Shown: positions 1 to 40,557 of the stretch, piece by piece
How the letters are laid out: every line of letters begins with the position of its first letter
Numbering within the stretch: position 1 is the stretch's first letter
From: an uncultured Desulfobacteraceae bacterium
GTDB taxonomy: Bacteria > Desulfobacterota > DSM-4660 > Desulfatiglandales > HGW-15
Direction of reading: 5' to 3'
NCBI GenBank assembly: GCA_964484515.1
Contig: CAZAGT010000006.1
Span: 1 to 40,557 of the forward strand
Length of the DNA: 40,557 nucleotides
Position numbers and translations under genes: made by a program
The notes under the pieces: model-generated
Seen by the model: the letters and a program-made list of their open reading frames with translations, nothing else
Told to the model about the DNA's origin: nothing
Databases searched by the model: none

Positions 1-77
1 GTCCCCGGTTTCGGAAGCTTTGCATATGGACATTTTCCATCAGCCTCAGAGAAATAGGTTTTTCGACAGCTTCGCTA
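1..77 (-). repeat. Copy C of a MITE-like repeat family; only the terminal ~77 bp is present because the window edge cuts it. Other copies at 31262-31526 and 36181-36504.
   Basis: nt 1-77 align colinearly with 36426-36504 (copy B). nt 10-77 align with the reverse complement of 31262-31329 (copy A). Shared blocks are TTCGGAAGC(C/T)TTGCAT, TTCCATCAGCC and GGTTTTTCGACAG. Similarity ends after CGACAGCTTCGCTA. Confidence 0.8.
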
Positions 78-324
78 CCGTTTGGCATTTTCAAATTTTT
101 AACGGGTGTTCAGGTATCAGAGACCTCATTTGACGAGGTTTCATTCGAGATGGACTGAACTCGATGAAGATCAAAACCCGGATACCATAGGTGATGAGTT
201 ACCCTTTGTCCATACGTTTTGCGATTGCCCGAAAAAAAGCCTCCGAATTTGTAGAATCTGCCATATATGCCGATAATCCCTCAGGTTTTGGTCGACCAGA
301 GTCATATCTGCGACGGCCCGCAAC

Positions 325-340
325 TGGCACGATGAACGCA
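325..340 (+). promoter_or_regulatory. Possible sigma-54 type promoter upstream of the PilZ gene
   Basis: TGGCAC-GATGA-ACGCA has the GG-N10-GC spacing, about 115 nt upstream of ATG 456. It is only a partial match to TGGCAC-N5-TTGCW. Confidence 0.25.
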
Positions 341-455
341 GGTTTCCATCCATTCATAAACTGCTTGCACTTTGGGATTTGTTTCCATTATATTCCTGGC
401 CTATCAACAATGGGTCCAGGCGATCTCACCTGAGACTTGAGGGGAAGAGAGACGA

Positions 456-872
456 ATGAATAACAAGAAAGGCCACCCGAACCAGAGAACGCATCCGAGA
501 TTCCGCGTGAAGGAAGGCGCGTACGCTGTCCTGCGGCCCCAGTTCACGCAGCTCGGACCGATCCTCGATATCAGCCGGGGAGGTCTTGCATTTTCCTACA
601 ATTTGACCGGTAAGCCCACAAACGGATCATTTGAATTAGATATCTTCTTGATCGGTCATGGTGTTTTGGTGGAGAGAGTTCCCTTTCGCGTCATTTCGGA
701 TCGCAAGCTGATCGCAAGACCGCAGCATAACAGCCTGCTGCGGCGAAGATGCGGAGTGCAGTTCGGGAAGCTTACCCATTCCCAGTCCCAGCAGATGGAA
801 AAATTCATGCAGCACCTCGTTATCCCTGATTCGGGGACGCGTCGACTCGTTGGCGGTGGCCCCTTCCACTGA
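456..872 (+). CDS. PilZ-domain (c-di-GMP binding) protein
   Basis: 138-aa ORF with the two PilZ signatures in the expected order and spacing: RTHPR (RxxxR) near the N-terminus and DISRGG (D/NxSxxG) about 25 residues later. Confidence 0.75.
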   Translation: MNNKKGHPNQRTHPRFRVKEGAYAVLRPQFTQLGPILDISRGGLAFSYNLTGKPTNGSFELDIFLIGHGVLVERVPFRVISDRKLIARPQHNSLLRRRCGVQFGKLTHSQSQQMEKFMQHLVIPDSGTRRLVGGGPFH

Positions 873-954
873 TCGAGACTCGATCGAACTCATTTGACAA
901 GGTTCAGAATCCGGATTCGCGGCCCTGATCTTGATAGTGCGCCAGGAGGTGAGG

Positions 955-1197
955 ATGAAAGGCCTACAAATTAGTGTCTATAAATCGGGTCAGGATACGC
1001 CCGAAAAGGTCATTTCCATGCCGATAACATCGCTTCATTTCGCGGTAACGCTTCTTCCCAAGAAGATCAAGTCCTCTCTAGAGCGGGAGGGGATCGACTT
1101 GACGCGTTGCAGTGAACTAACCAAGGAGAAAGACCTCAAAGGGACCTTGATTGAGATTGAGAACCCGAATGAGAAACTGGTCATCGGCATTGAGTAA
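955..1197 (+). CDS. Small hypothetical protein (80 aa)
   Basis: ORF-track 931..1197 trimmed to ATG 955, which is preceded by an AGGAGGTGAGG ribosome-binding site. No recognisable motif. Confidence 0.5.
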   Translation: MKGLQISVYKSGQDTPEKVISMPITSLHFAVTLLPKKIKSSLEREGIDLTRCSELTKEKDLKGTLIEIENPNEKLVIGIE

Positions 1198-1245
1198 CCC
1201 TGCCCACCCCTACGATCGACAGCCCCGCCCCGCCCCGAAGTGCAC

Positions 1246-1274
1246 TTGACACCGATCCTCCTTTTTCCTAAGCT
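1246..1274 (+). promoter_or_regulatory. Candidate sigma-70 promoter for the solute-binding protein gene
   Basis: TTGACA (1246-1251), 17-nt spacer, TAAGCT (1269-1274), about 120 nt upstream of ATG 1395. Confidence 0.4.
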
Positions 1275-1394
1275 CCTGTCAACCTGCATACCCATTCGAA
1301 AGCGCGACGTTCTATCGCGTTTTACGAAAGACATACGCATGCAATACCAAGAGCGGCATGAGAGCGGTCCTCTCTCCGTGAAAGGAGGCGGATT

Positions 1395-2723
1395 ATGGGC
1401 CTGGGCAAACTCGCGGTCGCGTTTTTCTTCTCCGTCTTCATCCTGTTACCACTCCAGGCACTCCCATCCGAGCTTCCACCCGTCAGGATCGGTGTATTGT
1501 ACCCCCTTACCGGCAAGATGAGTGCTGTAGGCCGAGAGGCGCTAAGGGGGGCCCAAATCGCTGCCGACCAGGTCAACGAGCACGGTGGCATTTGGGGTGG
1601 AAGGAAGATTCTGCTCGTGACGGGCGATGCCGCTGATACGGAGGCGGCCCGGACAGAAACGGAGAGACTGTGCACCCTTGAGAAGGTGAAATGTATCTTG
1701 GGCGTTTATTCGAGCACCCTTGCCTTTGTCGCGCACGCCGTGGCGGATAAATACGGCGTCTTTTTCTGGGAGTCGAATGCGATCGCGCCGCGACTGAGGC
1801 AGATGGGACATACGTACACGTTCTTCTATGGTCCCCGGGCGTTCGATCAATCGTACGCATCCGCCCAGGCGATTTACGATATGATCGCCCCAGGGCTCGG
1901 AATCAAACCGAAGGACTTAAGAATCGCCGCGGTCTATCAGGGTACCGAATGGGGAAAATCCAATACCGGCCAGGCGTTTGTACCCCGATGCAAGGAATTG
2001 GGGATGAAGGTCGTCTTTGATCAGTTCTACGATCCCAAGCTGCTCGATTTTACCCCTCTCGTCCAGAAGATGAAGATGAAAAGGCCGGACGTCGTTGCGT
2101 TTCAGTGTTACATCGACGATGGGTTTCGACTCTTCCGGGACGCTCGCAAGAATGGTCTCAATCCCAAAATCTGGTACGCCAATGGGGCCGTAAGTGTTGA
2201 TATTCCCGATGCCTTCGAGAAGTTCGGCGCTGATATGAACTACGTCCTGGCGATCAATCAAATGGCGGCCGGAAACATCAATAATCTCAGCCCGTTAACA
2301 CAGTCCCAATACCGGGACTTCCTGGACCGTTATCAGAGGACCTACAAGGTCAGAATGACAAACGAGGCGGCGATCGTCTATACCGCTGCGGCGGCGCTGT
2401 TTGAATATGTCCTCCCCGCCGCCGGCTCCTTGGATCCCGAGAAACTGGCTGCAGCCGCCCACGATCTCTCCCTGCCCAACACGTGCACGGCACGGCCGGG
2501 AGGTATCAAGTTCTCCTCGGCCACGGCGGAGTACGCGAACCAGAATTTGCGGGCCGGCATGGCGGTGCGGCAGATATTCAATGAAAGGTATTATGTGGTT
2601 TGGCCGGAAGAGATGGCCGTGATGAAGCCCATCTTTCCCTCGCCCCGCTGGGGAAAGCGATCCATCGAGGAAGCCGAGATAGAGAAGAGATTGCTCGTGC
2701 CCAAAGCGCTCCTGGTTCAATGA
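1395..2723 (+). CDS. ABC-transporter periplasmic substrate-binding protein, LivK / branched-chain amino acid-type family (orphan)
   Basis: 442-aa ORF with an AAAGGAGG RBS and an N-terminal hydrophobic signal-like segment. The general Peripla_BP_6-like pattern is present (VRIGVLYPLTG..., GVYSS...). No permease or ATPase genes are adjacent. Confidence 0.7.
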   Translation: MGLGKLAVAFFFSVFILLPLQALPSELPPVRIGVLYPLTGKMSAVGREALRGAQIAADQVNEHGGIWGGRKILLVTGDAADTEAARTETERLCTLEKVKCILGVYSSTLAFVAHAVADKYGVFFWESNAIAPRLRQMGHTYTFFYGPRAFDQSYASAQAIYDMIAPGLGIKPKDLRIAAVYQGTEWGKSNTGQAFVPRCKELGMKVVFDQFYDPKLLDFTPLVQKMKMKRPDVVAFQCYIDDGFRLFRDARKNGLNPKIWYANGAVSVDIPDAFEKFGADMNYVLAINQMAAGNINNLSPLTQSQYRDFLDRYQRTYKVRMTNEAAIVYTAAAALFEYVLPAAGSLDPEKLAAAAHDLSLPNTCTARPGGIKFSSATAEYANQNLRAGMAVRQIFNERYYVVWPEEMAVMKPIFPSPRWGKRSIEEAEIEKRLLVPKALLVQ

Positions 2724-2845
2724 CGCTGCAGATCGTTTTGATCCGAAACGGCGATATTGCCGCCGGGCGAGGAACTCATGAAATCCTGAAGAATCAGGAG
2801 AGCAGGCATTTAGCCCGGGAACTCTAATTCAGGGAGAGGCGCAGC

Positions 2846-3091
2846 ATGGAAGGCATTATTTCCGATGTTGCGGGCGAAGTCGTTATCGTCCTGTTCATTG
2901 TGGTCTTCATCGCCACATTCGTAGCGGCGGTCGTCCAGCTCATTAGGGAGCGCAACCTGATCTGGATTGTCCTATGGGGGTATACCGTCACGCTCGCCTA
3001 CGGATTCATTTTCGATCAGGATGAGATTATCCTCATAGGTTCGGCCGTCACCGCCCTGATCTGCTTCATCGTGTACCTGCGAACGTCCTGA
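2846..3091 (+). CDS. Small integral membrane protein (81 aa, ~3 hydrophobic helices)
   Basis: GGGAGAGG RBS before ATG 2846; the sequence is dominated by three long hydrophobic stretches. Confidence 0.5.
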   Translation: MEGIISDVAGEVVIVLFIVVFIATFVAAVVQLIRERNLIWIVLWGYTVTLAYGFIFDQDEIILIGSAVTALICFIVYLRTS

Positions 3092-3340
3092 CCTCCCTTT
3101 CCCCGGAGCGAATTGCCTGAAACAAAGTAGGCTGCCCTGCATCAGCCCTGCCTCTCGCTGCGGGAGTTTGCCCGCCTCGGGAGGGCGGCCAGCTTGGCCG
3201 ACCGGGAACCGTCATGAAAATGGTATTTGAATTTGACATTCTCAGATTTTCGACGGCCGGGCGATAAGATTTCAACGACCTCAACTCGTGACGTTTCATA
3301 TGAGATAAGAGCTGGACCGACAGTGTTCTTTCGGATGTCG

Positions 3341-3919
3341 TCAATCCGTCGTCTGCGTAACGGGGGCGGCCCAGATCGCGTCTCCATCTTCGCCGAACAG
3401 GACAATCTTCGACCCTTCTGAACCCCCATAGACGGCTCTGGAAGTCCCCGCCTGATCGCGGATGGTGAGTGATGGAACACCATCGGCATCCAATTGGGCC
3501 GTCAGCCTTGCCGTCCGGAGGCTCTTATCGAGGAACTTGATATAGGCTCCGTCCTCATCGCAATTGAGCATGATCGAATTATTCCCCGAACTTGCAAGCG
3601 CCAACGCCACGCCGCGCGGTTTTTGCATCAGGATGAAGGTGTTGTCGTCCGCCTTCCGATCCCCGATCCGAAGCACGGTCCTGCCATCCTGATACGTCCA
3701 GTAGGCTCTCTTTTCGCCGCCGGCATCCACCAGCTCAAAGCTCTCGGCCCTTAAGACCTTCTCGTGAGATGATTCTTTGGCTGCAAATACGAACCCGCCA
3801 ACCAGGACCTGTTGCGAGATCATACCACCAATCATTCCGCCGATCAGGGTGGTGGCCAGCAAGAGCAGACGTCGTCTAATTCTCATGTGCCTTTTCCTTT
3901 CCGTTTCAGATCGATTCAT
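3341..3919 (-). CDS. Hypothetical membrane-anchored or secreted protein
   Basis: 192-aa ORF with an N-terminal basic stretch followed by a TM/signal segment (RRRLLLLATTLIGGMIGGMI). An alternative start MRIRRR lies at 3886. No known domain recognised. Confidence 0.55.
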   Translation of the reverse strand: MNRSETERKRHMRIRRRLLLLATTLIGGMIGGMISQQVLVGGFVFAAKESSHEKVLRAESFELVDAGGEKRAYWTYQDGRTVLRIGDRKADDNTFILMQKPRGVALALASSGNNSIMLNCDEDGAYIKFLDKSLRTARLTAQLDADGVPSLTIRDQAGTSRAVYGGSEGSKIVLFGEDGDAIWAAPVTQTTD

Positions 3920-4147
3920 CAGACCTCCCGCCGTACCTTTGTCAGGGAGAATGTGCTTTCACGTGCATCGCTGATCTAGCACAAAGGAAGGCACATATCC
4001 AGCAGGGTTTCCCGCTCCTCTTCCACCCGAAGCTCCATCCATCTGGTCTCCCATTCCCGGTAGCCGCTATGGCCAGGTATTGAGCCTCGCAGGATCCCAG
4101 GTTGACCCTTCCCTTGACGTCTCTTGACTAAACCATATTTCATAGGC

Positions 4148-4188
4148 TTGACGAAAGTAACATAGGCCGGTATTTAGTTACCAACTAA
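4148..4188 (+). promoter_or_regulatory. Candidate sigma-70 promoter with an overlapping palindromic operator
   Basis: TTGACG (4148-4153), 17-nt spacer, TATTTA (4171-4176). The perfect inverted repeat TTAGTT-ACC-AACTAA (4174-4188) overlaps the -10. The site lies in an AT-rich intergenic region upstream of ORF 4286. Confidence 0.45.
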
Positions 4189-4285
4189 GATTATACCTTC
4201 TCGCGTTGTCTAACGGGTAACATCAATCCTATTCGAGTTACTTCAGTTATCTCATATGATTAATATGAAACGGGAGGAACCGGTT

Positions 4286-5161
4286 ATGGGGACTGAGAGC
4301 ACAGAGCAGCCAAGGAGACGGACGTCACTGATGGACGCCTTCATGATCCGGAAGGCGAGTTCCTATCACGAGCCCCGGCAAAGAGGGGTTCCTCGCGGCC
4401 GCCCAATGGGGTTTTCAACTGCGAAATTCAAGGCGGCCGTCTATTGCCTGAAGAGCACGCCCTTGAAAGAGATCGCCTTAGCAGTGCCGGTCTCGTACGG
4501 ATTGCTGCGCAAGTGGCGCACCGAGAAACGCTTCCTCTCTCTCATGCTTGAGCTGGGTACGGAATTCGTGGACAAAGCCGTCATGAGGCACCTTAAGAAG
4601 CGAGCGGAGGTGCAGATGGGATTCAATGATGCGTATTCCACCAGGACGATAATCGATACTGCAAAGACGCCGCCCCCACAGCTTGGATGGGCCGAATTCG
4701 GCGATGTGAGTCTCTACTCGGAGGAGGTGCTGAGCCGCCTCGCCAATGAGGTGCGCAAAACCCATGCAGATCTCGTGAAAGGATCCGGAGCAGGGTTGGA
4801 TGATGTACAAGCTTTCAAGGAAGGGCGTGAGGATCTTTACCAGGCACTCCAATGTGAGGGGTTGCTTGCGTTGTTGGAGACACATGGCCCTACGCTGACA
4901 AAAGATCCCCGGAAACACGATAACCCGGTTCCATCTTTAACGGTGGCGCGAAGAGACGCTGAATATGAACGTTCGCTCGGCATACTGGTTGAGGGGCCCC
5001 TTGCGCAAGATGAACGCAAGAGGATGATCGCGGTTCTTCATCGATTGAGGGGCAGGTATACACTGATCGAGATGGAACAGATCGGTGTTGAGGCCGTGGA
5101 GGCAAGACATAAGGCCTCAGCGGTTTCATTCCAAAAACCGATCGGGCGTCACCTGTTGTAG
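4286..5161 (+). CDS. Hypothetical protein with an N-terminal HTH-like segment
   Basis: ORF-track 4256..5161. I prefer ATG 4286 because a GGGAGG lies 8 nt upstream. The segment TPLKEIALAVPVSYGLLRKWRTE looks like a helix-turn-helix; the rest is unrecognised. Confidence 0.55.
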   Translation: MGTESTEQPRRRTSLMDAFMIRKASSYHEPRQRGVPRGRPMGFSTAKFKAAVYCLKSTPLKEIALAVPVSYGLLRKWRTEKRFLSLMLELGTEFVDKAVMRHLKKRAEVQMGFNDAYSTRTIIDTAKTPPPQLGWAEFGDVSLYSEEVLSRLANEVRKTHADLVKGSGAGLDDVQAFKEGREDLYQALQCEGLLALLETHGPTLTKDPRKHDNPVPSLTVARRDAEYERSLGILVEGPLAQDERKRMIAVLHRLRGRYTLIEMEQIGVEAVEARHKASAVSFQKPIGRHLL

Positions 5162-5223
5162 GCCCGTTCTTGAAGGCGGACCCTCAGGGGCAGCCGTGGA
5201 GCGTCTTCATTGATCTCGGTCAT

Positions 5224-5263
5224 AAAAAAAGACCCCCAAGAAAGATGTCGCCTTCCTGGGGGC
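5224..5263 (-). terminator. Rho-independent terminator downstream of the SYLF gene
   Basis: The minus strand reads GCCCCCAGGAAG-GCGACAT-CTTTCTTGGGGG followed by TCTTTTTTT. Confidence 0.65.
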
Positions 5264-5389
5264 AAGAGGTTGAGGTAAAGAGGACAGAAACGTCCATACC
5301 AGTAAAGCGTAAAACGGGAAAGGGGTAAAGGCGTATTTTGAGGAGTACGAAATGGGTACGCCCGATGCCTCCCCTTCGAAGACCGCTGT

Positions 5390-6079
5390 TCAATTTCTCA
5401 TGGCGGCCTTCTTAATCGCCTCCCGAAGCTCATCCGCCTGCTTGTTGCTCACCCTGTCCAGCACGAGGATCTCAGATGGCCTCACGTCTTTACCGTAGTA
5501 AGCGTTGTTCAGTTTGTCTCGGGTTGCGATGACGGCACCTTCAACGGTCAATCCACCGAATAAGCCCTTCGACCGCGAAAAGGCCAGGATATCCGTTGTG
5601 GCCCCCTTGACGCCCGTGCCGATAGGTCCCAGGGCCACATTCGCGTCAGCGCCAAGCTTAAAGGATGATGTAAGCATCGCGTCCAGGCCCCGGCGAGTCA
5701 TCGCCATAAGAACCAATTCGTCGGCCGCGCCGCCTATCTGCAATCCGAAGGTTATGGCGCCGATGGAATAGAAGGCGGGATAGCTCCATTCGTCCCACTT
5801 TTCGTCACGGGCCAACATACATCCACTCCCGCCGTACCCACCGATGATCAGGCCCCCTTTCCCGAGTGTCGGTATGATCAGGATGGCCATGGCATCCTTG
5901 AGGCTGGTACGGAACCACCCGATGTCGGGATCGTCCATGAAGTGCTCAAAGGTCCACAGACTTCGGGTGACGAGACGCTGCGCCGTTGCGACTTTGTCAT
6001 CGGCGGATGCAGGCACCGCCGTGAAGACGAAGATGATCAAAACAAAGCTGCAAAGGATAGATTTCATCCAGGTTTTCAT
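5390..6079 (-). CDS. SYLF (Ysc84/DUF500) lipid-binding domain protein, secreted
   Basis: 229-aa ORF with a signal peptide (MKTWMKSILCSFVLIIFVFTAVPASA). Typical SYLF glycine-rich blocks are present (GGLIIGGYGGSG, FGLQIGG, KLGADANVALGPIG, GLFGGLTVEGAVI). Confidence 0.75.
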   Translation of the reverse strand: MKTWMKSILCSFVLIIFVFTAVPASADDKVATAQRLVTRSLWTFEHFMDDPDIGWFRTSLKDAMAILIIPTLGKGGLIIGGYGGSGCMLARDEKWDEWSYPAFYSIGAITFGLQIGGAADELVLMAMTRRGLDAMLTSSFKLGADANVALGPIGTGVKGATTDILAFSRSKGLFGGLTVEGAVIATRDKLNNAYYGKDVRPSEILVLDRVSNKQADELREAIKKAAMRN

Positions 6080-6287
6080 CGCAGACCTCCAATGGTTTTG
6101 AAAACACGTACATGGCGATTTTGAGCCATATCCACCAAAGCATCATAGACAACATACCACAGCCTGAGCAATACCTCGATCACCAAATCAGAGTCCATTC
6201 GAAAATCCAAGGTTCAGATATGGAAATTCTCATTTATGGTGCCAACCATCTTGAATTTCAATGTTTTCACTCGCCTTCGCCAGGATG

Positions 6288-6431
6288 CCCCGTGCGGAAG
6301 CACGGGGAGAAATGGCGTCAGGTGACCGCGGCGTAGCCCCCTGGGCGAAGACGGGTGGCTTCGGCGGAGTTCCGTCTTCTTGATTCTTAGACGCCCCGCG
6401 CGGAAGCGCGGGGTGCTTCACTGGTAGTGAA
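6288..6431 (+). other. Cluster of stable hairpins, a possible small structured RNA or REP-like elements
   Basis: CCCCGTGC-GGAA-GCACGGGG (6288-6307). GAAGACGG...CTTCGG...CCGTCTTC (6347-6379). CCCCGCGC-GGAA-GCGCGGGG (6394-6413). TTCAC-TGGTA-GTGAA (6417-6431). There is no credible ORF on either strand. Confidence 0.35.
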
Positions 6432-6471
6432 ACGCCTCCTTCTGGTAGAGCGATTCCGAATGAAAGTGGTC

Positions 6472-6517
6472 TCAAAAGAAAACCCCCAAGCAGGGGCAAA
6501 CCGGTGATGCTTGGGGG
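6472..6517 (-). terminator. Rho-independent terminator (minus strand)
   Basis: The minus strand reads CCCCCAAGCA-(15 nt)-TGCTTGGGGG followed by TTTTCTTTTG. Confidence 0.55.
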
Positions 6518-6670
6518 CTGCAAAAGAGGAATCAAATGATACGGGTCTTATTGAAATGCATTTGACCTTAGGAAGTAAAGGAGGGTTTTTGGGTGGATGA
6601 AAGCGGTATTTCGGATCCCCCTTCCAATCAAAGCGGCTCGCAGCCTGTGGACGGGTCGGGGAGAGCTACT

Positions 6671-6708
6671 GTCAAAGAAAAGAGCTAGCCCACTTCGGCC
6701 AGCTCTTT
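6671..6708 (-). terminator. Terminator hairpin directly 3' of the partial tRNA copy, probably the ancestral tRNA-fMet terminator
   Basis: The minus strand reads AAAGAGCTGGCC-GAAGTG-GGCTAGCTCTTT followed by TCTTTG. It begins 9 nt after the CCA end of the tRNA remnant. Confidence 0.5.
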
Positions 6709-6716
6709 GGCATTCT

Positions 6717-6766
6717 TGGTAGCGGGGACAGGATTCGAACCTGTGACCTCCGGGTTTTGAGCCCGA
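6717..6766 (-). repeat. Partial 3' copy of tRNA-fMet (distal att site / direct repeat of the island)
   Basis: 6717-6756 is identical over 40 nt to 14209-14248 (TGGTAGCGGGGACAGGATTCGAACCTGTGACCTCCGGGTT). After one mismatch a further 9 nt match (TGAGCCCGA), then the sequences diverge. Confidence 0.9.
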
Positions 6767-6844
6767 GGTGGTCTATTTCCCTCTATTTACATTGCTTTCC
6801 TAAAACCTCCTGAATACTCACATTATTTTGGAAACCCTGTTCTC

Positions 6845-6872
6845 TTGACTTCCTTCGAAATACCTCTATATT
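6845..6872 (+). promoter_or_regulatory. Candidate integrase promoter
   Basis: TTGACT (6845-6850), 16-nt spacer, TATATT (6867-6872), about 50 nt upstream of int ATG 6923. It is embedded in the inverted repeat ACCTCT-N11-AGAGGT. Confidence 0.45.
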
Positions 6873-6880
6873 TATATCAG

Positions 6881-6902
6881 AGGTTGGAAATAGGGTTGGA
6901 AA
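6881..6902 (+). promoter_or_regulatory. Arm-type repeat (2 x GGTTGGAAA), copy 1
   Basis: AGGTTGGAAATAGGGTTGGAAA is identical over 22 nt to 14127-14148. It lies between the putative int -10 and the int RBS. Confidence 0.6.
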
Positions 6903-6922
6903 ACTTCCAGGAGGCCAAATCA

Positions 6923-8086
6923 ATGGGCGCCAGAAAAAAGACCAGTTACCCAGGCGTATTCTATCGAGAAGCAAAAAGACTCGGCGGAAAGGGGATGGAA
7001 AGAGTCTATTACGTCGTTTTCAAGAAAGACGGAAAAGTCCACGAGGAAAAGGCGGGCCGTCAGTACGCCGATGATATGACTCCAGCAAGGGCAGCGGGAA
7101 TCAGAGCCAGGCTTATCGAAGGGAAGCGTCTAAGCAGAAAAGAGGTCAAACGACAACAAGCGGCATTGAAAAAGGCGGAGCAGAAACGTTGGACAATAGC
7201 CAAATTGTGGCAAGAGTATAAGGCCAACAAGCCCGAAATCAAAGGTATGGCGACGGATGAGAATCGCTATCAAAATCATATCAAACCCGAATTCGGCGAT
7301 AAAGAGCCAAAGGATTTGCTTCCTCTCGACATTGATAGAGTTAGAATCAGTCTTCTGAAGAGGAAAAAGCCTGCCACTGTGAAGAACGTGCTTGAGCTGC
7401 TAAGGCGCATAGTGAATTTTGGGGTTAAGAAGAACCTCTGCGAAGGACCCAGATTCAAGATCGAGATGCCAAAATTGAATAACCTCAAAACGGAAGATCT
7501 GACTCCAGAGCAGCTAAGGAATGTATTGGACGCAATTGAGCAAGACTCGAATCGCCAAGCGGCAAATCTTATGAAACTGGCCCTTTTCACAGGGATGAGA
7601 AGAGGTGAGCTGTTTAAATTGAAATGGGAAGACGTCGATTTCGATCGAGGTTTTATTCACTTAAGAGATCCCAAAGGCGGACCCGACCAGAGGATCCCTC
7701 TTAACGAGGCCGCCAGACAGCTTCTCTTATCTCACCCGAGGTCAGAGAGCCCGTACGTGTTCCCTGGTCGAGGGGGAGAACAGCGCACGGACATCAAACA
7801 CCAGGTTAATCGTATCAAGTCCAGAGCTGGCCTTCCCAAGGATTTCAGAGCCCTCCATGGACTGCGGCATGTCTACGCGTCCATGATGGCCTCCAGCGGC
7901 GAAGTGGACATGTATACGCTTCAAAAGCTGCTCACCCATAAGAGCCCGTTGATGACCCAGCGATATGCGCATCTTAGAGATGAGGCGCTGAGAAGGGCCG
8001 CGGGTGTAGCGGGAGAGCTGTTTCGTGAGGCATCCAATGGAAAAGGCGGAGAGAAGGTAGTTCACCTAGAGGACCACAAGAAATAG
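6923..8086 (+). CDS. int: Tyrosine-type site-specific integrase
   Basis: ORF-track 6845..8086 trimmed to ATG 6923, with AGGAGG 8 nt upstream. Catalytic signature blocks are TGMRRGEL (Arg), HGLRHVYAS (His-x-x-Arg) and LMTQRYAHL (Tyr). It sits next to the tRNA-derived att repeat. Confidence 0.85.
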   Translation: MGARKKTSYPGVFYREAKRLGGKGMERVYYVVFKKDGKVHEEKAGRQYADDMTPARAAGIRARLIEGKRLSRKEVKRQQAALKKAEQKRWTIAKLWQEYKANKPEIKGMATDENRYQNHIKPEFGDKEPKDLLPLDIDRVRISLLKRKKPATVKNVLELLRRIVNFGVKKNLCEGPRFKIEMPKLNNLKTEDLTPEQLRNVLDAIEQDSNRQAANLMKLALFTGMRRGELFKLKWEDVDFDRGFIHLRDPKGGPDQRIPLNEAARQLLLSHPRSESPYVFPGRGGEQRTDIKHQVNRIKSRAGLPKDFRALHGLRHVYASMMASSGEVDMYTLQKLLTHKSPLMTQRYAHLRDEALRRAAGVAGELFREASNGKGGEKVVHLEDHKK

Positions 8087-8146
8087 GTTTCGGTTTTCCA
8101 ATGAGAGTCAACGGCTGATCACCGTGGCCGATAAGTCGAGTAATCT

Positions 8147-9058
8147 TTGCTCGGCTTCCTTGGAATCATAACTGAGAGCCTTTGGGGACAGGCTGTGAGA
8201 GAACAGAGACCGTGTAAAGACAAAGCATTCATCGCCTATGCAAACTATTCTCTAAGGGAAGATCCGAAAAACCTTCTCAGGATTTACGATGTGGTTGATC
8301 GCAACGATTTCTTTGTGGTGCACTCAAGAAACTTGAAGATAGTCGTTGACTTTGTCGTAGCATTTCTAACGTGCGAGCAACCGAAAGATCTGAATTGTGA
8401 CGACGAGGTCAGTAAGATTGCACTGGAGGCCGTCTACGGATACAGGGACGGTTTCTGTGAAACCGAGTGCTCAGAAAGGGGTTTAAGAGAAGAAAAATGG
8501 GGCCAGGAGCCATTCGATGAGCCAGTTAGGTTGAGTTGTATTGAGTGTGATCAGAATCATTACAGAGATTTGCTGGAGGAATTAACGAAAGGGACCCCAT
8601 ACAGTGAGATAGCTGGATGCTTGCCTTTCATCACGCTTGGCCGGAATTTTAGAAAAGCGGTGGAGGGCGAAATCGAAGTCTTGCCGTTTCCGGGCAAAGG
8701 ACTGAAAGATTTCAAGGCTTGGAAAACACATGATCCTCTATCCCTGCCCGACGATCGGTCGGTAGAGTCAAGCAAGGTAGCCTTTCGGAATTTCTGGAGT
8801 GCTTTGATCGCTTTTGATCTTTCAGAGTTCTTGTATGGGGACCGAGCGAATCTCGCTAGGTTGAAGAACTGCCCTTTCTGTCACGAGTTTTTCGTTGCAA
8901 AGGATGCAAAGAAGCAAATATGCTATTCAAAGGACTGCAAAATGGCAGGAGACAGAGAGCAAAAAAGGCCCTATATGGAAATGAAGCGAGATCCTGAGAG
9001 CTCGGAATACGACGAAAGGTACAAAACCAGAGAGTTTGGGAGAACACGGGAGGAATGA
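8147..9058 (+). CDS. Hypothetical protein with a C-terminal CGNR-like four-cysteine zinc-ribbon
   Basis: 303-aa ORF with a TTG start; an alternative GTG start lies at 8195. The motif CPFC-x13-C-x4-C (8870-8938) is followed by a basic tail. The coding region is AT-richer than the flanks. Confidence 0.5.
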   Translation: MLGFLGIITESLWGQAVREQRPCKDKAFIAYANYSLREDPKNLLRIYDVVDRNDFFVVHSRNLKIVVDFVVAFLTCEQPKDLNCDDEVSKIALEAVYGYRDGFCETECSERGLREEKWGQEPFDEPVRLSCIECDQNHYRDLLEELTKGTPYSEIAGCLPFITLGRNFRKAVEGEIEVLPFPGKGLKDFKAWKTHDPLSLPDDRSVESSKVAFRNFWSALIAFDLSEFLYGDRANLARLKNCPFCHEFFVAKDAKKQICYSKDCKMAGDREQKRPYMEMKRDPESSEYDERYKTREFGRTREE

Positions 9059-9166
9059 TTTTGGTTACGCTAAATTATCATGCTAGCCGAGAAGTCGCCG
9101 TAACCACAACATATTGAAATCACACACATTGTTATTGAAATACCTCAGTGAGTGATCTATTATGAG

Positions 9167-9192
9167 GGCCAACCTAATGGTTGGCCTTTTTT
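9167..9192 (+). terminator. Rho-independent terminator after ORF 8147-9058
   Basis: GGCCAACC-TAAT-GGTTGGCC followed by TTTTTT. Confidence 0.7.
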
Positions 9193-9227
9193 ACTGGGTT
9201 TATATTCAATCATACGAGAGGGCGGTC

Positions 9228-10289
9228 TCACCACAAAGGCTTCGCCCGGACGGGCCTGCCAAATTGATCCATCCCTACCCCGGGGCCGTAAGCGTTGGGC
9301 TTGACTCCTCCAATTACGGATTGACCATCCTCCGTGCGCCACATGAACGGTCGGCCGGTAGCGTCCGAATGGATACCGGGTCCGTATGCGTTGGCACGTC
9401 CGGGACCAAGAAGACCCGGACTGGAGGAGTTCAAATCGATCAGAAGGCCACCGGCGCCAGATGATCCTTCACCGGTCCCGATGAGAGGTGTTCTCTGTGT
9501 CTCCTCTTCCTCCGTTTGGCTTCTTGCCATCTGCCCACCGGAATCCAAGGACCCTTCGACCTTGACGAGGACGAAAACGCCTGAAGCCTGTCCGCCAGTT
9601 GCCCTCTGAGTGAAAATGCCCTCCATCAAATCGTCACGCATGACACCTTGGACCGAGACGAAACTGGACTCCTGCATGTCGTCATAGATCAGTCCACCCA
9701 TCGAGAACTTACCCTCCGAGAGCTGACCGGCCAACCTTCCAGCTCCAACAAAACCGACGGTTTCATTTCTGAACAGACAGGCCATTTCGAGATGATTGTC
9801 AGTGCAATGAGAATCGGCAACAACGATACCCACTTGATCATTGAACGGGGCCTGATAGACTCCCACCCACCTAACGCGTGAGACAGCCGCTTCGTCGAGG
9901 TATTTGACCAGAGCCGCCCTTTGGCTCATCGCGCCGTATCTATAATTACCCTCAAAGCCTGAATCGATAAAGATTATAGCGTCACAGCCTTGCTTCTTGG
10001 CTTCTTTGATGAGTGCGGAGTCCGACCAGGAATCCCCGAAGAAGATCAAAGCGGGAGTGCTGCTTACTACATTGGTATCCATTAGACCCAGCAGCTTGTA
10101 CTTCCGATTGGGTTCGCCGTTCTCCCATATATCGATACCATCGATGGTGTGACATGTACCTCCTCGACCATAGAACTCGCTTGGGCCATGGCACTTCTGG
10201 AAGGAGGAGGAAGAAATGCAGCCTGCGGTTAGAATTAAGATGCAGAACAGCGGGAACAGGAATATACGAAGCCTATTTTTACTTTTCAT
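9228..10289 (-). CDS. Lipoprotein of unknown function with two C-terminal NAYGPG...D..GRP repeats
   Basis: ORF-track 9228..10307 trimmed to ATG 10289, preceded by an AAGGAGG RBS. It has a signal peptide with the lipobox LTAGC. The C-terminal tail contains NAYGPGIHSDATGRPF and NAYGPGVGMDQFGRPV. Confidence 0.65.
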   Translation of the reverse strand: MKSKNRLRIFLFPLFCILILTAGCISSSSFQKCHGPSEFYGRGGTCHTIDGIDIWENGEPNRKYKLLGLMDTNVVSSTPALIFFGDSWSDSALIKEAKKQGCDAIIFIDSGFEGNYRYGAMSQRAALVKYLDEAAVSRVRWVGVYQAPFNDQVGIVVADSHCTDNHLEMACLFRNETVGFVGAGRLAGQLSEGKFSMGGLIYDDMQESSFVSVQGVMRDDLMEGIFTQRATGGQASGVFVLVKVEGSLDSGGQMARSQTEEEETQRTPLIGTGEGSSGAGGLLIDLNSSSPGLLGPGRANAYGPGIHSDATGRPFMWRTEDGQSVIGGVKPNAYGPGVGMDQFGRPVRAKPLW

Positions 10290-10349
10290 CGCTAACCTCC
10301 TTTTCACATGAGGTTAGGTTGAAAAAGGCTCGCGTAAAGCCGCCACGAC

Positions 10350-10637
10350 CTAGCCGTCATTTAGATCGTGGCGGTGAGGCGCCAATGTGTTGGCCAAATC
10401 CTCCGTACTAATCTTGAGTTCAAAAAGTTCCTGTTCAATGGTTTCTAGGTGGTCTTTCACGCGGTCCAGGTTCTCTGATGTCTTCTCAAATAGATTCGTG
10501 ATGTTGATCAAATGCCTTCCAATGCCGGACATACACATGAACAGAAACACAAATAGGCCATAAAGAATGAACCATTCCAAGCGAATGCCAAAGAAGTCAA
10601 TTCCGTTATGCATGTCGCTTCTTCCGCTAGGCAGCAA
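10350..10637 (-). CDS. Small membrane protein with a C-terminal coiled-coil-like tail
   Basis: 95-aa ORF with an alternative start at 10613. One long hydrophobic helix (WFILYGLFVFLFMCMSGIG) is followed by a charged heptad-like segment. Confidence 0.4.
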   Translation of the reverse strand: MLPSGRSDMHNGIDFFGIRLEWFILYGLFVFLFMCMSGIGRHLINITNLFEKTSENLDRVKDHLETIEQELFELKISTEDLANTLAPHRHDLNDG

Positions 10638-11065
10638 GGTTAATCGTGGCGACTGGCATCGAAAATCAGGCCATTCAAACCGTTCGTCTCAGGTAGTTTT
10701 CATTCTAAAGCCCGATATATCCAGTCTGTCAAGAATTAATGCCGCTTATGGTGGGTTTATCCGGCGAGCCACATCCTGATTTTTCAAATGGGGAGGCGAG
10801 TTCAGGGGAGAGGTATAGCCTTCTTTCGGGTAACTGTCATCCTATTTACGAAAACATGGCCCAGGATCCGCCTTCCCCACCTTTGAATGCACTCCCCCAA
10901 TCAATCGGATTTCCAGCTAAAACGAAGGACCACCACGTCGTGCGTCCACTCTATGCTTGACACACAAGGCGAAAATCACCTATATTCCTGCCCAAAAAAG
11001 GGACTTCTTATCACCGATATGGCGAGCCCGAACAATTCTCGTACGGAGATTCGCAATACGAGAAG

Positions 11066-11785
11066 TTGCTCCTCTACCGCGCCAGAAAAGGGACCGACGG
11101 CAAGGCGCCCATCATTGTTTACATTCACGGTGGCGCCTGGCGCGGGGGTGCTGCAGCGAGTTCGATGTACCCCGCCGAGATGTTCATTGAGGCAGGGGCG
11201 CACTTCATCGCTCTTGACTTCGTGAATATTCTGCAGAACGGCGGCGACCTCCTGGAGATTGCGGATCAGGTCCGCAGTGGCGTCGCGTGGGTTTACAAAA
11301 ATGCCAAGCTGTTCAACGGAGATGAAAAACAGATATTTGTGCCCGGACACTCCTCTGGCGGCCATCTTTGCGGTGTGGTCATGACTACCAACTGGGAGGA
11401 CTACGGTGTCCCGCCAGACACCGTCAAGGGTGGTCTGTGCACTAGCGGTATGTATGATCTTGAGCCCGTTTCGCTGTCCTATCGGAACACGTGGGTGAAC
11501 TTCACGGATGAGACAATCGAGCTGTTGAGCCCGATTAAACAGTGGCAGTTCCTCAACGCCCCGCTCGTCCTTATAGTCGGCACGAAGGGGACCCCAGAGT
11601 TCATACGCCAAACTGAGGATTTCTTCGCATTTCTGCAAACCAAAGGCAAGAACGTCAAGTACCAGAAGGCCTGGGGATACAACCACTTCGAGGGGCCTGA
11701 GACGTTGGCCAATCCGTACGGGTACTTCGGCCGGGCCGCACTCGAACTAATGGGCCTTGAGTCGAATAAGGGGAAGAAACATTAG
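11066..11785 (+). CDS. Alpha/beta-hydrolase (esterase/formamidase-like), apparently 5'-truncated or using a non-canonical start
   Basis: It has an HGGAW oxyanion-hole motif and a GHSSGGH nucleophile elbow. The reading frame stays open and homolog-like (YGEPEQFSYGDSQYEKL) back to 10961 with no ATG/GTG/TTG, and is closed by TGA at 10958-10960. Confidence 0.6.
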   Translation: MLLYRARKGTDGKAPIIVYIHGGAWRGGAAASSMYPAEMFIEAGAHFIALDFVNILQNGGDLLEIADQVRSGVAWVYKNAKLFNGDEKQIFVPGHSSGGHLCGVVMTTNWEDYGVPPDTVKGGLCTSGMYDLEPVSLSYRNTWVNFTDETIELLSPIKQWQFLNAPLVLIVGTKGTPEFIRQTEDFFAFLQTKGKNVKYQKAWGYNHFEGPETLANPYGYFGRAALELMGLESNKGKKH

Positions 11786-11839
11786 GAGAACTGGCAGGCC
11801 AGCCGCAATTAACCCTGTCCTTACGAAGGAGGAGCGATA

Positions 11840-12823
11840 ATGAAGTATCTTTGCGCTGCGCTGCTGTCGCTCGTTCTCATGCTAGCAGTGCCTTGGACTC
11901 CGAAAGCAACAGCTGGACAGATCGACGAAACGTTTAGCAATTGGTCGGCGTACGATACCATCGATTGGCTTCCGCAAGCGCCAGCAACCCAACGGATAAG
12001 GTACGTAACCAACAGTTCACTACAGTTCGGAGACTTGCGAATTCCGAATCAAGCTAATCCAAAGGGCCACCCCGTTGTCGTCATGATTCATGGCGGCGCG
12101 TGGACTGATGCTTGGGGCCTCGACTATATGGCGCCCCTCGTGGAAGCGCTGACCGGCGCGGGGATAGCAACGTGGAACATTGAATTCCGTCGCATAGGAA
12201 GTACCGGTGGGGCATATCCTGGCACGTTCCGAGACGTCGCTATGGCGACGGACTATTTGCGGGTACTCGCACCAATCTACAATTTGGATCTGAGCCGGGT
12301 CGTCATATCGGGCCACTCTTCTGGTGGCCATTTGGCACTCTGGGTCGGTAGCCGGGGTACAATTCCTGCGGGTGATCCATTGTACGTAGCGAACCCTCTG
12401 ATCCCCAAGGGCGTAGTGTCTCTCGCTGGCATACCTGATTTGGAAGGCGCCTATGATGCCGGTCGCACGGACGTGTATACACTTCTTGGCGTTACGACGG
12501 CGGCAGCGGCAGCGGCGCTTTATCCGACAACGTCTCCAATCGCGATGCTGCCGACCGGGGTTCCCACGTCTCATATCGTTGGGACCTCTGATAATCCGTG
12601 GCGGCAAGCAATCACTTATCATTTTCGGGATGCAGCAACGTTGGCAGGTGACCCCACCCCACGGGTATTTAACCCAGTAGGTGCCAATCATTTTGACGTC
12701 GTAGATCCGTGTGGCCCCGCCTGGCCAAGGATAGTTACGGAAATATTGTTGATGCTCGGCGAGAAGCCACAACCGCTTCAAACTTATTCGACTTCCATTT
12801 TTTGTCCGGTAAACGGGCGATAA
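11840..12823 (+). CDS. Secreted alpha/beta-hydrolase (esterase/lipase-like), paralog of the preceding gene
   Basis: GAAGGAGG RBS; signal peptide MKYLCAALLSLVLMLAVPWTPKATA. It carries the HGGAW and GHSSGGHLA motifs. Confidence 0.75.
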   Translation: MKYLCAALLSLVLMLAVPWTPKATAGQIDETFSNWSAYDTIDWLPQAPATQRIRYVTNSSLQFGDLRIPNQANPKGHPVVVMIHGGAWTDAWGLDYMAPLVEALTGAGIATWNIEFRRIGSTGGAYPGTFRDVAMATDYLRVLAPIYNLDLSRVVISGHSSGGHLALWVGSRGTIPAGDPLYVANPLIPKGVVSLAGIPDLEGAYDAGRTDVYTLLGVTTAAAAAALYPTTSPIAMLPTGVPTSHIVGTSDNPWRQAITYHFRDAATLAGDPTPRVFNPVGANHFDVVDPCGPAWPRIVTEILLMLGEKPQPLQTYSTSIFCPVNGR

Positions 12824-12888
12824 GTGAACGGATGCCGAACTCTGACGGACGGAGATGATCTCCAACCAGATGATCCAAGCCAAAGGAT

Positions 12889-12932
12889 GTGGAGGGCGGC
12901 GTAAAAGTGGAGAGGGTGGCGGAGTAAAAGTG
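12889..12932 (+). repeat. Two imperfect tandem repeats (GTGGAG..GGCGG(C/A)GTAAAA)
   Basis: GTGGAGGGCGGCGTAAAA is followed directly by GTGGAGAGGGTGGCGGAGTAAAA, then GTG. They lie in a non-coding part of the island. Confidence 0.5.
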
Positions 12933-13180
12933 TGACACCTGGTTGATAAATAGAGGACCTACCTTCTACGTGTCAAGTTCCTTCCTGTGTTAACCTTGAG
13001 GTTCTTGTTGAATCCGGCTTTGATCTTGTGGCGAATACTTGGGATCGAATGCACAGGAGTCCATAAATATCGTTGTGATTCTGGGATCAATTGGACGATA
13101 GCCTAAGGGTTTTCGGCCCATATTGTCTTTACCCTGTATTTGCAGCTATGTTCTAGGCCTGCAGTATTCCTTCTTGAAGC

Positions 13181-13456
13181 TCATCTGTCCGCTCTTCTCC
13201 TTACATACTCAGCCTGAACCCTCTTCAGCTTCGTAAAGAACTCGTCCTGCGTGATGATACCCTTCTCAATGAGCAACTGGGTCACTGCGTCCAGTTGGAT
13301 AGCATTCGACATCATAAGTTCATGAGGGTGGACGAGCTGTTTGTCTTCGAGTTTCTGGGCCATGGGGCGCTCCAGATAGGGGGGCTCTGTATTCTCAATC
13401 GGGTGGCCGGTCAGACTCCAGACAGAATTGGTTCTGTCCAGAGCGATCTCAGACAA
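13181..13456 (-). CDS. Small hypothetical protein
   Basis: 91-aa ORF with a TTG start. A better-supported internal start is ATG 13363 (GGAG 8 nt upstream), which gives a 60-aa product MAQKLEDKQ.... No known motif. Confidence 0.4.
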   Translation of the reverse strand: MSEIALDRTNSVWSLTGHPIENTEPPYLERPMAQKLEDKQLVHPHELMMSNAIQLDAVTQLLIEKGIITQDEFFTKLKRVQAEYVRRRADR

Positions 13457-14126
13457 ATTTGAGGGGATGTCTCATGGTCACCTCTCTTGGGAAGAGGTTA
13501 GGAATTGATAAGGCGACGATGCGGTAATAAGACAGCGTTGGCTTGGCCTCCACCAGCTCAGTCAGGACGCGATCAGGATGATTCACCCACCTGAAATGAA
13601 TCGCCTTGATATGGTAACTACCTTTATACGCTCATGATTTCAGGAAATCAATGGGGTATATGGGCCTGCGTCATGACAGTTTTGACCCGTAAGGCCAGTG
13701 CCGGGGGCTTGAGGCATGACCTGGTCGCCGACCGGCAAGCGGCTGATACCGAACAATTATCCGATCTGGCCCTTCCGCACCATGTGCCTTTTCTCAAAAA
13801 ATGCTACGCAATTATAAGAGCCCTTTCCGGAACCGATGACAAGGCCCTTGGGGGGTCGGTGGGGGTCGGATTCCGGGGCCGAAAAAGATCAATTTCGAAT
13901 TGGATCTGAGCTGAATTGAGGGACCTTACCTAGCCTGTGACCGTTCGAGTTCTTGCCTGAACTCCGGCCGATTACTCCACCGATTCTCAAAACAAACGAT
14001 TTCGACTTGGGTTCGACAGCGAGATCTAGATCCCAATGCATTAAATAGAAAAGGAAATCAGCGTGACTGATTATTGTGGCTTTGGGTATCAAGCAAGACA
14101 CATTGATGAGAGAAGAATTGATCCGT

Positions 14127-14148
14127 AGGTTGGAAATAGGGTTGGAAA
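14127..14148 (+). promoter_or_regulatory. Arm-type repeat (2 x GGTTGGAAA), copy 2
   Basis: Identical 22-mer to 6881-6902, in the same orientation, 60 nt inside the tRNA-proximal att core. Confidence 0.6.
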
Positions 14149-14161
14149 GGACTGAACATGA

Positions 14162-14190
14162 GCAAAAAGAAAGGCCTCGCAAGAGGCCTT
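14162..14190 (-). terminator. Rho-independent terminator downstream of tRNA-fMet (island-borne)
   Basis: The minus strand reads AAGGCCTC-TTGC-GAGGCCTT followed by TCTTTTTGCT, 19 nt after the tRNA CCA end. Confidence 0.65.
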
Positions 14191-14208
14191 AACTTATTGA
14201 AATCTTTA

Positions 14209-14285
<77 letters not shown>

Positions 14286-14374
14286 ACAATAGTCCAACTT
14301 AACACCAACCCTATGGATAGTCAAACAAAAACAAGCTCGGCCAAGTGACCGCGAAGCGTTGGCTCTGAATGGCG

Positions 14375-15919
14375 CTACGCGTCCGGCAGCTTGATGATGA
14401 ACACAGTGCCCTTCCCGACTTCGCTGACGGCGGAAATATCTCCAGAGTGGGCCTCGATGATCTTGTACGAAATGGAAAGGCCTAGCCCCGAGCCCCGCTC
14501 CCGTGTCGTGTAGAATGGCTCAAAGATCTGCTGTAATTCGGATGCAGGAATCCCACTCCCTTCGTCGCTCACCCTGATCTCAATGCCGTCACGTGACCGT
14601 TTACTGGAGACCGTGATCGTGCCTCCCGAGGTCATCGCCTCTAGGCCGTTGGAGATGACGTTGATGAAGACCTGTTTCAGTTTGTCGGGGTCGCAAAATA
14701 TCTCGCCAAGATCTGCCGCCAGGGATTCCTTGAAGCGATACTTGTCCTCAGGGTAGGCACCCGCCATGATTCGGACCACGTCCTTCAGGACTATATTGAT
14801 ATCCGATTGCCTCTTAACCAGCCGATAGGTCTTGGTAAAATCACCGAGATGACCAACCAGCTTCTCCAGTCTTCGAACCTCGTCCAGGATCAAATCGACT
14901 TTCTTGGCATCCTTTTCAGCAAGCAAGCGGTCTCGAATCTGATTTGAGAATCCGCCGATGATCATCAGCGGGTTCTTGAGCTCGTGAGCCACGTGGGCGG
15001 CCGCCTGCCCCACGGCGGCCAGACGTTCGGATTGAAGCAATTTACGCTCCAATCTGCGTTGATCGGAGATATCCTTGATTATGGCCGTAAAGGTCACTTT
15101 GTCATCCAGTTCCAGAAAGGAAAGACTCAGTTCAATCGGGAATTCTTCGCCATCCTTCCTCAGCGCAATGAGGGAGATGGTGCGCCCAACGATCTCTGAC
15201 TCCCTTTTCTCCAGAAACCGTTGAACAAAAGGGGCATGGTCTCCGTACTGTCCGGGTATCAAGAGATTCAGGTCTTGGCCGAGGATCTCCTGCCTCGAAT
15301 AGCCGAAGATCCGCTCGGCGGCATCATTGAAAAGGATGATTTCGTGGTTTTCGTCGATGCTCAAGATGGCATTGGTCGCCGTATCGAGGATGGCCCTCAG
15401 TTTTTTTTCAGATCCCTGCAATCTCTTGATCAGATCCCGGTAGTCCGTGATGTCTCGGGCGAGCTCGATATAGTGACGGCGGTCCCGGTCCTCTGATCTG
15501 AAGGGGTACATCGTGAGGGCGAAGTCCCTGGTACCCCCGGCCAGATCTCCATGTTGGTGGGTCATTTCGACCTTGTCCCCGGTCTGCTTGGCCAATTCGA
15601 GGGGACAGGATTTGGCCTTCAAGCTGCAAGGCGCTCCCGAGCGTTCTTTGACCTCGTAACACTTGCGACCTAGAATCGCCTCTTTGGACAAGCCGTATCT
15701 CTCAAGGAAGGCGCGGTTGGCATCCATGATGATGAAATCAGGGCCGATAACCATGATCTCTTCGGTGATGCCGTCCACAACGGCGCCAAGAAAGGAATTC
15801 TCTTCCTTTAGCTTCCTGAGCTCGTGCTCTTGCTCGGAGAGGCGGTCCCTGAGCCGGGTAGCCTCTTCGATAGGCCGGGTCTCCTGGTTCGGGTCCATGC
15901 CGTCACCTGCCGGGAGCAT
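14375..15919 (-). CDS. Sensor histidine kinase, cytoplasmic, with tandem PAS domains (orphan)
   Basis: 514-aa ORF. Two PAS-like modules are followed by an H-box (AHVAHELKNPL) and an HATPase_c domain with N, G1 and G2 blocks (NVISNGLEAM, DEGSGI, GSGLGLS). No TM segment and no adjacent response regulator. An alternative start lies at 15898. Confidence 0.85.
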   Translation of the reverse strand: MLPAGDGMDPNQETRPIEEATRLRDRLSEQEHELRKLKEENSFLGAVVDGITEEIMVIGPDFIIMDANRAFLERYGLSKEAILGRKCYEVKERSGAPCSLKAKSCPLELAKQTGDKVEMTHQHGDLAGGTRDFALTMYPFRSEDRDRRHYIELARDITDYRDLIKRLQGSEKKLRAILDTATNAILSIDENHEIILFNDAAERIFGYSRQEILGQDLNLLIPGQYGDHAPFVQRFLEKRESEIVGRTISLIALRKDGEEFPIELSLSFLELDDKVTFTAIIKDISDQRRLERKLLQSERLAAVGQAAAHVAHELKNPLMIIGGFSNQIRDRLLAEKDAKKVDLILDEVRRLEKLVGHLGDFTKTYRLVKRQSDINIVLKDVVRIMAGAYPEDKYRFKESLAADLGEIFCDPDKLKQVFINVISNGLEAMTSGGTITVSSKRSRDGIEIRVSDEGSGIPASELQQIFEPFYTTRERGSGLGLSISYKIIEAHSGDISAVSEVGKGTVFIIKLPDA

Positions 15920-16484
15920 AGAAGACGTAGTCCCGGGATAGGGTATCGAACATCTCGTCTGTGGCTTCTCGTATGATTCGGTAGAGCTCTTTCATGGTCT
16001 CGGCCCGCGAAAGGGCCGCCGGATATTCGCGCGTAAAGCGATCATCCTCGCCGACGGGAAGCAGCACCTGATCAATCGATCCGTACCAATTCAGACAAAG
16101 GACGCTCTTGAGCGTCATGATCTTACCGTAGAACCCTCGGATATGGTGCGTCCGCAGAAGAGGATGACGCCGGTTGATCATACAATCGACGAGTCCGGCC
16201 AGATAATAGATCTGGCGCATCTTTTCCTCGTTGTGTCTTTGGAGGAACAGGGCCCGAACGGTACACGCAAGACCCCCTTTGAGGTGGCGAGAACCGGCCA
16301 AAGGGCCCAGACCTTCACACCCACACGACACCTCTCCTTCTTTCAGGGAGGCGGCTTGGCCTTTCGGTACTTGGCTGAAAAAGTGGCTTCCTCCATCCGA
16401 CCATCGGAACTCCCAGGGTGTCGTGGTGATCAGATTGTTCCGATCTCTGCCCCGTCTCGTACCCAGAGGAACGATCTTACCCAT
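15903..16484 (-). CDS. Hypothetical protein (193 aa), translationally coupled to the histidine kinase
   Basis: GGAAGGGAG RBS. The stop overlaps the first possible kinase start (ATG inside ...TTCTATGCTCCCGGCAGGTGA). No recognisable domain. Confidence 0.55.
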   Translation of the reverse strand: MGKIVPLGTRRGRDRNNLITTTPWEFRWSDGGSHFFSQVPKGQAASLKEGEVSCGCEGLGPLAGSRHLKGGLACTVRALFLQRHNEEKMRQIYYLAGLVDCMINRRHPLLRTHHIRGFYGKIMTLKSVLCLNWYGSIDQVLLPVGEDDRFTREYPAALSRAETMKELYRIIREATDEMFDTLSRDYVFYAPGR

Positions 16485-16585
16485 CTTTGGCGGTCTCCCT
16501 TCCTTTGAGGCACGCCCCAGTCAAGGGTGAACTCCGACAACCGAACACGCAGAAACACGACATTGACGCTTGCCGCATCAATTCA

Positions 16586-17494
16586 TCAAGGTCTCGGGTG
16601 GTGCTCTTCGTGTACCTTTTTAAGTTTCTCTCTACTTACGTGAGTGTATATCTGGGTCGTTGAGATGTCGGCATGTCCCAACATGGCCTGCACCGCCCTG
16701 AGATCTGCCCCACAATCCAGAAGATGACTTGCAAAGGAATGCCTCAAGATATGGGGCGTGATGTCCTTCTGGATCTTCGCCTGCTGGCCGTACCGTTTGA
16801 TCATCTTCCAGAACCCTTGCCTCGAGAGGGGCTTACCCCTCGGGTTGAGGAAGAGAAACGATGAGGTCCCGCTCCTAAGGAGGCGAGGCCGCCCATCCAA
16901 TAGATAGCGGTTCAAGGCCTCCAGGGCCTTAGCGCCGATGGGGACCATCCGCTCCTTGGACCCCTTGCCGATCGTCCTCAGATAACCGGCCTCCAGGTTG
17001 ACACTGCTGACACGAAGAGCGACAAGCTCCGATACCCTCAAACCGGTCGCATAGAGGAGCTCGAGCATGGCCCTGTCCCTCAGGCCGCGATGTTGGGCCG
17101 TGTCGGGCTGTGCTAGCAATCGCTCCACCTCAGACGGCGCCAGGACTCCGGGCAGTCGAAGGGGGACCTTGGGCATACTCAAGAGTCTAGCCGGGTTTGA
17201 CGTCGTTTTGCCATCGGAGACGAGGAATCGAAAAAACACCTTTAAGGTAGAGAGGTTTCGCGCACAACTTCTAAGCGACAGGGAAGTGCCCAGAAGAGCC
17301 AGGTACTCGTTGAGGGCCTCCGGCGTCACGGCCAGTGGCGAGAGTTCCTTCCTGTCTAAAAACTGGAAGAACCTTGACAGGTCAAGGTTGTAGGCCTCAA
17401 TCGTGTTGTCTGAGAGGCCTTTTTCGATCCTCAGGTAACTGATGAATTCATCGGCTAAGATGTCCCTATCGAACCGGTCCGTTAGAGCGTTCAT
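16586..17494 (-). CDS. xerD: Tyrosine recombinase XerD (XerC/D family)
   Basis: 302 aa. The N-terminal SAM-like domain contains LSDNTIEAYNLDLSRF. Catalytic blocks are ATGLRVSEL, HILRHSFASHLL and TTQIYTHV. Confidence 0.8.
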   Translation of the reverse strand: MNALTDRFDRDILADEFISYLRIEKGLSDNTIEAYNLDLSRFFQFLDRKELSPLAVTPEALNEYLALLGTSLSLRSCARNLSTLKVFFRFLVSDGKTTSNPARLLSMPKVPLRLPGVLAPSEVERLLAQPDTAQHRGLRDRAMLELLYATGLRVSELVALRVSSVNLEAGYLRTIGKGSKERMVPIGAKALEALNRYLLDGRPRLLRSGTSSFLFLNPRGKPLSRQGFWKMIKRYGQQAKIQKDITPHILRHSFASHLLDCGADLRAVQAMLGHADISTTQIYTHVSREKLKKVHEEHHPRP

Positions 17495-17497
17495 ATT

Positions 17498-18613
17498 TCA
17501 GAAGTCGTAGAAGTGATCGGCCGTCGTCAGGATCCGAGGCCCTTTCTTTTCGATCACGACCATCTCCTCGAGCCGGACGCCCCCTTTGCCGGGGATATAG
17601 ATCCCAGGCTCAACCGTGACCACCATTCCGTTCTCAAGTGAGACGGGCCTGCGGGGGCCGAGCCTTGGCGCTTCATGGGTGGCGAGTCCGACCCCATGTC
17701 CCAGGGAGTGGCTGAAGTATTCGCCAAACCCGGCGTCTTTGATGATCTTTCTTGCGGTGCGATCTGGAACCGTGCTCTTGGTACCCGGGAGGACCTTGGA
17801 CAGGGCGGTCAGTTGGGCCTCGCGTACAACGCGGTAGATCTCCTTCAAAAGAGGCGGGGGAGGACCCAGAAAGACTGTTCTGGTCATATCGCAGCAATAC
17901 CCATCGAGTCGCAGGCCGACGTCCAGGGTCACGGGTTCCTTGGGGCGGATCTTGCGGGGGGTCGGGACTGCATGGGGGAGCGCGCTGTTGGGACCGGAAG
18001 CGACGATCGATGGAAAGGCTAGTCCGTCGGCACCGGCCTCACGCACGAGGCGTTCAATCCGCCACGTGATCTCCAATTCGGTCCGTCCCGGCTCGAGGGT
18101 CCGGATGACCTCATCCAGGATCTCAGACATCAATCGGGCAGAGGCGGCCATCTTCCTGATCTCAGAACGGTCTTTCACCTCTCTCATCGTGCTCACCAGG
18201 CCCTTCAGGGGCGTAAGGCGAACAGGCGGGGACCCTTTTTTCAGGGCCTTGGCAAGGCGCCGATGAAGGTCCCAGACCAGGTGGTCTTCTTCAAATCCGA
18301 GGTTCCTGGTCCCCAGTCGCGACAATAGGTCAGGCAGGCCCTCGACGATGCCCTCCTTCAAGGTGATGATTTCGTACTCGAGGGCCTCCTTTTGAGCCTC
18401 AGTCGTATAGCGGCCGTCCGTGAGCAGGAGGGCCTCGGTCTTGTTGACCAGCAGAGACCCGGAAGATTCCGTGAGCTGCCCGTCCTCCGCCTTGAATCCC
18501 GACAGATAGCGTCGGTTCTCAGGCTGAATGATCCACAGTGTGTCGGGGCGGATCTTGGCAAGTCTGACCCGGAGTGCCCTGATGCGTTCCTGAAAGCGGG
18601 TTTTTTTCATCAT
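17498..18613 (-). CDS. M24-family Xaa-Pro aminopeptidase/dipeptidase
   Basis: 371 aa. Metal-ligand blocks typical of M24B are present (DVGLRLDGYCCDMTRT, HSLGHGVGLATHE, VTVEPGIY, RLEEMV). The stop is 3 nt before the xerD start. Confidence 0.8.
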   Translation of the reverse strand: MMKKTRFQERIRALRVRLAKIRPDTLWIIQPENRRYLSGFKAEDGQLTESSGSLLVNKTEALLLTDGRYTTEAQKEALEYEIITLKEGIVEGLPDLLSRLGTRNLGFEEDHLVWDLHRRLAKALKKGSPPVRLTPLKGLVSTMREVKDRSEIRKMAASARLMSEILDEVIRTLEPGRTELEITWRIERLVREAGADGLAFPSIVASGPNSALPHAVPTPRKIRPKEPVTLDVGLRLDGYCCDMTRTVFLGPPPPLLKEIYRVVREAQLTALSKVLPGTKSTVPDRTARKIIKDAGFGEYFSHSLGHGVGLATHEAPRLGPRRPVSLENGMVVTVEPGIYIPGKGGVRLEEMVVIEKKGPRILTTADHFYDF

Positions 18614-18730
18614 CTTCCTCCGATTGAGGGAAGCTCGTGGGGTAGGTTGAGGGCGGGAGAGAGTGCGACACCGCAGATGAGAGGCCGAAGGGCACGCGGA
18701 TCCTCAATCACGTGAGGCAGTCGACATCTT

Positions 18731-18759
18731 CAATATAACAGAAGGGCAGCGCTTTTTCA
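18731..18759 (-). promoter_or_regulatory. Candidate sigma-70 promoter for the pepP-xerD unit
   Basis: The minus strand reads TTGAAA, 17 nt, TATATT, about 115 nt upstream of ATG 18613. Confidence 0.4.
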
Positions 18760-18896
18760 ATGCTCGTGCAGGCGTCCCTTCATGAGGTCAATGAAAGCGC
18801 TTTTCTTCAGGGCTTCAGCTTTCGCAACGTTTAAAAGCGAAGTCGATGATTCTATGCGGAAATACGGAGGGAATACCGTTGCGCCCAAGGATTCGA

Positions 18897-19817
18897 CTAA
18901 AAGCGGACGCTCAGCGCAAGCCCGACATGTCCCTCTCGGCTCATCAGGAGATTGAGGTTGAAGCGATCAGGAAGGCCTCGCCGGAAATCCTCTTTGACCT
19001 TGACATTGTATTTGTGGGCACTGCTGATGGCGCTATAGATGTTACCGCTATAAAAACCTAAACCTACGAATCCGAGAATGCCCCCGAGGACTTCATGGCC
19101 CTCGTTGAAGGCCTCCACCGTGGCCCAGATCAACAGCCCGTTGAGGAGAAAGGATATCAACGCGTCTTTGTACCGATTCGTATAGACATGGCCGAGTCCA
19201 GGTATGAGGGCCAATGCGCCGGCTGCTGCAGGTTCCTTGAAGGATAGCTCCTCGCCCTTCAAACAACTCAAGGCGAGTTCTTTGGCACTGGGATAGAGCG
19301 GACTCTTTTCCTCCACTCCTTTGAACACCTTCGATGCTTCCCGCCAGCGTTCCGCTTGCAGGCGGGTCCAGCCGAGCCGATAGCGCGCCGCGTTCGCGAG
19401 CGAGGACTGCGGATAGGCGTCGATGACCTTCTTGAAATAGCGTCCGGCCTCCCCGGGAAGTCCCTGCTGATAATACGTCTCACCGATCAAAAGAAGGGCA
19501 TTTCCTCCTAGTGCCTCGGCACGATGTCGCTTGTAGACCGTTTCAAAGGCTGCGCGCGAGGACTCATAGGATTTGGCCTTCAGGTAGCAAAGACCGATGA
19601 GGTAACGAGCCCGCGGTACCCTCTTGTCCTTGGGAAAAAAGTGGATGAACCGCTCAAATTCCGTGACAGCGCGGACATACTCTCCCTTCCGCATGGTTTC
19701 AAGGGCATACTGAAACTGCTTTTCGCTGTCGATGAGAATCTGCGCTGAAAAAAGGTTGGTCGGGAGTAAAAGGGATACGAGAAGCAAGAATGGTAGAAAG
19801 CCGTGATGCTTAGACAT
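18897..19817 (-). CDS. TPR-repeat protein with signal peptide and C-terminal membrane segments
   Basis: ORF-track 18897..19934 trimmed to ATG 19817 (MSKHHGFLPFLLLVSLLL...). YbgF-like TPR repeats are followed by two hydrophobic helices near the C-terminus. Confidence 0.65.
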   Translation of the reverse strand: MSKHHGFLPFLLLVSLLLPTNLFSAQILIDSEKQFQYALETMRKGEYVRAVTEFERFIHFFPKDKRVPRARYLIGLCYLKAKSYESSRAAFETVYKRHRAEALGGNALLLIGETYYQQGLPGEAGRYFKKVIDAYPQSSLANAARYRLGWTRLQAERWREASKVFKGVEEKSPLYPSAKELALSCLKGEELSFKEPAAAGALALIPGLGHVYTNRYKDALISFLLNGLLIWATVEAFNEGHEVLGGILGFVGLGFYSGNIYSAISSAHKYNVKVKEDFRRGLPDRFNLNLLMSREGHVGLALSVRF

Positions 19818-20005
19818 GCAGGGCTCTTTCACGAATCTGAGCACGAGCTCAGACAAAATGGTATGGTGGATGGCGGGTAGAAACCCGCGGTCTTCGACCC
19901 TGAGGCTCACACCCGAAGGGAAAACGCCGCACAATGGATAAGGGCTATTTCCCGATGGACACTAATGAACCGGGGGCCATAAGTCAAGCTCCAACAGGGC
20001 GGCTG

Positions 20006-20034
20006 TTGACATCGATTTCACCGGTTGTTACTTA
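20006..20034 (+). promoter_or_regulatory. Candidate sigma-70 promoter for the RNB exoribonuclease gene
   Basis: TTGACA (20006-20011), 17 nt, TACTTA (20029-20034), about 50 nt upstream of ATG 20087. Confidence 0.4.
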
Positions 20035-20086
20035 AACCTGTTACGAATACCCGGGCGCGAACGAAAGCGAACACGTCGTAATCGCT

Positions 20087-22093
20087 ATGACTCAAGGAAG
20101 AATCGTCGAATACATTGATCAGGGAAGCGTCATTTGTGCCGTTTGCCTGCAGGACAAGGGGAATCGACTCGCGCTTCTGACGACCTCCAGCCGCGAAGTC
20201 AATCTATCCGCCAAGCGCGCCCTGCACATCTCCGACCCCACCAAGGGTGTCGATCTCAACAGCTCAAGGCGCGTGTTGCTGAGCAGGTTGAAGGAAACGG
20301 AAGCCCGCAGGGATCGGCTGAAAGAGGCGGTGCAGGTAAAGGAGCTCTGGGAGTTGGTGCGGGATGAGAGTTGCCGTTATGATTTCAAGTACCTGGCTCA
20401 ACTCTGTTTCGGAGAGGCCGTCACGGGTGACGAGATCTCGGCCGTGGTGCGTGCCCTTTTTGAGGACAAGCTCTACTTCAAGCTGAAGGATGGTTATTTT
20501 CTGCCGAACTCGGAGGAGAGAGTCGCCCAGATCCTGAAGGCGCAGGAAGAGGAAGCCCGCTGGGAAGAGATTCTTGTGCGCGGCAGCGTCCTTCTCAAAG
20601 GGGTGCTGAGGAGTGAACACCAGTCGGATCGCCCGCAGGACCCGGTGGCGATCGACCTGCTGAAACAGCTTGCCCTTCACGGCCATGATGCCCCCGACAT
20701 CAAGCGCGGCAAAGAGCTCCTTGCCAGGGCCGGAATCGCCGGTATCGGAGAAGCGCGCAGCCTGCTCGTCAAGCTCGGGGTTTGGGAGGAGGATCAGAAC
20801 CTTGAGCTTCTTCGGCGGGAGATCCCGGTCGAATTCAAGGCGCAGCACCTGGACGCCGCCCGGCAGTTATCCGCCACAAGACCTGTCACCACAGGACGCG
20901 AAGATTTGAGAGCCCTGCCGACGTTTACCATCGACGGCCCCTTGACGCAGGATTTTGACGATGCCCTCAGCTTCGAGGTTGAGGGTGATCTGATGAGTAT
21001 CGGCATTCACATCGCGGATGTGGCCGCCGTGGTACCGCCGGACAGCAGTCTTGACCTGGCGGCTCAGGAGCGGGCGGCCTCATTGTATCTCCCGCGCTGC
21101 CAACTCCCCATGCTTCCCCCCGCCCTCTCGCACGATACCTTGAGTCTGAAGGAGGGGCTAGACAGACCAGCCATCTCCCTCTTGGCCCGCTTCGACCAGG
21201 AGGGAAACCTGCACGACTCCAGATTTGTCGTCAGCCTTGTCAGGATTCAGAGGCAGCTGGCCTATGATCAGGTCAATGCGCACCACCTTGACGAACAGGC
21301 CTTTGAGGCGTTTTACCGACTCAGCTGGCGTCTGCGTCAAAAGAGAATCGACCAGGGAGCCATGATACTCTCGTTGCCGGAAGTATCGATAACGGTGGGC
21401 GGCGAAGGCTCGATTGCCATCGAGCTCCTCGATCAGGAGACGCCTTCACGCCTGATTGTTGGTGAAATGATGGTTTTCCACAACTGGATGGTCGCCCAGT
21501 TCTGCCGGGACAACCGGATTCCGATCCTATACCGGACCCAGGAAGAACCCTCCGAGAGGCTCCTGATCGATCAACAAGGTTATCTCTACTCCATGTTCAG
21601 ACAACTCCGCAAACTCAATCCGCTCTTGATCGATACCAAACCCAAGCCCCACGTTGGTCTGGGTCTCGACGTATATACCAACGTGACGTCGCCCATCAGG
21701 CGGTATCTTGATCTTGTGGTCCAACGTCAACTGGGGAGCTTTCTATTGGGGCATCCACCCGTTTATGATGATGAGGCCCTCGAGAAGATCAGATTGACGG
21801 TTGAGCCCACATTGAGGGATCAGGCGATCGTGAGGCGAAACCGTACTCGTTATTGGATTCAGAGATACCTCCGTCAACGCCTCGGCGAAAGCTATCAGGC
21901 CCTGGTCCTTGACACGATGAGGAACAACTATCGGGTGCTCTTAAAAGATTTCTTGATGGTGACGGAACTGCGGCGGGAGGATGGGTTAGGGCTTATGAAT
22001 GGACAGAACATCATGGTTCGCGTCAAGGCATCGGATCCATGGCTCGACAAGCTCACCCTGGAATATGCCGGGCTGCAGCAAGATCCTTCCTAA
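20087..22093 (+). CDS. RNB-domain 3'-5' exoribonuclease (RNase II/R family)
   Basis: 668 aa. The RNB catalytic motif is FTIDGPLTQDFDDALS, with further RNB blocks (YLPRCQLPMLP, TSPIRRYLDLVVQRQL) and a C-terminal S1-like tail. Confidence 0.8.
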   Translation: MTQGRIVEYIDQGSVICAVCLQDKGNRLALLTTSSREVNLSAKRALHISDPTKGVDLNSSRRVLLSRLKETEARRDRLKEAVQVKELWELVRDESCRYDFKYLAQLCFGEAVTGDEISAVVRALFEDKLYFKLKDGYFLPNSEERVAQILKAQEEEARWEEILVRGSVLLKGVLRSEHQSDRPQDPVAIDLLKQLALHGHDAPDIKRGKELLARAGIAGIGEARSLLVKLGVWEEDQNLELLRREIPVEFKAQHLDAARQLSATRPVTTGREDLRALPTFTIDGPLTQDFDDALSFEVEGDLMSIGIHIADVAAVVPPDSSLDLAAQERAASLYLPRCQLPMLPPALSHDTLSLKEGLDRPAISLLARFDQEGNLHDSRFVVSLVRIQRQLAYDQVNAHHLDEQAFEAFYRLSWRLRQKRIDQGAMILSLPEVSITVGGEGSIAIELLDQETPSRLIVGEMMVFHNWMVAQFCRDNRIPILYRTQEEPSERLLIDQQGYLYSMFRQLRKLNPLLIDTKPKPHVGLGLDVYTNVTSPIRRYLDLVVQRQLGSFLLGHPPVYDDEALEKIRLTVEPTLRDQAIVRRNRTRYWIQRYLRQRLGESYQALVLDTMRNNYRVLLKDFLMVTELRREDGLGLMNGQNIMVRVKASDPWLDKLTLEYAGLQQDPS

Positions 22094-22101
22094 ACGCCCT
22101 A

Positions 22102-23901
22102 CTACGTCCTACGCATTTCTATGACGATCTTTCCCAACAGGAGAGGCCCTTTCTGGATCTTTACCTGTTGGGGGGAGTTCTCCAAGGGCGAGCAGACCTC
22201 CTTGAGCCTGAAGGCCTCACCGGGGTTGAGCTTATGACCGTTGATCGAAAGATGGACCCCGTTTATGCTGTGAAGGTTCGTACGGATGTCCTCAAAGAAG
22301 ATTTCATCGTCCGGCGACAAAGAGACCGCATCGTCGGGTCTCAAAAGGACACGTTTGTGGGAATTGACCCGGAGTAGCAGATAGTCCATCCTCGGGCGGG
22401 TCAACCTCAGGGTGGCCTGCGCGATGGTGCGTTCGTCCTGTGTGGCGACGATCTCGTAGCTCTCTCCGCGTTTGTTTACGGACCAGCGCTCCATGAGCGA
22501 GGTCGCCGTGTCGACCACATACCCTCGATCCTCGCCGGTATTGTTTTCCTCATCACCCACGAATCCCTTCAGGTTGACCTTGATGCCGGCGGAGGCCGGC
22601 GCCGGCGGCCAAACGTCGACGATCTTCATCTTTTCCCCGCAGACCAGGTCCAGGGTTTCGGCGTTGGCGAGCAGGATACGATATCCCATCGCCTCGATCA
22701 CGAAATAGTCCACTTTGATTTCAGGCCGTTGAGTCGCCTTCAGGGTTTGCTGTGGCTGCCGGCTGGAGATGCGGATGGGGATCTCGGCGACCTCATAGTT
22801 GTCCTTGCGGACGACGAGGCTCGTATTCCGATGGATCTCGAAGTTCTTACGGTAATCGTTGAGATCGCCATAGCCGAGAATGTCGAGGCTCAGCCCCCGT
22901 TCGTAGTTGGATTCGATGTGGGTCACATTGATGGAATCTCCCATCTGCACTTCAATGGCCTGGCCTTGCTTGACGACGGTCGGCGAGTTGTCATTGATCG
23001 AAACGACCAGATACTTCAAGGTCGGCGGATCGAGCACCATGGTGGGCGACTCAGGGATGATATCGAAGAGCTGCATGAAGGCATTGATGACCAGGTTGTG
23101 ATACTGGACCTTGAGATCGATCGAGGGCAGGAACTTCGAGGTCTCAACGCCGAAAGCGGGAATATGCCGCGACGTGAGGGCGTAGTAGGTGGCCGATTTT
23201 CGCTGTTCCTTGTGCTTACTGTCTCTATCAGCGGTCCTGGTGTTCATCACACGGAACCGATAAAGCTCGTTCTCGATATGAGGGTTCACTTGGTCGACCA
23301 CGTTCTGAGCGATTTCGTATAAGCTGATCGTCTGGTCGGTGCCGGGGATACGGTACAGCTCGCAGTCGGTGATGATGGATTGGCCGAAGCGCATCGGATT
23401 GCGCCATTTGTTGATGAACTTGGGGTAGTAGTAGCCGGCGCCGTCGTGAAGATTGAGGAGATAGTCGCTTTCGCTGATCAGGTTTTTCAGGATCGTAACG
23501 ATCTTGTCCTCCATGCTGTCGGCGTTGTACTCGCGCGTGAACTTGCGGTTCATATCCCCACCAGGCCCACGCTTGTTGAGGATGATGGAATAGAAGTTCG
23601 CCCGGGGCACCACGATCAGGTTCCCTTTCGCGAGGGTCGTGTCAGCGTAGAGGTCTGCCGAGAGAAAGCCGCCCGGTTCGTTCCCCTGAATGCCGCCGAT
23701 GAGCATGAGGGTCTTGCCGGGGCGCTTTCCGTATATCTTATAGATGTTCAGTTCATAGGCCGTATTCGAGAAATAGACGAGATGTTCTCTTCCTGAGTAG
23801 GCGTTAGGCGGGGAGGCCAAAACGACGAGCAGTCCGACGACCGGGAGCACGTGTCGCGGCCGCAGACCGGAAAATGCTTCACGAAGCATGGGTGACCTCA
23901 A
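22102..23901 (-). CDS. Secreted M14-like zinc carboxypeptidase (Csd4/Pgp1-like, Gln-type zinc site) with three C-terminal beta-repeat domains
   Basis: Signal peptide present. The motif GGIQGNEPGG (Q72-x-x-E75, nt 23677-23688) and LNLHDG (H152) match M14 zinc-ligand spacing, with Gln replacing the first His. The C-terminal ~300 aa consist of three ~100-aa repeats starting YLVVSIND, YFVIEAMG and YLLLRVNS. The start overlaps the upstream gene's stop by 23 nt. Confidence 0.7.
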   Translation of the reverse strand: MRSPMLREAFSGLRPRHVLPVVGLLVVLASPPNAYSGREHLVYFSNTAYELNIYKIYGKRPGKTLMLIGGIQGNEPGGFLSADLYADTTLAKGNLIVVPRANFYSIILNKRGPGGDMNRKFTREYNADSMEDKIVTILKNLISESDYLLNLHDGAGYYYPKFINKWRNPMRFGQSIITDCELYRIPGTDQTISLYEIAQNVVDQVNPHIENELYRFRVMNTRTADRDSKHKEQRKSATYYALTSRHIPAFGVETSKFLPSIDLKVQYHNLVINAFMQLFDIIPESPTMVLDPPTLKYLVVSINDNSPTVVKQGQAIEVQMGDSINVTHIESNYERGLSLDILGYGDLNDYRKNFEIHRNTSLVVRKDNYEVAEIPIRISSRQPQQTLKATQRPEIKVDYFVIEAMGYRILLANAETLDLVCGEKMKIVDVWPPAPASAGIKVNLKGFVGDEENNTGEDRGYVVDTATSLMERWSVNKRGESYEIVATQDERTIAQATLRLTRPRMDYLLLRVNSHKRVLLRPDDAVSLSPDDEIFFEDIRTNLHSINGVHLSINGHKLNPGEAFRLKEVCSPLENSPQQVKIQKGPLLLGKIVIEMRRT

Positions 23902-24709
23902 ATTCTTTCTCCAGGATGAGTTGCCCCGCCTGATTGTATACCAGCACCTTGATGGCGGCGGGAGATTTTTGGTCCGGCGACATATCGAAACGACCGTGGA
24001 TGAGCTTGAAGTTCTTAATAAGAAAGAGTAGCCCGCGCCGGTAGTCAGTCGGAAAACCGTCTTGCAGGGGTTCCCGCGGAGAAGCCCACTCCTTGATCAC
24101 GCCGGTCCGGGTATCGCGGGCAATGATATGGACGTATCCGCCGGTCGGCTCATCACCGGATTGGACGTTGACCAATTTAAATCGAATGGCGACCTGGGAA
24201 TCCTGTTCCTTGATGGACAGATCCTCGATGGCAACATACTCCGGGGGTCTCTGCGGAAATCGCTCCTCTTCCGACACCCCGCCCTGGGCAAACCCGGCGG
24301 GTTGCCCTGCGCTGAGGCTTTCAGGGTCCAGGGGAGGTATTTTCCCCGATGCCTGTGGGTTTTCGAGATTGTGCAAATAATCTTCCAAGAAGCTAATCTT
24401 TTCCTCTGATCGTCGGATAAGCTCTTTGTTCTTGACGGCCGCCTCTTCCTGCTGGCGGATCAGGTCGGTCTGGATGGTCCCTGCAAAACGAAGATCCAAA
24501 TACTTGTTGATGATGTAGATCGATCCGGGCAGATAGATCAGAAAGAATATGGACGTCAGCCAGAGGATCCAGCGCGAAACCCTGAAAGATAGAACCGACC
24601 CGACACGCCTGATAATCATGACGTTCAGCCGGCCCTCCCGTTGAGGCGCTGATCTTGGCGCCGGCCCTACCCGCCCAGGGCCTGCCATTCCTCTTTTCTG
24701 ATCTTCCAA
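23879..24709 (-). CDS. Membrane-anchored coiled-coil protein of unknown function (middle gene of the peptidoglycan-trimming operon)
   Basis: The TTG start at 24709 has GAAGGG 7 nt upstream; alternative ATG starts lie at 24688 and 24619. One TM helix (WILWLTSIFFLIYLPGSIYII) is followed by a coiled-coil-like segment and a C-terminal beta-rich domain. It overlaps both neighbouring genes. Confidence 0.55.
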   Translation of the reverse strand: MEDQKRGMAGPGRVGPAPRSAPQREGRLNVMIIRRVGSVLSFRVSRWILWLTSIFFLIYLPGSIYIINKYLDLRFAGTIQTDLIRQQEEAAVKNKELIRRSEEKISFLEDYLHNLENPQASGKIPPLDPESLSAGQPAGFAQGGVSEEERFPQRPPEYVAIEDLSIKEQDSQVAIRFKLVNVQSGDEPTGGYVHIIARDTRTGVIKEWASPREPLQDGFPTDYRRGLLFLIKNFKLIHGRFDMSPDQKSPAAIKVLVYNQAGQLILEKEFEVTHAS

Positions 24710-26049
24710 TCGTCGCCCTTCTTTACAAGCACGATCTCCTTGAGCCCGTAGTCTCGGTAGCCGTCGGCCCGGTAGTCCTGTTTGAAGCGCACGGTGACCG
24801 AGGCTCGGGTAACCGCAAGAACCTTGAGGTCGCTGATATTGACGTTCACGTTGCGGTATTTCTGGTTCAATCTCTCACGGTGCCTTTCCCACGCTCCCCG
24901 ATCCATCCCGCGTGAGCGGAAATCGGCGGCGTAGCAGGCGATGTACCTGTCGAGATCTTTTTGTTCCCATGCCTCTTTCCACCCGTAGATGAAACGCTCG
25001 ATGCATTCCCGAAACGGGGACGATTCCGGCATCGAGGTCGGCTGAGCCGGCGTAGCCGTCATGAGCCTATCAGACCCCGTGAAGAACTCTGCGTCGATTT
25101 TCCATTCGGTGCTGTTTTGGCGCAGATAGAGTCTCTTGACACCGGTGCTCTCGATGCCGGGGGCACGATAATGTTGATCAAACCTTGCAAGTACCACACC
25201 GTCGTGACTGAGCAGCCTCAAGTTTTTCACTTCCACTCGAATTTCGCTGTAGTTCCTGGCCAGGCGAGCCTTGTATTCTCGAAATTGTTCCCGGTTGCGG
25301 CGACCGGCCGAAAATGTGGTCCCATAGTAGGCCATGTATTGATCGATATCCTCTTGCTCCCAGGCCGCTCGCCATGCCTCAATGACCTCGTTGAGCACCG
25401 CGACACGCCGTTGGCGTTCCGCCGGTGTGATCATTTCGACCTTGGAGGCGATCACCACGGCGGTGTCGTTCAACGTAATGTAACCGGCCAATTCCTCGAT
25501 ATCGCGGTTTTCCAGCACAATGCAGCCGTTTGTATCGTTCGGCTTCAGTGGTTTGTTGGTTCCATGAAACCAGATCCCGTAGCCACCGCGACCTTCCCTA
25601 CTGTCCAGGGGGTTCGGGTAGTCGATCGGAAATGCCCGGACACCGTAGATGGGGGTCAGTTCGCTCTCCACGTGGGATTCGGTGAAGAAATAGATCCCCT
25701 CGGGGGTCTTCCGATCGTTCTGCTGTAACTTGGGCCCGTCGTTTTCGCCGGTTGAACATGGGAACGTCCGGATCGGGGTCAGGAGATTTCCCCGGTGATA
25801 CAGGAATACCTTCTGAGCCGATTTGTCCACGAGGACGGCATAGTCGGAACCGACCGAGGGCCACTTGAGAAGCGCGCCAGGAACGAGCCCGGATTCGGCA
25901 CCTTCCTCAACGGCCGGAGATGCGGACAAAGGATCGCTGCCATGGATCACGACCGCTATGACAAGCAGCAGGGCGGTGAGTACTGATCTATGTGTCAAGA
26001 CGGAATATCCTTTGGCTCTGTTCATGTCCAACAATTGGGCGGCCATCAT
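24667..26049 (-). CDS. L,D-transpeptidase-fold (YkuD) protein with two C-terminal NTF2/SnoaL-like repeats (Csd6/Pgp2-like)
   Basis: Signal/TM segment present. The YkuD catalytic block is GYGIWFHGTNKPLKPNDTNGCIVL (His...Cys). Two ~115-aa repeats follow, each beginning W(R/K)(A/E)AWEQ(E/K)D(I/L)D(Q/R)Y. Confidence 0.75.
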   Translation of the reverse strand: MMAAQLLDMNRAKGYSVLTHRSVLTALLLVIAVVIHGSDPLSASPAVEEGAESGLVPGALLKWPSVGSDYAVLVDKSAQKVFLYHRGNLLTPIRTFPCSTGENDGPKLQQNDRKTPEGIYFFTESHVESELTPIYGVRAFPIDYPNPLDSREGRGGYGIWFHGTNKPLKPNDTNGCIVLENRDIEELAGYITLNDTAVVIASKVEMITPAERQRRVAVLNEVIEAWRAAWEQEDIDQYMAYYGTTFSAGRRNREQFREYKARLARNYSEIRVEVKNLRLLSHDGVVLARFDQHYRAPGIESTGVKRLYLRQNSTEWKIDAEFFTGSDRLMTATPAQPTSMPESSPFRECIERFIYGWKEAWEQKDLDRYIACYAADFRSRGMDRGAWERHRERLNQKYRNVNVNISDLKVLAVTRASVTVRFKQDYRADGYRDYGLKEIVLVKKGDDWKIRKEEWQALGG

Positions 26050-26086
26050 CGGTATTCAAATCATGTCTTGTTCGGCATCGGCGGGC

Positions 26087-27379
26087 CTACGTGAAGACCC
26101 GTTCGAAGATCGTATCCACGTGTTTGAGGTGATAATCGAGATTGAAGATCTCCTCAATCCGTTCTTTGCCAAGATGCGCCTCTATTTCCGGGTCCTTCAA
26201 GAGGAGCGTCTTGAAATCCTGCTGCGTCTCCCAGACCCGCAACGCGTTTCTTTGGACCATCTCATACGCCTTTTGTCGTTGCAGGCCCTTCTCCGCCAAG
26301 GCCATCAGGACCTGCTGCGAAAAGATGAGGCCTCGCAACGTATCGAGGTTTTCGGCCATCCTGTCGCGATGGATCACAAGGTCATCCAAAATGCGGGTCA
26401 GGCGGCAGACCATGAAATCGATCAGGATGGTGCTGTCCGGGCCGATAACCCGCTCGACCGAACTGTGGCTGATATCCCGTTCATGCCAGAGGGCCATGTT
26501 TTCCATCGCGGCGAAGGCATTGGAGCGGACAAGCCGTGCGAGTCCGGAGATATTTTCGGTGCCGATCGGGTTCTTCTTGTGCGGCATGGCGGAAGAGCCC
26601 TTTTGCCCCTTCGCAAAGGCCTCCTCGGCCTCGCGCACTTCCGTCCGTTGAAGGTGTCGGATCTCGACGGCGATTTTTTCTAGGGTGCCGGCGAGCAGGG
26701 CCAGCGCCGTGAAATACTGGGCGTGCCGATCGCGTTGGATGATCTGGGTCGATATCTCCGCCGGCTTGAGACCCAGAATCCGGCAGGCGGAGGCCTCGAT
26801 CGTGGGCGAGACGTTGGCAAAGGTCCCCACGGCGCCGGAGAGCTTGCCGTAGCTTATGACGTCAAGGGCCGCTTTCAGCCGTTCGCGGTGCCGTTTCAAC
26901 TCGGCATACCAAACCGCCAATTTGAAGCCGAACGTGATCGGCTCGGCGTGGATCCCGTGCGACCGGCCGATCATCGGCGTATCCTTCTCTTTGAAGGCCC
27001 GTTCCTTGATGACGGCCATGAGGGCCTCGACGTCGTCGATGATCAGGGTCATCGCCTCTTTGAGCAGCAGGGCCAGGCTGGTATCGAGGATATCGGAGGA
27101 GGTCAGCCCCAGATGGATAAAACGGGAGTCCGGCCCCACGTATTCCTCCACGTTCGTGAGGAAGGCGATGACGTCGTGCTTTGTCTTCTTTTCGATCTCC
27201 AGGATGCGGTCAACCGAGAAGGTCGCCTTTTCCTTGATGTTACGCAGGGCCTCGGCCGGGATCAAGCCCTCCTCAGCCATGGCCTCACAGGCCGCAATCT
27301 CGACCTCGAGCCATTTGGCATAACGGTTTTCTGCTTCCCAGACGCGGCCCATTTCAGGGCGCGTATAACGGCGTATCAT
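26087..27379 (-). CDS. purB: Adenylosuccinate lyase
   Basis: 430 aa. The N-terminus MIRRYTRPEMGRVW and the fumarate-lyase signature region (GSSAMPHKKNP) are present. Confidence 0.9.
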   Translation of the reverse strand: MIRRYTRPEMGRVWEAENRYAKWLEVEIAACEAMAEEGLIPAEALRNIKEKATFSVDRILEIEKKTKHDVIAFLTNVEEYVGPDSRFIHLGLTSSDILDTSLALLLKEAMTLIIDDVEALMAVIKERAFKEKDTPMIGRSHGIHAEPITFGFKLAVWYAELKRHRERLKAALDVISYGKLSGAVGTFANVSPTIEASACRILGLKPAEISTQIIQRDRHAQYFTALALLAGTLEKIAVEIRHLQRTEVREAEEAFAKGQKGSSAMPHKKNPIGTENISGLARLVRSNAFAAMENMALWHERDISHSSVERVIGPDSTILIDFMVCRLTRILDDLVIHRDRMAENLDTLRGLIFSQQVLMALAEKGLQRQKAYEMVQRNALRVWETQQDFKTLLLKDPEIEAHLGKERIEEIFNLDYHLKHVDTIFERVFT

Positions 27380-27603
27380 CTCCGGATCCTCACGGCATCA
27401 GGAAGACGGTTGCATTGCGAGCAGGCAATAACCCCAAGGGTTCCCATAACGAGGGTTAGCCATCTATTAAAACGAGCAGAACGACAAAAATCAACTGCAA
27501 AGTGTGGCTCGTGGGCGCGGACGCCTCGTGGCCTCGGGGGTGTTTAGACCTCCGGTACGAGCGAGGTATATTATGCAATTGTTGTACCTCTTTCAATGCC
27601 CAA

Positions 27604-29229
27604 TCATGCCTCAAACAGATTCGTGAACGCAAACGCTTCAGCGTCGAAAAGGCCTTTGTCACTCAGTTTCAATTTGGGGATTACAAGGAGGGCCATAAAG
27701 GAGAGGGTCATGTACGCGGCCTTCAACGAAGACCCCAGGTCAGCGGCCACGCGGTTGAGGCGGGCATAGCGTTCCGCCACCTCATAACCTTCAGACTCGG
27801 CCATGAGCCCGGCGACCGGTAGGGGGAGGGTTTCTAGTGCGTCGTCGTAGGCCGCAGAGAGGCCGCCGCGGCCTCTGATGACGGCATTGACCGCCCGGGC
27901 GATATCCTCGTCGGAGACACCAACGGCGACGATATTATGAGAATCATGGGCAACAGAAGAGGCCAGGGCGCCCCGTTTGAGCCCAAAGTTGGAGACGAAA
28001 GCAACGGCGGGCGCTTCATCTTGATAGCGGTTGACGACGACGATCTTGAGGATATCCCGATCGGGGTCGGAGACGACATTCCCATTCACAATCTTAGGAT
28101 CAATCAGCATCTTCTCTGTCGTCAGCGAGCCATCATGGGCCACGATGACCTTGATCCTGCGGCCGCGAGGTTCGACCTTGAGGTCGGCCGGCGTCTTCTC
28201 TGAGGCCTCAAAACGGTTGACGGTTGCCACGGGAATCCTTGGCATTCGAGGTTCACCGTTTTCAGCAACCACCTGACCCCGGATATAGGTCTTGAGGACG
28301 GTGAGGTCTTCGAGGTTGTCCACGACCACGAAATCGGCGTCATCTCCCGGCTGAACCAGCCCCACATCGAGTCCATAGTGTTCGACCGGGTTCAGCGAGG
28401 CGGCCCTGAATACCTCCAAGGGATCGTGACCAAGGTCCAACGCCCGCTTGACGAGCCTGTTGATATGACCGAGGGTCAGATCGTCCGGGTGCTGATCGTC
28501 GCAGCAAAACATGCAGCCGGCCGGGTACGTATCAATGAGATCGACAAAGGTATCGAAGTCCTTTGCGGCTGAGCCCTCCCGGATGAGGAGCTTCATTCCC
28601 AGGGCGAGCTTCTCGAGGGCCTCTTCGCGATCGAGGGTTTCGTGATCCGTCGTGATCCCTGCCTGAAAGTACGTTCGAAGCGGTGCCCCTCGGAGGCCCG
28701 GCGCATGTCCATCGATGGGCTTGCCATATTTCTTGGCCAGCGCGATCTTCGTCCCCAGGACGGGATCGCCCGAAATCACACCCGGTACGTTCATGACCTC
28801 GCTCAAAAACTTGATGTCTTGCATGCCCAGCAGGCGCTCCACGCCATCCACCCCCAACTCCGCCCCGGCCGTTTCAAAGGGTGTCGCCGGCACGCAGGAG
28901 GGTGCGCCGAAGTAGAACTTGAAGGGAACCTGTTTGCTGTTTTCGATCATGTAGAGGACCCCATCGATGCCGAGGACGTTGGCGATCTCATGGGGATCAG
29001 AGACGGTCGCGACGGTGCCGTGCACGGCGGCCAGACGGGCAAACTCGGAAGGCACCAGCATGGAGCTTTCAATGTGGACGTGGGCATCTATGAGCGGGGG
29101 TATGATGAAGCGATCGAGTTCGGTCTCGCCTGCTGCGATGTCGACGATCTTTCCACCCTCTATCGTGAGGGTCGCCGGATAGATTCTCGCGTTGAGGACA
29201 TCGACGAGGTTCCCGGACTCCAACACCAT
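27604..29229 (-). CDS. ade: Adenine deaminase
   Basis: 541 aa. Amidohydrolase metal motif LIDAHVHIESSML; also TVATVSDPHEIANVLG and later DGHAPG blocks typical of adenine deaminase. Confidence 0.8.
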   Translation of the reverse strand: MVLESGNLVDVLNARIYPATLTIEGGKIVDIAAGETELDRFIIPPLIDAHVHIESSMLVPSEFARLAAVHGTVATVSDPHEIANVLGIDGVLYMIENSKQVPFKFYFGAPSCVPATPFETAGAELGVDGVERLLGMQDIKFLSEVMNVPGVISGDPVLGTKIALAKKYGKPIDGHAPGLRGAPLRTYFQAGITTDHETLDREEALEKLALGMKLLIREGSAAKDFDTFVDLIDTYPAGCMFCCDDQHPDDLTLGHINRLVKRALDLGHDPLEVFRAASLNPVEHYGLDVGLVQPGDDADFVVVDNLEDLTVLKTYIRGQVVAENGEPRMPRIPVATVNRFEASEKTPADLKVEPRGRRIKVIVAHDGSLTTEKMLIDPKIVNGNVVSDPDRDILKIVVVNRYQDEAPAVAFVSNFGLKRGALASSVAHDSHNIVAVGVSDEDIARAVNAVIRGRGGLSAAYDDALETLPLPVAGLMAESEGYEVAERYARLNRVAADLGSSLKAAYMTLSFMALLVIPKLKLSDKGLFDAEAFAFTNLFEA

Positions 29230-29235
29230 CGTGGT

Positions 29236-31008
29236 TTATCCCTGGCCCTTTTGCTTTGCCAACTCCTCTTCTTTGAGCACTCGCCGCAGGATCTTACCGA
29301 CCATGGTCGTGGGGAGCTCATCGCGAAACTCGATCAGTCCCGGGACCTTGTAGTGGGTCATATTTTCTTTGGCCCACGCCTGGATATCACCGGTCGATAC
29401 ACTCCCCTTTTTCTCTGGATCGACAACCACGAAGGCCTTGACCACCTCCCCGAACTCTTCGTCCGGAATACCGATGACGGCCACGTTCTGGACATCAGGG
29501 TGCTTGTGCAGCAGGTCCTCCACTTCGGCCGGGAAGATCGCGTAGCCCTTGTATTTGATCATGTCCTTGGCCCGGTCGCGGATGAGGGTGTAGCCATCGG
29601 CGTCAATGCAGGCGATGTCACCCGTATAGAGCCAGCCGTCGCGGATCGCCGCCTTCGACTCCTCCGGCCGGTTCAGATACCCCTTCATCACCTGAGGCCC
29701 TTTGACCACCAGTTCGCCCGTGAAGGCGTCGGCCTCGATGGCCTGCTCTGCCGTCAGCCCTCCGGTCTTGGCGACCGCGAAAGGGAGGCGCGGGAGTTCT
29801 TTTTCGCCCGTCTCCTTATCCATGATCTTGATGTCCGTGTCGGGAAAGGGAAGACCGATGGTGCCCTGCTTGCGCAGTTCCATGTCGATCGGGTTGGCGA
29901 GGGCCACCGGCGTGGCCTCTGAGAGGCCGTAGCCCTCGACAATGATACTGCCGGTCAAGGCCTCAAATCGATTCTGGACCTCAAGGGGCAGGGGACTGGC
30001 CCCCGAGATGGCCATGAGAAGGGAGCTGAGGTCGTAGTCCCGCACCTTGGGATGGGTGTTGATCCGGTTAAAGAGGACGGCAACACCCGGCATGATGAAA
30101 CCACCCTGGGTCCCGTATTTCTGGATGGCTGCAAACAGGTCCGACAAATCGGCGGGCGGTCTCGGAAAGAGGAGCTGAAAGCCACCCAGGTGGATGGAGA
30201 CATTCATGACCGTGGTCATGGCATAGGAATGAAACAGGGGCAGCACGCCGATGATCCCCATCCCCGGCTTGCGTTTCCAAAGCCAGGCCCCGCATTGAAC
30301 GGCGTTCGCAACCACGTTGCGGTGGGTAAGCATGGCCCCCTTGGGAAGCCCTGTCGTTCCCCCGGTGTATTGGAGGACCGCAATGTCGTTTTCGGCATCG
30401 ATCTCCACCGACGGCGGCGAGGGATCGGTCTTGATCAGTTCGCTCAATTTCAGTGCCCCGGCGGGCAGTTCTCCGGTCGGGATCTTCTTGAGTAGCTTCC
30501 CGAGCATTCGTTTAACAGCCGAGAAGCCGCAAAGATCCACGACGTTGGTTCCAATGACATGCTCCACCGGCGTCCCGGCGAGGCCCTGACCCGCCTCTTC
30601 AGAAACGGCATCCAGGACGATGAGGGCCTTGGCTGCCGAGTCCTTGAGTTGGTGTTGGATTTCGAGCGCCTTGTAGGTCGGATTGATGGCCGAGACGGTT
30701 ACACCGAGGAGGTGGCAGGCGTAGTAACTGACCACATATTGGTGGGAATTCGGGAGCATGAGGGCACAGACGTCGCCCTTTTTCAGGCCCAAGCGACTCA
30801 GAGCGGTGGCCAGCCGACGGACGAGTTCCCAGAGCTGATCATAGGTGAGGGTAGAATCCAGGAAGTTGATGGCTACCTGTGAGCCGACCCTCGAGGTGGT
30901 TTCCCTCAAGAAATCGGCAAGGGAGCAGTCGGGATAATCCAGGCACTTAGGTACCTGGCTGGGCCAGTGGCTGTACCAATCGCGGTCACCAAGGGATCTC
31001 TCGGACAT
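29236..31008 (-). CDS. fadD: Long-chain acyl-CoA ligase (AMP-dependent synthetase)
   Basis: ORF-track 29236..31116 trimmed to ATG 31008, preceded by AAGGAGGG. AMP-binding motif LQYTGGTTGLPKGAMLTHRN, plus GYGLSE and a C-terminal GKILRR. Confidence 0.8.
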   Translation of the reverse strand: MSERSLGDRDWYSHWPSQVPKCLDYPDCSLADFLRETTSRVGSQVAINFLDSTLTYDQLWELVRRLATALSRLGLKKGDVCALMLPNSHQYVVSYYACHLLGVTVSAINPTYKALEIQHQLKDSAAKALIVLDAVSEEAGQGLAGTPVEHVIGTNVVDLCGFSAVKRMLGKLLKKIPTGELPAGALKLSELIKTDPSPPSVEIDAENDIAVLQYTGGTTGLPKGAMLTHRNVVANAVQCGAWLWKRKPGMGIIGVLPLFHSYAMTTVMNVSIHLGGFQLLFPRPPADLSDLFAAIQKYGTQGGFIMPGVAVLFNRINTHPKVRDYDLSSLLMAISGASPLPLEVQNRFEALTGSIIVEGYGLSEATPVALANPIDMELRKQGTIGLPFPDTDIKIMDKETGEKELPRLPFAVAKTGGLTAEQAIEADAFTGELVVKGPQVMKGYLNRPEESKAAIRDGWLYTGDIACIDADGYTLIRDRAKDMIKYKGYAIFPAEVEDLLHKHPDVQNVAVIGIPDEEFGEVVKAFVVVDPEKKGSVSTGDIQAWAKENMTHYKVPGLIEFRDELPTTMVGKILRRVLKEEELAKQKGQG

Positions 31009-31126
31009 GCTCACCCTCCTTTGCACTAACAGGTTGTTATAGGCTGGCCTCCTGTTTGCCGCGTTCGATCTCAAGACCGGAAATGCGGGAACGGTATTGC
31101 TCACCACCGACGGCAAGTCGGATAAG

Positions 31127-31156
31127 AGTATAGAAATTAAAGGGATTTTGTGTCAA
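31127..31156 (-). promoter_or_regulatory. Strong candidate sigma-70 promoter for the acyl-CoA ligase / ade unit
   Basis: The minus strand reads TTGACA (31156-31151), 18-nt spacer, TATACT (31132-31127), about 115 nt upstream of ATG 31008. Confidence 0.55.
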
Positions 31157-31261
31157 GAGCAAATCCGTGGCGATCTTTCCCTTTGACAGGCCCATCCCGT
31201 TAACCTACTATTTTTGGTCTCAGCATGCGTCCCGAACATATCCCGTCCGGTTCGCTAGAGC

Positions 31262-31526
31262 TAGCGAAGCTGTCGAAAAACCGATTTCGCTGAGGCTGAT
31301 GGAAGATGCCCGTATGCAAGGCTTCCGAACTCCTGAGGAATGAGGCGTAAATGAGTGGCACACGGCTCAAGGCGCAAGGCTTGAGGCAAAGACAAGCGAC
31401 AGCAGTCAGTTTCCCCCTTCAGCCTTCCACCTTCTACCTTTTACCTTCTGTGTACGCCGCAGTGACGAGGGATAAGGGTAATCCCGATTCCATCGGGACA
31501 GATGGGCGGTTTCCGACAGCCTCAGC
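31262..31526 (+). repeat. Copy A (short form, ~265 bp) of the MITE-like repeat family
   Basis: Imperfect terminal inverted repeats: GAAGCTGTCGAAAAACCG (31266-31283) versus the reverse complement of 31507-31523 (GAGGCTGTCGGAAACCG). An internal GCTGAGGCTG (31289-31298) is perfectly complementary to CAGCCTCAGC (31517-31526). About 170 bp are near-identical to copy B in inverted orientation. Confidence 0.85.
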
Positions 31527-31538
31527 AGGAGTCTTGAT

Positions 31539-32102
31539 TTGAACACCAAGTTAGTCTGGATAGACCTGGAGATGACCGGGCTCGACCCTGAAAGAGACGT
31601 CATCCTTGAGATCGCAACGATCGTGACGGACGGGTTCTTGGAGATCGAGGCCGAAGGCCCGACCATTGCGATTCATTATCCCGAAGAGGTCCTGGAGGGG
31701 ATGGATGAATGGAGCAAGGCCCATCACAAGGAATCGGGTTTGACGGATCGGGTTAGGGCCTCCTCTTGTGATGTCGCCTCTGCCGAACAGATGACCCTGG
31801 ATTTTCTGGCCGGCCGGTGCAAGGAGGCGAAATCGCCGCTCTGTGGGAATTCCGTGTGGCAGGATAGACGGTTTCTCAGCAAGTACATGCCCCGGCTGGA
31901 GGCGTTTTTCCACTACCGGATTGTGGACGTGAGTTCCATCAAGGAACTGGTTCAGAGATGGTACCCTTCCCTGCCGACGTATGAAAAGCAGAAAGCCCAC
32001 CTGGCCTCGAGTGACATCAGGGAATCGATCAACGAGCTGCAATACTACCGAACGAACGTGTTTATCTCAGAGGATCACATACCGAAAGCAGTGTCTGATT
32101 GA
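31539..32102 (+). CDS. orn: Oligoribonuclease
   Basis: 187 aa with a TTG start; AGGAG lies 7 nt upstream, immediately after the repeat end. The N-terminus [27 protein letters not shown] is the DEDDh ExoI motif, and the C-terminal H-x4-D motif ([11 protein letters not shown]) is present. Confidence 0.88.
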
Positions 32103-32369
32103 CCTCGGGCACGATCACGGTTCCGCACAAAAGGCACTGAACAAACCCCTGCTCAAGATCCTGATTCCTACTCATGGAGTGTTCTTATTCAGCGCCGCCT
32201 CTTGCGGCTGGAGCTGCCAGTTTGATTGACCGGACGGATCGTATGCGCTAACGCGTTTCAAGAATTTAGAATGTTACGGATTTGACATCTTCAGGTCTTG
32301 GGAGGTGCGTTGAGGTTTCAAGGACCTCATTTCATGAAGTCTCATGCGAGCTAAAGTAGTTCTCTGCTG

Positions 32370-32771
32370 TCAGTCCTTGATGAGTACGGATGGGATATCC
32401 GTATGGCTGAAATTCCGGCCTTTGAAGAGCAACGGTTCGCCGGAGTATTTCGCCAAAGCGTAGGCACAGCAGTCGCCGATGTTCAGGCCAGCCGGATGGT
32501 TTCCCTTGCCAAAGGTCCTCCAGGCAGACCGTGCAAGCTCCACCTGATCAACGTTGATGGCGACAACTTCGATTCTAGCGCGGTGTATCAGCAGATCGAG
32601 TTCGCGTCCGCCCGTCTCCCCTTTCTTGGCCTCGATGACAATGCCGGTCTCCAGTGCATTGAAGGTGCTGATCAGTTTTTTCGGATTATCGGCAAGCGCC
32701 CGCGCAAAGGATTCGGCATCGCTCAGGGCCGTGAGCCTGTCGAACGGCAGATGGGCGTTTTCCGACAGCCT
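32370..32771 (-). pseudogene. vapC: Orphan VapC-like PIN-domain toxin gene lacking a canonical start codon and any antitoxin
   Basis: My own minus-strand translation gives ...HLPFDRLTALSDAESFARALADNPKKLISTFNALETGIVIEAKKGETGGRELDLLIHRARIEVVAINVDQVELARSAWRTFGKGNHPAGLNIGDCCAYALAKYSGEPLLFKGRNFSHTDIPSVLIKD*. The frame is closed upstream by TAG (32772-32774) with no ATG/GTG/TTG before the PFD motif. The ORF track reports only the antisense 32403..32777. Confidence 0.6.
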
Positions 32772-32851
32772 CTATAGAGACTTTCAAAATCGACCCTTTT
32801 CCGTTATTGTGTCTTTGTAATACGGCAACTACTTGAACCAGGAGGTGCGTC

Positions 32852-34927
32852 ATGAAGAGCGACCGTCGCCCATTCTTTCTAACCATTGTGTGTCTTTGCG
32901 GCCTCGCCATGAGCCATACGGTGTTTGCCGGACCCTATTCCCCTCTGAAGCAGCCGAGCCCCAAGGAAGAAGCATCGGGTGCTCCCATGATGGAACCGCT
33001 GCTTGAGGTCAACCAACTCCCGACCCCGTTTCCTTCGCGCCGCCAAATCATCGATGCGAACAAGGGGAGTGCCTGTCTGAAATGCCATCGAATGCCCTAT
33101 CCCACAGCCCCCTCGATGGGCGGCCAAGGAGGTTTACCCGCGATCCCCGTCACCCATCCCGGCGGCTGGAGCCTAATGACCCCCAGGCCGCACCCCTTTC
33201 ACAAGGTGGCCGAGTGTTGGAGCCCGGACGGGAAACAGGTCCTCTACTCGCTGAATCTGTATCGGAATGATTGGGACATCTGGGTCATGGATGCGGAAGG
33301 GAAAGAGCATCGGCCGCTGATCACCGGCGCGAGCATCGATCTGGCACCGAGTTGGAGTCCCGGCGGAACCTCCATCGCGTTTCAGTCCGATCGCTCCGGA
33401 AACAAGGATATCTGGCTCATGGATCTGGCGTCCAGAGAGTGTACGCGCCTTACCTCCGATCCGGCCGCGGACACCACGCCGAGGTGGTCGCCGGACGGCA
33501 GCAAGATCGTGTTTCAGTCCAACCGGACCGGTGACCCCGAGATCTGGCTGCTGGATCTGCACACGCGCCGGACGGTACAACTCACCTCTAGCCCTGGGCT
33601 GGAGGAATCCCCGATCTTCGCCCCCAGTGGTGATCTGATCGCGTTCGTGACCGAACGTGCAGGAAACAAGGACATCTATCTGATGAAGACCGACGGCTCA
33701 AGCCAAAGGGCTCTCACATCAACCCATGCAGATGAGGAGTGTCCCTTTTGGAGCCCGGACGGTCAGAGGATCATGTTTGCCCGCAGGATGGGAGACAACT
33801 GGGATCTCTGGGCCATGAACAGCGATGGGGGCGAACAGACACGGCTGACGACCCATCCCGCCGCCGAGACCTGTCCCCTCTGGAGTCCGGACGGGCAATG
33901 GGTCGTATTCTCCTCGTCGCTACGCGGCCGATGGGACGTCATTCGGATGCAGGTGGACGATTCCATGCTGGACCCTTCAAATGGGTCCCCGAGAAGGCTA
34001 ACGGATAGCGATGCCAGAGAGGTGGGCGCCGTCTGGAGTCCGGACGGCAAACGGATCGCCTATAACCACGGTGCCAGCAACTACTGGAGCATCTGGGTCA
34101 TGGAGATGGATGGCAGCGACAAGCGGCAGCTCACCGGAACAGACGAGGATGCGGGCTGGCCGGTCTGGAGCCCGGATGGTCGCCGGATTCTCTATTGGGC
34201 CTCACGGGACGGTAATCAGGACGTGTGGGTGATGGACGCCGACGGCCGCAATAAAAGGAGGTTGACGAGCGACCCTGCCCTCGACGGCTACGGCCAGTGG
34301 AGCCCGGATGGGCTGCAGATCGTCTTCGTCTCTGAGCGGACCGGCAACGGGGATCTCTATCTGATGGACGCCGATGGGAGCCGTGTCAAACGCCTGACCT
34401 TTGCCGATTCCCTCGATTGGACCCCATACTGGTCTTACGACGGCAAGCAGGTCTGCTACGTATCGAATGAGACCGGCCGGTGGGAGATCTGGACCGTGGA
34501 CGTGGAGACCCTGGAAAAGAGGCATCTGACGCCTGATTCGGGCGGCAATTTCGTGCCGCGCTGGCAGCCGGGGGGGCGGAAGATCCTCTATAACGGATGG
34601 CGCGGCGGCGAGTACACGATCGAGGGGAGCTTCGATGTGGTGGTGATGAACCCGGACGGCAGCGCCAAACAGCAACTGGTCCCTTCACCGATGGACGAGA
34701 TGTCCTGCCGTTGGAGCCCCGACGGGAGCCGCGTCGCGTTCTGGTCGTGGCGCCTCCAGAACCCGGATATCTACGTGGTAAACGCCGACGGTTGCGGTCT
34801 GCGGCGACTCACGCACAATCTGTCATGGGACGTGTTTCCAGCCTGGAGTCCGGACGGAAGGAAGATCGCCTTTGACTCCGACCGCCTGGGTAACTTTGAT
34901 ATCTGGGTGATAGATGTCCCGGAGTAG
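32852..34927 (+). CDS. Secreted PD40 (TolB-like WD40-like) beta-propeller repeat protein, ~13 blades, with one N-terminal CXXCH motif
   Basis: AGGAGG RBS and signal peptide. There are about 13 iterations of the W-S-P-D-G...F.S.R.G..DIW pattern. CLKCH lies at residues 75-79 (33074-33088). Confidence 0.8.
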   Translation: MKSDRRPFFLTIVCLCGLAMSHTVFAGPYSPLKQPSPKEEASGAPMMEPLLEVNQLPTPFPSRRQIIDANKGSACLKCHRMPYPTAPSMGGQGGLPAIPVTHPGGWSLMTPRPHPFHKVAECWSPDGKQVLYSLNLYRNDWDIWVMDAEGKEHRPLITGASIDLAPSWSPGGTSIAFQSDRSGNKDIWLMDLASRECTRLTSDPAADTTPRWSPDGSKIVFQSNRTGDPEIWLLDLHTRRTVQLTSSPGLEESPIFAPSGDLIAFVTERAGNKDIYLMKTDGSSQRALTSTHADEECPFWSPDGQRIMFARRMGDNWDLWAMNSDGGEQTRLTTHPAAETCPLWSPDGQWVVFSSSLRGRWDVIRMQVDDSMLDPSNGSPRRLTDSDAREVGAVWSPDGKRIAYNHGASNYWSIWVMEMDGSDKRQLTGTDEDAGWPVWSPDGRRILYWASRDGNQDVWVMDADGRNKRRLTSDPALDGYGQWSPDGLQIVFVSERTGNGDLYLMDADGSRVKRLTFADSLDWTPYWSYDGKQVCYVSNETGRWEIWTVDVETLEKRHLTPDSGGNFVPRWQPGGRKILYNGWRGGEYTIEGSFDVVVMNPDGSAKQQLVPSPMDEMSCRWSPDGSRVAFWSWRLQNPDIYVVNADGCGLRRLTHNLSWDVFPAWSPDGRKIAFDSDRLGNFDIWVIDVPE

Positions 34928-34987
34928 TCGCCGATACGGCCCCCGAGGAAAGAATTAAGAACTCGACAACCAATGAGGCACAGACGA

Positions 34988-35836
34988 TCAGTCTTCGGCC
35001 CGGGCACCTCGTCGGTTGATGGCGTAAGTGCCCAACTTGCCTACAAAGGGCATGATGAGCATCCAGGGAAGGGTGAGCTTTGATGGATCTCGAAACTGGT
35101 TCAGGCCGATGGTCATTTCCTTGTGTCCCAGGCGCGGTTGGGCACGGTAGGTCCCCATGATCCGGTCCCACCAGGAGAGATTGAAGCCGTAGTTCGAGTT
35201 GGTCTCATTCGGGAAGACGGAATGGTGCACACGGTGCATATCCGGGGTCACGACCAGCCCGCGCAGCACCCGGTCAATTCCCAGGGGAATGTAGAAGTTT
35301 CCGTGGTTGAACATGGCCATGCCGTTGAGAATGATCTCGAACAGTACCACCGCAAGCGCCGGTGCTCCGAGCACCACGATGGCACAGAACTTGATGACCA
35401 TGGAGATCACGATCTCAATCGGATGGAAGCGAATGCCCGTGGTCAGATCGTAATCGAGGTCCGTATGATGCATCATGTGGAAGCGCCAAAGGGTGGGAAT
35501 CGCATGGAACATGACGTGCTGAAGATAGACGACAAAATCGAGTAGGATGACTGAAAGGATGACGACCAGCCCATAAGGGAGGTCGAAGGCATTGAACATT
35601 CCCCAGCCCTTCTGGTGCACCCAGAACGCCAGCTGTACGGCCGTTATCGGAATCACGACGCGTACCAGAGCGCTACTGATGAAGACAACACCGAGGTTGC
35701 CGAACCATCGGCTCACCTTTGAGGTGGTCAGTGGCCGACGGGGAACGAGGGTCTCGATCAGGCCCACGAGCAAGAGGATGCCAAAAAAGAAGGCCAACCG
35801 AATGGTCGCCTCATGATCGATAAAGAATCCGCCCAT
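34988..35836 (-). CDS. Fatty-acid hydroxylase / sterol desaturase superfamily membrane protein
   Basis: ORF-track 34988..36004 trimmed to ATG 35836, preceded by GAGAGGAG. It has multiple TM helices and histidine boxes HVMFH, HMMHHTD and HRVHH. Confidence 0.75.
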   Translation of the reverse strand: MGGFFIDHEATIRLAFFFGILLLVGLIETLVPRRPLTTSKVSRWFGNLGVVFISSALVRVVIPITAVQLAFWVHQKGWGMFNAFDLPYGLVVILSVILLDFVVYLQHVMFHAIPTLWRFHMMHHTDLDYDLTTGIRFHPIEIVISMVIKFCAIVVLGAPALAVVLFEIILNGMAMFNHGNFYIPLGIDRVLRGLVVTPDMHRVHHSVFPNETNSNYGFNLSWWDRIMGTYRAQPRLGHKEMTIGLNQFRDPSKLTLPWMLIMPFVGKLGTYAINRRGARAED

Positions 35837-36077
35837 CTTCTCCTCTCTCCTGACGCCAATCAACTTCCCACAGTCCGCCAACCGGAAGCCGCTGTTCCTG
35901 TTGTGTATACGTTTTGACGTCGAAAAAATCAAGCAGGGCTCCATCATTCGGGTCTGATTCAATGAACCGTGTTGATCTCCGCGAGCCAGCCCCAATCGCG
36001 GCAAGCTTGGACTTGGTTTCGCATAACGTGCCTGCAGTCTATTTTAGAACCGGTGTCCCTATCATGGCGGAAGACCC

Positions 36078-36107
36078 CCTTTTTTCCATGAAATCATGGA
36101 AAAAAGG
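36078..36107. promoter_or_regulatory. Perfect 14-2-14 palindrome (operator-like)
   Basis: CCTTTTTTCCATGA-AA-TCATGGAAAAAAGG. A consensus TATAAT hexamer follows at 36110-36115 on the plus strand. It lies between the desaturase start and repeat copy B. Confidence 0.5.
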
Positions 36108-36180
36108 CATATAATGGTGAGGGATTCGGTCTTGAGCCGCCTTTGGGGTAAAGAAGAAAACCCATTTTCAGAAATTGATG

Positions 36181-36504
36181 GAGAGGCTGGTGGAAAACAC
36201 CCATCTGTCCCGATGGAATCGGGATTGCCCTCATCCCTCGTCACTGCGAGGTACACGGAAGGTAAAAGGTAGAAGGTGGAAGGCTGAAGGGGGAAACTGA
36301 CTGCTGTCGCTTGTCTTTGCCTCAAGCCTTGCGCCTTGAGCCGTGTGCCACTCATTTACGCCTCATTCCTCGGGATTTCTTTACCTGCGCTTCGCTCCGG
36401 CCCAGTCCCCACTCCTTCGGGGCGGGTCCCCGGTTTCGGAAGCCTTGCATCTGGGCATTTTCCATCAGCCGCTCTATAGCCGGTTTTTCGACAGTCTCGA
36501 AAGC
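36181..36504 (-). repeat. Copy B (long form, ~324 bp) of the MITE-like repeat family, inverted relative to copy A
   Basis: 36200-36370 is near-identical to the reverse complement of 31346-31513. It carries a 58-nt insertion (36377-34) relative to A. The right part (36426-36504) matches window nt 1-77. Confidence 0.85.
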
Positions 36505-36539
36505 GGGATTCTCTCTGTCAGTCTGTGGAGGTGCTTTTC

Positions 36540-37979
36540 ATGCGCGTTGGCGTTACTCGATTTCGACGTGCATCGATTGTCAATTTTGTGCGTACCTGGC
36601 GCGGGCTCAGAAGCACGGCGCGTCGCGCAATCAAAGGAGAGGTCCATCCTGACCTGCCCAAGGAAGATATCGACTATCTGCATAGAAGAATGCTCGAATG
36701 TGTGGAAGGGAAAGGGGGAGAGGTCAGTGCGCGTGCCCGCTCGGCAGAGTTGGGGCATATCTATCTGCATCTAAACGCTAGAGGAAAGGAGCGCTTTCTC
36801 AAAAAGCTGGGGCGTGACTTTGCCTTGGACCATGGTCGGATGCTGCCGCTGTTGGAGGCTTTCAGCGCCGCCGAAACTCCTCAAGACCGTTTGGAATCGG
36901 AACATCGCCTACGCAACGCTCTGGATTCACCCCGGTTACAGATTCTAAGACAGTTTAACACGTTGGAGGACGGGCTCAAGTTCTTGGTCGACATGCGAGC
37001 GGATCTCCTGGCTCTGAGAAAGAGAGACCTCCATCTAAACGGGCTTGAGAAGGACCTCAAATTCCTGCTGACGTCTCTGTTCGATATCGGTTTGTTGGAT
37101 ATGGAGGAAATAAGCTGGAACTCACCTGCCGCCCTGTTGGAAAAACTGATCGAGTATGAAGCCGTACACGAGATCTCCTCCTGGAGAGACTTGAAAAACC
37201 GTCTTGACTCCGATCGCCGCTGTTTTGCCTTTTTTCACAATAAGATGCCTAATGAACCGCTGATATTTATCGAAGTGGCGCTTGTGAAAGGGATGGCTGA
37301 TAATATTCAGGGCCTCTTGAATGAAGAGACACCTGTGGAGGATCCCGAAGATGCGGACACGGCCATCTTCTATTCCATCACCAGCTCGCAAAAGGGACTC
37401 GCCGGCATCAGCCTGGGTAATTTCCTGATCAAGTGGGTAGTCGCTGAGCTATCCGCAGGGATGAAGAACCTGAAAGTGTTCGCAACACTTTCACCTGTTC
37501 CGGGGTTTCGCAAATGGCTCGATCCGCTCCTCGAAAAGGGGGATACCTCCTTCTTGAAGGCCGGTGAGGTGCTTTCCATCAAACAGTTGGCAGGGGGAGA
37601 GAATGCAGCCAGCTGTTTACTCGATCTCCTGAATAGGCAATGGCATAAGGATAGAAGGACATCTGAAATTCTGGAAAACCCTTTGATGAGACTTATCGCC
37701 CACTACCTCCTGTATGAAAAAAGGGGCGGGGGGGCCAGAGATCCCGTTACGCACTTTCATATCAGTAACGGTGCGCGTCTTGAGCGCATCAATTGGCTGG
37801 GAAACGTCTCCCCCAAGGGCATGCGAGAATCAGCGGGCATCATGGTAAACTATCTGTACGATCGTACGAGTATAGACGAATACCACGAAGCCTATGCTTC
37901 TGAAGGCAAAATACATCTCTCGAAGCAGGTGAAAGATCGCCTCAGAAAGGCCGGTCTTGCAATCAAAGACAACACCTGA
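36540..37979 (+). CDS. Malonyl-CoA decarboxylase (MCD family)
   Basis: ORF-track 36525..37979 (GTG). I prefer ATG 36540, with GGAG 9 nt upstream. MCD-family blocks are present: GGEVSARARSAELG, FYSITSSQKGLAGISLGNFLIK and LSPVPGFRKWL. Confidence 0.7.
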   Translation: MRVGVTRFRRASIVNFVRTWRGLRSTARRAIKGEVHPDLPKEDIDYLHRRMLECVEGKGGEVSARARSAELGHIYLHLNARGKERFLKKLGRDFALDHGRMLPLLEAFSAAETPQDRLESEHRLRNALDSPRLQILRQFNTLEDGLKFLVDMRADLLALRKRDLHLNGLEKDLKFLLTSLFDIGLLDMEEISWNSPAALLEKLIEYEAVHEISSWRDLKNRLDSDRRCFAFFHNKMPNEPLIFIEVALVKGMADNIQGLLNEETPVEDPEDADTAIFYSITSSQKGLAGISLGNFLIKWVVAELSAGMKNLKVFATLSPVPGFRKWLDPLLEKGDTSFLKAGEVLSIKQLAGGENAASCLLDLLNRQWHKDRRTSEILENPLMRLIAHYLLYEKRGGGARDPVTHFHISNGARLERINWLGNVSPKGMRESAGIMVNYLYDRTSIDEYHEAYASEGKIHLSKQVKDRLRKAGLAIKDNT

Positions 37980-38105
37980 TGCTTCCCTTGGCGGAACGCG
38001 ATAATCGTCCTTGAAGCCCGATCGGCGAACAATCAACGGTATACTCACGAACCCGATTTGTTCGGGCGGATGGTCTAACCACCGATACGGTTAAGGAAGG
38101 GTGCC

Positions 38106-40250
38106 ATGCAGCAACCAATCCAGATCAATGCAGAAGATGAGATGCAATTACGCGCGACCCGCACACCGATTCTCAATGAGGGCTCGGCGGAAGAGAAGCG
38201 TGAAGAGATCCGGCAGTACTTCCACAAGACCTATTCCATCGATGAGAGGCTGTACGACACGCTGGCACGGGATGACGTCTTCTACATCCGTGCCGAACCC
38301 TTGAGACATCCCTTGATCTTCTACCTGGGACACACGGCGGTCTTTTACATAAACAAACTGATCATCGCCAAGATCATCGACCGGCGCATCAATCCCCGGT
38401 TTGAAGCCATGTTTGCCGTGGGCGTGGACGAAATGTCGTGGGATGATCTGGATGACTCCCATTACGATTGGCCCACCGTCGCCGAGGTCAAAGCATACCG
38501 GGACCAGGTCCGCGAATTCGTGGACAACATCATTCGGACCATGCCGCTGAACATGCCCATCAACTGGAGCAACCCGTTTTGGGCCATCATGATGGGGATC
38601 GAGCACCAGCGAATCCACCTTGAGACCTCCTCGGTGATCATTCGGCGGGTTCCGATCGACATGGTGCGCCCGCTCGACATCTGGGATATTTGCACGGAAT
38701 CCGCCGATGCTCCCCGGAACGAATTGTTGCCCGTGTCCGGCGGCAAGGTTGTACTCGGAAAGTCAAAGGATCATCCGCTTTACGGCTGGGACAATGAATT
38801 CGGGCACCAGGAAACGGATGTGTGGGATTTTGCGGCCGGCAAGTACCTGATCTCCAATCATGAATACCTTGGATTTGTGGAGGAGAGCGGCTACGAGCAA
38901 CGTGAATTCTGGACCGACGAGGGCTGGAACTGGGTCGGATATTCCCAGGCCAGACACCCGCTTTTCTGGGTCAAGACCGACGACGGGTACCGGTTTCGGA
39001 CCATGGCCCGCATCATGGATATGCCGTGGGACTGGCCGGTGGAAGTCAACTACTTGGAGGCGAAGGCGTTCTGTAATTGGCTTGCCAAAAAAACCGGCAA
39101 GAAACTGCGGCTGCCTACCGAAGCGGAATGGTACCGCCTAAGAGACCTGCACGACATCCCGGATCAACCCTATTGGGAAAAGGCGCCCGGGAACATAAAC
39201 CTGGAATACTGGGCGTCCTCTTGCCCGGTCAACCGATTCCGATTCGGCGAATTTTACGATATCATCGGCAATGTCTGGCAGTGGACCGAAACGCCGATCA
39301 CGGGTTTTGAAGGTTTTGAGGTGCATCCCTACTACGACGATTTTTCGACGCCGACCTTTGATACGCGGCACAACCTGATCAAGGGCGGCTCCTGGCTCTC
39401 GACCGGCAACGAAGCCACCCGCGATTCGCGCTACGCCTTCAGGCGCCATTTCTTCCAGCACGCCGGCTTTCGTTACGTAGAGTCCGAACAACCGGTCGAG
39501 CTGCCCGAGGCGATGTATGAAACAGACGCGGCCGTCTCACAATACTGCGAGGCCCATTACGGTCAGACCTACTTCGGTGTCGAGAACTTTCCGGTCAAGT
39601 GCGTCAGGATCTGCCTTGAATTCATGCAGGACCGACCCCGCAAGCGGGCCCTGGATTTGGGGTGTGCCGTCGGGCGGGCCACGTTTGAGCTTGCCCGCGA
39701 ATTCGACTTTGTCACCGGACTCGATTTTTCAGCCCGTTTCATCCGCATCGCCCACCAAATGCAGTGGAAGGGTATCCTTCATTACCAGCTGGTCGAGGAA
39801 GGGGAGATCGTCTCCTTCCACGAAAAGCGCCTGGCGGATTTTGGGCTGGAACCCTTGAAGGACAAGGTCGAATTCTTCCAGGCCGACGCGGCCAATTTGA
39901 AGCCGCGGTTCAGCAATTACGATCTGATCTATGCCGGTAATCTGCTTGACCGTCTGTACGATCCCGCGAGATTCCTCACCAACATCAAGGATCATCTGAA
40001 TATGGGCGGACTGCTGGTGCTCACATCGCCCTATACATGGCTGGAGGAGTTTACCAAGCGGGAGAATTGGGTGGGCGGTATCAGGAAAGACGGTGAGCCC
40101 TACTTCACCACACAAGGGCTGCAGGAGTCGCTAGGCGACCATTTCAGAATGATCGACCAGCCGCGGGATATCGAATTCGTGATCCGCGAAACACGCCGCA
40201 AATTTCAACATACAATCTCCCAGATGACCATATGGGAACGGATCAAATAA
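38106..40250 (+). CDS. ovoA: 5-histidylcysteine sulfoxide synthase / methyltransferase (ovothiol biosynthesis, OvoA)
   Basis: 714 aa in three parts. The first is a DinB-like iron-binding N-domain (LIFYLGHTAVFY, GIEHQRIHLE). The second is an FGE-sulfatase-like domain (GNVWQWTE, KGGSWLS). The third is a C-terminal class I SAM methyltransferase (ALDLGCAVGRATFELA, LDFS). This is the diagnostic OvoA architecture. Confidence 0.8.
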   Translation: MQQPIQINAEDEMQLRATRTPILNEGSAEEKREEIRQYFHKTYSIDERLYDTLARDDVFYIRAEPLRHPLIFYLGHTAVFYINKLIIAKIIDRRINPRFEAMFAVGVDEMSWDDLDDSHYDWPTVAEVKAYRDQVREFVDNIIRTMPLNMPINWSNPFWAIMMGIEHQRIHLETSSVIIRRVPIDMVRPLDIWDICTESADAPRNELLPVSGGKVVLGKSKDHPLYGWDNEFGHQETDVWDFAAGKYLISNHEYLGFVEESGYEQREFWTDEGWNWVGYSQARHPLFWVKTDDGYRFRTMARIMDMPWDWPVEVNYLEAKAFCNWLAKKTGKKLRLPTEAEWYRLRDLHDIPDQPYWEKAPGNINLEYWASSCPVNRFRFGEFYDIIGNVWQWTETPITGFEGFEVHPYYDDFSTPTFDTRHNLIKGGSWLSTGNEATRDSRYAFRRHFFQHAGFRYVESEQPVELPEAMYETDAAVSQYCEAHYGQTYFGVENFPVKCVRICLEFMQDRPRKRALDLGCAVGRATFELAREFDFVTGLDFSARFIRIAHQMQWKGILHYQLVEEGEIVSFHEKRLADFGLEPLKDKVEFFQADAANLKPRFSNYDLIYAGNLLDRLYDPARFLTNIKDHLNMGGLLVLTSPYTWLEEFTKRENWVGGIRKDGEPYFTTQGLQESLGDHFRMIDQPRDIEFVIRETRRKFQHTISQMTIWERIK

Positions 40251-40311
40251 TTGGGGGTCGCGTCTTTTAATCAGCGTGGAACGATTCCGAACCTCCTCCC
40301 CTATATCCCGG

Positions 40312-40355
40312 CAAATAACAAGAAAAGAAAGGCAGGATTGAAGGATCCTGCCTTT
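40312..40355 (-). terminator. Rho-independent terminator for the partial minus-strand ORF at the window end
   Basis: The minus strand reads AAAGGCAGGAT-CCTTCA-ATCCTGCCTTT followed by CTTTTCTTGTTATTT. Confidence 0.55.
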
Positions 40356-40396
40356 GGGAAAGCTTGGGCACTAAAACGAGCCGGCCATGCTAGTCT

Positions 40397-40557
40397 TCAG
40401 GGAGCTTTTTTGGCGTTAATATAGCCCTCGTCGTCTAGGCCCGAGTATTCAACTCCGTCTTTCATCGTTATGACCACCGCGGCGGTATTGGAGGCGTCAA
40501 TGTTCACCCTACTGTTGCATAAACAACACGTCGAAAAGTCTGGAAAGACAAGAATAA
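40397..40557 (-). CDS. 3' end of an unidentified minus-strand ORF running off the window
   Basis: The frame is open from the window edge to TGA (complement of 40397-40399) and reads ...VNIDASNTAAVVITMKDGVEYSGLDDEGYINAKKAP*. A terminator follows. The product is unknown. Confidence 0.3.
   Translation of the reverse strand, partial: ILVFPDFSTCCLCNSRVNIDASNTAAVVITMKDGVEYSGLDDEGYINAKKAP

Follow-up and report, generated by a model that had tools for sequence, protein, structure and literature searches.

A probable family of miniature transposable elements with optional hairpin modules in uncultured Desulfobacteraceae

The stretch of 40,557 nucleotides analysed here (the window) belongs to contig CAZAGT010000006.1 of an uncultured Desulfobacteraceae bacterium and carries several copies of a short repeated element. 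This element is very likely a MITE, a short DNA transposon that is non-coding and non-autonomous, and its family is abundant in uncultured Desulfobacteraceae. Its size, inverted repeats and duplications fit the published definition of prokaryotic MITEs (PMC11602168, PMC10969869). The family is, so far as checked, not described before: a literature search with 13-mers of the element ends returned no paper, and one with the terms MITE and Desulfobacter nothing relevant. A large MITE census left out MAGs and metagenomes (PMC11602168), which fits the family being uncatalogued.

The element is mobile. Its repeats, its ends, the target-site duplication, the target bias, an empty site and the lack of orientation bias are demonstrated, and the class of transposase and the way in which modules are exchanged are inferred. 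All the MITE features tested for were found and only a cognate IS is missing. As it stands the family is an uncatalogued MITE of the ordinary kind. In Desulfobacteraceae MAGs it gives rise to spurious ORFs and to 'conserved intergenic motifs' that mislead, and it breaks assemblies, because many loci end inside a copy.

Copies in the window and the basic unit

The first-pass annotation of the window described a multi-copy element bounded by terminal inverted repeats, with copies at 1-77 (partial), 31262-31526 and 36181-36504. This description is borne out, with limits that are refined in Table 1. Those of copy A come from comparison with about 60 complete copies and with the empty site described below; its covariance-model match covers the full model length (97 bits). 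Copy C is cut off by the window start and its match (51 bits) misses the 3' end; the first 77 nt of the window agree at 91% with the left part of the element. Copies A and B, in opposite orientation, share a 197-nt stretch with 94% identity in a repeat scan, and a 70-nt left part with 79% identity. Their alignment displays one main difference, a 58-nt insert in copy B (module m2) that accounts for the difference in length. Fragment D, a right end alone, had been overlooked. Its positions 32748-32772 are 96% identical to the right end of copy A in the repeat scan, and it matches ...GCTCAGGGCCGTGAGCCTGTCGAACGGCAGATGGGCGTTTTCCGACAGCCTC of copies of the L030/L070 type (sequences compared with the window are designated L and a number).

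Table 1. Features of the probable MITE and of its surroundings in the window
Feature	Position	Strand	Remarks
Copy C, left 73 nt	1..73	-	Outer and inner left motifs, start of m2
Promoter-like site TTGACA-17-TACTAT	31183..31211	+	Upstream of copy A; conserved in L128, L129, L132
Target-site duplication AGC, left copy	31263..31265	.	Identical AGC just outside both ends of copy A
Copy A, 258 nt	31266..31523	+	Backbone with modules m3 and m5a
Outer-left terminal repeat GAAGCTGTCGAAAAACCG	31266..31283	+	Functional left end; duplication counted from here
Inner-left copy of terminal motif GAGGCTGATGGAAGATGCCCGTATGC	31292..31317	+	Pairs with right end
Module m3, ~102-nt hairpin	31350..31451	+	Extends central GGCGTA/TACGCC stem
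Module m5a, hairpin TCCCGAT-TCC-ATCGGGA	31482..31498	+	Replaces CGCAG of minimal form
Right terminal repeat ACAGATGGGCGGTTTCCGACAGCCTC	31498..31523	+	
Target-site duplication AGC, right copy	31524..31526	.	Last 3 nt of the 10-bp helix of the first-pass annotation
vapC (PIN) pseudogene, 5'-truncated	32370..32720	-	Abuts fragment D at 32720/32721
Fragment D, last 52 nt of an element	32721..32772	+	3' half of m5b and right terminal repeat
Copy B, 316 nt	36183..36498	-	Backbone with modules m2, m3 and m5a
Module m3 in copy B	36255..36356		
Module m2 in copy B, approximate limits	36376..36433	-	GC-rich hairpin GGGGACCCGCCCCGAAGGAGTGGGGAC and tail

The commonest form of the element is a 151-nt unit with a rod-like foldback, 17 copies of which are 95% alike. 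Element lengths go from 62 to 429 nt with a mode at 151 nt, for a MITE size range of ~50-800 bp, and the backbone is non-coding; in a set of about 55 complete copies extracted by script the lengths are 62 to 343 nt. One motif of ~26 nt occurs three times per element, twice as direct copies at the left and once inverted at the right. The imperfect terminal inverted repeats are GAGRCTGTCGRAAAAC; the 16-nt consensus of the outer-left end and the right end agree at 14 of 16 positions, where MITEs have inverted repeats of at least 10-15 bp. The ~18-bp imperfect inverted repeat noticed at first, GAAGCTGTCGAAAAACCG against the reverse complement of CGGTTTCCGACAGCCTC, is confirmed and pairs the outer-left motif with the right one, while the 10-bp helix reported beside it joins the start of the inner-left motif to the right motif. 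The segment from the inner-left motif to the right end forms a long imperfect palindrome (foldback) whose ~20 terminal pairs in the consensus fold are near-invariant. In 63 of 83 copies TNA stands before the inner-left motif; copy A has GCT at this place.

Evidence for insertion

A 3-bp duplication, within the 2-10 bp usual for MITEs, flanks 35 of 54 copies; 3.4 are expected, and none of 2000 shuffles gives more than 10. The other 19 copies, copy B (TTC/TCC) included, have no perfect duplication. The 47 reconstructed targets have 38.5% GC and are roughly palindromic, with the consensus c-T-[W-A-N]-R-g.

A search for Orn homologues gave relatives with the gene order of the window, an AMP-binding gene followed by a divergent spacer and orn. 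One of them is L128, whose Orn is 88% identical. It reads ...GCTCTAACTACG/AGGAGTCTTGATTTGAAC... where the window has ...GCTAGAGCTAGC(258-nt element)AGC/AGGAGTCTTGATTTGAAC..., AGGAGTCTTGATTTGAAC beginning with AGGAGTC, and it holds a single trinucleotide at the target of copy A. Removal of the element and of one AGC from the window restores colinearity without a gap, and L128 is therefore a clean empty site. Target-site duplications and empty sites, by which the first-pass annotation had proposed to check the element, are thus both present. An all-against-all search with the flanks of the copies gave orthologous filled sites and no clean empty one; L017 and L033, considered as an empty-site pair, are too diverged. 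At the copy B site the gene order around the neighbouring malonyl-CoA decarboxylase gene is not conserved.

The sequence data suggest the following course of events. A DDE-type transposase supplied in trans would recognise the ends GAGRCTGTCGRAAAAC, cut out or copy the element and insert it at AT-rich, roughly palindromic sites with a 3-bp staggered cut, whose repair would leave the 3-bp duplication. Recombination or conversion between copies would then make module content differ even between orthologous insertions.

Occurrence outside the window

Further copies, whose existence the first-pass annotation had left to be checked, are numerous. A pattern search with the left end finds three loci in two MAGs of Desulfobacteraceae. 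In metagenomes it finds at least 120 loci with unrelated flanks, and the contigs of a single assembly, CAJIAF01, carry at least 15 of them. Many of the metagenome loci lie at contig ends. All copies outside the window were found with this pattern, and variation of the left end is under-sampled because the pattern is fixed on it. A scan of viral contigs gives no match to the element, and a blastn search of PLSDB with the 151-nt consensus only chance matches (E >= 0.4).

Decay products of the family include a 62-nt mini-copy in L119 and solo right ends. L126 (2770-2800; also L127) carries a 23-bp remnant, GAGACCGTCGAAAAACCAGCCTC, flanked by AAC/AAC and located 12 nt upstream of the ribosome-binding site of a malonyl-CoA decarboxylase gene; the relative L125, which is 90% identical, is empty there. 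Copy B of the window lies near this place, in opposite orientation.

Optional hairpin modules

The longer copies, those of the window included, consist of the 151-nt backbone and of optional hairpins at fixed positions. Module m1 replaces ATGCAAGGCTTCC: copies with m1 carry a self-contained hairpin in place of the left strand of helix 2, while the partner strand stays. Module m2 is placed after TTCCGAAA and is found, besides copy B, in L013, L026, L035, L060 and others, with its start in copy C. Module m4 is placed after GCAGTGAC. Either m5a or one to three tandem m5b hairpins stand before CAGATGGG. The 7-bp hairpin TCCCGAT-TCC-ATCGGGA singled out by the first-pass annotation exists as described and is m5a; its stem appears in other copies with the loops GGA, GGG, AGA or GGAG.

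Module m3 has arms built of tandem 7-nt periods (AAGGnnn/CCTTnnn) and is missing from the 151-nt minimal copies. The polypyrimidine (CCTT-rich) tract and the CTCAAGG block, listed at first as separate features, are both real and are the two arms of this one hairpin. Hairpin and periodicity recur in L046, L055, L072, L089, L104, L110, L117 and L122. The sequence of m3 varies greatly among copies; what is kept is the hairpin and the 7-nt period.

The modules hardly ever occur outside the backbone, and the exceptions led to the sister family presented below. Insertions that share flanks and backbone markers, and are thus orthologous, carry different modules: L058 has 151 nt and L122 429 nt, L069 151 nt and L011 238 nt, L030 190 nt and L090 198 nt. 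In L122 the m3 hairpin substitutes for the canonical loop and is not added to it. This substitution points to exchange from copy to copy, and it is most likely that modules are exchanged between copies by recombination or conversion, rather than by simple insertion and deletion.

Fold, covariation and orientation

RNAalifold gives the minimal copies a rod-shaped consensus fold in which a terminal helix of ~20 pairs is followed by three inner helices. The first-pass annotation had noticed a perfect 10-bp complementarity in copy A, which is present, and had proposed that this long-range helix covaries between copies A and B. The proposal is not borne out, as both changed positions lie in flanking or duplicated target DNA. 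The right arm of the helix (CAGCCTC/AGC) runs 3 nt beyond the end of the element into the target-site duplication; the helix is made of 7 bp of conserved inverted repeat and 3 bp of duplicated flank, and both changes seen on the two arms fall within these three flank positions. The latter are all paired in 3 of 83 copies, against 1.9 by shuffling (p=0.29). The remaining 7 bp are part of the ~20-pair helix between the inner-left motif and the right end, where only 3 cells are changed on both sides in 60 distinct copies.

Covariation was counted in a backbone alignment of 60 copies, obtained by pairwise alignment to the consensus with the modules excised. A covariance-model alignment was left out of the counts because it mixes reverse-strand matches to the palindrome and matches ending at m5b. 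In the backbone alignment 97.4% of the cells are paired. Nine pairs carry changes in both partners. Shuffling gives 1.9 +/- 1.2 such pairs and reaches 9 in 0 of 500 rounds, and slid controls give 2-6. The copies of this set are related and ~94% alike, a condition under which all shuffles can be surpassed even where no structure exists. The compensated changes are mostly in ATCCC/GGGAT (columns 65-69:109-113) and in the GGCGTAC hairpin, not in the long-range helix. Mismatches that would be G-U on the + strand occupy 21 pair positions and those that would be G-U on the - strand 19 (54 and 30 cells); wobble and A-C mismatches being balanced by site, neither strand is clearly favoured.

From the earlier proposal of a selected RNA or single-stranded DNA fold there remains a modest compensatory change in the inner helices, with no strand asymmetry; the helix that had been put forward for it drops out. 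The palindrome is probably under some constraint, which may or may not act at the RNA level. A DNA-level foldback MITE accounts for the fold and orientation data no worse than a selected RNA does. The first impression that the element is not a known Rfam family holds: Rfam has nothing on it at gathering score or at E <= 10, and the window gives only two tRNA matches.

The orientation of the element to its neighbours is even. Among 86 copies with crudely called ORFs, 60 could be scored for the downstream gene, which is co-oriented with the element in 30 and opposed to it in 30; for the upstream gene the numbers are 28 and 30. The first five copies were co-oriented, and an element carrying a leader or a promoter was considered and rejected on the 30:30 split of the larger set, which makes the early impression one of chance.

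The sister family and its core

A sister MITE family, not present in the window, is found at L058 3143-3268, L088 8928-9052, L105 ~2434-2690, L122 ~2930-3110 and L045 ~6080-6260. Its terminal repeats (CCTGATCACCAGCRAGGTATTAGATGC and its inverse) are unrelated, and it has the core, m5b and the same rod fold in common with the family of the window. The core AGATGC..GAGGCGTA..TACGCCGCA..GGTAACGC.GCAGATG is kept in the sister family at roughly 70% identity. It is unusual for MITEs that the core is conserved and the ends differ, and this is the opposite of the expected decay of the interior.

Alternative explanations

Several observations count against a plain MITE: the searches gave no autonomous partner, 19 of 54 copies are without a perfect duplication, the left end is duplicated into an outer and an inner motif, which is atypical of simple MITEs, the compensated substitutions of the foldback exceed the shuffled and slid controls, and the sister family has the core in common but not the ends. 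The compensated substitutions would suit an element that is primarily a structured RNA, either a small RNA gene or a cis-acting leader, whose fold is selected and whose spread is secondary. Copy A folds as RNA with -94 kcal/mol (z = -2.8) and the minimal foldback as DNA with z = -5.4, optional hairpins at fixed positions are known from variable-stem RNAs, the core is kept in a family with different ends, and copy A lies downstream of a conserved promoter, so that it is probably transcribed. The copies are however 94-95% alike with several of the double changes common to related or orthologous copies, so that these changes represent few events. A functional RNA would be expected to keep to one strand, and here neither the orientation to genes nor the sites of mismatch favour one; copies with m1 have lost the left strand of helix 2 while its partner stays, no Rfam family matches, and the orn ortholog of L128 is entirely without the element, so orn does not need it. 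An RNA in the first place is quite improbable.

The many hairpins of the foldback, and the resemblance of m5b (one to three copies in L002, L079, L099 and L122) to tandem REP-like hairpins, could recall REP/REPIN or IS200/IS605-type hairpin elements, which a tyrosine (Y1/RAYT) transposase moves in single-stranded form. Y1-type elements are not known to make a target-site duplication, and the element has both a 3-bp duplication and inverted ends; no Y1/RAYT gene was seen among the window ORFs and the modules almost never leave the backbone, which makes such an origin highly improbable. The similarity of copies A and B could by itself be due to local segmental duplication or to an assembly artefact, a reading refuted by the independent loci with unrelated flanks, the duplications and the empty site. 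The MITE remains the best explanation, within which the hairpin core might be a selected structured module, RNA or single-stranded DNA, that rides on transposon ends and is not passive filler. The sister family core and the compensated substitutions hint at a constraint on the core beyond transposition, and the core could serve as a platform to which a host or transposition factor binds. This reading of the core is unlikely; compatible with it are the core conservation, the compensated substitutions, the restriction of hairpins to fixed points and the hairpin sets that vary between orthologous insertions. If the core were functional, the family would be a handle on the spread of structured modules via transposon ends.

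Partner transposase and family placement

No DDE transposase is encoded among the window ORFs of at least 150 aa, in accordance with the first-pass annotation; two tyrosine recombinases are encoded in the window, the rest being housekeeping genes. Exact look-ups of three window proteins gave no record. An autonomous partner with the same ends was not found in the window, in 123 loci or in PLSDB, nor do the 123 loci have paired element ends 0.8-2.5 kb apart. What looked like a transposon end in L082 (position 989) falls within a proA-like gene and matches by chance.

Elements of the IS1031 group have ends that start with GAG and make 3-bp TNA duplications, with a TNA/TWA-like target. The target T/WAN/R of the present element is similar to TNA and not identical to it, and TNA is also the trinucleotide that commonly precedes the inner-left motif. 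A 3-bp duplication is canonical for PIF/Harbinger elements, relatives of the IS5 family (PMC12730594). The present element shares this duplication length with the IS5 family (IS1031/IS427-like) and with the PIF/Harbinger-Tourist MITEs, but its duplications are W-A-N and not strictly TNA, and it is known without a transposase. A possible descent from the IS5 family, IS1031 group, is a lead.

Relation to known repeats

Prokaryotic MITEs such as Correia/CREE of Neisseria, RUP of pneumococcus and QMITE of Coxiella resemble the element in their length of 50-800 bp, terminal inverted repeats, short duplications, absence of a transposase, many intergenic copies, AT-rich targets and stable stem-loop (PMC10969869, PMC11602168). 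The family of the window differs from them in the duplicated left motif, in the optional hairpins at fixed sites and in its uncultured Desulfobacteraceae host. We know of no sequence relation between it and Correia/CREE, RUP or QMITE.

The 127-bp imperfect palindromes ERIC/IRU of enterobacteria are similar in that the complete repeat forms one long imperfect palindrome between genes. Length variants of ERIC reportedly arise by deletions and insertions at specific internal sites. ERIC/IRU differ in sequence and host from the present family, which has a 3-bp duplication with an empty site and modules that are more numerous and are themselves hairpins. Effects of ERIC on RNA processing were described (PMC10969869). 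BOX of Streptococcus pneumoniae is likewise modular, with boxA, n repeats of boxB, and boxC; the number of its internal modules varies, its predicted structure is strong, and insertion of repeats into one another is on record (PMC10969869). BOX modules are however linear and in tandem, whereas those described here are mostly hairpins at five fixed foldback positions. The element works like ERIC and BOX and is a member of neither. BrickBuilt of Porphyromonas gingivalis has a short-period tandem repeat inside a MITE (PMC4596501), comparable to the 7-nt periods of m3; the periods of m3 form both arms of a hairpin and not a one-stranded tandem array.

The orn locus and other features of the window

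The ribosome-binding site of orn lies 3 nt past copy A, which inserted between the orn promoter and this site. The orn mRNA probably carries the whole of copy A as leader. In L129 (2540-2990; also L130 and L131) the spacer from promoter to orn has a different insert of ~430 bp with the long inverted repeats GGCCATGGGGATCTTTTTTCAA ... TTGAAAAAAGATCCCCATGGCC, whose match in Rfam is a weak one of hairpin type (MIR1437, with 36 bits where the gathering score is 168). This spacer looks like a hot spot for insertions. The AMP-binding/orn spacer of the window has two divergent promoter-like sites within 31127-31211, the + strand site of Table 1 and TTGACA-18-TATACT on the - strand.

The vapC pseudogene lacks its first 16 codons, the start codon and the antitoxin gene. 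It covers positions 18-118 of the 120 of the Pfam PIN profile and aligns, with 86% identity, from residue 17 of the intact 139-aa PIN protein of L132, which has an intact pair of PIN and 78-aa genes downstream of orn. The break of the pseudogene exactly at fragment D and the intact pair of L132 lead to the conclusion that a MITE-associated deletion destroyed vapBC. The position of copy A between promoter and orn ribosome-binding site, and the tie to the loss of vapBC, therefore mark recent genome change in an uncultured sulfate-reducer lineage.

The full tRNA-Met(CAT) gene at 14212-14285 and a 3' tRNA fragment at 6720-6784 form a 50-nt direct repeat with 98% identity; in the segment 6717-14285 they enclose ~7.4 kb of DNA with a lower GC content, at whose start a tyrosine integrase is encoded (6845-8086) and which has the appearance of an integrated genomic island. 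Direct repeats spaced by 132 nt at 33218-34871, inside a 691-aa ORF (32852-34927), correspond to the protein repeats of a PD40 (WD40-like beta-propeller) protein, with 11 Pfam stretches, and are ordinary.
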